The notes under the pieces were generated by a model. That model did no database searches. It worked only from the letters and a program-made list of their open reading frames with translations, and was not told where the DNA came from. Below are positions 1 through 64,000 of a DNA stretch of 64,000 bases, piece by piece. Within the stretch, counting starts at the first letter, position 1; the number at the start of each line of letters is the position of its first letter. The DNA is taken from contig NC_086097.1 of assembly GCF_963921235.1 (NCBI RefSeq), positions 3,534,001-3,598,000 on the forward strand. The letters are read 5' to 3'. Source of the stretch: Mobula hypostoma. Lineage: Eukaryota. The position numbers were made by a program, and so were the translations under genes.

Positions 1-512
1 AGTGATAATGATCAGGAATAACCAGGAATGATCTTGGCAGATTTTTCTGCAGAAGTGGCTTGCCATTGCATTCTTCTGGGCAGTGTCATTCATCGTCATC
101 GTGGCTATCCCTCGAGGTCGAGGATGATGGTCTTCGTTCTGAAGAAGTGGCCCACAGAGTGAAGATGCCTGTGCGTGTAGTTGTTTAATGTGTACTTGAT
201 GTTGCACTCCAAGAAGCACACGATACTTCACAATCAACCAACTGATTCCAATGGCATGGAAACCACGACAATTGGAGCTGATGGATTTGTTGCAGCCTTT
301 ATCCGCCTTCACAGCCGTTGAGTTCGAAGTAACTTCGTCCGCCTGTTCCACCTTTGAGGTCTTGGTTGGAGGCAGTGTCATTACAAGGTGATTGAATCCA
401 GCCATTATCAATACTCCTCAGAGACTGTCTGCTTGGCACCAGGACTTGTGATATGTACCAGCTACCCATACAACCATCTATCACCTGCTCCCAGGGGCTC
501 ATGTGACCCTAA
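1..512 (-). mobile_element. RTE-related SINE-like element (family B), interrupted by a younger insertion at 91-370
   Basis: The minus strand has a BovB/RTE-like motif (CCAGAAGAATGCAATGGCAAGCCACTTC). It shares AGGGTCAC(A/G)TGA..GGGAGCAGGTG with 15826-16020. Confidence 0.6.
91..370 (-). mobile_element. 5'-truncated non-autonomous RTE-derived retroposon (family A)
   Basis: Near-identical reverse complement of ~54158-54433. Perfect 12-bp TSD GGCAGTGTCATT at 79-90 and 371-382; (GAT)n-like tail. Confidence 0.92.
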
Positions 513-720
513 CAGGACAGATTATAATATAATTTCAGATCTATAGAGTAATAGTGCGGATTGGTGTGGATTTGTTCCTTGCCCTTTTGTTAATACTGCT
601 TCTTTCACCGTGCTCATGGGTACATTCTTCCCTCAGAAGGCTCATTGGGTAGGCCCCATGCACCAAACCTTTCATTCTAATTGGCCAGACGCATTCGCAG
701 GCATAGTCATAGATTCCTTA

Positions 721-1008
721 AGACCATAAGATATAGGAGTAGGATTATGCCAATTGGCCTATCGAGTCTACTCTGCCATTTCATCAAGCCTGATCCATTT
801 ACCCTCTCAGTCCCAATTTCCTGCCTTCTGGTAACCCTCACGCTCTGACTGATCAACAATCTATCAGACTCTGCTTAAATATACCCAATGACTTGGCCTT
901 CACAGGCTCAGGTGACAATAAATTCCATAGATTTTCTACTCTCTGGCTAAAGAAATTCTTCCTCATTACCATTCTAAAAGGATGCCCCTCTATCTTGAGG
1001 CTGTGTCC
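721..1008 (-). mobile_element. CR1 LINE 3' end fragment
   Basis: Typical CR1 3' UTR (..CCTATATCTTATGGTCT) and decayed C-terminal ORF2. Confidence 0.8.
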
Positions 1009-1011
1009 ATG

Positions 1012-3092
1012 AGACCGTAGGACACAGCAGCAGAATTAAGCCATTCACCCCATCGAGTCTTCTCCACCATTAAATCGTGGCAGATCCTGGATCGCACTCA
1101 ACCCCATACACCTGCCTTATCACCATATCCTTCGATGCCCTGACCAATCAGGAAATGATCAACTTCCGCCTTAAATATATGCATGGACTTGGCCCCCACC
1201 GCAGTCTGTGGCAGATCATTCCACAGATTCACTCCTCTCTGGCTTTAGAAAATCCTCCTTACCTCTGTGTCCCCTCAATTTTGAAGCTGTGTGCACTGGT
1301 TCTGGATACCCCCACCATAGGAAACGTCCTCTCCACATCCACCCTATCTAGTCCTTTCAACATTCAGTAGGTCTCAATGAGATCCCCCCCCCTACAGTCT
1401 TCTAAATTATAGTGAGTACAGGCCCAAAGCTTCCAAATGCTCCTCATATGTTAACCCCTTCATTCCTGGAATCACCCTCATGAACCTTCCCTGGACTCTC
1501 TCCAATGACAACTCGTCCTTTCTGAGAAATGGAGTCCAAAACTGTTGACAGTTCTCTAAAAGCGGCCTGGCTAGTGTCTTATAAAGGTTCAGCATTACCT
1601 CCTTGCTTTTATATTCTATTCCCCTTGAAATAAATCCCAACATTGCATTTGCCTTCTTTACCACAGACTCAACCTGTAAATTAACCTTCTGGGAGTCTTC
1701 AATGAGAACTCCTAACTCCCTCTGCACCTCTGATGTTTGAACCTTCTCCTTACTTAGATAATAGTTCGCACTGTTGTTCCTTTTACCAAAATTCATTATC
1801 ATACATTTCCCAACACTGTATTCCATTTGCCGCTTTTTTGCCCATTCTTCCAATTTGTCTAAGTCCTGTTGCAATCACATTGCTTCCTCAGCATTACCTA
1901 CCCCTCCACCTATCTTCATATCATTTGCAAACTTTGCCACAAAGCCATCAATTCCATTATCTAAGTCATTGACAAACAATGGGAAAAGCACCAAAGCATC
2001 TGCTATCTTTTCAGCACACTCTTTCAGAACTCTAGGATGTAGTCCATCTGGTCTAGGTGAATTATCCATCTTAAGACTTTTCAGTTTGCTTGGCACTTTT
2101 TCCTTTGTAATAGCAGTGGCAGTCACTCCTGTTCTCTGACACTCCTGGACCTCTGGCACACTACCAGTATCTTCCACAGTGAAGGCTGATGCAAAGTACT
2201 CATTAAGTTCATCTGCCATTTCTTTGTTCCCCCATTACTACCTCACCAACATCATTTCCCAGTGGTGCAATATCAACTTTAACCTCCCTTTTATTCTTTA
2301 TATACTTGAAAAAACTCTTTATATTATTGGCTAGTTTGTCCTCATATTTCATCTTATGGCTTTTTAGTTGACGTTTGTTGGATTTTAAAAACTTCCCAAT
2401 CATCTAACTTCCCATTCACTTTTGCTACATTATATGATCTTTCCTTGGCTTTTACTCAGTCCTTAACTACCACGGTTGCCTCTCTCTCCTGTGTCTGTGA
2501 TTCCTTATACTACACTGTAATACTGATACATCTGACTTTAGCTTCTCCTTCTCAAATTTCAGGGTGAATTCAATTACATTATGATCACTTTCACCCAAGG
2601 GTCTTTTTTAAGCTCTCTAATCAATTCTGGTTTATTGCTCAACATCCAATCAGATTAGCTGGGCTCAACCACAAGCTGCCCTAAAAAGCCAACTCATAGG
2701 CACTGTAGAAATTCCTCCTCTTGGAATCCTGCACCAACCTGACTTTCCCAATCTACCTGCATATTGAAACATCCCATGACTATTGTAACATTGCCCTTTT
2801 GGCATGCATTTCCTATCTCCTGTTGTAATTTGTGGACCAAATCCTTACTACTGTTTGGGTGTCTGTATATATCTCCCCTTAGGGTCTTTTTACTCTTTCA
2901 GTTCCTTAGCTGTGTCCACCATGATTCCTCACCTTTTGACCCTATGTCACCTCTTTCCAATTATTTGATTTCATCTTTTACCAGTAGAGTCACACCATCC
3001 TCTGCCTTCCTGTCTGACGTGTATCCTTGGAGATTAAGTTCCCAGCTATAAACTTCTTTCAGCCACAATTTAGTCATAGCCACAACATCGTT
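1012..3092 (-). mobile_element. CR1 LINE, decayed ORF2 (endonuclease + RT) with internal deletions
   Basis: ORF pieces 1407-1874 (LYKTLARPLLENCQQFWTP) and 1875-2219 (PDGLHPRVLKE, KFANDMK). Confidence 0.92.
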
Positions 3093-3094
3093 CA

Positions 3095-3630
3095 TGGAAC
3101 ACTACAGAACAGATGCTGACCCTTTGGCCCATCTAGCCATGCTGAACTATTAATCTGCCTATTTCCATCGACCTGCATGCGGACCATCACCCTCCATGAA
3201 CCTCCCATCCAGGTGGTTGGTTGGCTGTCCGTGGTATCCGATGATGAAAGTGAAACCAATGCAGGAGAGTTTTTAAATGGGCAGTTCCACTCTCTCAGCC
3301 TCAGAAGTCTGGGTCCAGTGGTGCAAGTAGTTGTCACAAACTGGGGCCCTCCTTGGTTGCAGTGGATGACCACATCTTCTTCTTTGCCTCGTCATGCCCT
3401 TCCCTCTCCATGGAGTGTTGAAGAAGCACCTTCTGGGCCTTTGGTTCTCACTGTAGATCTCATCCACCCAGTCCACCACTGACTTTGCATGCTAGGATAG
3501 GCATGACCCACTCATACACCTATCCAAATTTCTCTTAAATGTTGAAATCTAACCGAGATCCACCATTTCCACTGGGAGTTTGTTCCACACTCCCTCCACC
3601 CTCTGAGTAAAGAAGTTCCCCCCTCATGTT
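3095..3630 (-). mobile_element. CR1 3' end interrupted by an insertion at ~3212-3505
   Basis: CR1 3' UTR at 3095-3210 resumes at ~3508 (CCTATCCAAATTTCTCTTAAATG). Confidence 0.75.
3212..3505 (-). mobile_element. RTE-dependent SINE-like element (family C, MAR1-like motifs)
   Basis: Minus strand GGTCATCCACTGCA..CCACTGGAC..GAGAGAGTG and a (CCAA)n tail; resemblance to RTE 5' UTR-derived SINEs is from recall. Confidence 0.5.
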
Positions 3631-3765
3631 TACATCTGGTGAATCTTCACCCTCACATTAACTGGCTGTTAAAGCAGTCACTATTTAAAACTGATTTGGG
3701 AATGATTACAGTATATAAAACAAATTAGTATGATTAATAATATCTAAAATGTAAAATACTAAAAT

Positions 3766-3774
3766 ACACACACA

Positions 3775-3813
<39 letters not shown>

Positions 3814-3831
3814 ACCCACCCACCCACACAC
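3766..3831. repeat. (CA)n / (CACC)n microsatellite
   Basis: Direct reading. Confidence 0.98.
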
Positions 3832-3847
3832 AATTATAATATTTATT

Positions 3848-4058
3848 CTTGTTCTTGCAGAAACATGGCTGCAGGACAACATCCCATGCACCATCAATCT
3901 GCAGGCCAAGACACTCAGGGACCTGGACCATATTATTGTTTTGTGGTGGTCAGTTTTACTGCTATCATAATTATATGTGCTATACGTGCTGCGTGCTATT
4001 GGTACTATGCTTTGTACTTTGGCACAGGAGGAATGTTGTTCTGTTTTCTTCAGCCTTG
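3848..4058 (+). mobile_element. Rex1-derived internally deleted element (endonuclease fragment joined to 3' UTR-like sequence)
   Basis: Encodes VLAETWLQDNIP; homologous to ~58360-58420. Confidence 0.55.
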
Positions 4059-4059
4059 A

Positions 4060-4130
4060 TGAATGATCTCAACCCAAAACTTCAACTGTTAATTCACTTG
4101 CACAGATGCTGCCTGACCTGCTGAGTTCCC
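4060..4130 (+). mobile_element. Penelope-like terminal repeat fragment with decayed hammerhead
   Basis: TTGATGA...AAAAC followed by GATGCTGCCTGACCTGCTGAGTTCC. Confidence 0.7.
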
Positions 4131-4133
4131 AAC

Positions 4134-4429
4134 AGGCTGTGCTGCCCAGCAACCCACTGATTTAACCCTATCCTAATCACAGGGCAATTTACAATGACCA
4201 ACTAACTGACTAACTGGCACGTCTCTGGACTGTGGGAGGAAATCGGAGTGCCCAGAGGAAACCCACGTGCTCATGGGAAAGAACATACAAGTGTGCTTAC
4301 CGAGGATGCTGGGATTGAACTCTGAACTCCAACGGCCCAAGTTGTAATAGCGTTGTGCTTACTTAACTGCTATGCCACCGTGGTGCCCCAACTGTGGTGA
4401 CTTTTGTGGAGAAGTCTAGGCATCAACTC
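4134..4429 (-). mobile_element. tRNA-derived V-SINE (HE1-like)
   Basis: Minus strand has a tRNA-like head with B box (GAGTTCAATCCC), V-domain TTTCCTCCCACAGTCCAGAGACGTG, and GATTAGGATAGGGTTAAATC. Confidence 0.85.
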
Positions 4430-4609
4430 AAATGTGTAACCTGTAACGTATTTGTTCATACAACCACCATCATGTGAGAGTTTTCATGGCCTCTCATATT
4501 CCTGTAGTTAGTCATTGTGTGTATTCCCACATGTTCTTCACATTCATTCCAACATAACTGCAACTATTTGCAAATAATGCTTTTTTATTTTAAGTCATCT
4601 TCTTATTCC

Positions 4610-4715
4610 TGGTTCCTCCTTTCAGTCCAATCCTGATGAAGGGTCTCGGCCTGAAACATCATTTCTATCGACGCTGCCTGATCCTCTGAGTTCCTCCAGC
4701 ACTTTAAGTGCATCA
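4610..4715 (+). mobile_element. Penelope-like terminal repeat fragment with hammerhead core
   Basis: CTGATGA-AGGGTCTCGGCCT-GAAAC at 4633-4657. Confidence 0.85.
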
Positions 4716-4929
4716 CTCTTCTATTTATTAGTGCAAGTTCGAACAAGCATCTGAGCAATTATTCGTTATGTTTGTTCAGCCTGTTTGCAGGCCGATGAAG
4801 ACAAAGCAATGAATTCCAGTTTGCTGAACCTGAATCAGATAAAAAGCAAAAAAAAATTAGATATTTAGTTAGAGTGAAATTAAAGTCGTTTGAAGTTTGT
4901 TCAGGAAAAGTTTTGATGAAAGATTGTTT

Positions 4930-5345
4930 AAGTTCATGTTCAAGTTTATTGTCACCTGACTGTACATACGTAAAACCAAACAAAACAATGTTCCTCCGGA
5001 CCATAGGGCACCCAGAAAACATGTATCACACACAGCACAGAAAACAAAATATTACCGCAAGTAAGTTAATAAAATATAATTCAAAATGCATGTAGTGCAC
5101 AGCACAGTTAAACAGTTAACAGTACAGTAAATTGTAAACAGCTCGCTGTTCTTGTGATGAGACTTCAGTGGTGGCAGAATATTCATTAGCTTCACAGCCT
5201 GAGGGAAGAAGCTGTTACCCAGTCTGACAGTTCTCGTCCTGATGCTCCTGTCCCTCCTTCCTGATGGTAGTGGGTCAAAGAGATTGGGTGGTGGGGATCC
5301 TCAACAATGCTTTAGGCACTTTGTCTACAGTTCTCCTGGTAAATG
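4930..5345 (-). mobile_element. Rex1/Babar LINE 3' fragment
   Basis: LLPSGR..IRTRT..L.NSFFPQAV.L.N C-terminal motif, then 3' UTR ending AATAAACTTGAAC. Confidence 0.75.
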
Positions 5346-5366
5346 TCACAAAAAGGGAGAGAGAGA

Positions 5367-5720
5367 CTATAAGACATAGGAGGAAAACTAGGCCATTCAG
5401 TCCATCGAGTCTGCTCCAGCATTCCATCATGGCTGATTTATTAGCCCTCTCAATCCCATTTTCCCACCTTCTCCCCATAATCTTTGACGTCCTATCTAAT
5501 CAAGAACTTATCAATGCTGCTTTAAATATATCCGATAACCTGGCCACCACAGCAGCCTATGGCAGTGAATTTCACAGATTCACCACCTTCTGGCTAAAGA
5601 AATTCCTCCTTTTCACTGTTCTAAATGGATATCCTTGTATTCTGAGATTCTGCCCTCTGGTCCTAGACTCCCCCGCTGCTGGCAACATCCTCTGCATGTC
5701 CACTATGTCTAGACCTTTCA
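5367..5720 (-). mobile_element. CR1 LINE 3' end
   Basis: FFSQKVVNL.NSLP motif and CR1 3' UTR. Confidence 0.85.
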
Positions 5721-6345
5721 TGGTTCTTATGGCAGCTTGCTGTGAAGTAAGGCAGCAAAATAATATGTTTTCTTTTAGTGGTGTAGATGTTGCATTCAGT
5801 AAATCATGGCAAAGTACAGACTTGTTTCAAGTGAGGCCTCCAGTGAGGACTGTTGCTTATAATTATTGCTTATAATTTTCCTCAAATTACATTGATTTTT
5901 TAAAATAAAAACAGTCATCTCCTATGACTTTGCCTGCAGGGTAAGTATAATTCTCTCATGGAATTCTGAACAATTTATTAATAAATAACAATATCCTAAC
6001 GAAAGTAACAATATTTGCAAAATGAGCAGCGTTTCCATTAAGGCAATTAAGGTTAATTAAAGATTTATTGGGGAATACTAGAATGATCTGATATTATGAA
6101 AGGGAAATACATTTGCCTTCACATTTAAGAATATCTTTAGATTGGGCTAATAGATGATACTGTGGTAAACCGAATCAGAAACAGATTTAATATCACTGGC
6201 ATGCGTCATGAAACTTGTTCTTTCTAAGTAGTGCTTAGGAGACCAAAAAAGATTTTTAAAATACTGAGGTAGTGTACGTGGGTTTACTGTCCATTCGGAA
6301 ATCTGACGGCAGAAGGGAAGAAGCAAATTTGTGGATGACTCCACG

Positions 6346-7083
6346 ATTTGTTGTGGCTATCCCTCGAGGTCGAGGATGATGGTCTTCGTTCTGTTGATCT
6401 ACTTATGGGCTCTCAAGTGGCTTATGAGTCCAATCTTGGCTTTGAAAGATCTTCCGCATTCAGGACAGGTAGTTCCAGATGACAGATCGGGCTTTGGTTG
6501 TTGCTGCCTCTCTTTCCATTTTCTTCTCTCTTCTTCTAATTCTGCACATCTATTGGCTTCGAAAGTTGCTGTTCCTCCTCGGATGATGGCTTGACAGAGT
6601 TTCCTGTCCTTGTCATTGGTTTACCAATTGTTGATGTAGATGTTACATTTCTTCATGTTGGCTTTTAAGACGTCTTTGAATCTCTTCTGTTGTCCGCCTC
6701 TTTTACGTTTGCCTTCTTTAAGCTGGGAGTAGAAGATTTGTTTCGGCAGATGTTCGTCTTTCATCCGAACAACATGACCGCTCCATCTTAGTTGGTTCTT
6801 GATGACGTAGGCTTCAATGCTTGTTGTTTTTGCTTCATTTAGCACGCTGACGTTGGTTCTTCTATCTTCCCAGCTGATAAATTTAAGATGTTTCGAAGAC
6901 AGCGTTGATGGAACTTTTCAAGTGCCTTCAGATGTCATCGGTATGTTGTCCAGGTTTCTGATGCATACAGGAGTGTTGGGATTACCACTGCTTTGCACAC
7001 TAACATTTTGGTGTCTGTTTGGATGTCACGATCATGAAAGACTCTTGTTCGGAGGCGTCCAAAAAGCTGTTCCAGCGCATTTA
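6346..7083 (-). mobile_element. RTE-clade LINE, 5'-truncated
   Basis: QLRWSGHVVRMKDEHLPKQIFYSQLKEGKRKRGGQQKRFKD; C-terminal zinc finger CPECGRSFKAKIGLISHLRAHK*; short 3' UTR with (CAA)n tail. It splits the FADD motif of a CR1. Confidence 0.92.
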
Positions 7084-7930
7084 AGATGATGTTGGATCTG
7101 TAGTGTAGTGAACAGTGATGAAGACTGTCATGGCTTGTGGAGGGATGTGGACCAGCTGGAAAAATAGGCTGAAAAATGGCAGGTAGAATTTAATGCATAC
7201 AAGTGTGAGTTGTTGCACTTCAGTAGGACCAGCTAGGGTAAAGCTTAAAGAGTGAGCAGTAGGGCACTGAGGAATGTGGTAGATGAGAGGGATCTGGGAA
7301 TACAGATCCATAATTCCATGAAAGTGGTGTCACAGATAGAGCCTTAAGGAAACCTTCTGACACATTGGTCTTCATAAGTCAAAGTATTCAGTGCTTTGGG
7401 ATGTTATGTTGAAATTGTATAAGATGTGGGTGAGGCCTAATTTGGAGTATTGTGTGCAGTCTTGGTCACCTATCGGCAGTAAAGATATAAAGGGTACAGA
7501 TAACATTTATAAGTATTGCCAGGACTAGAGGACCTGAGTTATAAGGAAAGATTGAATAGGTTAGGACTTTATTCCCTAGAACATAGAAGACTGAAGGGAG
7601 ATTTGATAGAGATATAGAAAATTATGAGGAGTATCGATAGAGCAAATGCAGGCAGACTTTCTCCACTGAGGTTGGGTGAGAGTAGAACTGGAGGTCATGG
7701 GTTAATGTGAAAAGTTTAATGGATAATTTCTACACTCAGAGGGTGATGAGACTGTGGAATGAGCAGCCAGCGGAAGTAGTAGATGCTGGGTTGATTTCAG
7801 CATTTAAGTAAAATTTGGACATATACATGGGTGGGAGACTTATGGTCTAAGTCCCGGTTGATGAGACTAGGCAAGCATGGACGAGATAGGCCAAAGGGCC
7901 TGTTTATGTGTTATTGTATTCTACGACTAT
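7084..7930 (+). mobile_element. CR1 LINE 3' part (5' stub at ~6322-6345)
   Basis: Decayed VRPNLEYCVQSWSP, LRGDLIEIYKIM and 3' UTR. Confidence 0.85.
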
Positions 7931-8031
7931 TTCATATCTCTAGAGTGATTAATGCGGTGGGGAGACATGCATCAAAATTCAAACTAATGTGCACCCTTAT
8001 GTATTCCAGTCCAGCCCCACTGAATGGACCT

Positions 8032-8396
8032 ATAACCATATAACCATATAACAATTACAGCACGGAAACAGGACATCTTGGCTCTTCTAGACCATACCGA
8101 ACGCTTACTCTCACCTAGTCCCACCGACCTGCACTCAGCCCATAACCCTCCATTCCTTTCCTGTCCATATACCTATCCAATTTTTCTTTAAATGACAACA
8201 TCGAACCTGCCTCTACCACTTCTACTGGAAGCTCATTCCACACAGCTACCACTCTCTGAGTAAAGAAGTTCCCCCTCGTGTTACCCCTAAACTTTTGCCC
8301 CCTCTCAACTCATGTCCTCTTGTTTGAATCTCCCCAACTCTCAATGGAAAAACCCTATCCACGTCAACTCTATCTATCCCCCTCATAATTTTAAAG
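8032..8396 (-). mobile_element. CR1 LINE 3' end
   Basis: (TATGGTTA)n tail on the minus strand; FFTQRVVAVWNELP. Confidence 0.88.
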
Positions 8397-8505
8397 ACCT
8401 GTGGCTGGAGTTAGGGCAAAGGCTTCAGACTGACCTTCACCCAGTCCAGCTCCCCTGAATGGACCTGTTGCTGGAGTTAGGGTGAAGGCTTGGGACTGAC
8501 CTTCA
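8396..8505. repeat. 66-bp tandem repeat (partial unit also at 8006-8031)
   Basis: GACCTGT(G/T)GCTGGAGTTAGGG..GACTGACCTTCA at 8396 and 8462. Confidence 0.8.
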
Positions 8506-8654
8506 TTAAAATGCATTGCTTGTATTAACAACCAACACACCTAAGGCGGTGCTGGGGCACCCGTAAGTATCACCTCATATTCCACCGCCGAAATAGCATG
8601 CCCACGATGTCCAGCAGAACAACACAGAACACAACCAAATGGATCAGAGTAGGC

Positions 8655-10218
8655 GACGCTTGGTGATGAAACACATCAAGTCCTGTGTGAGAAGTGACCT
8701 CGATCCGTTCCAATTTGCCTTCCATCAGAACAAGTCCACAGCAGATGACATCAGGATGCTCTTTATTGACTACAGCTCAGCATTCAATGCCATCGTCCCC
8801 TCAAACCTAATCAATAAGCTTCAAGACCTTGGCCTCAATAGCTCCTTGTGCAATCGATTTCCTCATTTGCAGACCCTAGTCAGTTCAGATTGGCAACATC
8901 ATCTCCTTCACAATCTCCATCAGGACTGGTGAACCACAAGGCCGTGTGCTCAGCCCCCCGCTCTACTCACTTTACGCTTCTGACTGAGGCTAAGCACAGC
9001 TCCAATGCCATATTTAAGTTTGCTGATAACACCACTGGCATAGGCTGAATCAAAGTTGGTGATGAATCAGCATACAGGAGGGAGATTGATAACCTGACTG
9101 CCATATCAACAGCCTCTCACTCAATGTCAGCAAGTCGAAGGAGCTGATTATTGACCAGGAGGAGGAAAGAAGAGGTCCATGAGCCAGTCCTCATTGGGGG
9201 ATCAGAGGTGGAGAGGGTCAGCAACTTTGAATTCCTTAGTGTTATCGTTTCGGAGGACCTGTCCAGGGCTTAGCTCATAAAGGCAATTATGAAAAAAGCA
9301 CAGCAATTCCTCTGCTTCCTTGTGAGTTTGTGAAGATTTGGCATGACATCTCTCTATGACAAACCTCTACAGATGTGTAGTGGAGACTATATTGACTGTC
9401 TGCATCACAGCCTGGCGTGGAAACACCAACACCCTTGAATGGAAACTCCTACAAAAAGTAGTGGATACGGCCCAGTCCATCAGGGCTAAAGTCCACCCTA
9501 CCATTGAGCACATCTACATGGAGCACCATCACAGGAAAACACCAACCATCATCAGGGACCCCCACCCCACAACCCAGACCATGCTCTCTTCTCGTCCCTG
9601 CCATCAGGAAGATACAGGAGCCTCAGGACCCACACTTCCAAGTTCACTCTTGAACCAGAGGAGATAACTTCATTCAATTTCACTCACCCCAGCACTGAAC
9701 TTTTCCCACAACCAATGGATTCACTTTCAAGGACTTTTCATCTCATGTTCTCAATATTTATTGCTTATTTATGTATTAACTTATTTAGTATTTGCACAGT
9801 TTGTCATATTTTGCATGTCTTTCATGCGGTCTTCCATTGAGTCTATCGTAATTCTTGGACTTGCTGTGTACGAAAACAGGGTGCCAGGGTGACGTAGCAG
9901 TTAGCATGATGCCATAACAGCTCGGGGTGTCAGAGTTCCGGGTTCGATTCCAGCATCCTCCGTAAGGAAGGGTATACATTCTCGTGACTGCATGGGTTCC
10001 GGTTTCTGCCCACAGTTCAAAGTTGTACCATTCGGTAGATTTTCCAGTGATTAGGCTGGGTTAAATCAGTGGATTGCTGGGTGCTGCAGCTCCTTGGGCC
10101 TGAGGGCCTGTTCCACACTGTATCGCTAAATGAACAAAATTTAAAGAATGAATCTCAAGGTTGTCGTTGGTGGCATATATGTACTTCGATAATAAATTTA
10201 CCTTGAACTTTGAACTTT
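8655..10218 (+). mobile_element. Rex1/Babar LINE, internally deleted
   Basis: [44 protein letters not shown]; tail (ACTTTGA)n. Confidence 0.9.
9879..10140 (+). mobile_element. V-SINE (HE1-like) nested in the Rex1 3' UTR
   Basis: B box GGTTCGATTCC at 9941-9951, V-domain remnant, CR1-like tail GGGCCTGTTCCACACTGTATC. Confidence 0.85.
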
Positions 10219-10414
10219 AAACTCCTGGACAGGTGATACATTCATTGGTCAAAGAACTTTCTGGAGAATACTCAGACGTTATGCATGATTACTGACCACT
10301 TAGGAGATACTACCTGACTGTCAGACCCACGAAAGCTATACCCTAGCAGAAATAATAGAATGAGGTGAAGTTGAGAGAGAAGACTGATTAAAGACAAGCA
10401 AAAATAAGTATTTA

Positions 10415-10945
10415 CAAAGTTCAAAGTAAATATATTATCAAAGAACCTATATATCACCACATAGAATCCTGAGATTCATTTTCTTGTGGGCATACGTAGC
10501 AAATCCAAGAAACACAATAGAATTGATAAGACTACACCCAACAGGGTGGACAACAACCAATGTACAAATTATAGCTAACTGCAAATGCAAAAGAGTTTAA
10601 CAAAAAAAAACAATAAATTTCAAGAACATGAGATGAAGAGTGAGTCCATGGGTTGTTGGAACAGTTCAGTGATGGGGCAAGTGAAGTTGAATGAAGTTAT
10701 CCCTTCTGTTCAAAAGCCTGATAGTTGAGGGGTAGTAACTGTTCCGGAACCTGATGGTGTGGGTCCTGAGGCTCTTGTAACTCATTCCTGATGGCAGCAG
10801 CGAGAAAAGAGCATGGCCTGGGTGGTGGAGCCTCTCTGATAATCAATGCTGCTTTCTTGCGACCATGCTCCGTGTAGATGTTCTCAGTGGTGGGGAGGGT
10901 TTTACCGTAGCCTCTACTTTTTGTAGGATTTTCCATTCAAGGGTA
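10415..10945 (-). mobile_element. Rex1/Babar LINE 3' end
   Basis: TLEWKILQKV..LPTTENIYTEH; same family as 8655-10218. Confidence 0.85.
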
Positions 10946-11489
10946 TAGATGTTTCTAATAAACTGAAATGTTTCACATAAATTGGTTAACGACAATAAAT
11001 GTTGATTCTGTGGATAAATTGCTTCTTTGTCAATCACTAGCAAAAGATCAGGGGGAAAGATTGAAAAATACATCATTTGAAAATCAGTTTTACATGCTTT
11101 ATTCACCCTGTGTCTCCTTATGCTTGTTTGTTACCATCTTGGAGGCATTGACCTGCTACCCAACTCAGAAACTCTATTCTTCGGTTATTTATAGTCGACT
11201 TAAATAATGCAATTGTTCAGCAAGACTGCCTGACTTGAACAAGCATCAGAAACATGTGAGGCAAATTAATTTCATGTCAGATTTAGCAGTTGGGTAGATT
11301 GCAGCATGACTGCTTACATCAGAGATTTCTATAGTTCAATGTACTAAGCTGAATTCTGGAATTTTACAGAATTACAAAAAATGAATGTTGTCATTATCAT
11401 CTCATTGTTCATTGTTTTCAGAACCCTGAATGAATCCAGAATTGCTAAATATATATGGAACTTGGTAAAACACTATTGACTTATCTAGA

Positions 11490-11720
11490 GATACAGCAGA
11501 ACCATTCCCTTCCGGCTCTGTCCAGTGACCCTATCCAGTGACAATTTAACCCCAGCCTAATCACAGGACAATTAATCCTCTAACCATACATCATTCTGGG
11601 AGGAAACCAGAGCACCCAGAGGAAACCCACACAGTCACAGAGAGAGCTTACAGAAGGTGCCAGAAACGAACTCTGAGCTGAAGTAGCATCGTGCTAACCG
11701 CTACAGTGCCATGGCACGCT
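11490..11720 (-). mobile_element. V-SINE (HE1-like), decayed
   Basis: GGGAGGAAACCAGAGCACCCAGAGGAAACCCAC core on the plus strand. Confidence 0.8.
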
Positions 11721-12226
11721 GTCACATCATACACAACAAATTTGGAATGTTTTCATTATAATTCAGGAATTATTGAATCTTTCATTTTCTACAATGTTGT
11801 GTTGTGATGAATATTCCAGTCCGTTAGGAACAAAGCAAAGTCTGCAAAGGCCAACAGTAGAAATTGTATCACCTTAAAATGATGAGATTTCATTACCGGA
11901 AGATGTGCTGTGAAAGCATTTTCAACACTTGGAAGGGCAGATGATTGATCAATACTTTCTCAAGGATAGGTGGGCATTGGCAATAAGGCTGACTGGCAAT
12001 GACTGAATTCCCTGCCAACACGCAGGTCTCAGCACGTATGAATTGCCGACAGTGTTATACCGTTTACTTTTTCACTTGTGTCATAAATGCACCTTATGGT
12101 AAGTGTCAATCTTCTGGAATATATTTTATTAATTGTTAATTTAATTGTGGTATTTTTACTGTATGTGCTGTGAGGAATGAGAGTTTTATTTGGTGGCATA
12201 CATGTGTACGGTTAGATGATGGAACT

Positions 12227-12834
12227 TTTAGATTATGATTATGAGGACACGCAGTCCTCTTTTATTGTCATTTAGTAATGCATGCATTAAGAAATGATAC
12301 AATTTATTCCAGAATGATATCACAAAAACTCATGACAAACTGACTTAAAAACTGACAAAAAACACTTAATTATAACATATAGTTACAACAGTGCAAAGCA
12401 ATACCGTAATTTGATAAGAACAGACCATGGCACAGTAAATGTCTCAAAGTCTCTCAAAAGTCCCATCATCTCACGCAGACGGTGAACCTCCAGCGCCGCC
12501 AACTTGCTGGTGCAGCATCCTGGAAGCATCCAACCACAGTCCGACCCCGTGTCCGTCCGAAAACTCCGAGCCTCCGACACTGAGCACCGAACACCATCTC
12601 TGCCGAACGCTTCGATGCCAGCCCCGGCAACAAGCAATAGGCAAAGCCGAGGATTTGGGGCCTTCGTTTCCGGAGATTCTCGATCGCACAGTAGCAGCGG
12701 CAGTGAAGCAGGCATTTCAGAAGTTACTCCAGGTGTTTCTCCATACTCTCACGGCTGTCTCCATCAAATCCAGATTGTGCATGGCCCCCCTAGTTACACA
12801 TACGATATTCATTCGGACCGCCATCTTCTCCTCC
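12227..12834 (-). mobile_element. Non-autonomous retroposon with Rex1-type 3' tail (apparently full length)
   Basis: 5' end GGAGGAGAAGATGGCGG, CpG-rich body, 3' ATGACAATAAAAGAGG..(CATAAT)n. A second copy lies at 24450-24890. Confidence 0.75.
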
Positions 12835-13045
12835 CTTGAACTTGAACTAAATATAATCCTTTTCAACACATAAGAACATAAGAATTAGTTTTAAAGAATG
12901 CAACAGAATATTTTTAAGCAGGCTGTGTACAAGATCATAGGAGACAAAATAAGATGTAATAAAATTTATAACATAATTGTCACGATTAGATTTATACTCA
13001 AGGAATGTCAGTTTTCTCATCTACAAACAGTACTAATCACATTTA

Positions 13046-13548
13046 TAGAATATAGAACATAAAACAGTACAGGAACAGGCCTCTCAGTCCACAATGTTAT
13101 GCCAAATCAATTGAATCAGTATTTAAATTGTTAACTAAACTAATCTCTTCTGCCTACACAATGACCATATCCTTCCATTTTCCTCACATTCATGTGCCAA
13201 TCGAAACATGCCTTAAAAAGCCCTAATGTATCTGCCTCTATCATCACCCTGGCAGTGCATTCCAGTCACCCACAACTCTCTTCGTAAAAAAAACTTGCCC
13301 CTCGCATCTCCTTTGAAATGACCCCCTCTCACCTTAAATGCATGTCCTCTGATATTAAACATTTCAACCCTGGGAGAAAGACACTGTCTGTGGACTCTAT
13401 CTGTGCCTCTCATAATCTTATAAACCTCTATCAGATCTCTCCTCAGCCTCTGCTGCTGCAGAGAAAACAACCGCAGTCTGTCCAGCCTCCCGTCATGGCA
13501 CAAGCCAGGCAGTATCCTGGTAAACCTCTTCCGTAACCTCTCCAAAGC
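13046..13548 (-). mobile_element. CR1 LINE 3' end
   Basis: ORF 13213-13545: RLRRDLIEVYKIMRG. Confidence 0.9.
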
Positions 13549-14210
13549 AATAAATCCCTAAAGGTAAACATAAACATTCAATATGACCTTTCTGGAGATC
13601 TTGTACATCACTAATCATGCAGTATACTCTTTAACAAGATCTCTCAAATGAAAGCAAAAGGGCCTCATAGGGAGTGTATCAATTGTTGATGGAATCTGTC
13701 ACTCGGCACCGTGGCAATCAGTCTGAAAGGAGAGAACCATTCAATGATACAACAGAGAAAATAAAGAACAACAAATTAGACAGCATCATAAATTATAAAG
13801 TGTCTCATGGGAATGAACAGAATTGCAAGTTGGGTATAATCTGAAATGAAACTTTAATTCATTGCCACAGCAGGGGATATTTGGAACATCATGAACAATT
13901 TTATTAATTAATGCCCCACTGTTTGGTGATATAGCCAAGATACATACTCCAGTTCTATTTGAACAAGCTTTGTTATTTTGTGTCTGTTTTTCACTTAGCA
14001 GTAACCAATGGCTTACTTGGACAAAATACAATATTGTGGTAAATGTTATCTTTTTGACTATGGCACCCATAAACAAATAAATATTTACATAAATAATTAA
14101 AGAGGGATCTTGTGTTCAAAGTAAATAATTCAATTCTATCTACTTTCAACAGTTGAGAAGAATTAACCAAATGATTTCCAATTGTATTTGCATGGTGTGA
14201 TATCTAGTCT

Positions 14211-14300
14211 TTGGTGGCAGGGTGGAGATAGGTGTCTACCTAGGAAGGTGTAAGGTGCTCCTTCTGTCTGCTAGCCTGTAGGTCACTCTTAGGCAAGGAG
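14211..14300 (+). mobile_element. 5' fragment of SINE family B
   Basis: Homologous to 15830-15910 (GGGTGGAGAT..GCTAGCCTG.AGGTCAC). Confidence 0.65.
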
Positions 14301-14329
14301 ATCCAGAAGCTAACTGAAAGGCAGTTCTG

Positions 14330-15562
14330 GATACGTTTGAATGCTGTTCATAAACTTCAGTTCAGCATTCAACACAATCATTCCTCAGAAACTGACTGGA
14401 AAGCTGAGCCTACAGGGCCTGAACACCTCCCTCTGCAACTGGATCCTAGACTTCCTGACTGGGAGACCTCAGTCAGTCTGGATCGAGAGCAGCATCTCCA
14501 ACACCATCACACTGAGCACTGGGCCCCCCAGGGCTGTGTGCTCAGTCCACTGCTGTTCACTCTGCTGACCCACGACTGTGCTGCAACATACAGCTCGAAT
14601 CACATCACTAAGTTCGCCGATGACACGACCGTGGTGGGTCTCATCAGCAAGAACGATGAGTCAGTATACAGAGAGGAGGTGCAGCGGCTAACGGACTGGT
14701 GCAGAGCCAACAAACTGTCTCTGAATGTGAACAAAACAAAAGAGATGGTTGTTGACTTCAGGAGGACACAGAACGACCACTCTCCGCTGGACATCGACGA
14801 CTCCTCCGTACAGATCGTTAAGAGCAGCAAATTTCTTGGTGTTCCCCTGGCGGAGAATCTCACCTGGTCCCTCAACACCAGCTCCATAGCAAAGAAAGCC
14901 CAGCAGCGTCTCTACTTTCTGTGAAGGCTGAGAAAAGTCCATCTCCCTCCCCCCATCCTCACCACATTCTACAGAGGTTGTATTGAGAACATCCTGAGCA
15001 GCTGCATCATGGCCTGGTTCGGAAATTGCACCATCTCGGACCGCAAGACCCTGCAGCGGATAGTGAGGTCAGCTGAGAAGATCATCGGAGTCTCTCTTCC
15101 CGCCATCAGAGACATTTACACCACACACTGCATCCGCAAAGCGAACAGCATTATGAAGGACCCCACGCACCCCTCATATAAACTCTTCTCCCTCCTGCCA
15201 TCTGGCAAAAGGCACCGAAGCATTCGGGCTCTCACGACCAGACTATGTAACAGTTTCTTCCCCCGAACCATCAGACTCCTCAATGCCCAGAGCCTGGACT
15301 GACACCAACCTACTGCCCTCTACTGTGCCTATTGTCTTGTTTATTATATATTGTAATACCTGCACTGTTTTGTGTACTTTATGCAGTCCTGGGTAGGTCT
15401 GTAGTCTAGTGTAGTTTTGGTGTTTTTTCTTACGTAGTTCAGTGTAGTTTTTGTATTGTTTCATGTAGCACCATGGTGCTGGAAAACATTGTCTCAGTTT
15501 CACTCTGTTCTATACCAGCAGTTATGGTTGAAATGACAATAAAAAGTGACTTGACTTGACTT
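14330..15562 (+). mobile_element. Rex1/Babar LINE, 5'-truncated, relatively young
   Basis: [38 protein letters not shown]; tail (GACTT)n. Confidence 0.95.
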
Positions 15563-15825
15563 GGATTGTAAATTGCATTGTAGCTCAAGGGAGACATAAT
15601 AGAGCTCCAGATATCCTGAAGGTCAAGGTCCATTAAGAAACATATGACAAAGAACAGATGGTGAGTGGAAAGTGTGCAAGAAATTCAGCATCTGGCTGCT
15701 AATCCTGGCGTGTGAACTCCTCAGTGAAGTCTGGACCACTTTGTTGGATTGAAATATATTGCTATTTCCCTTATAGTTTAATTTCATTCTGCTTGTTTGT
15801 ATTTTTATTTAATTGCTTGTCTACA

Positions 15826-16020
15826 TGAGGAGGGGTGGAGATGTGTCTCTACAAAAGGAGGTATTAGGGGCTTCCTTCCCTCCGCTAGCCTGCAGGTCAC
15901 CCTCGGGCTGGGTGTAACACCTGCTTAGGAAACCGCACGCCACCTCCCCGGATCAGGGTCACGTGAAACCATGGGAGCAGGTGGTGGATGGTCGTATGAG
16001 CAGCCAGCGTACACCACTAG
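15826..16020 (+). mobile_element. SINE family B fragment
   Basis: Homologous to 14211-14300 and to the reverse complement of ~440-512. Confidence 0.65.
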
Positions 16021-16164
16021 CCCTCCCGCAGGATCTTAACCCAAAGTGTCCACTGTTCTTTAGAACCACATGTATTTCTTGATTCTCGGAGTTCCCATTG
16101 AATTGCACTGTGTCAAGACATATATTAAAGCTGGGAGCTTAACCATAGGCCATTTTCCTGCTTA

Positions 16165-16335
16165 AAGTTCAAGTAAATTTATTATCATAGTACATATACT
16201 GTATGTCAACATATACAAGCCTGAGATGCATTTTCTCAATGAATCCATCATAGAATAATAACCGTAATAGACTCAGCGAAAGACTGCACCAACTTGGGTG
16301 TTCAAACAGTGCACATAAGGCAACAAACCGAGGGT
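16165..16335 (-). mobile_element. Rex1-type 3' UTR fragment
   Basis: GATAATAAATTTACTTGAACTTT tail on the minus strand, as in 8655-10218. Confidence 0.7.
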
Positions 16336-16386
16336 AGAGTACACATAGAGTAACATGGCTCACCAAAACTCAGTTTGACAACCATA

Positions 16387-16741
16387 TGTCAGGAAACGTA
16401 GAGGAGGCTTGAGACCAAAGCAGAGCAGTGGTGACGATTCAGCAGTGAACAATAACTTTAATAATAGTCAGCAAAATAACATGCCATGAGAGAGACGAGA
16501 GAGAACAGAAACTAAACAACAGGTAACGAGGTAAACTTTAGACAGGGAGAGGGAAAGCTGGGAGCAACTGTTTGAGGTTGGCTGGTTTGATGGGTGAACA
16601 AGGACTGTGAATGGGAACTGGGGTTAAATAGGCTGCCGGTAATGAGTTGGAAACGAGTGGCAGGTGAATCCCATTAACTGATGAAGTCTGGTAGGTGCCT
16701 GCATGCGCGTGCTGGGAGTGTCAGTGGGAGTAGGTCTGACA
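16387..16741 (-). mobile_element. Solo LTR (Gypsy-like)
   Basis: TGTCAG...CTGACA inverted termini; perfect 5-bp TSD CCATA at 16382-16386 and 16742-16746; minus-strand TATTTAA and ATTAAA. Confidence 0.9.
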
Positions 16742-16794
16742 CCATAGGTCTTACCACTTATCGTCAACCCACTACTGCCCCTCCCTTCCCTTCT

Positions 16795-16985
16795 TTATTC
16801 TCTCAATGCCACCAGCATCATCCAGGTGGGAGTGGGCTCTCTGCAACAGATAGATGATGGTATCATCCACTCCCACATGATGTTGGGAGGCAAACTTTAG
16901 AGGGTCTAATGAAGATCTCAACTGCGGCCCAAGGTAAGTCAGGACCAGCCTCTCCAGCATCTTCATCACACGAGATGTGAAGGCA
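16795..16985 (-). mobile_element. Rex1/Babar RT fragment
   Basis: MKMLERLVL..LDPLKFA..GVDDTIIYLL. Confidence 0.8.
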
Positions 16986-17311
16986 ATTAATCAAGGGTTG
17001 CTGGGGCAGCATGGCTGGAAGGACCAGAAAGGCCTATTCTGCACTGTCAAAATAAAATGAATGAACAGCTTTGAATTAGGCAATATCAAGCCCCATGGAC
17101 AATCTGCTTAATTCCATGGTTCTTGATGTTCTCCAGTAATGTGCTGCTATTCCTTAAGTGAAGATACATCGCATCCATTGGATTCCTACGTTTTCCACCT
17201 TACCTTCTCAAAGATTTCACTGAAGAGAAAGACTTGCTTTTCACAACTTCAACAGATTTCCATGGTAGTGTAATGGTTAACACAACACTATTACGTCTCA
17301 AGGGAGTCTGA

Positions 17312-17535
17312 GATACTCAAACAACCCTGTCTGGCACCAACAATCATTCCGCAGTAAAGTCACTTAGATTGCATTTCTTCCCCATTCTGATGTTTTGTCT
17401 GCACAACAACTGAACCTCTTGACCATGTCTGCATGCTTTTATGCATTGAGTTGCTGCCACATGATTGGCTCATTAGATATTTGCACTAAATAGTCAGTGT
17501 ACGGGTGTACCTAATAAAGTGGCCATTGAGTGTAG
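17312..17535. mobile_element. Tc1-like DNA transposon end
   Basis: Ends GGTGTACCTAATAAAGTGGCCATTGAGTG+TA (TIR + TA); homologous to ~63410-63565. Confidence 0.82.
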
Positions 17536-17894
17536 ATGCCATCTCATCCCTCTTTTGGTGTCAACTTCTATAATTTTGCTGATGATTGGAAGAATTCAGA
17601 TAGGAGAACATTGGCTTTCACATGTTTTTGATGGACTGGATGCAGCCTTTCTCCATTTCCTCCTTATTTATTGCTTTCAACAGTTTTTGGTGTACAACTC
17701 GTACAGAGACGTGATGTGGAAGGCTTGTAGAAGGAAACATCCAAAGATACAAGGCTATTGCATCTGGAACTTGTTTTTGTAAATTCTCCACCTTTTAAGG
17801 AAACATTACAAAGAAAGATTTATTTATAAATTTATTTATTTGTTTCTCTAGTTCTGTGACTTACTTATCTATAAATCTATCTATTGAACTATTT

Positions 17895-18184
17895 ATTTAT
17901 TTACAGATACTGTACAGTGAAGACAGGCCCTTCCAGCCTTTTGATCTATGCCACCAGCAACCCCTGATTTAACCCTAGCCTAATCACGGGACAGTTTACA
18001 ATGACCAATTAATCTAGTAAATGTTATGTCTCTGGACTGTGGAAGGAAACTGGAGCAACCCAGAAGAAACCCATGCATTCCACAGGAAGGACAAACAAAC
18101 TCCTTTCAGAGAATTCTGGGATTGAACTCTGAACTCCGACTACCCAAGCTGTAATCGCTGACCACTATGCTACTGTGGCCCCCA
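17895..18184 (-). mobile_element. V-SINE (HE1-like)
   Basis: Same head, core and tail as 4134-4429; (TAAA)n tail. Confidence 0.85.
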
Positions 18185-18724
18185 TTTGATCTTGAAATAG
18201 TCTGTACTGATTAATATTACACCCCAAGATTATTCTTCTCAAGATCACCACTAGTAACAAAAAAAAACTATCTTGACATTTAAAAAAAATTCTCAAATAT
18301 TTCTGTGAACAAATTGTATCCTTAAATTTCCTGAAAAATAATTTGGAAAACTACCTTGGAAAAAGTTCAAAACTCTGAACACTGTGACATATTCAAATCA
18401 ACTGTGCTGAATGAGTAATCATTGGCCAATAATTCAGCAACAGCTTTGTACAAAAGTTGACACAGAACAGTTAATTTGAAATCAACTTACATTTACAGCT
18501 TTCCATATTTGTCACTTTTTAGACACAGCTTTCTGAAGGATCTCCTTAAGTAGCAGAATTACTTGGGTAAGTAATTCCAATTTTAATGGATTCCATACCC
18601 ATGACAGAATTGTGCACCCATATTCTGAACAACAGCTACAAGATACACCAGTCACATGAAATTCATGAAAAATTATTACTAATTATCTACAAAGTAATTA
18701 CTTATTACTAACTACCAACAAACA

Positions 18725-19800
18725 CAGTGGAGGCATGAGAAGCAGCAGATGCTGGAGTTTGGAGTACAAAATGCTGGAGGAACTCAGCAGGTCAGACAGC
18801 ATCTTAGGAAGTGTATCACACACAAAAGTATATCGCCTCACTACAGGAAGGACGTGGAAACCACAGAAAGGGTGCAGAGGAGATTTACAAGGATGTTGCC
18901 TGGAATGGGGAGCATGCCTTATGAGAATAGGTTGAGTGAACTTGGCCTTTTCTCCTTGGAGCAACGGAGGATGAGAGGTGACCTGATAGAGGTGTATAAG
19001 ATGATGAGAGCCATTGATCGTGTGGATAGTCAAAGGCTTTTCCCCAGGGCCGAAATGGCTAGCACAAGAGGCCACAGTTTTAAGGTGCTTGGAGGCAGAT
19101 ACAGAGGAGAAGTCGGCTAAGTTTTTTACGCAGAGTGGTGAGTGTGTGGAACGGGCTGCCACCGGCGGTGGTGGAGGTGAAAACGATAGGGTTTTTTAAG
19201 AGACTCCTGGATGGCTACATGGAGCTTAGAAAAATAGAGAGCTATGGGTAAAGCCTTGGTAGTTTGGCACAGCTTTGTGGGCCGAAGGGCCTGTATTGTG
19301 CTGTAGGTTTTCTATGTTTCTGTGTTTCTAAAATGGTGGAGGAACTCAGCAGGTCAGGTAGCATCTGTGGAAATGAATAAACAGTCAACTTTTTTGGGCT
19401 GCAAGCATTGCTCAGGACTGAAAAGGATTAGGGGAAGCTGCCAGAATAAGAGGGTGGTGAGAGGGGAATGAGTACAAGCTAGAAGGTGATATGTGAAACC
19501 AGGTGGCTGGGGGAATGGGTTTGTTAGGTGCAGAAGGTAAAGGGCTGGAGAAAAGCAATCTGATAGGAGAGGACAGTGGACCATGGGATAAAGGGAAGGA
19601 GGAGGGGCACCAGGGGGGAGGTGCTAGGCAGATGAGGTGAAGCAGTAAGAGGCCAGAGAGCAGAAATGAAGAAGAGGGAAAGGATTGTTAGAAAAATTAG
19701 CAGAGGTTGGAGAAATCGATGTTCATGTCATTAGGTTGGAATCTACCGGATGGAATACAAGGTTTTGCCCCTCCAACCTGAGTGTGGTATCACTGTGGTA
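18725..19800 (-). mobile_element. Penelope-like element fragments (tandem terminal repeats + GIY-YIG C-terminus), split by a CR1
   Basis: AAATG(C/G)TGGAGGAACTCAGCAGGTCAG occurs twice; decayed LRLEGQNLVFHPVDSN..MNIDFSN. Confidence 0.8.
18830..19330 (+). mobile_element. CR1 LINE 3' end (young subfamily)
   Basis: SPHYRKDVETTERVQRRFTRMLPG; (TTTCTATG)n tail. Confidence 0.93.
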
Positions 19801-20404
19801 TTATAGATATGTCATCACAGACAGCCTTGAGATTCATTATCTGGCAGGAATTCTCAGTAAATCCAAGAAACATTAAAGAAGCAATGAAAGATCACACTCA
19901 ACAGGGCGAGCAACAACCAATGTGAAAAAGACATTAAACTGTGCAAATACAAAATAAAGGGGAAATATAAATAACTAAATAAATAAACAATAAATATCAA
20001 GAACATGAGAATCCAAAGCTCATAATGAACAGAAACATACTTTTAACAAGTCTGTTGCCATGGTCCTGCTCACTGTCAGCTGATGCCTGACTTCCATACT
20101 TGCACATTGCAATGCAGAAGTTGTGGACAGCTGAGAGTTCAGATATTTGCCCTGATGTTCCTTCATTGTATAAAGCATTAATCCAAGGATCACAGAAAAA
20201 TGTTCTAAGCTATGGAAGTAGATGCATTTCACATCTGTCCCTCCAAGAGTACCACTTCTTGGTTTGAACCTCGACTCACCTTGGAGGTGTATCTTCACTG
20301 GAAATGTTTTCCATTCAAATCAATACCAAACCAATACATAGTGGTCAAACATGATTTACTTTGCACAATTTCAACATGCCAACACACACCTGATACCAAT
20401 GGTA

Positions 20405-23135
20405 CAGGAGACCAAGACTACAGGAGACAGATAAATGGGGACTGTCAAGAGAAGGAAGGAAGATAATGGAGAGTACCCCAGCACTATCCCCCTCTCCATT
20501 TTGAGTTCAGCTGGGGGGACAAGAACCTACCTGGGGGAAGTAACAGTCCCCATGCCTCTGGCACTGAGTCTGGCCCTGTGGCTCAGAAGGGTAGGGACGG
20601 AAGAGGATGGCAGCTGTAATAGAGGACTCTATCGTTAGGGGGGCAGACAAATGATTCTATGGACACAAAAAAGAAACACAGATGGTGTTTCCCTCCCAAG
20701 ATCCACAGACTGCGATGTTTCTGAACGTGTCCACAATTTCCTGAAAAGGGAGGGTGAGCAGCCAGAAGTCATGGTACACATTAGTACCAGCGACATAGGT
20801 AGAAAAAGGGTGGAGGTCCTGAAAGCAGAATACAGGGAGTTAGGGAGGAAGTTGAGAAGCAGGACCTCAAGGGTAGTAATCTTGGGATTTCTGCCCGTGC
20901 TATGCAACAGTAAGAATAGGAATAGAATGAGGAGGCAGATAGATGCATGGCTGAAGAATTGGAGCAGGGGCAGGGATTCAGATTTCTGGATCATTGGGAC
21001 CTGTACAAAAGGGACAAGTTGCATTTGAATCTGATGGAGACTAATATTCTTGTGGGCTGATTTACTAGAGCTGTTGGCAGTGATTTAAACTACTACAGCA
21101 GGGGGATAGGAACAGGTACGATAGAGCTGAGGATGAGACAGCAGGTTTACAAGTAGGTGATGAGTGTAACATGAATGTAAGGAAGGACAAGCCAACAACT
21201 GGGTACAAATGCAGACAGAGCAAAGAGTTAAATTGTACCACAGAGGCCAAATTCAAAAAGACGAAGAATGCAGGGATGAAGGTGTTGTATTTAAGTACAC
21301 GTAGCATTTGGAATACGGTGGACAAACTCATGGTGCAATTAGAGATTGGTGGGTATGACATTGTGGGCATCACTGAGTTGTGGCTGAAAGAAGATCAAAG
21401 GATATACTTTAATATGAAAGGATATACTTTCTATCAACAGGGCAGGCAGGAAGGCATAGGCGGTGGTGTGGCTCTGTTGGTAAGAGATAGAATTACACCT
21501 TTATAAAGAAGTGACATAGGGTCAGGGAATGTTGAATCTTTGTGGGTGGAGTTAAGAAACAGCAAGGATAAAAAAACATTATGGGAATCATATATAGGCC
21601 TCCAAATAGTAGCCAATGTATGGGGTTGAGATTGCAAAGAGAGCTGGAAAGGACATGTAATAAGAGTAATGTCACAATTGTAATGGGGGACTTCAATATG
21701 CAGGGTGATTGGGAAAATCAGATCGGTGTCAGATCGCAAAAGAAAAAATTTGTTGAATGCCTTTGAGATGGCATTTTAGAGTAGCTTGTGCTTGAGGCTA
21801 CTAGGGGAAAGGCTATCTTATATTAGGTGTTGTGTAATAATCCAGATTTAATTGTGGAGCTTAAGGTAAAGGACCCCTTAGGAGACAGTGATCATAGTAT
21901 GATTGAATTCATACTGCAATTTGAGAGGGAGAAGCATGTCCGATATATTAGTTTCACAATAGAATAAAGAGAATTACAGAGGCATGAAAGAGGTGCTTGG
22001 CCAGGTGGATTGGAGGGGGATATTGGTGGGGATAATGGCAGAGTAGAGATGGCTAAAGTTTTTGGGAATAGTTCGCAAGGTGCAGGATTGACATGTCCCC
22101 TAGAAGAAGTTCTCAAATGGCAAGGGTAGGCAACCGTGGCTGATGAGGAAAGTTAGGGTTTGCATAAAAGCCAAGGAAAGGGCATATAATGTAGCAAAAG
22201 TGAGTGGGAAGCTTTTAAAATCCAACACAAGGCAACTAAAAAAACCATAAGAAGGGAAAAGATGCAATATGAGGGCAAACCAGCTGATCATATTAAGCAG
22301 GATACTAAAAGTTTTTCAGGTATATAAAGAATAGAAGGGAGGTGAGAGTTGATATTGGACCACTGGAAAATAATGCTGGTGAGGTAGTGATGGGGGACAA
22401 AAAGATGGTGGATGAACTTAATAAGTACTCTGCATCAGTCTTCAGTATGGAGGACACTAGCAGTGTGCCAGAGGTCCAGGAGTGTCAGGGAGCAGGAGTA
22501 AGTGTCATTGCTATTACAAAGGAAAAGATGCTAGGCAAGCTGAAAGGTTTTAAGGTGGATAAGTCACCTGGACCAGATGGACTACATCCCAGAGTTCTGA
22601 AAGAGATGGCTGAAAAAATAGCAAATGCATTAGTCATGATCTTTGAAGAATGACTTGATTCTGCTATGGTTCCGGAGGACTGGAAAATTGAAAATGTCAC
22701 TCCGGTCTTTAAGAAGGGAAGAAGGCAAAAGTAAGAAATTATAGACCAGTTAGCTTAATGACAGTGGTTAGGAAAATGTTGGACTCTATTATTAAGGGTG
22801 AGGTATTGGAGTACTTGGAGATTAATGATAAAATAAGTCAAAGTCAGCATAGTTTCTGTGAAGGGAAATTTTGCCTGACAAGTTGATGATGAGGAACGCA
22901 AGTGAAATGTTTGCATTCATTTTGAGAGGTCTAGGATATAAGAGCAGTGAAGTGTTGCCAAGGCTTTATAAGGTATTAGTCAGACTGCACTTGGAGTATT
23001 GTAAGCAGTTTTGAATCCCTTATCTAATAAGAAATGTGCTGACATTGGAGACGGCCCAGAGGAGGTTCATGTGAATGATTCTGGGAATGAAAGGGTTAAT
23101 TTTATAGGAGCATTTGATGTCTCTGGAGTTTACTG
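20405..23135 (+). mobile_element. CR1 LINE with esterase (SGNH-like) ORF1 and decayed ORF2
   Basis: ORF1 VIEDSIV / VMVHISTSDIG; ORF2 LYLSTRSIWN, VGITELWL, YRPPNS, MGDFN, SPGPDGLHPRVLKE. Confidence 0.92.
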
Positions 23136-23139
23136 GAAG

Positions 23140-23550
23140 CACTTCCTGCACATCAGCTGTGATGAAGTATTTTGAGAGCCTGATGACGAAACATACCAAC
23201 TCCTGCCTGAGAAATGACTTGGATCCACTCCAATTTGCCTACTGGCACAACAGGCTCACAGCAGATGCCATTTCATTGGCTCTTCACTCAACCCTGAAAC
23301 ATCTGGACAGCAAGTATGCATACAGCAGGACGCTCTTTATAGACTACAGCTTGGAATCGAATATCAATATCCCCTCAGAACTAATCAATAAGCTTCTAGA
23401 ACTTGGCCTCAATACCTTCTTGTACAACACAATCCCCATCAGCACAGGTGCACCACAAGGCTGTGAGCTCCCCCTGCTCTACTTGCTTTACACCTGTAAA
23501 TGCTTCAATGCCACATTTAAGTTTGCTGACAATACCACTGTCCTTGGCCA
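23140..23550 (+). mobile_element. Rex1/Babar RT fragment
   Basis: [27 protein letters not shown]. Confidence 0.85.
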
Positions 23551-24091
23551 AAGGGCTAGAAGGGCCTATTTGGTGCTGTATCTCCAAATAAAATAAAAAT
23601 ACGAAGTGTTTCAGACATATAAACTCCATTCCTAACCAATTGGAAAAGACTACTCTCAACTAAAACACAACAACTTTTGCTGAAGTTACAATGAGTGGAT
23701 CCAAGAGACACCACAATATTATGAGATGGAGAAACAACACCTTGTCTTCTACCTGGGTACTTTGCAGGTTTTCTGCACTCAATATCAAGATTTACAACTC
23801 AAAATAACATTCTCTTTCTTCCTGCCCGCGGAAGAGTCATTTCTATTGACCATCCCTTTCATTTCCTTTTCCTCTCCATGTACAGTCTTAGCTGCTGTTC
23901 AGCAACAAATCAAAGAGCCATAGTAGTTCAATCTGATCTCACCTGACACACAACCTCCACTCTATTTTAGAAATCAGCTTTGTTCCACACATTGTCCTCC
24001 CATTGAGAAATAAGACAGACTAAAAGATGCCTTGAGTAATGATCCCAAATCAAATGTAGATTTGATTGACACTTCCCAATTAATATTATAT

Positions 24092-24440
24092 TAGACCATA
24101 AGAAAAAGAAGCAGAATTAGGCCATTCAGCCCATCAAGTCTGCTTCATCATTCCATCATGGCTGATATATTATCCTTCTCAACCCCATTGTCCTGCCTTC
24201 ACCCCGTAACCTTTGATGTCCTGACCAATCAAGAACCTATCAACCTCCACTTTAAATATACTCAAAGAGTGGGCTCCGCAGCCAACCGTGGCAATGCATT
24301 CCATAGATTCTCTACCCACTAGTTAAACAAATTCTTCAACTCTGTTCTAAATGAATGTCACGCTATTCTGAGGCTGGGCACTTTGGTCCTAGACTCCCCC
24401 ACTATATGAAACATCCTCTCCACATCCACTCTATTCACTC
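24092..24440 (-). mobile_element. CR1 LINE 3' end
   Basis: Same 3' UTR type as 5367-5720. Confidence 0.85.
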
Positions 24441-24449
24441 TATTTTTTT

Positions 24450-24890
24450 TAGATTATAAGGACAGTCAGTCCTCGTTTATTGTCATTTAGAAATGCATGC
24501 ATGCGTTAAGAAATGATACAATGTTCCTCCAGAGTGATATCACAAAAAAAATAGGACAAAGCAAAGACTAACACTGACAGGACCACATAATTATAACATG
24601 TAGTTACAGCAGTGCAAAGCAATACCATAATTTGATAAAGAGCAGACCATGGGAATGGTAAAAAAAAGTCTCAAAGTTCCGATCGACTCCCGATAATCCC
24701 CGATAGCAGGCGGCAGAAGGAAGAAACTCTCTCTGCCATAAACCCCCAGGAACCAACAACTGTCGATGCATTGGAAGCACCCAAACACAGCTGACTCAGC
24801 CCGTCCAAAAACTTCGAGCCTCCGACCAGCCCTTCGACACCGAGCACCGAGCACCATCTCTGCCGAGCGCTTAGACCCCGTCCCGACCGA
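24450..24890 (-). mobile_element. Non-autonomous retroposon with Rex1-type tail, 5'-truncated
   Basis: Homologous to 12227-12630 (GAGCACCGA.CACCATCTCTGCCGA.CGCTT). Confidence 0.8.
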
Positions 24891-26354
24891 ATGAGGACGG
24901 GAGAGAGTCTGGAGGATTGGAGGGTTACAGATGTTGTTCCCATATTCAAGAAAGGAAGTAGAGATAGCCCAGGAAATTATAGACCAGTGAGTCTTACTTC
25001 AGTGGTGAGTAATTTGATGGAAAAGATCTTGAGAGGCAGGATTTATGAACATTTGGAGAGGCAAAACATGATTAGGAATAGTCACTATGGCTTTATAAAA
25101 GGCAGGTCGTGCTTTACGAGCTTGATTGAACTTTTTGAGCATGTGACTAAACACATTGATAAATGTAGAGCAGTAGATGTAGTGTAAATGGATTTCAGCA
25201 AGGCATTTGATAAGGTACCCCATGCAAAGCTTATTGAGAAAGTAAGGAGGCATGGGATCCAAGGGGACATTGCTTTGTGGATCCAGAACTGGCTTGCCCA
25301 CAGAAGGCAAAGTGTGGTTGTAGACAGGTCATATTCTGCATGGAGGCCGGTGACCAGTGGTGTGCCTCAGGGATCTGTTCTGGGACCCCTTCTCTTTGTG
25401 ATTTTTATAAATGACCTGGATGAGGAAGTGGAGGGATGGGTTAGTAAATTTGCTGATGACACAAAGGTTGGGGGTGTTGTGGATAGTGTGGAGGGCTGTC
25501 AGAGGTTACAGCAGGACATTGGTAGGATGTAAAACTGGGCTGAGAAGTGGCAGATGGAGTTCAACTCAGATAAGTGTGAGGTGGTTCATTTTGGTAGGTT
25601 AAATATGATGACAGAATATAGTATTAATGGTAAGACTCTTGGCAGTGTGGAGGATCAGAGGGATCTTGGGGTCTGAGTCCATAGGACACTCAAAGCTGCT
25701 GCACAGGTTAACTCTGTGGTTAAGAAAGCATATGGTGCATTAGCCTTCATCAAACGGGGGATTGAGTTTAAGAGCCGACAGGTAATGTTGCAGCTATATA
25801 GGACCCTGGTCAGACCCCACTTGGAGTACTGTGCTCAGTTCTGGTCACCTCACTACAGGAAGGGTGTGGAAACCACAGTAAGCGTGCAGAGGAGATTTAC
25901 AAGGATGTTGCCTGGATTGGGGAGCATGCCTTATGAGAATAGATTGAGTGAACTTGGCCTTTTCTCCCTGGAGCAACAGAGGTTGAGAGGTGACCTGATA
26001 GAGGGGTATAAGATGATGAGAGGCATTGATCGTGTGGATAGTCAGAGGCTTTTCCCCGGGGCTGAATTGGCTAGTATGAGAGGGCACAGTTTTAAAGTGC
26101 TTGGAAATAGGTACAGAGATGTCAGGGGTAAGTTTTTTACACAGAGAGTGGTGAGTGCGTGGAATGGGCTGCCGGCGACGGTGGTGGAGGCGGATACGAT
26201 AGGGTCTTTTAAAAGACTCCTGGATAGGTCCATGGAGCTTAGGAAAATAGAGGGCTATGGGTAACCCTAGGTAATTTCTAAAGTAAGTAAATGTTCGGCA
26301 CAGCATTGTGGGCCGAAGGGCCTGTATTGTGCTGTAGGTTTTCTATGTTTCTAT
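24891..26354 (+). mobile_element. CR1 LINE RT and 3' end (young subfamily)
   Basis: [42 protein letters not shown]; few stops. Confidence 0.96.
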
Positions 26355-26479
26355 TGTAAATATCCCAAGTAGAATGCAGTCCTACATCTTTATAAATGAT
26401 CCAGGCTTGAACAAGCCGCTCACATCAATTTGCCACCTGAACTATGCCCTCAGCAGCATGTCAGGGTGCAATATGAACA

Positions 26480-26902
26480 TAATAACATATGAACGTAAGA
26501 AATAGGAGCAGGAGTAGGCCATTCAGCCCATCGAGCCTGCCCCGCCATTCAATAAGATCATGGCTGATCTGTCCGGAAACTCAGCTCCAACTACCTGCCT
26601 TTTCCCCATAACCCTTAATTCCCTTACTATGTAAAAATCCATCTAACTGTATCTTAAATATGTTGAGTGAAGAAGCCTCAACTACATACCTGGGCAGAGA
26701 ATTCCACAGATCCACCACTCTCTGGGAAAAGCAGTTTCTCCTCATCTCCATCCTAAATCTTCTCCCCCAAATCTTGAGGCAATGTCGCCTAGTTCTAGCC
26801 TCACCTTCCAATGGAAACAACTTTCCTAATTCTATCTTATCTATCCCTTACAAGGTTTTGTATGTTTCTATAAGATCCTCTCTCATTCTTCTGAATTCCA
26901 GT
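26480..26902 (-). mobile_element. CR1 LINE 3' end
   Basis: ORF 26581-26820: FSQRVVDLWNSLP. Confidence 0.9.
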
Positions 26903-26925
26903 GTGCAAGTCTACATTGTCAAATT

Positions 26926-28555
26926 AGAGAACACAGAACACAGAAGAGTATAGCACAGAAACAGGCCCTTCGGCCCACAATGCTGTGCTGAACCAATTAA
27001 ATTATTAAACAAATGGCTCACTAAACTACTTTCTTGTGCCTACACAATGTCCCTATCCTTACATTTTCTTCACAGTCATGTGCTGAGCTAAATGTCCCTT
27101 AAAAGTTCCTAATGTATCTGCCTCTACCACCACCCCAGGCACCCACCACTCCCTGTGTGAAAAATACTTGCCCCTCACATCTCCATTGAACTTACCCCCT
27201 CTCACCTTAATTGCAATGTATTAGATATTTCAACACTGGGATCAAGGACTGTCTGTATACTCTGTCAGTCCGTGTTGGCAGGAACATCTCTGACTCCATC
27301 ACACTGAGCACTGGATCCCCACAAGGCTGTGTGCTTAGCCCGTTGCTGTTTACACTGCTAACACATGACTGTGCAGCCAGATTCAAGGAGAACCTGATCA
27401 TTAAATTTGCAGACGATACCACAGTGGTGGGGCTCATCAGCAAAAATGATGAAACAATGTACAGGGAGGAGGTCAAACACCTAGAGAGCTGGTGCAGGGA
27501 TAACAACTTGATGCTTAATGTCACCAAAACCAAGGGGATGATCGTCAATTTCAGACGGTCTCAGCCTGAGCACACACTCCTCAGCATCAGCGGCTCCACA
27601 GTGGAGAAAGTGGAAAACATCAAGTTCCTTGGGGTGCAGATCTCGGACAATCTCACCTGGTCCAGGAACACCACTGGGATTGTGAAACGGGCCCAGCAGA
27701 GATTGCACTTTCTGAGGAAGCTTAAACAAGCATCACTCCCCACTAACATCTTAACTACATTCTACAGAGGCGTGGTTGAGAGTGTGCTGACCTTTTGCAT
27801 CACAACCTGGTACTCCAGTTGCAGTGCTGTCGACAAAAAAGCCTTGCAGAGGGTGGTTAGGGGAGCAGAGAAGGTTATTGGGGTCTTCCTACCTTCTGTC
27901 CAAGACCTCTTTCAGAATCGATGCCTCCAGAAGACACGGTACATCATTAAAGACCCCTCACACCCTCTCCATGAACTGTTTGTTCTTCTGCCATCAGGAA
28001 AACGTTACAGGAGCATCAAAACTAAAACCACAAGGCTACTAAACAGCTTCCTCCCACAGGTATTCAGACTGCTAAATAGCTGCTCTACCTGACTCTGCTT
28101 TGGACACTTTTAACTCGCACTGGACATTTATAACTAATTTTAACTGACATGTGGCTGTTGTGTTTTACTATTTATTGTTATGTTTATTATTTAGTGTTGC
28201 GTTTGTTATGTTATGATTGCACTGCCCCTGAGAAACGCTGTCTCATTCTGCCCTGCAGAGCTGATGTATAGTTAGAATGACAATAAAGTTTTTTGAATCT
28301 TGAATCTTTGAATCTATGTCTCTCATTCTTATAAACCTCTGTCAGATCTCCTCTCAGCCTCTGGCACTCCAGAGAAAACAACACAAATTTATCCAGCCTC
28401 TCGTTACAGCACATGCCCTCTAATCCAGGCAGCAGCCTGGTAAATCTCTTCTACAGCCTCTGCAAAGCCTCGATACTCTTCCTATAATGGGGTGACCAGA
28501 ACTGTGTGCAATACTCCAGGTGCAGCCTAACTAGAGCTTTATAAAACTACAACAA
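26926..28555 (-). mobile_element. CR1 LINE 3' part interrupted by Rex1
   Basis: CR1 sequence at 26926-27264 continues at ~28312-28555 (RLRGDLTEVYK). Confidence 0.85.
27265..28312 (+). mobile_element. Rex1/Babar LINE, 5'-truncated, C-terminal ORF uninterrupted to the stop at 28092
   Basis: [37 protein letters not shown]; tail (TTGAATC)n. Confidence 0.95.
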
Positions 28556-29868
28556 TACTTCTTGATATATGGTAGCATGCTTTTTTAACCAGCTTTAGTT
28601 GAACATCTGACAGCAATGCTACCATCACTAGAATCCATAATTATTTTCCTGCAGTGGTAAAAATCTGTTTCTTTTCTTATTTAGACACAAAAGCCCAATA
28701 CTACTAAACAGATTTCACAGAAATTGCATAACGAATACCAGTACTCCTTAATAACAGAACCAGAGAACCCATTTATTTATATCAGTTTTAAAACATTAGT
28801 ACTCTCTGCTCATCATCATTTATGTAATAAAAATGATCGACAATTCTAATGACCATTGAGGGTTCTGTTTGGCAGCACTTCACAGAGGGACTATCGTTCA
28901 CAAGGACCTCTTCTGCTTTAGAGGATGGCTGATCTTTGTTGATAGATTTCATTGTAAATTTATGATAGACTACACTCAGAATGGCTGATGATGTTTTGTC
29001 CCTAAAGTAATTACTAGATGACCAGTTTGTTTATTTCTCATGAAACAACAGGCCTTTGTCACTGATTGGCAACATTTCCCACATGCAGGGAATCCCATGC
29101 TGCAAAAGGACTAATGGGATAGAGTTCGTCACATGTGTTCAGGAACGTTTCCTTCATCAGTGCGTAGAAGTTGCAATGGGAGAGAATGCAATACTGCATC
29201 TTCTATTAGGGAATAGGACAGGGCAGGAGACAGAAGTTTGTGTAGGAGAACACTTTGCATCCAATGACCACAGTGCCATTAGTTTCAAAGTAAATATGCA
29301 AGATTATAGGTCTGGTCCACTAGTTGAGATTCTGAATTAGAGAAAGGCCAGTATTGATGGCATCAGAAACAATCTGGCAAGTGTGGATTGAGATAAGCTG
29401 TTTTCTGGCAAATATGTAGTTGAAAAGTGGGAGGTTTTCAGAAATGAAATTTTTAAAGTACCAAGCTTGTATTGCCTGTCAGATTAAAAGCTAATGATAA
29501 CAGGTGTAGGGAACCTTGGTTTTCAAGAGATATTGAGACCCTAGTTAAGAGGAAAAAGGAGGTGTGGAGCAGGTATAGGCAGGGACGAACAAATGAGGTG
29601 CTTATGGAGTATAAGAAATGCAAGAGACACTTCAGAAGGAGATCAGGAGAGCTAAAAAAAAGCAGTTGACATGAAGGAGAATCCTCAGGGATTCTATAGA
29701 TGTGTTAAAAGCAAAAGGATTGCTAGCGACAGAATTAGTCCTCTGGAGATCAGAATGGTCATCCATGTGTGGAGCAAAAACATTTGGGGGCTATCTGAAA
29801 TAATTTTTTTGCATCGGCATTTACTCAGGATGTAGTCTATAGAGGTGAGGCAAAGCAGCAACAACTTC

Positions 29869-31732
29869 AGAATCAGAATCAGGTTTATTATCAGCGGCAT
29901 GTGTCGTGAAATTTGTTAATTTAGCAGCAACAGTTCAATGTAATACATAAAATAGAAGAAGAAATAATAATAATAATAAATCAATCAATGAATTACAGTA
30001 TACGTATATTGAACAGATAAAAATCATGCAAAAACAGAAATAATATATATTTTAGAAGTGAGGTAGTGTTCAAGGGTTCAATGTCCATTATCCATTTAGG
30101 AATTGAATGGCAGAGGGGAAGAAGTTCCTGAATCACTGAGTGTGTGCCTTCAGGCTTCTGTACCTCCTACCTGATGGTAACAGTGACAAAAGGGCGTGCC
30201 CTGGGTGCTGGAGGTCCTTAATAATGGACGTTGCCTTTCTGAGACACCGCTCCTTGAAGATGTCTTGGGTAGTTTGTAGGCTTGTACCCAAGATGGAACT
30301 GACTAAATTTACAACCCTCTGTAGCTTCTTTCGATCCTGTGCAGTAGCCCCTCCATACCAGTCAGTGATGCAGCCTCGAGGAATTCTGCAGATGCTGGAA
30401 ATTCAAGCAACACACATCAAAGTTGCTGGTGAACGCAGCAGGTCAGGCAGCATCTCTAGGAAGAGGTACAGTCGACGGTTCAGGCCGAGACCCTTCGTCA
30501 GGAGTCCCGACGAAGGGTCTCGGCCTGAAACGTCGACTGTACCTCTTCCTAGAGATGCTGCCTGACCTGCTGCGTTCACCAGCAACTTTGATGAGTGATG
30601 CAGCCTGTCAGAATGCTCTCCACAGTACAACTATAGAAGCTTTTTGAGTGTATTTGTTGACATACCAAATCTCTTCAAACTCCTCATGTACTCGCTGTCT
30701 TGCCTTCTTTATAACTGCATCGATATGTTGGGACCAGGTTAGGTCCTCAGAGATCTAGACGCCCAGGAACTTGAAACTGCTCACTCTCTCCACTTCTGAT
30801 CCCTCTTTGAGGATTGGTGTGTGTTCCTTCGTCTTACCCTTCCTGAAGTCCACAATCAGCTCTTTCGTCTTACTGACGTTGAGTGCCAAGTTGTTGCTGC
30901 GACATCACCCCGCTAGTTGGCATGTCTCACTCCTGTACACCCTCTCGTCACCATCTGAGATTCTACCAACAATGGTTGTATCATCAGCAAATTTATAGAT
31001 GGTACTTGAGTTATGCCGAGCCACACAGTCATGTGTATACAGAGAGTAGAGCAGTGGGCTAAGCACACACTCCTGAGGTGAACCAGTGTTGATTACCAGC
31101 AAGGAGGAGATGTTATCACCAATCCACACAGATTGTGGTCTTCCGGTTAGGAAGTCGAGGATCCAATTGCAGAGGGAGGTACAGAGGCCCAGGTTCTGCA
31201 ACTTCTCAATCAGGACTGTGGGAATGATGGTATTAAATGCTGAGCTATAGTCGATGAACAGCATCCTAACATAGGTGTTTGTGTTGTCCAGGTGGTCTAA
31301 AGCCGTATGAAGAGCCATGGAGATTGCATCTGCTGTTGACCCATTGTGGCGATAGGCAAATTGCAATGGGTCCAGGTCCTTGCTGAGACAGGAGTTCAGT
31401 CGAGTCATGACCAACCTCTCAAAGCATTTCATCACTGTCGATGTGAGTGCTACCGTGCGATAGTCATTAAGGCAGCTTGCATTATTCTTCTTAGGCCTGT
31501 TATAATTGTTGCTTAATTGTAAGTGACCCTGTGCTTCCCTTGTCCATACCTTCTTGGTCCTCGCTACTGGTGCTGCAGTTTTCAGTCTCTGCCTATACTC
31601 AGGGAGTAGAAGTACAGCCAGGTGATCAAACTTCCTGAAGTGTGGATGTGGAATAGCACAGTAGGCATTCTTGATGGTGGTGTAACAACGGCCCAGTGTG
31701 TTGTTTCCTCTGGTATTGCAAGTGTTCTGTTG
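29869..31732 (-). mobile_element. Rex1/Babar LINE with internal deletion
   Basis: [53 protein letters not shown]; (ATTCTG)n tail. Confidence 0.93.
30377..30593. mobile_element. Penelope-derived inverted terminal-repeat dimer (hairpin) with two hammerhead motifs
   Basis: 89-bp arms at 30415-30503 and 30505-30593 with 2 mismatches; 13-bp TSD AGTGATGCAGCCT at 30364-30376 and 30594-30606. Confidence 0.93.
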
Positions 31733-33279
31733 ATGGACCATGTACAGATTACAGAGGAAGAGGTGTTTGGTCTCCTGAGGCAAATCAGGGTGGATAAATT
31801 CCCACGGCTTGACAAGGTGTTCCCTCAGACCCCAAGGAGGCAAGTGCAGGAATTGCCAGGGCTCCATCAGAGATCATGGCAGGAGAGGTACCAGAGGACT
31901 GGAGGATAGCCAGTGCTGTTCCGCTAATGAAACAAGGTTCTAAGCATAAAGCAGGAAATTATAGGCTGGTGAATCTGATATCAGTTGTGGGAAAGTTATT
32001 GGAAAGTATGCTAAAGGTACTGGATTAATAAGTATTTGGATAGACATGGACTGATTAAGGATAGTCAGCATGGCTTCATGCATGGTAGGTCATGTCTGCC
32101 CAATCTTACAGGGTTTTTTTGAGGAAGTTACCAGGAAAGTTGATGAAGGCAAGGCAGTAGATGTTGTCTACATGGACTTTAGCAAGGCAGTTGATAAGGT
32201 CCTGTATGGGAAGTTGGTCAAAAAGGTTCAGTTGCTCGGCATTCAAGATGAGGTAATAAGTTGGATTAGATATTAGCTTTGTGGGAGAAGCCCAAGAATG
32301 ATAGTAGATGGTTGCCTCTGACCGGAGGACTGAGACTAGTGGAGTGCCACAGGGATCAGTGATCGGTCCATTGTTGTTTGTCAACTATATCAATGATCTG
32401 GATGAAAATGTGGTCAACTGGATCAGCAAATTTGCAGATGACACCAAGACTGGGGTATAGTGGGCAGTGAGGAAGGCTATCATGGTTTGCAGAGGGATCT
32501 GAATCAGCCGGAAAAATGGGCTGAAAGATGGCAGATGGAATGTAATGCAGACAAGTGTGAGGACACAGTAAATAGTAGGGCACTGAGGAGTGTGGTAGAA
32601 CAAAGGGTCTGGGAATGCAGATCCATAATTCTTTGACAGCGCCGTCACAGGTAGGTAGAGATGTAAGGAAAGCTTTTGCCACATTGGCTTTCATAATCAA
32701 TGCACTGAGTACAGAAGATGGAACATTATGTTGAAGTTGCATAAGACGTTGTTGAGGCCTAATTTGGAATGTTGTGTGCAGACTTGGTCACCTACCTACA
32801 GGAAAGATGTAAATAAGGTTGAAAGAGTACAGAGATAATTTATAAGGATGTTGCTGAAAAGAGGACCTGAATTATATGGAAAGATTGAGTAGGTTAAGAG
32901 TGTATTCTTTGAACATAGAAGATTGAGGAGAGCATCAATCGAGGGTATAGATCGGGTTAATGCAAACAATTAGGGACTACAACCTGAGATCATGGGTTGG
33001 GGTGAACAGTGAGAAGTTTAAGGGGAACATGAGGGGAAACATCTTCAGTCAAAGCGTTGTGAAAGTGTAGAATGAGCTGCTAGCACAAGGGCATGCGAGC
33101 TCTATTTCAGCTTGTAAGACTTGTTTGGGTAGGTACGTGGATGGATGGGGTACGGAGGGCTCTGGCCCTCTGGCGCAGTTGGATGGAGTTAGGCAGCTGA
33201 AATGGTTTTAACATGACGAGACGAGCTGAAGAGCCTGTTTTTTGCTGAACTTCTCTTCAACTACGTGATTCCATACACG

Positions 33280-33660
33280 TCTCACATTCAGGAATATTTC
33301 CCACCTTCAAGAACACTTCCACATGCAGGAACATTTCCCTATTAGAAACGTTCCCACATGGAGAAACGCTTCCCACATTCAGGAACATTTTCTACATGCA
33401 GGAACATTTCCCACATTCAGGAGCGTTTCTACATTCATGAATGTTTACACATTCAGAAACATTTTCCACATGCAGGTATGTTTCCATATTCAGGATCATT
33501 TTCCACATGGAGGAATATTTCCCACATTCAGGAACGTTTCCCACATTGAGGAACTCTTCCCACATGCGGGAACATTTCCACATGCAGAATCATTTTCCAC
33601 ATGCAGGAATGTTTTCACATGCAGGACCTCTTCCCATGTGCAGGAACATTTCCCATATGA
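33280..33660. repeat. Minisatellite, ~19-bp unit CCCACAT(G/T)CAGGAACATTT, about 20 copies
   Basis: Direct reading. Confidence 0.93.
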
Positions 33661-33954
33661 ATGGACAGCAGCACAGAAGTACTCCTGCACATGTTCACAG
33701 TGGAGCTTGAAAAAGCAGCCAGTTTTCATCAGGAATCTTTGATTGGACAGTGATGCAGATACAGTACAATCACTCCTGTGCCAGTCTGGTGTGCAGCTTG
33801 AAAAAGCAGCCAGTTTACATTGGGAACTTTTGACTGGACAGCCGTGCAGACACAGTAAAAGTGTTCCCACGTAGGTCTGGAGCAGAGCTTGTAAAAGTCA
33901 CCATAAAAGGGAGGTACCATCTAGCAGAACAGTCATGGTGGGAGTAGTCTGAGC

Positions 33955-35290
33955 CTGAGTCTATTCTGAGTACTGGTGGGTGGGTAGGGGAGGGGGACAG
34001 CCTACCTGGGGGAAGAAACAGCAGCCATGGCTCTAGCACAGAGTCCGGCCCGGTGGCTCAGAAGGGTAGGGAAATGAAGAGGATGGCAGCAGTAATAAGG
34101 GACTCAGTAGTTAGGGGAACAGACAAGTGATTCTGTGGATGCAAAAAAGAAACACAGATGGTAGTTTGCCTCCCATGTGCCAGGATCTGCGATGTTTCTG
34201 AGCGTGTTCACAATTTCCTGAAAAGGGAGGGTGAGTAGCCAGAAGTCGTGGTACATATTGGTACCAATGACACAGGTAGAAAAAGGGAGGAAGTCCTGAA
34301 AAAAGATAACAGAGAGTTAGGAAGGAAGTTGAGAAGCAGGAATTGAAGGTTAGTAATCTCGGGATTGCTCCCGTGTCACGCGACAATGAGGATAGGAAAA
34401 GAATGAGGTGACAGATAAATGCTTGGCTGAAGAATTGGAACGGGGGCAGAGATTCAGATTTCTGGATCATTGGGACCTCTTCTGGGGCAGATGGGACATG
34501 TACGAAAGGGCCAGGTTGCACTTGAATCCAAGGAGTCCAATATTTGGGCGGGCAGGTTTTCTAGAACTGTTGGGAATGGTTTGAACTAATATGTCAGGGG
34601 GATAGGAACCAGTATGATAGAGCTGAGGATGAGCCAGGAGGTTAACAAGTAGATGATGGGTGTAACATGAATGTAAGGAAGGACAAGTCAGTGATTGGGT
34701 ACAAATGCAGACACAGCAAAGAGCTAAATTGTACCACGGTGGCAAAATTCAAAAGGGTGAAGAATGCAGGACTGAAGGTGCTGTATTTAAATGCGTGTAG
34801 CATATGGAATAAGGTGCTTGAACTCATAGTGCAATTAGAGATTGGTTGGTATGACACCACTGAGTCGTGGCTGAAAGAAGGTCATATTTGGGAGCTGAAT
34901 ATCAAAGGATTTACTCTGTGGCGAAAGGGCAGGCAGGAAAGTGTAGATGGTAGTGTGGCTCTGTTGGTAACAGACTGAATTACATCTTTAGAAAGAGGTG
35001 ACATAGGGTCAGAAAATGTCGAATCGTTGTGCATTTAAGGCAGAGATAGATAGGTTCCTGATTAGTCAGGACATCATAGAGTATGGAGAGAAGGCATGGG
35101 AGTGGGGATGGCTGCAAGGATTGGATCAGCCCATGATTGAATGGTGGAGCAGACTCAAAGGGCTGAATGGCCTGCTTCTGCTCCTGTATCTCATGGTCTT
35201 ATTAAGGTAAAGGGACTCTTAGGAGGCAGTGATTATACTGTGATTGAATTCATACTGCAATTTGAGCAGGAGAAGCATTAAGTCACATGG
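33955..35290 (+). mobile_element. CR1 LINE ORF1 and endonuclease part (same subfamily as 20405-23135), containing a CR1 3'-end piece at ~35016-35200
   Basis: VVVHIGTNDT, LKVLYLNACSIWNKV; high similarity to 20500-21530. Confidence 0.9.
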
Positions 35291-35457
35291 TCCTTCTACC
35301 AGCCTTCTCCTTCCCACCCTCCCCCCACCTTCTTTATAGGGCCTCTGCCCCTCCCCTCTTCAGTCTTGATGAAGGGTTCCGGCCTGAAACGTTGGCTGAT
35401 CGTTTCCACGGATGCCGCCTGACCTGCTGAGTTCCTCCAGCGTGTTGTGAGTGTTGC
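35290..35457 (+). mobile_element. Penelope-like terminal repeat insertion with hammerhead motif
   Basis: TSD TAAGTCACATG at 35279-35289 and 35458-35468; CAGTC-TTGATGA-AGGGTTCCGGCCT-GAAACGTT-GGCTG. Confidence 0.88.
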
Positions 35458-36294
35458 TAAGTCACATGTATCAGTATCAAATTATGCTGATGACATAGAA
35501 TTCCTGTTGTTTGTGTTTATATTTATTGTGTTTTTTTATTATTGTGATCTTTATCTTATTGTGTTTTTTGTGCGACATCGGATCCGGAGTACAATTATTT
35601 TGTTTTTCCGTTACACCTGTGTTCAGGAAATGACATTAAACAATCCTGAATCTTAATCAGACAAAATAACTGTGTCACTTTTCAGGCACTGCTGTAGCAA
35701 AGTGTTAATACTCAAAACTAATTTCTAGCTGTAAATATCTGTCAGTGATAGGATTAGGAAAGTTTTATGAACTGTGTCAACAATCTGTGAATCCCTCTAA
35801 ACCTTGTCACTTATCTAATGGATTTTTGCAGCTCTCTGCCTAATAAAAGCTTTCATGGCCCTCAATCAAAGCAAGTGATATTCACCATGCACACACTTCA
35901 AAAATACACAAGTAGAAGAAATAAGAGTCATAATTGAAGCACAAATTCAGCCTCTGTGGCTCATGAATTATCCATCAAATAATTACTGCTGTTCTCATTG
36001 TTACTGAGTAAAAGTCTGTAAAATGCCCAGTGAGGCACAGGGTAAAATGACTGGGGGCGGGGGGGGGGGGGACGGGGGACGCTTTCAGGTGGATTTCAGT
36101 GACCTGCAATTCGAGTTGCAAGTTGCAGTCTCTACATTTACGGATGACACAAAACTAAACTGTGAAAAGGATAATGATAAATTTAAGGAGATAAACTGGT
36201 TGGTAAAATGGGAATTTGCATGGCAGGTGAAGTTTAATCCAGGAAAATGTGAGGGAATGCATTTTGGCAAGATGATAGAGAAAAGGAAAGCTAA

Positions 36295-36712
36295 AAGACT
36301 TTGACAAACTCCCATTGATATTGAGTGGTTGCATCACAGGCTGGTATGGAAACACCAATGCCCTTTAACAGAAAAACCTAAAAAAACATGGTGGATACAG
36401 CCCAGTTCATCACAGGTAAATCCTTCCCCACCATAGAGCACACCTACACAAGTATTGTCATAAGAAAGCAGCATCCATCATCATAGACCTTCACCATCCA
36501 GACCATGCTCTCTTCTCATTGCTGCCATCAGGAAGAAGGTACAGGAGCCTCAGATCCCACACCTCCAGGTTCGGGGACAGTTATTACCCCTCAACCTTCA
36601 GGCTGTTGAATCAAAGGGGATAACTTCACTCAACTTCACCTGCCCCAACACTGAACTGTTCCCACAACCTATGGACTCACTTTCCAGGACTCTTTGTCTC
36701 ATGTTCTCAACA
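36295..36712 (+). mobile_element. Rex1/Babar 3' fragment
   Basis: CITGWYGNTNA, LLPSGRRYRSL. Confidence 0.85.
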
Positions 36713-36887
36713 TCCAACATGGACCAGCATGCTTGCTTTCTGCATTGAAGGTCACTATTAATACACAATTTGGATCTGTATCAATAGAGGCACAGAATAT
36801 AACAGGAGAAATCAGAGTGAAGCTTTATAAAACACTGAAAACTATATTCATTTCCAGATTCCTCATTATCAGAAGTAGATTTACAAA

Positions 36888-37765
36888 ATTGAATTGAATT
36901 GAATCGAATTGAATTGGATTTTTTGAATTGAATTGGCTTTATTACTTACGTCCTTCACCTACATAAGGAGTAAAAATCTTTACATTACGACTCCATCTAA
37001 ATGTGCAATGTGCAATTCATAGTAATTTATAACAAATAGTATGTACAACAGGACAATCAATATAATATAAAAATACAATTGTATCAGTGTGAGTTAATCA
37101 GTCTGATGGCTTGGTGGAAGAAGCTGTCCCGGAGCCTGTTGGTCCTGGCTTTTATGCTGCGGTACCGTTTCCTGGATGGTAGTAGCTGGAACAGTTTGTA
37201 GTTGGGGTGACTCAGGTCTCCAATGATCCTTCGGGCCCTTTTTACACACCTGTCCTTGTAAAACCTGAATCATGGGAAGTTCACAACTACAGATGCACTG
37301 GGCTGTCCGCACCACTCTCTGCAGAGTCCTGCGATTCAGGGAGGTACAGTTCCCATACCAGGCAGTGATACAGCCAGTCAGGATGCTCTCAATTGTGTTC
37401 CTGTAGAAAGTTCTTAGGATTTCAGGTCCCATACTAATCTTCTTCAACCATCTGAGGTGAAAGAGGCACTGTTGTGCCTTTTTCACCACACAGCTGGTAT
37501 GTACAGACCACGTGAGATCCTTGATGATGTTTATGCCGAGGAACTTAAAGCTGTTCACCCTCTCAACCCCAGATCCATTGATGTCAATAGGGGTGAGACT
37601 GCCTCCATTCCTCCTGTTGTCCACAACCAGCTCCTTTGTTTTTGCGACATTGAGGGAGAGGTTGTTTTCTTGACACCACTGTGAACCACTGTGATGACTT
37701 CTTCTTTGTAGGCTGCCTCGTTATTATTTGAGATTAGGCCAATCAGTGTAGTATCATCAGCAAAT
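36888..37765 (-). mobile_element. Rex1/Babar LINE, 5'-truncated, with (AATTC)n tail
   Basis: ORF 37094-37624: ERVNSFKFLG, ESILTGCITAWYGN. Confidence 0.92.
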
Positions 37766-38185
37766 TAGACAGATTAGGAGAATAGGTAAGGAAGTGGCAA
37801 ATGAAATACAATGTTGGAAAATGCATGGTCATGCACTTTGTAGAAGGAATAAATGTGAAAATTATTTTCTAAATGGGGAGAAAATCCAAAAACCTGAGGT
37901 GCAAAGTGATTTTGGGAGTCCTCGTGCAGAACATCCTAAAGTTAACTTGCAGGTTGAGTCGGTGGTGAGGAAGGCAAATGCAATGTTAGCATTCATTTGA
38001 AGAGGTCCAGAATACAAGAGCAGGGATGTGATACTGAGGCTTTATAAGGCACTGGTGAGGTCTCATCTTGAGTATTGTGAACAGTTTTCTCATCTAAGAA
38101 AAGATGCGCTAGCATTGGAGATGGTCCAGAGGAGGTTCACAAGGACGATTCTGGGAATGAAAGGGTTATTAATGGAGGAACGTTT
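37766..38185 (+). mobile_element. CR1 ORF2 fragment
   Basis: LYKALVRSHLEYCEQF, VQRRFTR. Confidence 0.85.
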
Positions 38186-38503
38186 TCAATGTTTTAAAAA
38201 GCAGAGAAAAGGACAAAAGGATTAAAAGTATTTATTCAGATTGGCAATTAGCTTGTATTCATGTCTTGGCTGATATGGCTATCAAGGCCAATTTTTGTTG
38301 GGATGTGGGTTGTTGCATTCTGATGTTATTGATCAAAACATCAGAAGTCAAAAAAGGAATAAAACTTGTTGCTTCATGATCTGCTTATTAAGTGTTAATA
38401 GAACTAGGAGAATAGAAGCAGAGGTCTAGTAGAGGAAGGAAAGAAGATGCAAAGAACAGAGAAAGAATAAAGATGGTGGGCCAATGTATTCAGCCTTTCT
38501 TTT

Positions 38504-38533
38504 ATATATATGTGTGTGTGTGTGTGTGTGTAT
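38504..38533. repeat. (TA)n(TG)n microsatellite
   Basis: Direct reading. Confidence 0.95.
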
Positions 38534-38772
38534 GTTAAATAAAATACAATTGTGCAAAGAAAATAACAATTATACAGTGTAGTGCAACAGGAGCATTGGG
38601 TTAGCTGTGGCTGGTGGCTTCTGGGTGTTTACTCCTGAGTGAGCCCACAGATTTGATCATTGATACCGAATGATGGATAGTGAGGACACATTTTAGTGCT
38701 GTTATTAAAATGATGGTCAGTAGGTTCTCAATGGAATCAGAAAAGAATGTTAACTTTGTCACTGGAACAATA

Positions 38773-39145
38773 AAACCATAAGTCGGAGAAGCAGAATAAG
38801 ACCATTCTGCCCATCGTGTCTGCTCTGCCATTTCATTAAGTCTGATTTATTATCTCTCTCAACTCCATCCTCCTGCCTTCTCCCCATAACCTTTGACACT
38901 CTGACTAATCAAGAACTTATCAACCTCCACTTTAAATATACCCAATGACTCTGCCTCCACAGCTGAATTCCACACATTCACCACCCTTTGGCAAAAGAAA
39001 TTCCTTCTCATCTCTGTTCTAAATGAATGTTCCTCTATTCTCAGGTTGTTCTTTCTGCTCCTAGACTCCCCATCTGTGGAAAACATCCTGCCCACATCCA
39101 CTCTATGCAGGCTTTTCAATATTTGATAGATTTCAATTAGATCCC
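38773..39145 (-). mobile_element. CR1 LINE 3' end
   Basis: DLIEIYQILK, NFFCQRVVNVWNS. Confidence 0.88.
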
Positions 39146-39547
39146 TGTAGTTAAAACTAGGACTGACTTGAGATATTCTTGTCCTTTGTATCCGGAAAAG
39201 CTGAGATGCAAATTGCATCATCTAATATATTCTCGTCATTTCTACAATCTTAGAAAATGTCTGTCCATATTTAGGCAGTTGTGTTATTTGCCAAGTAAAA
39301 TGCATGTGGAACACAAGCTGGAAAAGAATTGAGTGCCAGGAGTTTAAAACATATTTGAGTTCATTTCCCATAAGTATATTATTATCAGATTCAGAATCAG
39401 GTTTAACATCACTGGCATATGTTGGGCAATGTGTTGTTTTTGCAACAACAGAACAGAGCAATACATAATACTCAAAATATTATGAATTATAATAAGAAAT
39501 ATACTGCATATATAAATTAAGTTTATATAGACAGTATATTTAAGTTT

Positions 39548-42500
39548 AGATTCTTATGATACGTCCAGACGATGAATGGATGTTCTGCTCTGTCCAGACA
39601 GTGCCTCCACTCCTCCAAGGCGAGTTTCCAACATCGTAGTTCCGTTCGGCGGGGGATAGATGACGAGAGAAGAAGACGCAGGGATGGTGCTTTTGGTCTG
39701 GGATGGAGCGTTGGGAGAGGACCGCTCCCACCCCAGAGTTGGAGGCGTCAGTTTCCACAATGAACTGGTGAGAGTGGTCAGGATGGACCAGGATGGGAGC
39801 GGAGGTGAAACGTCTCTTCAGCTCAGGGAAGGCTGAGTCGCTTTGGGGGTCCAGTGGAAGGGGGTCGCAGGAGAGATGAGCTGAGTAAGGGGTGCTGCCA
39901 CCCACCTGTAGTCCCTGATGAAGCAACGGTAGAAGTTTGCGAACCCCGGAAATCGCTGGAGTTGTTTGAGCGTTGTGGGTTTTGGCCATTCTGCCACCGC
40001 CCGGATCTTTTTGGGATCCACCCTCACTTGCCCGCTCTCAGTGATGTACCCCAGGAAACTGACAGAACGGGCATAGAACTCGCACTTCTCTGCTTATTCT
40101 CCAAAAGCCGCTGAAGGACCTGACGGATGTGGTGGGTGTGCTAATGAAGACTACAGGAGAAGGGAAGATTAGGATGTCATCCAAATAAACGAAAACAAAA
40201 CGGTTAATAAAGTCCCTAAGGATATCGCTTACCAGGGCTTGGAAGATGGCGAGGGCATTGGTGAGACTGAATGGCATGACCAGATATTCGAAATGACCAA
40301 GGGAGGTGTTAAAAGCTGTTTTCCATTCACCCCCTCCCTTATCCTGACCGGGTGATAGGCATTCCACAAGTCCAACCGAGAGAAAATTGTGTGAAGGGGC
40401 TCGAAAGCAGAGTTGATAAGGGGCAGGGGATACTTATTCTTTATGGTAATGTTGTTCAGGCCACGGTAGTCAATGCAGGGGTGCAGTGAGTCGACTTTCT
40501 TCCCCATAGAGAAGAAACCAGCGCCTACAGGGGAAGATGAGGGTCGGATGATGCCAGCCGCGAGGGAGTAATTTACATACGTCTCCATAGTTTCTCTTTC
40601 TGGTCGGGACAGGTTGTACAGCCGACTGGTGGATAGTGAGGCTCCGGGGAGAAGGTCAATCGCACAATCGTAAGGGCGACGTGGAGGCAGAGAAAGGGCC
40701 TGTTGTTTGCTAAACACCTCTCCCAGATCGTGATACTCTACTGGAACCTTGGACAAGTCAGGGGGCTCAGAGGCGGACGAGGTCGCAGTGACCTCCATTG
40801 GGGAAAGGGCTGATTGCAGACAAGTACGAACTCCAGCTGACTATCTTCCCAGTGGGCCAGTCGATGTGGGGGTCATGACGGCTTAACCAGGGATAACCAA
40901 GAACTATAGGGGCTTGAGGAGAGGAAATTAAATTGAATCGTACCTGTTCCCGATGGTTTCTGGAGAGAAGGAGAGGCAGGGGTTCCGTGCAGTGTGTAAC
41001 TCAGGCCAGAAGTCTATCGTCCAGTGCCTGGGCGTCCGGGGGGTACACAATGGCTCTCGAGGAATTCCGGCTTGGAAGGCTAAGTCTTTATCCAGAAAGT
41101 TTCCCTCAGCGCCGGAGTCCACTAGTGCCAACAGAGGCAGGGACTGTTGGTTGTAACACAGAGTGGCGTGAATATGCATCCGGGGTCGGGGGACAGAAGG
41201 GAATGTTGTCTGGCTCACCAGGGTCCCCCCGCTACTGGTGAGCCCTCCCTTTTGGCCGAAGGGGGAAGATGGCAAGGAAGTGGCCGGACTGGCCGCAATA
41301 GAGACACTCACCCACTCTCAGTCTCCGGAGTCGTTCAGCGGGAGAAGGGCGGTTCCGTCCCAGCTGCATGGGTTCCTCTTCCGGGGCGGTGGAAACGGCA
41401 GGGCTGGGAGCTACTCGGGGTGCAGGAGGGGGAGAGAGGCTTGTTCTGGCGGGAGGCGGTAATGAGTGCCGTGGAGTGGCCAAAGGTGGTGGACGACCAG
41501 TTCTTTCTCTATGGCGTTCGCGGAGACGATTGTCCAACCTGGTGGCTGGGAAAATCAGGGAATCCAGGCTGTTGGTGTCGTCTCTTGCCGCCAATTGATC
41601 TTTCACTATATCGCTGAGACCATTCCGAAATACCCCTTGGAGTGTCTCATCGTTCCACCCCGAGTCAGTCACTGACGTCTGGAACTACACGGAATATTTG
41701 GCAACACTGCGTGAGCCCTGGCGGAGAATGAGTAGACGCCTGGTGGTGTCTTTACTACGGACGGGTGGTCAAAGTCCTTTCCCATTTCCGTGATAAAGGT
41801 GGCGAAAGAGGAGCAGATATCCAGTTGGTTATCCCAAACTGCTGTGGCCCACGCAAATGCACTTCCCCGTAACAACCCCACAATGTAAGCAATCTTTGAT
41901 TTATCCATACAGTACGTGGACGACTGCTGTTCGAACACCAGGGAGCACTGAAGGAGGAAACCCCGGCACTTCCCCAAATCTCCCGCGTTGTGCTCTGGCT
42001 CTGGTACGTGAGGCTCTCAGGGTGGGGGTGTTGGTGACTTGTGGAGTGTTGCCACTACAGGCTGTCTGCGCTGGTTAGACAGGGTTCCAGGAGTGGGTTG
42101 AGTGAAATGAGTGGAGACACGGTCCACTTGGTTACCGATCTGCGTGACGTGAGCAGAGAGGGAACAGAGGTTCTCCATGATATCTCAGAGCAGTTGGTCG
42201 TGCTGTCCCAGTAGGGAACACTGGCTGCCGAAGGCTTGTTGAAGGGTGTTTGTGTCCGCTGGGTCCATGGTGGCCAGGTCGTTCTGTTGCAAGGAACGAG
42301 GCGAACCAAAACGCAGGACACTGGCATGGAGATTGAGTTAGGATGCAGATGAGGGCGTGAGAGTGGCTGGAGCTGAGCAGCAAACAGGAGGGTGAACAGG
42401 AAAGCAGGAGGCAGGAAGAACTTATCTTGACACGGAGCGTAGAAAGGCAAGTGGTAGACAATACTTTTCTTGACACGGAGAGACAGAGTTACACAGGTAA

Positions 42501-42700
42501 CCTTGGTACTGAAGTAAAACTTAGAATACAGAATCCTAAGCGGCCGGGAATGTTAATCTCTACACTGGCTAAAACAATGATCTGGCAATGAGTGGATGCA
42601 AAGCTGGGGTTTTTATGCTGCAGGTCTTGATGAGAACCAGGTGGGCCGCCATCAAAGGGAATGAGGAGAAAATGGGGAATTAACAGTCGGGACCGTGACA
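39548..42700 (-). mobile_element. Gypsy/Ty3 LTR retrotransposon (Tf1/sushi-like): 5' LTR, gag, protease, RT and partial RNase H; integrase and 3' LTR missing
   Basis: Gag start MDPADT; knuckle CLYCGQSGH; protease [34 protein letters not shown]; RNase [15 protein letters not shown]. Frameshifted, and inserted in a Rex1 3' UTR. Confidence 0.96.
42285..42700 (-). repeat. 5' LTR of the Gypsy element
   Basis: Minus strand TGTCACGG...CCTTGCAACA; TATA-like CATAAAAA at 42610-42617; followed by GAACGACCTGGC and the gag ATG. Confidence 0.9.
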
Positions 42701-42899
42701 GTTTAGTAATTCGTGCAAAAATAGTTGGTTCGTGGGTTCATTATCCGTTCAGAAATCTAATGGCAGAGGGGAAGAAACTATTCCTGAAACAGAGTGTGTG
42801 TCTTCAGGCTCCTGTGCCTCTTCCTTGATGGTAGCAATAAGAGGGCATGTCCTGGGTGATGGGGATTCTTAATGTAAAAGATCTTTGACCAGTGGCCAA

Positions 42900-45800
42900 T
42901 GCAGACTTCAGAAGTTTGAAGAGGAGGGGACTTTCACTCAGGTCCCCTGCCCAAGGATAAAAGGCAGCAGTGAGTCAGTACAGTGAAAGAGAGCTTTAAC
43001 CAGCAGCCAGCCGGCATCTGGGATTGATTAGCAAAAGCAAATTAAAGGAAGGCAAGGGCAAGCGCATAGACAGTCAGAGTGGTGATCTTGAGGTTTTAGC
43101 TCTTCGAGGCTTCCACGAAGAGAATCTTCAGTCAGAGAAAGCCAAGGGAAGAAAAGGTCAAGGTCTTACCTTATTTTTATTTGCTGAGCTAGGAGATTAA
43201 GGATGGCAGCAGGATAGTGGAATGCTACTCTCGAGTGATGTGGGATGGCAGGGAGACTTTCATTGTTAGGGAGAGTCTCCAGCTTCTTACAGACTGCGTT
43301 AAGTAGTTGGAGCTGGAACTGGATGAACTCCAGATCATTCGGGAGGCTGAGGGGGTGATAGATAGGACATATAGAGAGGTAGTTACGCCCAAGGTGCAGG
43401 ACACAGGAAACTGGGTGACAGTCAGGAAGGGGAAAGGGGTTAAGGAGCCAGTGCAGAGTGCCCCTGTGGCCATCCCCTCAAGCACAGATATCTCACTTGG
43501 GATACTGTTGTGGGGGGTGGGTTGGGGGTGATCTAATAGAAGAAAGTCGCAATGGGCGATCCTCGGGCATCAAGTCTGGCTTTGTGACTCAGAGGGGGAG
43601 GGAGGAGAAGAGGAGCATTGAGGTGTTAGGGGATTCATTAGCTGAGAGAGCAGACAGGAGGTTCTGTGGGCTAGAATGAGATTCCCAGATGGTATGTAGC
43701 CTCCTGGGTGTCAGGGTCTGGGATTCTCAGATCACATTCTCAGCATTATTAAGTGGGAGGGTGAACAGTTAGAGGTCGTGGTCCATGCAGGTACCAATGA
43801 CATGGGTGTAGGGCAAGTGATGAGGTTCTGCATAGGGAGTTCAGGGAGAGGGGTGCTAAGTTAGAGGGCAGGACTCCAGGCTTGTGATCTCAGGATTGTT
43901 CCCTGTGCCACATGCTGGTGAGGCCAGAACTAGGAAGATCATACAGTTTAATTCATGGTTAGGGAATTGGGGGAGGAGAAAGGGCATAAGAATTTTGGAT
44001 CATTGGGCTCTGTTCCAGGGAAGGTCAGACCTGTACAGAAGTGATTGTTTGCACCTCAACTGGAGGAGAACTAATATCCCAACGGGAAAGTTTGTAAATG
44101 CTGCACAGAGGGGTTTAAGCTAGAGTTGTGGGCAGGGGGGAGGTGGGAACCAGAGTGTCAGGACAGTTAGTGGAGAGGGTGTGGAGACAGGTGTTGGTAA
44201 GATCTCAGTCAAAGTTAGGAATCAAAAGATTGAACATGGTGCGACTAGTGTCCTGAGCTGCTTATACTTCAATGCGAGAAGTGTCGTAGGAAAGGCGGAT
44301 GATAATGTCGAAGATAAGGTAGCTGGTTGACAAAGAGAGGCGACGTGTAGTGAGGAGAGGCTGTTGACAGGAAACATTGAAGTCAACAGGAGGAATTGCA
44401 ACATAAAAGCTGGACAAAATCAAAAAAGGATGAATACAGGACTGAAGGTATTGTATCTGAATGTGTGCAGTATATGGAATAAGGTAGATAAACGTAGCAC
44501 AGTTGCAGATTGGCAGGTATGATATTATAGGCACCACTGAACCATGGATGAAAGAAGATTATAGCTGGGAGCTTAATGTCCGAGGTTAGACGTTGTATCG
44601 AAAGGACAGGAAGGAAGGCAGAGAAGGCCGTGCTGCTCTGTTGGTAAAAAATGAAATGAAATCTTTAGAGAAAGGTGACATGGGGTCGGAAAGTGTTGAA
44701 TCATTGTGGATTGAGTTTAGGAACTGCAAAGATAAAAATACCCTGATGGGGATCCCCAAACAGTAGTAAGGATGTGGTCTGCAAATTACAACGGGAGATA
44801 GAAAATGCATGCCAAAAGGACAATGATACAATAGTCATGGGGGACTTCATACCGGTAGATTGGGAAAATCAGGTTGGTGCTGTACTAAGGGAGGGGGAGT
44901 TTCTGGAATGCCTACGAGATGGCTTTTTAGAGCAGCTCGTGGCTGAGCCCACTAGACTATCAACTATTCTGCACTGGGTGTTGTGCAATGAACTGGAATT
45001 AATTAGACAGCTTAAGGTAAAAGAACCATAAAGGGAAGTGATCATAATATGATCAAATTTACCCTGAAATTTGAGAAGGAAAGGCTAAGGTCTGATGTAC
45101 TAGGATTACAGTGGTGTAAAGGGAATTACAGAGACATGAGACAGGAGTAGGCCAGAATTGATTGGAAAAGAGCACTGGCAGGGATGACGGCAGAGCAGCA
45201 ATGTCTGGAATTTCTGGAAGCAATTTGGAAGGCACAGGATATATACATCCCAAAAAGGAAGAAGTATTCTAAAGGAAAAATGACACAACAGTGATGAACA
45301 AGAAAAGTTAACACCAACAGATAAGCTGCAGGGACGGCATTTAACAGAGCAAAGATTAGTGGGAAGTTACAGGATTGAGAAGCTTTTAAAAACCAGCAAA
45401 AAGCAACTAAAAATCATTAAGAGTGTAAAAATGGAGTAAGAAAGTAGCCTAGCCAATAATATTAAAGAGGTTGCTCAACATTTTTTCAGACATATTAAGT
45501 GTAAAAGAGAGGTGAGAGTGGATATCAGACCGCTGGAAATTGATGCTGGAGAGGTAGAAATGAGGGACAAGAAACTGGCGGACGAACTGAGTAAGTTTTT
45601 ATATCAGTCTTCACTGTGGAAGACACTAGCAGTATGGTGGAAGTTCCAGGTCTCAGGGTTCATGAAGTGTGTGAAGTCACCATAACTAGAGAGAAGTTTC
45701 TTGAGCAACTGAAAGGTCTGAAGGTAGATGAGTGACCTGGACCAGATGGTGTACACCCCAGAGTTCTGAAAGAAGTGGCTGAAGAGATCGTGGAGGCATT

Positions 45801-46915
45801 AGTAATGATCGTTCAAGGACTACTAGGTTCTGGAATGGTTCCAGAAGACTGGAAAATTGCAAATGTCATTCCACTCTTCAAGAAGGAAGAGAAGCAGAAG
45901 AAAGGAAACCATAGGCCAGTTAGTCTGACCTCAATAGCTGAGAACATGTTTTAGTCAATTATTAAGGATGAGTTCTCAGGGTACTTGGAGGCACATGATA
46001 AAATAGACCTCAGTCAGCATGGTTTCTTCGAGGGAAGATCTTGTGGGACAAATCTGATGAAATTCTTTGAAGAAATAACAAGCAAGATAGACAAAGAAGA
46101 AATGGTTGATATTGCGTACTTGGATTTTCAGAAGTCATTTGACAAGGTGCCACACATGAGACTGCTTAATAAGTTACCAGCCAATGGTATTACAGGAAAG
46201 ATTTTAGCATGGATAAAGCAGTAGTTGATTGTCAGGAGGCAAAGAGTGGGAATAAATGGAACCTTTTCCGGCTGCCCGCCAGTGACTAGTGGTGTTGCAT
46301 AGTGGTCTGTGTTGGGCTGAATCTTTTTACATTATATGTAAATGATTTGGATGATGGAATTGATGGCTTTTTTGCAATGTTTGGAAAGCACTAGTGAGGA
46401 CTCAGTTGGAGTATTGTGAGCAGTTTTGAGCCCCGTATCTTAGAAAGGATGTGCTGAAACTGGAGAGGGTTCAAAGGAGATTCACGAAAATGATTCCAGG
46501 ATTGAATGGCTTGTCATATGAAGAGCGTTTGATAGCTCTGGGCCTGCATTCATTGGAAATTGGAAGAAGGAGGGGTGACCAAATTGAAACCTATTGAATG
46601 GTGAAAGGCCTTGATAGAGTGGATGTGGAGAGGATGTCTCCTATGATGACCAGAGGACACAGCCTCAGAGTACATGGAGATGAGGCAGAATTTCTTTACC
46701 CAGAGAGTGGTGAATCTGTGTAACTCTTTGCCACAGGCAGCTGTGGAGGCCAAGTCTTTATGTATATTTAAGGCAGAGGTTGATAGATTCTTCATTGGTC
46801 AGGGCATGAGGGGATACAGGGAGAAGGCAGAAGATTAGATTAGCAATGATGAAATGGTAGTGCAAACTCGATGGGCCAAATGGCCTAATTCTGCTCCTAT
46901 ATCTTATGGTCTATG
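42900..46915 (+). mobile_element. Near full-length decayed CR1 LINE (5' UTR, ORF1, ORF2, 3' UTR), apparently chimeric
   Basis: ORF1 ELELDELQIIREAEGVIDRTY, VLGDSL, HLNWRRTN; ORF2 EN and RT motifs (YLDFQKSFDKVPH); tail CCTATATCTTATGGTCT. Confidence 0.92.
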
Positions 46916-47375
46916 ATGAGTGCTGCCTTTTTGAGGTGTTACCTTTTGAATGTATTCTTGATGCTGGGGAGCCTAGTGTTCATGATAGACTAATGTCACT
47001 GCATCTTCTCCCAGAGAATAGCTCGGAACATTCCTTAAGAAAATGCTATGATGCATTTACATATTTAAGCTTTTGTTCAAAACAGTAGGATCACAAATCT
47101 ATTACATTCAGTGTTGGAATGAAGCACAAATATTTCCAAACAGATGGTTGTCACACAGATCAAATAAAACAGTTCAATCATTTTGATAAGTGGCTTATTA
47201 AATCAGTGATGCCTTTCCAGATTTCATTTCAACTCTCTGCAAAAGCAACACTTTAACTTACACAGCTTTATTTGATTGATTATTTGCTTTTTAATATCTT
47301 ATGAAAAAATAAGGAAAACTGTTTTGAACACCTCTCTGTAAACTCAATATTGTGAAACAACATGTTTGTTTGCTA

Positions 47376-48408
47376 ACAACAGGAATTCTGCAGATGCTGG
47401 AAATTCAAGCAACATACATCAAAGTTGCTGGTGAATGCAGCAGGCCAGGCAGCATCTATAGGAAGAAGCGCAGTCGACGTTTCAGGCCGAGACCCTTCGT
47501 CAGGACTAACTGAAGGAAGAGTGAGTAAGGGATTTGAAAGCTGGAGGGGGAGGGGGAGATGCAAAATGATAGGAGAAGACAGGAGGGGGAGGGATAGAGC
47601 CGAGAGCTGGACAGGTGATAGGCAGAAGGGGATACGAGAGGATCATGGGACAGGAGGTCCGGGAAGAAAGACGGGGGGGGGGGTGACCCAGAGGATGGGC
47701 AAGAGGTATATTTAGAGGGACAGAGGGAGAAAAAGGAGAGTGAGAGAAAGAATGTGTGCATTAAAAAGAGTAACAGATGGGGTACGAGGGGGAGGTGGGG
47801 CCTAGCGGAAGTTAGAGAAGTCAATGTTCATGCCATCAGGTTGGAGGCTACCCATACGGAATATAAGGTGTTGTTCCTCCAACCTGAGTGTGGCTTCATC
47901 TTTACAGTAGAGGAGGCCGTGGATAGACATGTCAGAATGGGAATGGGATGTGGAATTAAAATGTGTGGCCACTGGGAGATCCTGCTTTCTCTGGCGGACA
48001 GAGCGTAGATGTTCAGCAAAGCGGTCTTCCAGTCTGTGTCGGGTCTCACCAATATATAAAAGGCCACATCGGGAGCACCGGACGCAGTACACCACCCCAG
48101 TCGACTCACAGGTGAAGTGATGCCTCACCTGGAAGAACTGTTTGGGGCCCTGAATGGTGGTAAGGGAGGAAGTGTAAGGGCATGTGTAGCACTTGTTCCG
48201 CTTACACGGATAAGTGCCAGGAGGGAGATCAGTGGGGAGGGATGGGGGGGACGAATGGACAAGGGAGTTGTGTAGGGAGCGATCCCTGCGGAATGCAGAG
48301 AGAGGGGGGAAGGGAAAGATATGCTTAGTGGTGGGATCCCGTTGGAGGTGGCGGAAGTTACGGAGAATAATATGTTGGACCCGGAGGCTGGTGGGGTGGT
48401 AGGTGAGG
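47376..48408 (-). mobile_element. Penelope-like retroelement, 5'-truncated, with GIY-YIG endonuclease and terminal repeat
   Basis: FTCESTGVVYCVRCSRCGLLYIGETRHRLEDRFAEH...GMNIDFSNFR*; 12-bp TSD GTTTGTTTGCTA at 47364-47375 and 48409-48420. Confidence 0.96.
47471..47508 (-). ncRNA. Minimal type I hammerhead ribozyme motif (Penelope-associated), intact core
   Basis: TAGTC-CTGACGA-AGGGTCTCGGCCT-GAAA-C-GTC^-GACTG: stem I AGTC/GACT, stem II AGG/CCT, palindromic ACGT in place of stem III. Confidence 0.8.
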
Positions 48409-49249
48409 GTTTGTTTGCTAGTTGATTTATTATCAATGGAAACCAAAATATGATAAAAATCAGGGATAATGTGAATTGGACAAGATCAGCAATTTTCCTC
48501 ATGGGTCCTCAGTTATGTGCAGTAACACACTGAGGAGACTGGCTACACGGTGACGACTATGTGACCCTAATACCTGGACTCTTCTTCCTGTGCCAACATC
48601 TATGCAGGGTTATAAACACAAGAGATGCTGGAAATCCACAAAATGATGTCAGCAGGTCAGGCAGCATCTATGGAAAGGAATAAACAGTCAAGACCGAGCT
48701 GAGACCCTCCATGTAGGGTTCAGGCCTTTCAAGAATATTTGAAGCCTGCTTCAATATTGCTTAGAGCCTCCTGTCTGAGTAGGCCCCAATCTGGCACTGA
48801 GAATTCACCTCAGCCTGGTGCTAGCATACTCACCTGACCCTCCCCGAACCCCCACTTACCACCAGCCCAAATAGTGACACCCATGCCTTCAGAGCTTACA
48901 GCTTCTCAAGCTCATACTCACTGCTCTGACCTAAACTGAAACTGAAAGCAACACTATCTTTCCAACCACAGATCTACTGACCCAACCCAATGTCCATGGG
49001 ACCACTGGTGCCCAATGCTAGCCAGCCGCACCTGCCCTAACAGCTCCTAACCAATGGCCTCCAGCATCTCCCACACTGCCTAACAACCCTTCCGCATGCA
49101 ACCCTTGACCAGCAGTAAGGACTCTCAACATCCAGAACATTCCACCGTCTCCCCACTGCAGGTAGGGAGGAGATACAGGAGCATGAAGATCCACACTCAA
49201 CCTCTTAAGAACAGCTTCCCCCCTCTGCCACCAGCTACAGCGACCTCTG

Positions 49250-50610
49250 GTAAGACCCATGGAGGGGGAGTGAGGAGTGAGGAGGAGCAGTGAAGAGTAA
49301 GGAGGAGGAGGAGGAAGAGGAGTGAGGAGGAGGAGGAGTGAGGAGGAGGAGGAGTGAAGAGTGTGCATGTTAAAACCCATGGAGGCATGAGGAGGAGGAG
49401 GAAGAGGAGTGTGTATTTTTGTTAAAACCCATGGAGGAGATGAGGAGTAAGGAGGAATGTGTATCTATGTTAAAACTCAGGGAGGAGTAGGACGAGAAGA
49501 GTGTTTCCATGGTTAAACCCATGGAAGAGGAGTGAGGAGGAGGAGTGTGTATCTATGTCAAAACCCATGGAGGAGGAGTGAGGAGGAAGAGGAGGAGGAG
49601 GAGGACTGTGTATCTACATTTAAACCCATGGAGGAGGAATAAAGAGGAGGAGTGGCAGGATACTTGGTAGTGTGGAGGAGCAGAGGGATCTTGGGGTACA
49701 TGTCCACAGATCCCTGAAAGTTGCCTCACAGGTGGATAGGGTAGTTAAGAAAGCTTATGGGGTGTTAGCTTTCATAAGTCGAGGGATAGAGTTTAAGAGT
49801 CGCAATGTAATGATGCAGCTCTATAAAACTCTGGTTAGGCCACGCTTGGAGTACTGCGTCCAGTTCTGGTTGCCTCACTATAGGAAGGATGTGGAAGCAT
49901 TGGAAAGGGTACAGAGGAGATTTACCAGGATGTTGCCTGGTTTAGAAAGTATGCATTATGATCAGAGATAAAGGGAGCTAGGGCTTTACTCTTTGGAGAG
50001 AAGGAGGATGAGAGGAGACATGATAGAGGTATACAAGATAATAAGAGGAATAGATAGAGTGGATAGCCAGCGCCTCTTCCCCAGGGCACCACTGCTCAAT
50101 ACAAGAGGACATGGCTTTAAGGTAAGGGGTGGGAAGTTCAAGGGGGATATTAGAGGAAGGTTTTTCACTCAGAGAGTGGTTGGTGCGTGGAATGCACTGC
50201 CTGAGTCAGTGGTGGAGGCAGATACACTAGTGAAGTTTAAGAGACTACTAGACAGGTAAATGGAGGAATTTAAGGTAGGGGGGTTGTATACTTTATACTT
50301 CATACTTTATTGCCGCCAAACAATTGATACTAGAGTGTACAATCATCACAGTGATATTTGATTCTGTTCTTCATGCTCCCTGGAGTACAAATCAGTAGTA
50401 AATATTAAAAATTTTAATTATAAATCATAAACAGAAAATAGAAAAGGGAAAGTAAAGTAGTGCAAAAAAAGCTGGGAGGCAGAGTTTGAGGGTCGGCACA
50501 ACAATATGGGCCGAAGGGCCTGTACTGTGCTGTACTATTCTATGTTCTATGTTCTACATTAAAACCCTTGGAGGTGAAATGAGTGAGGAGGAGGGGGAGT
50601 GCGTATCTAG
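49250..50610. repeat. GA-rich minisatellite (AAACCCATGGAGGAGGAGTGAGGAGG..GTGTATCTATGT) split by a CR1
   Basis: About seven variable units at 49250-49655 and one more at 50555-50610. Confidence 0.88.
49655..50555 (+). mobile_element. CR1 LINE 3' part (with a Rex1-type 3' UTR inserted at ~50287-50472)
   Basis: LYKTLVRPRLEYCVQFWLPHYRKD; (TTCTATG)n tail. Confidence 0.93.
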
Positions 50611-50679
50611 TTAGTGAGAACACTTCAATAGTGATGACCCACTGTTCACCTCTGGTAGAGTTTTTAACAGTTTTTGATT

Positions 50680-53517
50680 CAGAGCGAGAAGGCTGCGAGT
50701 GAACGGCTAAGGATTTCTGGATCAGTAATTCGAGCTATGATGTGGTGGCCATTACAGAGACTTGGATGGCTTAGGGACAGGAATGGTTACTTCAAGTGCC
50801 AGGTTTTAGATGTTTCAGAAAGGACAGGGAGGGAGGCAAAAGAGGTGGGGGTGTGGCACTATTGATCAGAGATAGTGTCATGGCTGCAGAAAAGGTGGAC
50901 ATCATGGAGGGATTGTCTACAGAGTCTCTGTGGGTGGAGGTTAGGAAATGGAAGGGGTCAATAACTTTGCTGGGTGTTTTTATAGGCTGCCCAATAGTAA
51001 CAGGGATATCGAGCAGCAGATAGGGAAACAGATTCTGGAAAGGTGTAATAATAACAGAGTTGTCATGGTGGGAGATTTTAATTTCCCAAATATCGATTGG
51101 CACCTCCCTAGAGCAAGGGGTTTAGATGGGGTGGAGTTTGCGAGGTGTGTTCAGGAAGGTTTCTTGACACAATAGGTAGATAAGCCTACAGGTGGAGAGA
51201 CTGTACTTGATTTGGTATTGGGAAATGAACCTGGTTGGGTGTCAGATCTCTCAGTGGGAGAGCATTTTGGAGACAGTGATCATAATTCTACCTCCTTTAC
51301 AATAGCATTGGAGAGAGATAGGAACAAACGATTTAGAAAAGCGTTTAATTGGAGTAAGGGGAATTATGAGGCTATCAGGCAGGAAATTGGAAGCTTAAAT
51401 TGGAAACAGATGTTCTCAGGGAAAAGTACGGAAGAAATGTGGCAAATGTTCAGGGGTTATTTGTGTAAAGTTCTGCATAGGTACATTCCGATGAGACAGG
51501 GAAGTTATGGTAGGGTACAGGAACCATGGTGTACAAAGGCTGTAATAAATCTAGTCAAGAAGAAAAGGAAAGCTTACAAAAGGTTCAGAGAGTTAGGTAA
51601 TGTTAGAGATCCAGAAAATGTTAAGGCTAACAGGAAGGATCTTATAAGGAAATTAGGAGAGCCAGAAGGTGCCATGAGAAGGCCTTGGCAGGCAAGATGA
51701 AGGAAAATCCCAAGACATTCCACAAGTATGTGAAGAGCAAGAGGATAATACGTGAAAGAATAGGACCTATCAAGTGTGACAGTGGGAAAGTGCGTATGGA
51801 ACCGGAGGAAATAGCAGTACTTAATGAATGCTTTACTTCAGTATTCACTACAGAAAAGGATCTTGGTGATTGTAGTGATGACCTGCAGCAGACTGAAAAG
51901 CTGGAGCATATAGATATTAAGAAGGAGGATGTGCTGGAGCTTTTGGAAAGCATCAAGTTAGATAAGTCGCCGGGAGCGAATGAGATGTACCCCAGGCTAC
52001 CGTGGGAGGCGAGGGAGGAGATTGCTGAGCCACTGGCGATGATCTTTGCATCATCAATGGGGACAGGAAAGGTTCCAGAGGATTGGAGGGTTGCGGATGT
52101 TATTGCTTTATTCAAGAAAGGGAGTTAGTCCAGGAAATTATAGACCAGTGAGTCTTACTTCAGTGGTTGGTAAGTTGATGGAAAAGCTCCTGAGAGGCAG
52201 GATTTATGAATATTTGGAGAGGTATAATATGATTCAGAATAGTCAGCATGGCTTTGTCAAGGGCAGGTTGTGCCTTATGAGCCTGAGTGAATTTTTTGAG
52301 GATGTGACTAAACACTTTGATGAAGGAAGAGCAGTAGATGTAGTGTATATGGATTTCAGCAAGGCATTTGATAAGGTACCCCATGCAAGGCTTATTGAGA
52401 AGGTAAGGAGGCATGGGATCCAAGGGGACATTGCTTTGTGGATCCAGAACTGGCTTGCCCACAGAAGGCAAAGAATGGTTGTAGACGGGTCATATTCTGC
52501 ACGGAGGTTGGTCACTAGCGGAGTGCCTCAGGGATCTGTTCTGGGACCCTTACTCTTCGTGATTTTTATAAATGACCTGGATGAGGAAGTGGAGGGATGG
52601 GTTAGTAAGTTTGCTGATGACACAAAGGTTGGGGGTGTTATGGATAGTGTGGAGGGCTGTCAGAGGTTACAGCAGGACATTGATAGGATGCAAAACTGGG
52701 CTGAGAAGTGGCAGATGGGGTTCAACCCAGATAAGTGTGAAGTGGTTCATTTTGGTAGGTCAAATATGATAGCAGAATATAGTATTACTCGTAATACTCT
52801 TGGCAGTGTGGAGGATCAGAGGGATCTTGGGGTCCGAGTGCATAGGACGCTCAAAGCAGCTGCACAGGTTGAGTCTGTGGTTAAGAAGGTATATGGTTTA
52901 TTAGCCTTCATTAATCGTGGAGTTAAATTTAGGAACCGAGAGGTAATGTTCAGCTATACAGGACCCTGGTCAGACCCCACTTGGAGTACTGTGCTCAGTT
53001 CTGGTCGCCTCACTACAGGAAGGATGTGGAAACCATAGAAAGGGTGCAGAGGAGATTTGCAAGGATGTTGCCTGGATTGGGGAGCATGCCCCTTATGAAA
53101 ACAGGTTGAGTGAACTCGGCCTTTTCTCCGTGGAGCGACAGAGGATGAGAGGTGACCTGATAGAGGTGTATAAGATGATGAGAGGCATTGATCGTGTGGA
53201 TAGTCAGAGGCTTTTTCCCAGGGCTGAAATGGTTACAAGAGGACGCAGGTTTAAGGTGCTTGGGAGTAGGTACAGAGGAGATGTCAGGGGTAAGTTTTTT
53301 ACTTAGAGAGTGGCGAATGTGTGGAATGGGCTGCCGGCAATGGTGGTGGAGGTGGATACGATAGGGTCTTTTAAGAGACTTTTGGATAGGTACATGGAGC
53401 TTAGAAAAATAGAGGGCTATGGGTAAGCCTAGTAATTTCTAAGGTAGGGACATGTTCAGCACAACTTTGTGGGTCGAAGGGCCTGTATTGTGCTGTAAGT
53501 TTTCTATGTTTCTATGT
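50680..53517 (+). mobile_element. CR1 LINE ORF2 (endonuclease + RT) and 3' UTR, young subfamily
   Basis: GFRCFRKDREGGKRGGGVALLI, GDFNFPNIDW, GDSDHNS, 330-aa RT ORF 52046-53038. Confidence 0.97.
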
Positions 53518-53519
53518 TT

Positions 53520-53850
53520 AACAGTGAAGTGCCCCTCTTCTATTTACTGAGGTTATTGACTGCCATTGTAATTGTAAGTGTGTATATCGCCCCTGTGCTA
53601 ATGTGTGAAGCACTGTGTGAGCTCTGTGGCACCGTCAGTGAACTGCAAAGCACACACACTGGTTTCATTACTGTTGACCTCAACCAAACTAACTTGAAAA
53701 CAGCCCTGCCTAAATTTTATCAGCATATTGACTTTGCTACCAGAAGTGAGATCACATGAGACCTGATTGATACAATCGTCCTTGATGCATACAATGCTGT
53801 CCCCCATTCCTCCCTTGGATACTCGGTACACTTGTCTATTACACTAATTC
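53520..53850 (+). mobile_element. Rex1/Babar endonuclease fragment
   Basis: VSVYIAP, VDLNQTNLKTALPKFYQHIDFATR. Confidence 0.75.
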
Positions 53851-54015
53851 CTGGTTATTGACCTATTTCTGGTTAATTGAATCCATTGCCTGTATCTTTT
53901 CTGAGGCTTCTCTTAAAGAATACGGTGGCATTGGAAGAAAGTGAAAGGGCACAATTCTCAGGATGGATTTGATTTCTGGCCTATCGTCACTTTGTATTTC
54001 TTTTGCTTTACTGTT

Positions 54016-54160
54016 CTTCTCCGTGGATTGTCACCTTGTCGCGGTGGAGAAGCTTGTGTGGTCCTGTGATCCCGAGAGCGATGCCGTCTGGAGCCATGCT
54101 CCTGGTAGGGTCACCCATGGTGGTAAGGTCGAGGGTGAGGTCCCTGACAAAGAACAATCC
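54016..54160 (+). ncRNA. Candidate HDV-like (double pseudoknot) self-cleaving ribozyme
   Basis: P1 CTTCTCC/GGAGAAG, P2 GGATTGT/ACAATCC, P3 ACC/GGT, L3 TTGTCGC and J4/2 CAAAGA, in HDV topological order. P1 starts at the element's 5' end. Confidence 0.6.
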
Positions 54161-54433
54161 AACCAAGACCTCAACGGTGGAACAGGCGGACGAAGTTACT
54201 TCGAACTCAATGGCTGTGAAGGCGGATGAAGGCTGCAACAAATCTATCAGCTCTAATCGTCGTGGTTTCCATGCCATTGGAATCAGTTGGTTGATTTGTG
54301 AAGTATCGTGTGCTTCTTGGAGTGCAACATCAAGTACACGTTAAACAAATACACGCACAGGCATCTTTGCTCTGTGGGCCACTTCTTCAGAACAAAGACC
54401 ATCCTCGACCTCGAGGGATAGCCACGATGATGA
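54016..54433 (+). mobile_element. Full-length bipartite non-autonomous RTE-derived retroposon (family A)
   Basis: RTE-type 5' UTR (CACCTTGTCGCGGTGGAG..GGTAGGGTCACCCATGG..CTGACAAAG) plus RTE 3' tail and (GAT)n; TSD GCTTTA(C/G)TGTT at 54005-54015 and 54436-54446. Confidence 0.9.
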
Positions 54434-54469
54434 GGGCTTTAGTGTTACTTTAGTGTGAGAAATAAACTT

Positions 54470-55280
54470 GAAGGCCAAGTATATTTCAAGGAAAGGTTGA
54501 TAGGTTCTTGATTAGTAAGGCTGTTAAAAGTTATGGGGAGAAGGCAAGAAATGGGGCTCGGAGGGATAATGAATTAGTTGAGGCATTGAGTTCAAAAGTT
54601 AGGAGGTTATGTTGCAACTTTATAAAACTCTGGTTAGGCCACATCTGGAGTATTGCATACAGTGCTGGTCACCTCATTATAGGAAGGATGTTGAGGCTTT
54701 GGAGAGAGTACAGAAGAGGTTCACCAGGGTGCTGCCTGGTTCAGAGGGCATGAGCTATCATGAGAGGCTGGACAAACTTGGGCTGTTTTCCCTGGAGTGG
54801 CGGAGACTGAGGGGAGATCTGATAGAGGTTTCTAAGATTATGAGAGGCACAGATAGAGTGGATAGAGAGTATCTGTTTCCCAGAGTTGAAACGCCTAATA
54901 CCAGACGGTTTGCATTGAAGGTGAGAGGGGATAGGTTCAAAGGGTTATGTTTTTTCTCAGAGAGTTGTGGACACCTGGAATGCGCTGCCTGGTATGATGG
55001 TAGAAGCAAATACATCGGAGGCTTTTAAGAGACGTTTGGATAGACACATGGATGTAAGGAAGATGGAGGGATATGGACATGGTGTAGGTGGGAGGGTTGT
55101 AGGTGTTTGAGTGTTTTTGATTTGCTTTTTAGCTGGTTCGGCATAGCACTGTGGGCCGAATGGCCTCTTCCTGTGCTGTACTATTCTGTGTTCTATGTTC
55201 TCAAATCAGCCATGGTGGAAAGAAGAAACAGACTTGATGGGCCAAATAGCCTAATTCTGCTCCTAAGTCTTATGGTCTAA
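54470..55280 (+). mobile_element. Two nested CR1 3' ends (inner copy ~54577-55201)
   Basis: ORF 54609-55028: LVRPHLEYCIQCWSPHYRKD; the outer 3' UTR resumes at ~55202. Confidence 0.88.
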
Positions 55281-56039
55281 ACTGAAAGATTAAATGGCAA
55301 AGTGCAATTGACCTATTAGTTATAATCAGAGACACAGCTGTTGGGCTGTTTTCATGGAAAGTATTTAAGAGGTAAAGATTTCTAATCAGCAATCTTCTCC
55401 ATGGAACTCCTCCTTTGATCCACATCGCTAAACCTTTCTAGTTCTGTTGAACGGTCATTGAGTTGAACTGTTCACTCCATTACACAATCTGAGCCTGATC
55501 AATATTCACAATATTCTTTTACTTTATTTGACATAAGTTTGCTTGATTTATTTCAGATGCAGAATGTTAAACCAGGTGCAGACCGGATGTTACCACTGGA
55601 AGGTAGAATCGAAACGATATCTGGTAAATCTTCACTGCGGCGTCTGTGTATGTGAGTCTCGGGGGACTGATTTCAGTATTTCTCTAAACTCACAGCATTC
55701 AGCCACTAATTGAGATCTCTCTTCAAACACTTCTACAGAATTCTCTTGAGATGTAATAATGGTTTCCGTCTTGAGTGACAGTTGTAGCTGATGGCAAAAA
55801 AACATTTTTCCCCAATAGTTTGAAAAGAAACAGAAAGTAAATGGATTATGCAGGAAGGGAATATAAATATAATAGCTTTTCAAAGGCATCATAAAATTTC
55901 CTGCACAAAATTAAATTCTGGATAAACTCAGTCAATTAGCACATATTATGGAAAAAGCAATGGGTGACTTACTGGACACGGAGGATGGTGGGAACCAAGG
56001 GAATCCCATATCTGTTCTCTCTGGGATGGGTGGGAAAGG

Positions 56040-56500
56040 TGAGGGAGCACACATCAGTCCTCACCGAGGGGTCAGCAGTGGAAGGGGTGAGCAGTTTCAA
56101 GTTCCTGGGCCCAACATATCGATGCAGTTACAAGGAAGGCCTGAGAGTAGCTGTATTTCATTAAGAATTTGAGGAGACTTGGTATACCACCAAAGACTAG
56201 TAAATTTTTACAGATGTACTATATTCTAACCGGTTGCATCACATCTGGAATGGAAGGGCCAGTGCACAGCATCCGAAATATCTGCAGAAAGTTGCAAACT
56301 CAGTCAGCTCCATGATGGGAAAAGCTTCTTCGTCTTCACCATCACATTCCTGAATGGACAATAAACCCACAAAAACCTCCTCACTATTTTGTATTTGCTC
56401 TCTTTTTTTTGCACTGCTTAATTTAAATTTATATATTGCTGCCTCAAAACAACACATTTTATGACAAACGCTGGTGATATTAAACCCGATTCTGATTCTG
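56040..56500 (+). mobile_element. Rex1/Babar fragment, internally deleted
   Basis: VEGVSSFKFLG; tail TAAACCCGATTCTGATTCTG. Confidence 0.75.
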
Positions 56501-56985
56501 GGTGAGAGCGAGCATGTGGAGGGAGTGTATCTGAGGACTCCATCGACGATGACATAGGGAAAGGCACATTTGCAGAGGCAGGAAAGCCTCATCTTGAGAA
56601 CAGCTCTGGGTAAAGATGGAGAAGCTGAGAAAAACTATCTCCTGAAAAATCCTTTCAGGAGATAAGGTGCACTGAATTAACTTGATCATCAAATTTCCTT
56701 GTTGTTTTCCTTTCCCTCTCCATCAGGTCCATCCTAATTCTCTCTTCTTTCATTGACTTTGCCATTCTTTTCCCTGACTATAAGATGTTTCTCTCCCTCC
56801 CTGTTTCTATCTGCACAAGACCTGAATTTCTCTTCTGTTGGTTCAATTTCACTCCCCCTTCCCCCTTCCTTACCTAGCACCGTCTTCCCATCATGCCACC
56901 CATCCCATGCCAGACTCTGCCTCTACGCTCTCTCTTCACTGCCTGACCACTCACCCCCCCCGACCCCACCCAGCTCTATCTACCT

Positions 56986-57225
56986 GGGAGGGGCGTAGTG
57001 GTTGGAGCAACACTTTACAGTACCAGCAACCTGAGTTCAATTCCCGCTGCTGCCTGCGAGGAGTTTTATGTACTCCCCGTGACCATGTGGGTTTCCTCCC
57101 ACAGTCCAAAGACGTAGGTTAATTGGTCATTGTAAATTATGCTGTGATTAGGCTCGGGTGAAATAGGTTGCTGGGCAGCCTGGCTCGAAGGGCTGGAAAG
57201 GCCTGTTTTGCACTGTATCTAAACA
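56986..57225 (+). mobile_element. V-SINE (HE1-like)
   Basis: B box GAGTTCAATTCC, V-domain GGTTTCCTCCCACAGTCCAAAGACGT, CR1-like tail. Confidence 0.88.
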
Positions 57226-58039
57226 GACAATCTTCCCCCACCCTTCACCCCTCATCCCTCCCTTACCTGCTTCCACCTTTGAGAAGTTTGGCTAAGTACA
57301 TGGATAGTAGGCATAAGGATGGCTATGGCCTGTGTGCAGGTTGATGGGATTTGGCAGATTAAATGGGCCAGCACAGACTAGATGGGCTGAATGGATGTTT
57401 CTGTGCTGTGCATTTCTATGAATCTACCCACCTGCAGGCCAGACACTGCCTTTATCCTCTCCCTTCTCTGCCCATCCCTTCCCTCTACCCAGTTCCATCT
57501 GTCAATCTTGCCAATGAACCAGTAAACCAGGCTTGTAATCTTCTACATGTAGGTACTGAATGCATACTAAAACTTAGCAGAACTTTAAGCATTTCTTTAG
57601 AAGAAAATATTGTAAACCTGGTCTTCCAGCATTCATAATAGATCTGATAGGTGGTGGACACCCGCCTCTCCCAATCTCTCCAGCTTCCTCTTAACTTGTT
57701 CACGTTAAATTTCAATACAGTTTTAAACACCATCCTTCTTTAAACAGCTGTCCACACATATTCAACTTGTTGGGCCTCTCTATATTTAGTTTCATTCTTA
57801 TCTAGTAGTAGCCAGAGAACCTCCTACATTGTTTTATCCACTCGAAATTCTGTTGTTCTCTAGGGACCCACCCTTGGCTCACTTCTATTTGCACTATTTC
57901 CCTGGCAAAGGTATCTGATCTGAAGAAACAGTGTTGGTTTCAAATGTACTTGTTGACATCCGGATCTACCACTCTGCTGCCTCTGTAAAATCAAACTGTT
58001 GCCCAACATCAGGGCCTAATTAAGTACTAATTGCGTAAA

Positions 58040-58455
58040 GACTAGTTGCTATTGTCTGCAAGTCAATGCCTGATACCTGGTCCTACCACGACCAATAGCA
58101 GGGAAGCAGCACAGACTCATTTGTTGCGAGGACCAGACCCTCATGCCTGGGATTTGCCTGTTAAAGGAAGGAGATTCTGGAGGCAGGAGTGGCAGGCACA
58201 CTGGAACCCATGCTGGGTGGGGCACTGGCACCCGATGGTGCTGCTCCCAGAAGTTCACTCCTTGGAAGACAAGCCGGATAGACTGGCTGGCCCAGTGTGA
58301 CAGAAGCTGATCTGCCCTCACCTGCTGAACGAGCACAAGATGACAAACTGTCACAAACTTGTTGCAGAAACGTGGCTCCAGGACAACATCCCATGTCCCG
58401 ATCTTCAGGCCACGACACTCACGAACTTGTGCTAAAATTATCTTTTGTGACTGCA
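58040..58455 (+). mobile_element. Rex1-derived 5'/endonuclease N-terminal fragment
   Basis: PMVLLPEVHSLEDKPD and VAETWLQDNIP resemble the Rex1 ORF start. Confidence 0.55.
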
Positions 58456-58924
58456 TGAGGGAACTCAGCAGGGCAGGGCTCCCTCTGTGGAGAGGAACAA
58501 ACAGTCAGAGCTCTGGCAGTTGTTGTCCATCCTTATCTGGCCTGTAGAAAGTAGTAACCTTGTGAATTCAATAGCTCAATGTTTCAATGGTTCCATTTAA
58601 TATCAGGGAATATATATAGCATACAACCTGAGATTCATACTCTTCTCAGACATCCACAAAACAGAAGGAAACCCCAAACAACGATTGACAGAAAAAACAT
58701 TGGAACCCCAAAGACACCTCCCCTCTACCCATGCACAAGCAGCAGCAAAACATCAAACTCCCCCTCCCGCTCCCCCCAGGAATCATCTGTGCCCAGAACC
58801 CACCAAATAATCCATAGCGAAGTGATTTATGCAGTATTATTGAGGAAGAAGCTTCAGGAATGCAACTCAATGACAATAAAGGAAAGACAAAGTAGCTCTA
58901 AACATAAATATAATTCTAATCCAG

Positions 58925-59245
58925 AGCAACACACACACCAAACACTGGGCCATCTCAGCAGCTCAGGCAGTCCCTATGGAAACAGTCAACATTTCAGGCT
59001 GAGACCCTTTATCTGGACTGTGTGGGATAGGGGGTGGAAGGAGCCAGAATAAGAAGGTGGGGAGGGAAAGGAGGACAAGCTTGAAGGTGATAGGTGAAGC
59101 CAGGTGGGGGAGGGAGGGATGCAGTAAGAAGCTGGGAGGTGATTGGTGGGAAAGGTAAAGAGCTGTAGAAGAAGAAATCTGATAGGAGAGGAGTGTGGAC
59201 CATGGGAGGAAGCTTGTAGGCAGGTAAGGAGATGAGAAGAATTAG
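58925..59245 (-). mobile_element. Penelope-like terminal repeat with decayed hammerhead
   Basis: Minus strand CAGTC-CAGATAA-AGGGTCTCAGCCT-GAAATGTT-GACTG; homologous to 19330-19640. Confidence 0.8.
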
Positions 59246-60081
59246 AGGGTTCAATTTACCTGATGCATTTATTAAAATGAGATGTATTGGATTGAGGGTT
59301 AATTTCAAGCACCGGTTTAAAAGGTGCTCATGATTTGAAGAGATATTTTCTATTTCCACAGCCCTTGCCCTAGGAATGTGAACTACATTCCCAAAGCATA
59401 TCAAGAGACATTCTGAGGAGCTGCCGAGGCTTCAGTACCTGTCTGGAAATATTTATTTTGTAAATCATCTGAGGACTTCACTTCTGGTAAGATGATGGCA
59501 TGTTTGAATGCAGCCGCTTCTACAGGCCAACCGTAAGTGTTATTGTCTCTTTAATTTTTTTTATGATCACAAACACTGCTGCACATTAAGAACTTGAAGT
59601 ACAGTGTGTCTACCCCATCAGTGAGTTGCTTGTTGGTGGAGAAACTGAAGGACTTGTTGACAGTGCTGCTGCCTGCGGCAGAGAGGCAGCGTCGGTGTGA
59701 AAGAAACAGTCTTGGTCGCTCTTCTTGTGATGCAGGAATCCGGTGGACATTATTAACGTGGAATGCTGCAAGTCTGACTCACTGATTTGTTGGCGAACAG
59801 CATGGCTGACTGGGGGAAAAGCTGCATAGCCAAAGTTGTGGTGAAGACGAAGCCTCAGCTGGAGTGTTGCCTGTTTGGGCTGCCCGTGTGGAGGCATCGG
59901 AGTGCCAGGAAGAGAGTGGCACGGCGTACGTGCTGAGATCACTGCTGCTCTGAAACGCCCACTCCAGCTTGAAGACAGGAAGCTGACTGGGACTATTTTG
60001 GGCACCTTATCTGCGAAAGGGTGTGCTGACACTGGAGGTAGTTCAAAGAAGATTCACAAAAATGATTCCACGATTGAATAG

Positions 60082-60255
60082 CTTTCCTCCAGGTGCTCCA
60101 GTTTCCTCACACGTTCTAAAGATGAACCAGTTAGCAGGTTAATTGGTCATTGTAAGTTGTCCTGTGATTAGACTAGGGTTGAATAGGTGGGTTGCTAGGG
60201 CGGCCTGGCTTGGTGGGCCGGAAGAGCCTGTTAGCGCTGTATCGCCAAATAAAAT
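60082..60255 (+). mobile_element. V-SINE 3' part
   Basis: TGCTCCAGTTTCCTCACACGTTCTAAAGA core and tail. Confidence 0.8.
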
Positions 60256-60704
60256 TCAGTAAATTAAGAGTTTTCACCTTCAGCAAAGGCAAGTGGAGTT
60301 TATTTAATAGCAGACTGTCCTCCATGCAACAAAGCAGGTGAAATGATAAATAGTACAAAGAAACAAATCAGATATCTCGTAACTAAATCTTGTTTCCCAT
60401 GAGACAGTCCAACAACACTGATCTTTATAATGATGGTAGGAGGCATGCTATTGCCCGACTGTCTGCTGTGGAATTGTCTTGTCTCCACCAGTCTAACGGT
60501 GAGCAATTACTCATTTCATGTTCCAGCATATGTGGCAGTGATTTTGTTATTTTTTAAGGTGATTGATCAGTTTCTAAAAATAAATGATTCTGAAATATTT
60601 ACTAAAAGGTCTGTTATTAAATAAACTCCACTTGTCCCAGAATTCATTGGAGTAAAATCTGTCTCTCCTGTTATATCTGAACTGATGCATCCTGTTAACG
60701 AAAT

Positions 60705-61998
60705 CTCCCCCAAAGTTAAATCAAGTGGCATTTCAGATGAGCTCAATACCTTCTGTGTTCGCTTTGACCACCAGAACCATTGCGCACCCCCCACATCTCC
60801 CGATGATCCTTTGCTCTTAGTATCTGAAGCTGATGTGTGTTCTACCTTTAAGAGGGTGAATCCAAGGAAAGCATCCCATTCGGACGGGGTACCCGGCCGA
60901 GTTCTAAAGAACTCTGCTGACCAACTGGCCTGTGTGTTCACTGAGATCTTTAACTCTCACTCAGCAGCATGTGGTACCCACCTGCTTCAAGCAGGCTTCA
61001 ATCACCCTGCTACTCAAGCAGAGCATGATAACCTGTCTATGGCCCAGTGGCACTTACATCCACAGTGAAGTGTTTGGAGAAGCTGGTGTTGAAACATATC
61101 AGCTCCTGTCTCCAGTTTGCCTACCGGAGCAACGGGTCTACAGCAGACGCTATCTCATTGGCTCAACACGCGACCCTGGAACACCCAGAGGACCAGAGAT
61201 GGAGTGGGTCAGTAACTTTAAATTCCTGGATGTCACTATCTCAAAGAACCTGTCCTGGACCCATCATATAAATGTCATTGCAAAGAAAGCACGACAGCGT
61301 TTCTATTTACTTAAAAGGCTGCGGAGATTCAGCATGACATCAAAATCCTAGCAAACTTCTTTGGTATGTAGTGGAGAGTATATTGACGGGTTGTACCACA
61401 GCCTGGTGTGGGAACACCAATGCCTTTGAATGGAAAATCCTACAAACGGTAGTGGATTCGTCCCAGTACATCATGGGTAAAGCCCTCCCAACCATTGAGC
61501 ACATCTACATGAAACGTTGCTGCAGAAAAGCAGCATCCATCATCAAAGGTCCTCACCACCCAGGCCATGCTCTTCTCTCGTTGCTGCTGCCAACAGGCAG
61601 TAGGTACAAGAGCCTCAGGACTACCACAACCAGCTTTAAGAACAGTTACTATCCCTCAACTGCTGGGTTCTTGAACAAAAGAGGATAATTACACTCATAT
61701 ACTGAGATGTTCCCACAACCAATGATCTCACTTTAAGGACATTTTATCTTGTTGTTTCATGCTCTTGTTATTTTTTGCTATTTATTTATATTTGCATTTG
61801 AGCAGTTTGTCTTTTATGCTCTCGCTCTTTCATTGTTCCTGTTTACAGTTATTATCCCGTAAAGTTGCTGAGTATGTCACAGGAAAATGAACCTCAGGGT
61901 TGTATGGGGGTGACATGTATGTACTCTGATAATGCATACTCTGCATGGGGTGACACGTGTGTATTTTGATAATACATTTCACTTTGTTCTTTGACCTT
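60705..61998 (+). mobile_element. Rex1/Babar LINE with several internal deletions
   Basis: KASHSDGVPGRVLK..ADQLA.VFTEIFN, LQFAYRSNGST, ESILTGCTTAWCGN. Confidence 0.9.
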
Positions 61999-62149
61999 TA
62001 ATAAATTATACATTGGATATCTAGTATGACGGGTAAATTGCAGAGAGTCACTATGATAGCCTGTGTTACACAAAGGACATAACATAGTTAGGAATAAGAA
62101 AAATCTGAGACAACCACAAATCTATGGTTCACATAGGCCATATTATATC

Positions 62150-62981
62150 CAGGTTACGTGCCCCTTATCCAAAATTCCAAAATCCTAAATCCTCAATCCT
62201 CTGAATTCTGACTTGTTTCAATTGCTAACATGACATCACAAATGTCAAATTCCGCAAGGTGCTGGGAAGGTTCCCAGGCGAAGCGCAGATCTCTGCTCAC
62301 CACAGACATTTCTGAGAAATGATCTCACATGTGTAATGCACAGAAGTTAATGAAAAATAGCAAATATGAAACAAGCAAAGATCTATCACAAAGAACTGAA
62401 AATTGAAGGTAATGGTGAATATTCAGCAGGCTGGTTGCAGAAATTTAAAAAAAGGCATGGCATTAAATTTTGAAAGATTTAAAAAAATTTTAAAGATTTA
62501 GTGTCTGCTGATCATGAAGCATTGATAAGTTTGCGAAGCTGAAAACCTAGCACCAGAACAATCACAAATGCTGATTGTTTCTATACCATACATAAATCCT
62601 AAAAAACATAAAGTACAAATACAGTATATTGTAACCTTTTAATCAAACCACAGCATCGTAGGTGGAGACTGAAAGCCTGCTGTTGTTTGTTGTGCTTGAA
62701 CAGCTATTTCAGGGATTCTCCCGATGCTGTTGTGCTGCCCTTGTTACCCTGCACATCTTATATTTTCATTACATTAATAGTAGGTAATGTTTTTTTACTG
62801 TTATGTACTGATGTGGGCTGAGCAAGTTTAAGACAAACACTGCTTAGTGGTAGAACATAAATTCAGAGCCGGCAATAAAGGTAATCCCAAACTACCTCAT
62901 TATATATTCCAACATCCAAAAAAATCCAAATTCCAAAACGCTTCCAGCCCCAAGCATTTTGGACAAGGGGTACTCAACCTG
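62150..62981 (+). mobile_element. Tigger/pogo-family DNA transposon, internally deleted (Tigger4/Zombi-like)
   Basis: TIRs CAGGTTACGTGCCCCTTATCCAAAAT / ATTTTGGACAAGGGGTACTCAACCTG+TA; transposase remnant ELKIEGNGEYSAGWLQKFKKRHGIKF..SADHEA. Confidence 0.9.
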
Positions 62982-63101
62982 TATTAGTCAACATAAAATG
63001 ACAAGACATATGTTCTTCTAACAGTTCCACATATTTTAAAGATGCATCTATTAAAATAAATCGGGTGGTTTATTTAGATATTTTTCACTGAGAAGATAGT
63101 A

Positions 63102-63565
63102 CGCTCACTGCTCACTTTATTAAGTACCTAATTAAGTGGCTACTGAGTATGCTAATGGTCATCTGTGCTGTAGCCCATCCTCTGTATGTTCCGAGATGCT
63201 CTTCTGCACAACACTGTTGTAATGTGTGGTTATTTGAATTATTGTTGCCTTCCTGTTAGCTTGAACCATTCTGGACATTCTCCTCTGACCTTACCTATTA
63301 ACAAGGATTTTTGCCTACAGAATTGCTGCTCACTGGATATTTTTTTGTTTTTCGTGTCATTCTCTGTAAACTCTAGAGACTTGTGCAAATCCCACAAGAT
63401 CAGCAGTTTCTGAGATACTGAAACCATTCCGCTTGGCATCAACAATCAATTCACGGTCAAAGTCACTTAGATCACATCTTTTCCCCATTCTGATATTTGG
63501 ATAGAACAACAACAACTGAGCCACTTGGCCATCTCTGCATGCTTTAATGCACTGAGCTGCTGCTT
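63102..63565 (-). mobile_element. Tc1-like DNA transposon derivative
   Basis: TIR-like C(G)CTCACTGCTCACTTTATTAAGTACC after TA; minus-strand remnant ISETADLVGFA..SSEQQFCRQK of a Tc1 DNA-binding domain. Confidence 0.82.
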
Positions 63566-64000
63566 TAAACTGGACTGCAGTGGAATATGCACTGCAGAGA
63601 TAGGTCAGTTAGTATACAAGTTGATGCAGTGTGTAGCGGGACTGGGAGGATTGACAAGCAGATTATAGGGCAAAACTGTAGTTGGGGATGAGGTGAAGCG
63701 CAAAATCGAAATGAGTGATGAATACAGGAGTGAAGGTGTTATATTTGAATGCACAGAGTATCTGGAATAAGGTAGATGAACTTCAAGCGCAGTTAGAGAT
63801 GGGTAGGTATGATGTTCTGGGCATCTCCAAGTTGTGGCAGAGGTGGTGGGGGTTGATAGAAAATGAAATCAAATCTTTAAAAAGAAGTGACACAGGATTG
63901 GAAAATGTAGAGTTAAGAAACTGCAAGGATAAAAAGAGTTGTATACAAGCCTCCAAACAGTGACAATGAAGTGGGGTATGAATTTCAATGGGAAATAGAA
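63566..64000 (+). mobile_element. CR1 LINE ORF2 start (endonuclease), runs off the window
   Basis: MNTGVKVLYLNAQSIWNKVDELQAQL. Confidence 0.85.

What the first reader, a model, noticed from the sequence alone, without database searches (positions are those of the whole stretch)
54016..54160. Candidate HDV-like ribozyme forming the exact 5' end of a non-autonomous RTE-derived retroposon
Seen: the helices occur in HDV order. P1 is CTTCTCC 54016-54022 / GGAGAAG 54046-54052 (7 bp), P2 is GGATTGT 54025-54031 / ACAATCC 54154-54160, and P3 is ACC 54033-54035 / GGT 54043-54045. L3 is the 7-nt TTGTCGC. A long insert sits at the P4 position (GGTCCT/AGGTCC with one mismatch; inner GGAGC/GCTCC hairpin). 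The J4/2-like CAAAGA holds a candidate catalytic C at 54148. The left TSD ends at 54015, so the insertion begins exactly at P1. Established: HDV-type ribozymes cut immediately 5' of a 7-bp P1, HDV L3 is UCCUCGC, and such ribozymes process the 5' ends of R2 and some RTE retrotransposons. Inference: this ~420-nt SINE has no tRNA head and could release itself from read-through transcripts by self-cleavage. Caveats: +1 is C rather than G (an alternative register has a 4-bp P3 and a lost G+1), P1.1 is at most one G-C pair, and the base of P4 is weak.
Basis: partly seen in the sequence, partly recalled or inferred. Interest (0 to 1): 0.85.

Follow-up and report, generated by a model that had tools for sequence, protein, structure and literature searches.

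The report
Likely ribozyme head of a fish SINE
A short mobile element in this ray-like fish genome begins exactly where an RNA fold resembling the self-cutting hepatitis-delta ribozyme begins, so it probably cuts itself out of longer transcripts, a trick known from insect and parasite elements but not yet shown here.

Summary
All helix strings are present at the stated coordinates. The element (54016-54435, +) is a real, abundant retroposon. In contigs of three organisms depth jumps from about 6 to about 47,000 at 54015/54016, with hundreds of unrelated upstream flanks. Its last 41 nt match the 3' end of an RTE-like LINE in the window. It has target-site duplications and no tRNA or other small-RNA head.

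A relaxed version of a published HDV-like descriptor hits only this locus in the window, against 2 hits in 1000 shuffled windows. All five nucleotides I take to be conserved in the family are present. J4/2 reads CAAA if A54153 bulges. C54148 is kept in all 15 diverged translated copies, from rays to a teleost.

Against: +1 is C, the P1.1 pair is flipped, and P4 spans 93 nt with an unsupported stem. Rfam gives no match. Codon-level covariation favours P1 but is neutral for P2. Cleavage is untested.

Verdict: probably (about 0.6) a genuine HDV-like 5'-processing ribozyme, a new member of a known kind.

The parts
54005..54015 (+). Left target-site duplication GCTTTACTGTT
   Evidence: matches 54436-54446 in 10 of 11 positions.
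54016..54435 (+). Full-length copy of a headless RTE-tailed SINE (about 420 nt)
   Evidence: depth is 6.3 (53962-53997), 46,863 (54016-54033) and 12 (54448 onward) in X1, with the same steps in X5 and X10. Loose ends lie at 54015/54016 and at 54433.
54016..54022 (+). P1 5' strand; proposed cleavage is immediately 5' of C54016
   Evidence: It forms 7 Watson-Crick pairs with 54046-54052. In translated copies 9 changed cells keep pairing, 1 breaks it and 3 are undetermined.
54023..54024 (+). J1/2 (GT); T54024 may pair with A54161
   Evidence: the centroid fold has an 8-bp P2. The 24-161 pair is broken in 5 of 5 changed copies, so it is probably a linker.
54025..54032 (+). P2 5' strand (GGATTGT plus C54032)
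   Evidence: It pairs with 54154-54160, and C54032 pairs with G54152 if A54153 bulges.
54033..54035 (+). P3 5' strand (ACC)
   Evidence: pairs with GGT 54043-54045.
54036..54042 (+). L3 TTGTCGC (family majority ends in T)
   Evidence: It fits TYYHCGY in 6 of 7 positions. G54041 is kept in 13 of 13 translated copies and C54040 in 10 of 13.
54043..54045 (+). P3 3' strand (GGT), abutting the P1 3' strand
54046..54052 (+). P1 3' strand (GGAGAAG)
54053..54054 (+). P1.1 partners: C54053 pairs with G54038; T54054 faces T54037
   Evidence: The orientation is flipped relative to the descriptor (Y in L3, R after P1).
54055..54147 (+). J1/4 plus a long P4-position domain (93 nt)
   Evidence: MFE -29.7 kcal/mol; z-score not better than shuffles. 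The stem base is not conserved. The blocks 54070-81 and 54100-17 are the most conserved among copies.
54148..54151 (+). J4/2 CAAA with candidate catalytic C54148
   Evidence: (CNRA). C54148 is consistent in 15 of 15 copies (fixed by a Thr codon in 12). A54151 is kept in 15 of 15.
54152..54161 (+). P2 3' strand (G54152, bulged A54153, ACAATCC, A54161)
54388..54433 (+). 3' tail shared with the RTE-like LINE, ending in a GATGA-type short repeat
   Evidence: 41-nt match to 6353-6393 (-). The family ends near 54433.
54436..54446 (+). Right target-site duplication GCTTTAGTGTT
91..370 (-). Second copy, 5'-truncated at the position equivalent to 54158; flanked by a perfect 12-bp TSD (371-382 and 79-90)
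   Evidence: 94% identity. It lacks the ribozyme.
6353..7189 (-). 5'-truncated RTE-like LINE fragment, the source of the tail
   Evidence: Relatives are single-ORF proteins of about 1065 aa with endonuclease and RT domains.

Best explanation
The first ~146 nt of this headless, RTE-mobilised SINE (54016-54161) fold into an HDV-like nested double pseudoknot that cleaves itself immediately 5' of C54016.

Proposed mechanism: the element has no promoter of a known SINE type. It is therefore transcribed as part of longer host transcripts. The ribozyme then removes everything upstream. The released RNA starts at 54016 and carries the LINE-derived 3' tail (54388-54433). An RTE-like reverse transcriptase uses that tail for target-primed reverse transcription. 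Full-length cDNAs then give copies that all begin at the same nucleotide, flanked by 11-12-bp duplications.

What is shown: the retroposon, its exact common 5' end, its LINE tail, the absence of a small-RNA head, and the fit of the core to the HDV-like pattern.

What is inferred: that the fold forms, that it cleaves, that C54148 is the catalytic base, and that read-through transcription is the source of the RNA.
For: (1) The family's 5' end coincides with the first P1 base in three organisms. 141, 181 and 160 contigs carry unlike upstream sequence ending at 54015/54016, and depth steps from 6 to 46,863.

(2) A relaxed form of the published RNArobo HDV-like descriptor (supplement read) hits only this locus in the window. 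It gives 2 hits in 1000 shuffled windows.

(3) PMC4870747 states that the family has only five conserved nucleotides (passage read). Which five they are is my reading of the descriptor: T54036, C54040 and G54041 in L3, and C54148 and A54151 in J4/2. All five are present. The R2 paper names a conserved C and G in L3 and the catalytic C.

(4) The J4/2 letters are nearly invariant in 15 diverged translated copies, including one in a teleost, while the flanking P2 letters vary.

(5) P1 changes keep pairing in 9 cells against 1. This includes one inferred two-sided change, C16-G52 to G-C in P0004. P2 pair 31-154 is C-G in three copies and T.G in two.

(6) There is no tRNA, 5S or 7SL head.

(7) HDV-like ribozymes are already known at the 5' ends of RTE, baggins, R2 and L1Tc/NARTc elements (review PMC6765202; PMC3185411).

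(8) L1TcRz is active with a C at +1 and a single-pair P1.1.

(9) The pseudoknotted fold is energetically competitive: -44.6 with P1+P3 forced plus -9.0 for the P2 duplex, against a nested MFE of -52.6 kcal/mol.
Against: - There is no experimental cleavage and no RNA 5'-end data.
P2 also needs a bulged A.
- No Rfam ribozyme family matches even at E up to 10 on 165 nt.
- The nested fold is no more stable than shuffles (z +0.83 and +0.27).
- Codon-level covariation is neutral for P2 (11 kept, 16 broken) and for P3 (1 kept, 2 broken). The real register is only marginally better than slid registers: 21 kept and 20 broken, against 24:24 at +2.
- The P4 stem base is not kept (8 kept, 10 broken).
- The most conserved blocks lie inside the P4 domain, which a ribozyme does not need.
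- The descriptor relaxations were made after seeing the candidate.
- The translated copies are biased towards open frames, and their nucleotides are inferred by parsimony.
Confidence: 0.6

Rival explanations
1. The sharp 5' end is a transcription start. The 5' ~180 nt is an internal promoter or a protein-binding module of the SINE, and the HDV-like helices are a non-catalytic structure or partly fortuitous. The element is transcribed from its own first nucleotide, as ordinary SINEs are.
For: Every promoter-bearing SINE also has a sharp 5' end, so one search does not discriminate. The best-conserved blocks (54070-81, 54100-17, 54166-77) lie outside the ribozyme core. P2 and P3 show no clear covariation. 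Rfam finds no match. L1Tc shows that the same 77 nt can act as both a promoter and a ribozyme, so a promoter function would not be surprising.
Against: No tRNA, 5S, 7SL or other small-RNA similarity was found. This reading gives no reason for the joint presence of the L3 signature, CNRA, a P1.1 pair and the double-pseudoknot order exactly at +1, which occurred 2 times in 1000 shuffled windows at any position.
Confidence: 0.2
2. This is a relic ribozyme. The module descends from a working HDV-like ribozyme, perhaps that of the RTE partner's 5' UTR, but the family represented here no longer cleaves efficiently. The causes would be the pyrimidine at +1, the flipped one-pair P1.1 and the swollen P4. 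The 5' end would then be set by other means.
For: The candidate fails the published descriptor in three places. One diverged copy (P0004) is inferred to have the canonical G at +1 paired with C. That suggests the window family's C-G is derived.
Against: The family amplified to thousands of contig pieces with a uniform 5' end at exactly the P1 base: 3974, 4880 and 4182 pieces laid in X1, X5 and X10. L1TcRz cleaves with C at +1 and a one-pair P1.1. The J4/2 and L3 core letters are still kept across copies.
Confidence: 0.13
3. Pure coincidence: unrelated short complementarities happen to lie in HDV order at the start of a repeat.
For: Topology alone is common. The loose descriptor gives 11 hits against 8.8 expected, and the strict one 1 against 0.25. 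Two other topological hits in the window (57369+, 3762-) are clearly chance.
Against: With the sequence constraints added, 2 hits occurred in 1000 shuffled windows. The hit also has to fall on the exact first base of a retroposon on the right strand.
Confidence: 0.03

Closest known systems
L1TcRz in L1Tc and its non-autonomous partner NARTc (Trypanosoma cruzi)
   Same: It is an HDV-like ribozyme occupying the first nucleotides of a non-LTR element and of a non-autonomous derivative. Cleavage is at +1. The first element bases are pyrimidines (CCCTG in the primers quoted in PMC3185411). P1.1 is a single pair (passages read).
   Different: L1TcRz is 77 nt with a short P4, belongs to the L1Tc/ingi clade in a protist, and doubles as the Pr77 promoter. 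Here the host is a vertebrate, the partner is RTE-like, and P4 is 93 nt. Neither activity nor a promoter function has been tested.
[quoted passage not shown] 2011)
   Same: The LINE clade is the same, and so is the proposed role: releasing a promoterless element from read-through transcripts. This was seen only as summarised in the review PMC6765202 and in PMC4908430. The original paper is not held.
   Different: Those are autonomous insect elements found with the canonical descriptor (R at +1; L3 TYYHCGY). This is a SINE-sized vertebrate element that fails that descriptor at +1 and at P1.1.
R2 ribozyme and R2 SIDEs (short internally deleted elements)
   Same: A 5' HDV-like ribozyme defines the element's 5' end. 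Non-autonomous derivatives keep the ribozyme and the 3' end (abstract of PMC3414825 in the listing). The R2 P4 is highly variable, and only the catalytic C plus four other positions are invariant (PMC3774820 sections 15 and 16).
   Different: R2 is site-specific in 28S rDNA and co-transcribed by Pol I. This element is dispersed, with 11-12-bp TSDs.
Published HDV-like descriptor (RNArobo supplement, Figs S11-S14)
   Same: The order of elements matches. P3 is 3 WC pairs next to both P2 and P1'. L3 fits in 6 of 7 positions. CNRA is present. P2 is 6 bp with one insertion.
   Different: The descriptor requires R...Y at the P1 base, Y at L3 position 3 with R after P1, and a P4 region of at most 54 nt. 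The candidate has Y...R, G with C, and 93 nt.

Membership tests
HDV-like self-cleaving ribozymes | Nested double-pseudoknot order P1-P2-P3-L3-P3'-P1'-(P1.1)-P4-J4/2-P2', with P3' abutting P1' | tested here: met
HDV-like self-cleaving ribozymes | L3 = TYYHCGY (published descriptor), including the conserved T, C and G | tested here: inconclusive
   TTGTCGC fits 6 of 7 positions. T, C and G are present, but position 3 is G, not Y.
HDV-like self-cleaving ribozymes | P1.1: Y in L3 pairs with R directly after P1 (descriptor element s4 = RN) | tested here: not met
   C54053 follows P1. A G54038-C54053 pair is possible but in flipped orientation. The second pair is T.T.
HDV-like self-cleaving ribozymes | Purine at +1 paired with a pyrimidine at the base of P1 | tested here: not met
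   The pair is C54016-G54052. Active L1TcRz also starts with C. One diverged copy is inferred to have G-C there.
HDV-like self-cleaving ribozymes | J4/2 = CNRA directly before the P2 3' strand, whose first base pairs next to P3 | tested here: met
   CAAA 54148-51 is followed by G54152, which pairs with C54032. This needs A54153 bulged, as in the descriptor variant that allows one insertion.
HDV-like self-cleaving ribozymes | P4 region within the descriptor's length (4-54 nt) or a clear P4 stem | tested here: not met
   The region is 93 nt. The stem base has a mismatch and is not kept in other copies. R2 ribozymes show that P4 is dispensable or variable.
HDV-like self-cleaving ribozymes | Covariation supporting P1, P2 and P3 | tested here: inconclusive
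   At codon level only: P1 9 kept and 1 broken; P2 11 kept and 16 broken; P3 1 kept and 2 broken. Slid controls are only slightly worse.
HDV-like self-cleaving ribozymes | Match to a curated covariance model (Rfam HDV-type families) | tested here: not met
   No match at the gathering threshold or at E up to 10.
HDV-like self-cleaving ribozymes | Mg2+-dependent self-scission at the base of P1, abolished by mutating the J4/2 cytosine | not testable with these tools
No RNA run on record was available.
RTE-mobilised non-autonomous retroposon (SINE/SIDE) | 3' end shared with a LINE present in the same genome | tested here: met
   41 nt of 54388-54425 match 6353-6393 (-), directly after the LINE's stop codon.
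RTE-mobilised non-autonomous retroposon (SINE/SIDE) | Target-site duplications and many dispersed copies with common ends | tested here: met
   TSDs match 10 of 11 and 12 of 12. Thousands of contig pieces occur in three organisms.
RTE-mobilised non-autonomous retroposon (SINE/SIDE) | The partner LINE belongs to the RTE clade | tested here: inconclusive
   Relatives have a single ORF of about 1065 aa that starts with the endonuclease domain, followed by RT (PF03372, PF14529, PF00078). The 3' end has no poly(A). The clade name rests on recalled RTE hallmarks; no tree was built.
Classical SINE (Pol III head) | tRNA-, 5S- or 7SL-derived head with an internal promoter | tested here: not met
   ARAGORN finds 0 genes. 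Rfam at E up to 10 gives only three weak snoRNA hits and no tRNA, 5S or 7SL.

The most novel reading that the evidence does not exclude
A ribozyme-headed SINE superfamily of jawed fishes, found in rays and at least one teleost. Its head would be an atypical HDV-like ribozyme with a pyrimidine at +1, a flipped P1.1 pair and a long conserved P4 insert. This head would let a promoterless element amplify to very high copy number by cutting itself out of host transcripts. The conserved blocks inside P4 could be a second function, such as binding the RTE protein or acting as an internal promoter, as in the L1Tc Pr77/L1TcRz dual system.
Probability: 0.45. Interest if true: 0.7.

Novelty: new member of a known kind. 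Interest (0 to 1): 0.55.

Why it matters
If the fold cleaves, it extends ribozyme-based 5' processing from insect, nematode and trypanosome LINEs to an abundant vertebrate SINE. That would explain how a SINE with no Pol III head keeps a precise 5' end.

It would also add a natural variant with a pyrimidine at +1 and a reversed P1.1 pair. Canonical descriptor searches miss such variants, so HDV-like ribozymes may be under-counted in vertebrate repeats.

The element is short, abundant and present in several sequenced rays. The question can therefore be settled with one transcription-cleavage assay and one covariation analysis.

Tried and rejected
- **Whole genome:** none is held.
- **Earlier findings:** none by place or by sequence.
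- **More DNA copies:** exact-pattern scans of viral, metagenome (2 of 2) and prokaryote-genome contigs found 0. Protein-guided scans found none. The window holds no second copy of the 5' module. A nucleotide-level covariation test was therefore impossible.
- **RNA evidence:** no RNA holder was listed. X15 is only guessed to be RNA and is kept as contigs, so it cannot show a cleavage end. Contigs crossing 54015/16 exist in it but say nothing either way.
- **A 5' module joined to another body?** The 30-letter continuation seen after 54181 is absent from the window. On comparison with P0002 it is a diverged version of the same body. I dropped the idea.
- **Open frame:** the 108-codon frame through the element has no significant Pfam family (one match, Nre_C, E 0.034 and below its cut-off). 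Its only relatives are translated repeat copies. I treat it as a reading aid, not a gene.
- **Descriptor run with a 6-bp P1:** it missed the candidate because of register. It was repeated with 7 bp.
not supported.
- **Papers:** Ruminski 2011 and Webb 2009 are not held. Their content is known to me only through reviews and recall.
- **Print search:** the HDV-like + RTE + SINE search and the search pairing HDV-like or delta ribozymes with fish and retrotransposon terms listed no fish example by title or abstract start. Neither did the 12 papers holding both 'HDV-like' and 'SINEs'. This covers the held library only.

Full report
**The observation**

The left TSD GCTTTACTGTT (54005-54015) recurs at 54436-54446 with one mismatch.

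**The element**

- A second copy lies at 91-370 (-), 94% identical to 54158-54433. It is flanked by a perfect 12-bp duplication, so it is a 5'-truncated insertion.
- The last 41 nt before the tail repeat match 6353-6393 (-). That stretch sits directly behind the stop codon of a 5'-truncated LINE fragment.
- Relatives of that LINE fragment include a full-length protein of 1065 aa that begins with the endonuclease domain and continues into RT (P0032). The best named hits are in a devil ray (92%), a mantis shrimp (79%) and an anole (68%). This architecture and the patchy host range fit an RTE-type LINE. The clade name itself is recalled, not tested.
- ARAGORN finds no tRNA. Rfam finds no small-RNA head.

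**Family-level evidence**

No genome is held, so I laid Logan contigs of four runs from three coded organisms on 53962-54501 at 80% likeness or more.

- Depth rises from 6.3 to 449.8 to 46,863 across the bins ending at 53997, 54015 and 54033 in X1. X5 and X10 show the same step. Depth falls again after about 54433.
- Contigs whose upstream part is unlike the window end at 54015 or 54016: 59+82 in X1, 71+110 in X5 and 50+110 in X10. Flank agreement is only 0.34-0.39, so these are many different insertion sites.
- Full-length copies therefore start at the same nucleotide, the first base of P1.
- The family's majority letter differs from the window at 54042 (T, 83-97%), at 54095 and 54121, and at 54080 in X1 and X5. 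None of these touches a proposed pair.
- No variant of 6% or more was listed inside P1, P2, P3 or J4/2. However, 24 rows were not shown and alignment ends are unreliable, so I draw nothing from that.

**Is the fold more than chance?**

- Topology alone is not. A loose descriptor gives 11 hits against 8.8 per shuffled window. A strict one gives 1 against 0.25. Two other topological hits (57369+, 3762-) have loops with no resemblance to L3.
- I then took the HDV-like descriptor printed in the RNArobo supplement. It reads: P1 with R...Y; P2 of 6 bp next to P3; P3 of 3 WC pairs; L3 TYYHCGY; RN after P1; a P4 region of 4-54 nt; CNRA; one insertion allowed in P2 in the variant form.
- The candidate passes P3, passes P2 (with A54153 as the one insertion), passes CNRA (CAAA 54148-51) and fits 6 of 7 L3 letters.
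- It fails R...Y (it has C-G), fails Y/R at P1.1 (it has G54038 with C54053, the same pair flipped) and fails the P4 length (93 nt).
- With those three points relaxed and P1 set to 7 bp, the window has one locus, this one. 1000 dinucleotide-shuffled windows have 2 hits in all. The relaxations are post hoc.
- The hit also lies on the exact first base of a retroposon, which was established independently. I regard pure coincidence as excluded for practical purposes.
- PMC4870747 states that HDV-like ribozymes have only five conserved nucleotides. My identification of these as T, C and G of L3 and C and A of J4/2 comes from the descriptor. All five are present.

**Diverged copies**

DNA of other copies could not be fetched. 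One frame of the element is open for 108 codons. A full HMMER scan of 1.8 billion representative proteins returned 14 translated copies. Other searches returned a few more. Among them are a stingray protein (90% identical) and an exonised copy inside a teleost MAGUK gene model.

I aligned these to the window with a frameshift-aware script and inferred changed letters by codon parsimony. Results for 15 copies:

| Element | Changed cells that keep pairing | Break | Undetermined |
|---|---|---|---|
| P1 | 9 | 1 | 3 |
| P2 | 11 | 16 | 2 |
| P3 | 1 | 2 | 0 |
| P4 base | 8 | 10 | 1 |

- P1 includes one two-sided change, C16-G52 to G-C in P0004. That would restore a purine at +1.
- In P2, five of the breaks are the doubtful terminal pair 24-161. 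Pair 31-154 is C-G in three copies and T.G in two.
- The true register (21 kept, 20 broken) is better than most slid registers (15:42, 18:28, 24:33, 17:27, 29:31) but ties with +2 (24:24).
- C54148 is compatible in 15 of 15 copies and is fixed by a Thr codon in 12. A54151 is kept in 15 of 15 and G54041 in 13 of 13.
- These copies are mostly dead and decaying, were selected for open frames, and are not independent. The test is weak: mildly favourable for P1 and the core letters, neutral for P2.
- The conservation profile shows the two P2 strands are the least conserved parts of the module. Blocks inside the P4 domain (54070-81, 54100-17) are the most conserved, which a ribozyme alone does not explain.

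**Energetics and models**

- The nested MFE of 54016-54181 (-52.6 kcal/mol) is no better than shuffles.
- Forcing P1 and P3 gives -44.6, and the P2 duplex adds about -9.0. The pseudoknot is competitive but not favoured by these crude sums.
- Rfam gives nothing, even on 165 nt at E up to 10. The family is known for very low sequence conservation and its pseudoknots are poorly modelled, so this is weak negative evidence.

**Literature**

- L1TcRz is active, cleaves at +1 of an element that begins with C, has a one-pair P1.1, and is shared by the non-autonomous NARTc (PMC3185411 passages).
- R2 ribozymes tolerate missing or unstructured P4.
- A short J1/2 can be limiting: in one engineered series there was no activity with no spacer and little with a 1-nt spacer (PMC4908430 passage). 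Here J1/2 is 1-2 nt.
- Among the listed results of three searches, none describes a fish SINE with such a head.

**Verdict**

The retroposon reading is well supported. The ribozyme reading is the best explanation (about 0.6) but rests on pattern and position, not on cleavage or clean covariation. It would be a new member of a known kind with atypical core features.

Noticed in passing
window 6353-7189 (-): A 5'-truncated RTE-like LINE fragment whose ORF ends in a C2H2-like motif. Its closest proteins are in a devil ray (92%), a mantis shrimp (79%) and an anole (68%). This patchy host range is reminiscent of horizontally transferred RTE elements.
   Followed up: partly
window 54603-55028 (+), with weaker copies near 38842-38941, 24169-24262, 5433-5514, 49774-49837: Directly downstream of the SINE lies a 141-codon open frame that looks like the C-terminal part of another LINE family, repeated in the window. 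Pfam finds no family. Calling it LINE-like is from recall.
   Followed up: partly
window 54018-54344 (+): One frame runs open for 108 codons through the SINE, from its second codon. Gene callers have turned copies of it into 'uncharacterized proteins' in ray genomes and into an internal segment of a teleost MAGUK p55 gene model.
   Followed up: partly
protein P0007 (unnamed ENA contig): One translated contig carries two copies of the 5' module: one in another frame covering 54038-54145, followed eight residues later by a second copy starting at its 5' end. These are nested or adjacent insertions.
   Followed up: no
proteins P0012, P0018-P0026 (Logan contigs): Ten about 90%-identical translated copies share the same residues before and after the SINE. 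Six of them carry the N-terminal part. In that organism the element may sit inside a larger repeated unit.
   Followed up: no
window 54070-54081 and 54100-54117 (+): The best-conserved blocks among diverged copies lie inside the P4-position insert, not in the ribozyme core. Their role is unexplained; a promoter, a protein-binding site or a SINE core domain are possibilities.
   Followed up: no
whole window: GC is 0.44 and CpG observed/expected is 0.31, a vertebrate-like depletion. Most family variants are CpG transitions.
   Followed up: no

What the first reader, a model, noticed from the sequence alone, without database searches (positions are those of the whole stretch)
54016..54160. Candidate HDV-like ribozyme forming the exact 5' end of a non-autonomous RTE-derived retroposon
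Seen: the helices occur in HDV order. P1 is CTTCTCC 54016-54022 / GGAGAAG 54046-54052 (7 bp), P2 is GGATTGT 54025-54031 / ACAATCC 54154-54160, and P3 is ACC 54033-54035 / GGT 54043-54045. L3 is the 7-nt TTGTCGC. A long insert sits at the P4 position (GGTCCT/AGGTCC with one mismatch; inner GGAGC/GCTCC hairpin). The J4/2-like CAAAGA holds a candidate catalytic C at 54148. The left TSD ends at 54015, so the insertion begins exactly at P1. Established: HDV-type ribozymes cut immediately 5' of a 7-bp P1, HDV L3 is UCCUCGC, and such ribozymes process the 5' ends of R2 and some RTE retrotransposons. Inference: this ~420-nt SINE has no tRNA head and could release itself from read-through transcripts by self-cleavage. 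Caveats: +1 is C rather than G (an alternative register has a 4-bp P3 and a lost G+1), P1.1 is at most one G-C pair, and the base of P4 is weak.
Basis: partly seen in the sequence, partly recalled or inferred. Interest (0 to 1): 0.85.

Follow-up and report, generated by a model that had tools for sequence, protein, structure and literature searches.

The report
HDV-like ribozyme at retroposon start
The first ~145 bases of an abundant short mobile element, and of the full-length RTE element it was cut down from, fold like the hepatitis delta virus self-cutting RNA, and distant relatives keep that fold through matching base changes, so the element very probably trims its own RNA to an exact start: a known trick of such elements, here in a new sequence family.

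Summary
The ~420-nt retroposon is real. The other 29 of the 30 best genome copies start within a few bases of 54016. 19 of the 30 have exact target-site duplications (TSDs), and 13 of those abut base 1. It is not a classical SINE. Its bases 1-374 are the 5' end, and its last ~45 bases the 3' end, of a ~3.9-kb RTE-type LINE in the same genome. 20 of 37 sampled LINE copies start at the same base. The decisive evidence is comparative. Four RTE relatives from metagenome contigs (two further lineages, 47-57% protein identity) keep the fold with compensatory changes in P1, P2, P4 and the single P1.1 pair (G-C to A-U). One lineage has the canonical G.U at the cut site. L3 (UURUCGY) and C54148 are invariant. 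A descriptor cut to this candidate is expected 0.24 times per window by chance. No Rfam HDV model matches, and cleavage itself is untested. Verdict: the reading is supported. This is a new member of a known kind, the 5' ribozymes of RTE/R2 elements and their internally deleted derivatives.

The parts
54005..54015 (+). left target-site duplication (GCTTTACTGTT)
   Evidence: repeated with one mismatch at 54436-54446
54016..54435 (+). non-autonomous retroposon (internally deleted RTE; SIDE-like)
   Evidence: other 29 of the 30 best copies, 95-96% identical, share the start; exact TSDs in 19 of 30
54016..54022 (+). P1 5' strand; predicted cleavage is 5' of C54016
   Evidence: 5 of 7 P1 pairs change on both sides across lineages
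54023..54024 (+). J1/2 (2 nt; 3 nt in the metagenome lineages)
54025..54032 (+). P2 5' strand (7 bp, plus C54032 opposite A54153, a mismatch here, U-A or C-G in other copies)
54033..54035 (+). P3 5' strand
   Evidence: A-U 7 rows, G.U 1; C-G 8; C-G 7
54036..54042 (+). L3 loop UUGUCGC; G54038 pairs with C54053 (P1.1); G54041 sits where recalled HDV numbering has G25
   Evidence: UURUCGY in all 8 aligned rows except one copy with a point change
54043..54045 (+). P3 3' strand
54046..54052 (+). P1 3' strand
54053..54054 (+). P1.1 partners (C54053 with G54038; U54054 opposite U54037)
   Evidence: GC in 5 rows, AU in 3 rows; the second position is unpaired in 7 of 8
54060..54143 (+). P4 domain: long irregular helix ending in two hairpins; holds the ORF1 start codon
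   Evidence: RNAalifold; compensatory changes in 9 of its 25 pairs
54144..54153 (+). J4/2 region CUGACAAAGA; invariant C54144 and C54148 (candidate catalytic C)
   Evidence: C129 and C133 invariant in 8 of 8 rows; for the rule that the catalytic C opens J4/2
54154..54160 (+). P2 3' strand
54081..54344 (+). 87-codon ORF, the short first ORF of the parent LINE
54016..54389 (+). part identical in order to LINE bases 1-374
   Evidence: 92.5-93.9% identity to L073, L077, L076, L071
54388..54435 (+). part matching the last ~45 bases of the LINE plus the (GAY)n tail
54436..54446 (+). right target-site duplication
6345..7099 (-). 5'-truncated copy of the partner RTE LINE (RT C-terminus, zinc-finger-like end, same tail)
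93..370 (-). second, 5'-truncated copy of the short element (its bases 143-418; no ribozyme)

Best explanation
Bases 54016-54160 encode an HDV-like (nested double-pseudoknot) self-cleaving ribozyme. It is the 5' end of an RTE-clade LINE and of its ~420-nt internally deleted derivative. Inferred mechanism: a copy is transcribed as part of a longer host or read-through transcript. The RNA folds into P1/P1.1/P4 and P2/P3 stacks and cuts itself immediately 5' of C54016, probably using C54148. This gives every RNA the same first base regardless of where transcription began. The RTE reverse transcriptase then recognises the shared ~45-nt 3' end with its (GAY)n tail and copies the RNA into a new site by target-primed reverse transcription. 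That produces copies that begin at base 1 and are flanked by 7-12-bp duplications. Shown here: the helices, the shared start, the LINE/short-element relationship, the TSDs and tails, and conservation of the fold by compensatory change. Inferred: catalysis, which C acts, co-transcription, and any role of the cleaved fold in translating the ORF that starts inside P4.
For: 1) Anatomy in HDV order, starting on base 1 of the element. The layout P1 1-7, P3 18-20/28-30, P1' 31-37 matches genomic HDV numbering as I recall it.
2) The element start is defined independently. The other 29 of the 30 best copies start there. 13 of 19 exact TSDs abut base 1, with no recurrent extra base. 20 of 37 LINE copies reach base 1. 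Loose ends pile at 54014-54016 in other runs.
3) The same 5' end heads the autonomous LINE.
4) Comparative: the ribozyme region stays 64-69% identical in RTE relatives that are only 47-57% identical in APE protein. In their own registers each has 7 paired P1 positions, 7-8 bp in P2 and 3 bp in P3. P1 is CUUCUCC/GGAGAAG here, GUCCUCC/GGAGGAU in L183 and CUCUCUC/GAGAGAG in L182.
5) Tool counts. On the MAFFT alignment A2, 88.3% of cells pair against 81.0% shuffled (0 of 500 shuffles reach it). 15 of 45 pairs change on both sides against 8.9, and slid controls give 34-53%. On the model-fitted A4 the figures are 89.2%, 18 of 45, and 5 of 7 P1 pairs.
6) P1.1 covaries, GC in 5 rows and AU in 3.
7) RNAalifold on its own returns P2, P3 and a P4 domain, with 10 of 34 pairs compensatory.
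8) L3 is UURUCGY, and C129 and C133 are invariant.
9) Chance rate of the descriptor is 0.24 per 128 kb.
10) Precedent: HDV-like ribozymes at RTE and R2 5' ends (PMC3774820 passages; PMC6765202 section 11 passages).
Against: No Rfam HDV-type family matches, at gathering score on the window or at E<=10 on 53800-54700 or on L183/L182. The minimum-free-energy fold is no more stable than shuffles (z 0.16; 108 of 200 shuffles fold at least as well), although pseudoknots are not modelled. The cut-site pair is C-G here, not G.U. P1.1 is one pair plus U/U. Four bases lie between P4 and C54148, whereas the catalytic C normally opens J4/2 (PMC10879173 passage), so the active C is ambiguous. Only three independent lineages exist: L182, L139 and L140 are ~92% alike, so '3 rows' is one event. 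L139 lacks the P1 5' strand, L140 is placed one base off in A4, and L183's P2 is read one register off by the tools. A4 is fitted to P1/P3/P4. Model R1 finds the motif in only 4 of the 80 relative loci plus a partial fifth, although 57 of the 80 have at least 700 nt upstream of APE. Within the genome family I saw only one-sided or CpG changes, no compensatory ones. No RNA-end or cleavage data exist.
Confidence: 0.8

Rival explanations
1. The exact 5' end comes from an internal promoter that starts transcription at C54016. The conserved pseudoknotted fold would then serve another purpose, such as ribosome recruitment for the ORF that starts inside P4, or binding of the element's protein.
For: A shared start nucleotide is equally expected from a fixed transcription start. 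The first bases CTTCTCC look like a pyrimidine-rich initiator (my recollection, not tested). L1Tc's first 77 nt are reported to be both promoter and ribozyme (PMC3383444, abstract), so the two are not exclusive. ORF1's ATG lies in P4.
Against: It does not explain why the conserved fold has exactly HDV topology, with P1 starting on base 1, an HDV-like L3 and an invariant C before P2'. Reviews describe RTEs as lacking their own promoters (PMC6765202 section 11 passage). No extra base of the kind I recall for capped templates sits between TSD and base 1 (13 of 19 abut directly). That last point is weak.
Confidence: 0.1
2. The fold is a genuine ribozyme in the wider RTE lineage but is crippled in this genome's family by C1-G37, the C54032/A54153 mismatch and weak P1.1. 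The copies then owe their start to something else or to residual slow cleavage.
For: The canonical G.U occurs only in L183. P2's eighth pair is mismatched in the short element and in 24 of 28 LINE copies, but paired in L073 and in L182.
Against: The family amplified to thousands of candidate copies with precise starts. L182's lineage also has C1-G37. All core positions are intact in the majority sequence of the copies.
Confidence: 0.08
3. The resemblance is chance: the helices were picked by eye from a structured GC-rich stretch.
For: The descriptor was cut to fit the candidate. A second strict hit at 57369 is evidently chance. There is no Rfam hit and the MFE z-score is 0.16.
Against: The chance rate is about 2e-6 per position against a hit exactly on an independent boundary. 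Compensatory changes occur in four helices and slid controls collapse to 34-53% pairing.
Confidence: 0.02

Closest known systems
[quoted passage not shown] 2011, not held here, known to me by recollection and through PMC3774820 and PMC6765202 passages)
   Same: Nested double pseudoknot with P1 starting at the element's first base, cleavage releasing the element from a co-transcript, a variable P4, and an ORF start close behind.
   Different: No curated Rfam HDV-type model scores it. C-G rather than G.U at the cut site in this lineage. One-pair P1.1. An 84-nt branched P4. Four extra bases before the candidate catalytic C.
R2 SIDEs, short internally deleted elements (PMC3414825, abstract read)
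   Same: A non-autonomous element made by joining the 5' ribozyme to the 3' end of the parent LINE, then mobilised by the parent's machinery.
   Different: R2 SIDEs are rare and site-specific in rDNA. This one derives from an APE-type RTE, inserts genome-wide with TSDs, has thousands of candidate copies, and keeps 374 nt including the short ORF.
L1Tc / NARTc of Trypanosoma cruzi (PMC3383444 abstract; PMC3185411 and PMC4035085 search listings)
   Same: An autonomous LINE and its truncated partner share a 5' HDV-like ribozyme.
   Different: A different LINE clade and a 77-nt minimal ribozyme that doubles as a promoter. Promoter activity was not examined here.
Twister-variant ribozyme at the 5' end of the RTE element Perere-3 (PMC8501958, abstract and passages)
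   Same: An RTE-clade LINE with a 5' self-cleaving RNA, TSDs next to the cut site, and a microsatellite-like tail.
   Different: A different ribozyme class. There the TSD supplies the P1 5' strand, whereas here both P1 strands lie inside the element.
CPEB3 ribozyme (recalled)
   Same: A 7-nt L3 and a weak P1.1 with one G-C pair beside a U/U.
   Different: A single-copy intronic mammalian sequence with G at +1 and a short P4. Not compared by any search beyond the negative Rfam scans.

Membership tests
HDV-like self-cleaving ribozyme | P1 of 6-7 bp whose first base is the cleavage site | tested here: met
   7 Watson-Crick bp from base 1 of the element. 5 of 7 pairs change on both sides across lineages.
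HDV-like self-cleaving ribozyme | P2 between the strand after J1/2 and the 3' terminal strand, forming the first pseudoknot with P1 | tested here: met
   7 bp here, 7 in L183, 8 in L182. Recovered by RNAalifold. 3 pairs compensatory by the tool.
HDV-like self-cleaving ribozyme | 3-bp P3 closing a ~7-8-nt L3 directly before the P1 3' strand | tested here: met
   ACC/GGU with UUGUCGC. P3 is paired in 95.8% of cells. L3 is UURUCGY.
HDV-like self-cleaving ribozyme | P1.1 (1-2 bp between L3 and the bases after P1), the second pseudoknot | tested here: met
   One pair, GC in 5 rows and AU in 3 rows. The second position is U/U in 7 of 8.
HDV-like self-cleaving ribozyme | catalytic C opening J4/2 | tested here: inconclusive
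   C54144 (first base after P4) and C54148 (5 bases before P2') are both invariant in 8 of 8 rows. Spacing differs from the usual 4-nt J4/2 (passage; HDV spacing recalled).
HDV-like self-cleaving ribozyme | G.U wobble at the cleavage site | tested here: not met
   C-G in this genome and in L182/L140, G.U only in L183. R2 ribozymes are described as flexible in sequence (PMC3774820 section 16), so I do not treat this as excluding.
HDV-like self-cleaving ribozyme | Mg-dependent self-scission giving a 5'-OH and a 2',3'-cyclic phosphate | not testable with these tools
   No raw RNA reads were served. Contigs cannot show ends.
HDV-like self-cleaving ribozyme (Rfam families) | score against a curated covariance model | tested here: not met
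   0 hits at gathering score. No HDV-type family at E<=10.
RTE-clade LINE (partner element) | ~3-4 kb; short first ORF; one long ORF with APE then RT; short 3' UTR ending in simple repeats | tested here: met
   About 3.9 kb; 87-codon ORF1; APE and RT frames. Relatives are 1050-1065 aa with PF03372/PF14529/PF00078, several named craniofacial development protein 2. The link between that name and RTE is recalled. No clade phylogeny was built.
Classical SINE (Pol III head from tRNA, 7SL or 5S) | a 5' head related to a small RNA gene | tested here: not met
   ARAGORN found 0 genes in 53800-54600. No tRNA, 7SL, 5S or snRNA family at E<=10. The head is the LINE 5' end.
SIDE-type non-autonomous element | 5' ribozyme region joined to the 3' end of the parent LINE by internal deletion | tested here: met
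   Bases 1-374 match the LINE 5' end at 92.5-93.9%. The last ~45 match the LINE 3' end at 81-91%. A 2-nt overlap (CA) sits at the junction.

The most novel reading that the evidence does not exclude
An animal genome carries thousands of copies of a working HDV-like ribozyme of a sequence family absent from Rfam, spread by a short RTE derivative. Every sense-oriented copy inside a gene would then be a potential self-cleavage site in the host transcript. The ribozyme tolerates C at +1 and a single-pair P1.1. Its large branched P4, which holds the first ORF's start codon, would double as the translation-start platform of the uncapped RNA. The sister RTE lineages seen in the metagenome contigs, which have other conserved 5' folds, would mean that 5' processing RNAs are swapped among RTE lineages.
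Probability: 0.3. Interest if true: 0.65.

Novelty: new member of a known kind. Interest (0 to 1): 0.5.

Why it matters
It adds a comparatively supported HDV-like ribozyme from a large animal genome, in a sequence family that no curated model finds. It shows that an abundant 'headless SINE' can be explained as a ribozyme-headed deletion derivative of its LINE. It supplies natural variants for studying what the HDV fold tolerates: C-G or G.U at the cut site, G-C or A-U in P1.1, and an 8th P2 pair present or absent. It also supplies a covariance model (R1) with which eukaryotic genomes could be screened. If the copies are active, thousands of self-cleaving sites lie scattered through host transcripts.

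Tried and rejected
- Rfam at gathering score on the window and at E<=10 on 53800-54700 and on L183/L182: no HDV-type family. The only hits were weak miRNA/snoRNA matches, two of them on a microsatellite.
- Single-sequence folding: uninformative, z 0.16.
- Covariation within the genome family (30 short-element copies, 28 LINE 5' ends): only CpG decay and one-sided changes. An example is A to G at 54051 in 9 of 28 LINE copies, which gives U.G.
- Earlier findings of this scan: nothing on record.
- RNA evidence: no RNA holder listed. All 24 runs are kept as contigs, and laying 4 of them gave no table of molecule starts, so nothing on expression or RNA ends can be said.
- A loose descriptor on the 80 metagenome loci drowned in GU-rich repeats. 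A tighter one gave 7 rows in 87,169 positions. Five of them are L182/L183; the L175 and L185 rows have loops without the conserved G and were set aside.
- nhmmer and model R1 found no further homologues among the other 76 loci except a partial L116. A 15-bit match at window 46908-47007 (E 0.21) was taken as chance.
- The second strict descriptor hit at 57369 was rejected because it starts inside another repeat whose similarity ends at about 57420, before its supposed P2' (one related copy only).
- Papers wanted but not held: Ruminski 2011, Webb and Luptak 2011, Webb 2009. What I say of them is recalled or second-hand.
- Literature searches listed no paper on an HDV-like ribozyme in a fish or other vertebrate RTE or its short derivative. 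That holds only for the library searched.

Full report
OBSERVATION.
- P1 is 54016-54022 with 54046-54052 (7 Watson-Crick pairs).
- P2 is 54025-54031 with 54154-54160 (7 pairs).
- P3 is 54033-54035 with 54043-54045. The loop between its strands is UUGUCGC.
- The P4 base is 54060-54065 with 54138-54143 (one U/U mismatch). The inner hairpin is 54090-54094 / 54098-54102.
- C54148 lies inside CAAAGA.
- The left target-site duplication is 54005-54015. It recurs with one mismatch at 54436-54446.
Counted from C54016 as base 1, the layout is P1 1-7, J1/2 8-9, P2 10-16, P3 18-20, L3 21-27, P3' 28-30 and P1' 31-37. As I recall it, this is base for base the layout of the genomic HDV ribozyme. That comparison rests on memory, not on a call.

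THE ELEMENT IS REAL AND ITS START IS EXACT. The window lies in a 3.48-Gb eukaryotic assembly. The 425-nt stretch gave 3453 first-look candidates, and the 40 that were scored are 95-100% identical. I re-aligned the 30 fetched loci with 100 nt of flank on each side. The other 29 all begin at query 91-103, where 101 is 54016. The few that start earlier are short chance extensions into flank (alignment). These are the best-scoring copies and so are biased towards full length.
A script found exact duplications of 7-12 nt in 19 of the 30:
- In 13 the duplication abuts base 1.
- In 2 there are one or two extra bases.
- In 4 the duplication overlaps the first one to three bases.
- The other 11 are 9 copies with no exact repeat of 7 or more (the window's own copy among them, because of its mismatch) and 2 where my tail anchor failed.
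The tails are (GAY)n. ARAGORN finds no tRNA-like head, and no small-RNA family scores at E<=10.

IT IS A CUT-DOWN RTE LINE, AND THE LINE HAS THE SAME 5' END. The last ~45 bases recur at window 6353-6393 on the minus strand. There they end a 5'-truncated LINE that encodes a reverse-transcriptase C-terminus and a CxxC...HxxxH finger. Walking upstream through genome copies gave eight long copies:
- In four of them (L073, L077, L076, L071), bases 1-374 of the short element match the first 374 bases of the LINE at 92.5-93.9%.
- Two (L078, L072) carry inverted 5' pieces.
- Two are truncated.
The short element is therefore LINE 1-374 joined to the LINE's last ~45 bases, with a two-base overlap at the joint. 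The LINE is about 3.9 kb, with an 87-codon first ORF (54081-54344 in the window) and a long APE-RT frame. Its APE domain has 1324 database relatives at E<=0.001 among 2004 candidates. Many are 1050-1065 aa, and several are named craniofacial development protein 2. From memory, that name marks RTE-derived genes. I built no clade tree.
For an independent sample of LINE 5' ends I searched with a LINE-only segment (40 scored of 481 candidates). I then fetched 321-nt slices for 37 of them. The outcome was:
- 20 of 37 reach base 1.
- 3 reach base 2-4, and 1 reaches base 8.
- 9 are truncated or inverted further in.
- 4 show no match in the slice.

TESTS THAT SAID LITTLE OR SPOKE AGAINST.
- No Rfam family reaches its gathering score in the window. 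No HDV-type family appears even at E<=10.
- The nested minimum-free-energy fold keeps P2 but is no more stable than shuffles (z 0.16).
- Within the genome family the variation is CpG decay and one-sided change. The one recurrent non-CpG variant in P1, A to G at 54051 in 9 of 28 LINE copies, turns U-A into U.G.
- Laid contigs from four public runs show the same boundary and the same CpG variants, but nothing compensatory.

CHANCE. A strict descriptor modelled on the candidate hits the real window twice: at 54016, and at 57369, which lies inside an unrelated repeat. In 150 dinucleotide-preserving shuffles it hits 0.24 times per 128 kb. A hit somewhere in a window is thus not rare. A hit on a pre-defined base is about 2e-6. 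The descriptor was fitted after the fact, so this figure is only indicative.

THE DECISIVE EVIDENCE IS COMPARATIVE. An alignment of the APE domain with 13 relatives retrieved 80 metagenome-contig loci that encode RTE relatives. BLAST with element bases 1-370 found the ribozyme region in L183, L182, L139 and L140 at 64-69% identity. L116, L117 and L120 match only downstream, with contigs that end before or inside the ribozyme. nhmmer found the same four plus a partial L116, and so did covariance model R1 (10 matches at E<=1 in 84 sources, 8 of them the seeds). L182, L139 and L140 are about 92% alike, so there are three independent lineages. Their APE domains are 47-57% identical to this genome's.
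Read in each sequence's own register:
- P1 is C-G U-A U-A C-G U-A C-G C-G here. It is G.U U-A C-G C-G U-A C-G C-G in L183 and C-G U-A C-G U-A C-G U-A C-G in L182.
- P2 is GGAUUGU/ACAAUCC here, GAGUUGC/GCAACUC in L183 and GGACUGCU/AGUAGUCC in L182.
- P3 is ACC/GGU, or GCC/GGU in L183.
- L3 is UUGUCGC, UUGUCGU or UUAUCGU.
- The P1.1 pair is G-C, G-C or A-U.
Homology between L182 and L140 begins exactly at the first P1 base, and their flanks are unrelated.
The tools' own counts follow.
- On the unedited MAFFT alignment A2 (4 rows from this genome, 4 from metagenomes), 88.3% of 360 cells pair against 81.0% in shuffles (0 of 500 reach it). 15 of 45 pairs change on both sides against 8.9. Sliding the partners by 1-3 columns drops pairing to 34-53%.
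- On A4, aligned by a model that knows P1, P3 and P4 but not P2 or P1.1, the figures are 89.2%, 18 of 45, and 5 of 7 P1 pairs.
10 of its 34 pairs are compensatory.
Caveats:
- L139 lacks the P1 5' strand.
- L140 is set one base off in A4.
- L183's P2 is read one register off, so the tools understate it.
- Shuffles ignore relatedness.
- Three lineages are too few for a formal covariation test.

WHAT REMAINS OPEN.
(i) Catalysis was not tested.
(ii) Which cytosine acts. C54148 is invariant and is followed by AAA, which I recall resembles HDV's C-G-A-A. But four bases separate it from the last P4 pair. The equally invariant C54144 is the first base after P4, the usual place of the catalytic C (PMC10879173 passage). 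Position 54057 with 54146 (U.G here, C-G in L183, L139 and L140, C/A in L182) hints that P4 continues through non-canonical pairs up to C54148. This is inference.
(iii) The eighth P2 pair (54032 with 54153) is C/A here, C-G in LINE copy L073 and U-A in L182.
(iv) R1 finds nothing in 76 of the 80 relatives, although 57 of the 80 have 700 nt or more upstream of APE. Several of those share other conserved 5' folds.

COMPARISON WITH WHAT IS KNOWN. HDV-like ribozymes that cut at the first base of R2, R4, L1Tc and RTE elements are established (PMC3774820, introduction, discussion and section 16 read; PMC6765202, section 11 passages). The primary RTE paper, Ruminski 2011, was not held. Non-autonomous elements that keep the parent's 5' ribozyme and 3' end are known as R2 SIDEs (PMC3414825, abstract) and as NARTc beside L1Tc (PMC3383444, abstract). 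The RTE element Perere-3 uses a twister variant instead (PMC8501958, abstract and passages). The present case works like these and meets the structural definition of an HDV-like ribozyme, except for the G.U cut-site pair in this lineage. It fails every curated Rfam model. I file it as a new member of a known kind. Four literature searches listed no description of such a ribozyme in a vertebrate-type RTE or its short derivative, within the library searched.

VERDICT. I put 0.8 on this being a functional HDV-like 5' processing ribozyme of an RTE LINE and its deletion derivative. Interest is moderate at 0.5. The mechanism is textbook for the clade. The example is well supported, abundant, absent from Rfam, and rich in natural variants of the core.

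Noticed in passing
L121/L168/L193/L177; L122/L167/L124/L175; L126/L131/L181/L132/L160; L186/L188 (first ~400 nt of each locus): Other RTE relatives have different conserved 5' regions about 650-900 nt upstream of the APE domain. Two groups share a three-way-junction-like motif (CCAGCUAG, hairpin, YGAAAAG, hairpin, CCUGCUGG). It gives sub-threshold Rfam hits to RF02996 int-alpA (24-26 bits against a gathering score of 35.8; E 0.3-0.8). This could be another 5' processing RNA of RTE elements.
   Followed up: partly
window 93-370 (-): A second copy of the short element, 5'-truncated at its base 143 and 94% identical, so without the ribozyme.
   Followed up: partly
L032-L040 (LINE 3' copies), e.g. 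L032:1291: 6 of 9 LINE 3' copies share one 5' end about 960 nt from the tail. Either this is a recurrent truncation point or a second, ribozyme-less non-autonomous form.
   Followed up: no
window 54153: This base, opposite C54032 at the inner end of P2, is A in the short element and in 24 of 28 LINE copies, but G, T and C in L073, L076 and L071. G would close an eighth P2 pair.
   Followed up: partly
L078 and L072 (oriented copies): These full-length-range LINE copies carry inverted 5' segments of the ribozyme region, as expected from twin priming.
   Followed up: no
window 6405-6470 (-); alignment A1 C-terminus: The LINE ORF2 ends in a CxxC...HxxxH zinc-finger-like motif that is conserved across relatives. 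One database relative is named a C2H2-type domain protein.
   Followed up: no
L183:1-121: The L183 ribozyme is preceded by about 120 nt of (TATG)n microsatellite, which also causes spurious miRNA-family hits. It may be the tail of an upstream element or a preferred target.
   Followed up: no
window 57369-57476 (+): This is the only other strict HDV-descriptor hit in the window. It starts inside an unrelated repeat (similarity 57297-57420 to a piece of L078), and its P2' lies outside that repeat. I take it as chance.
   Followed up: yes
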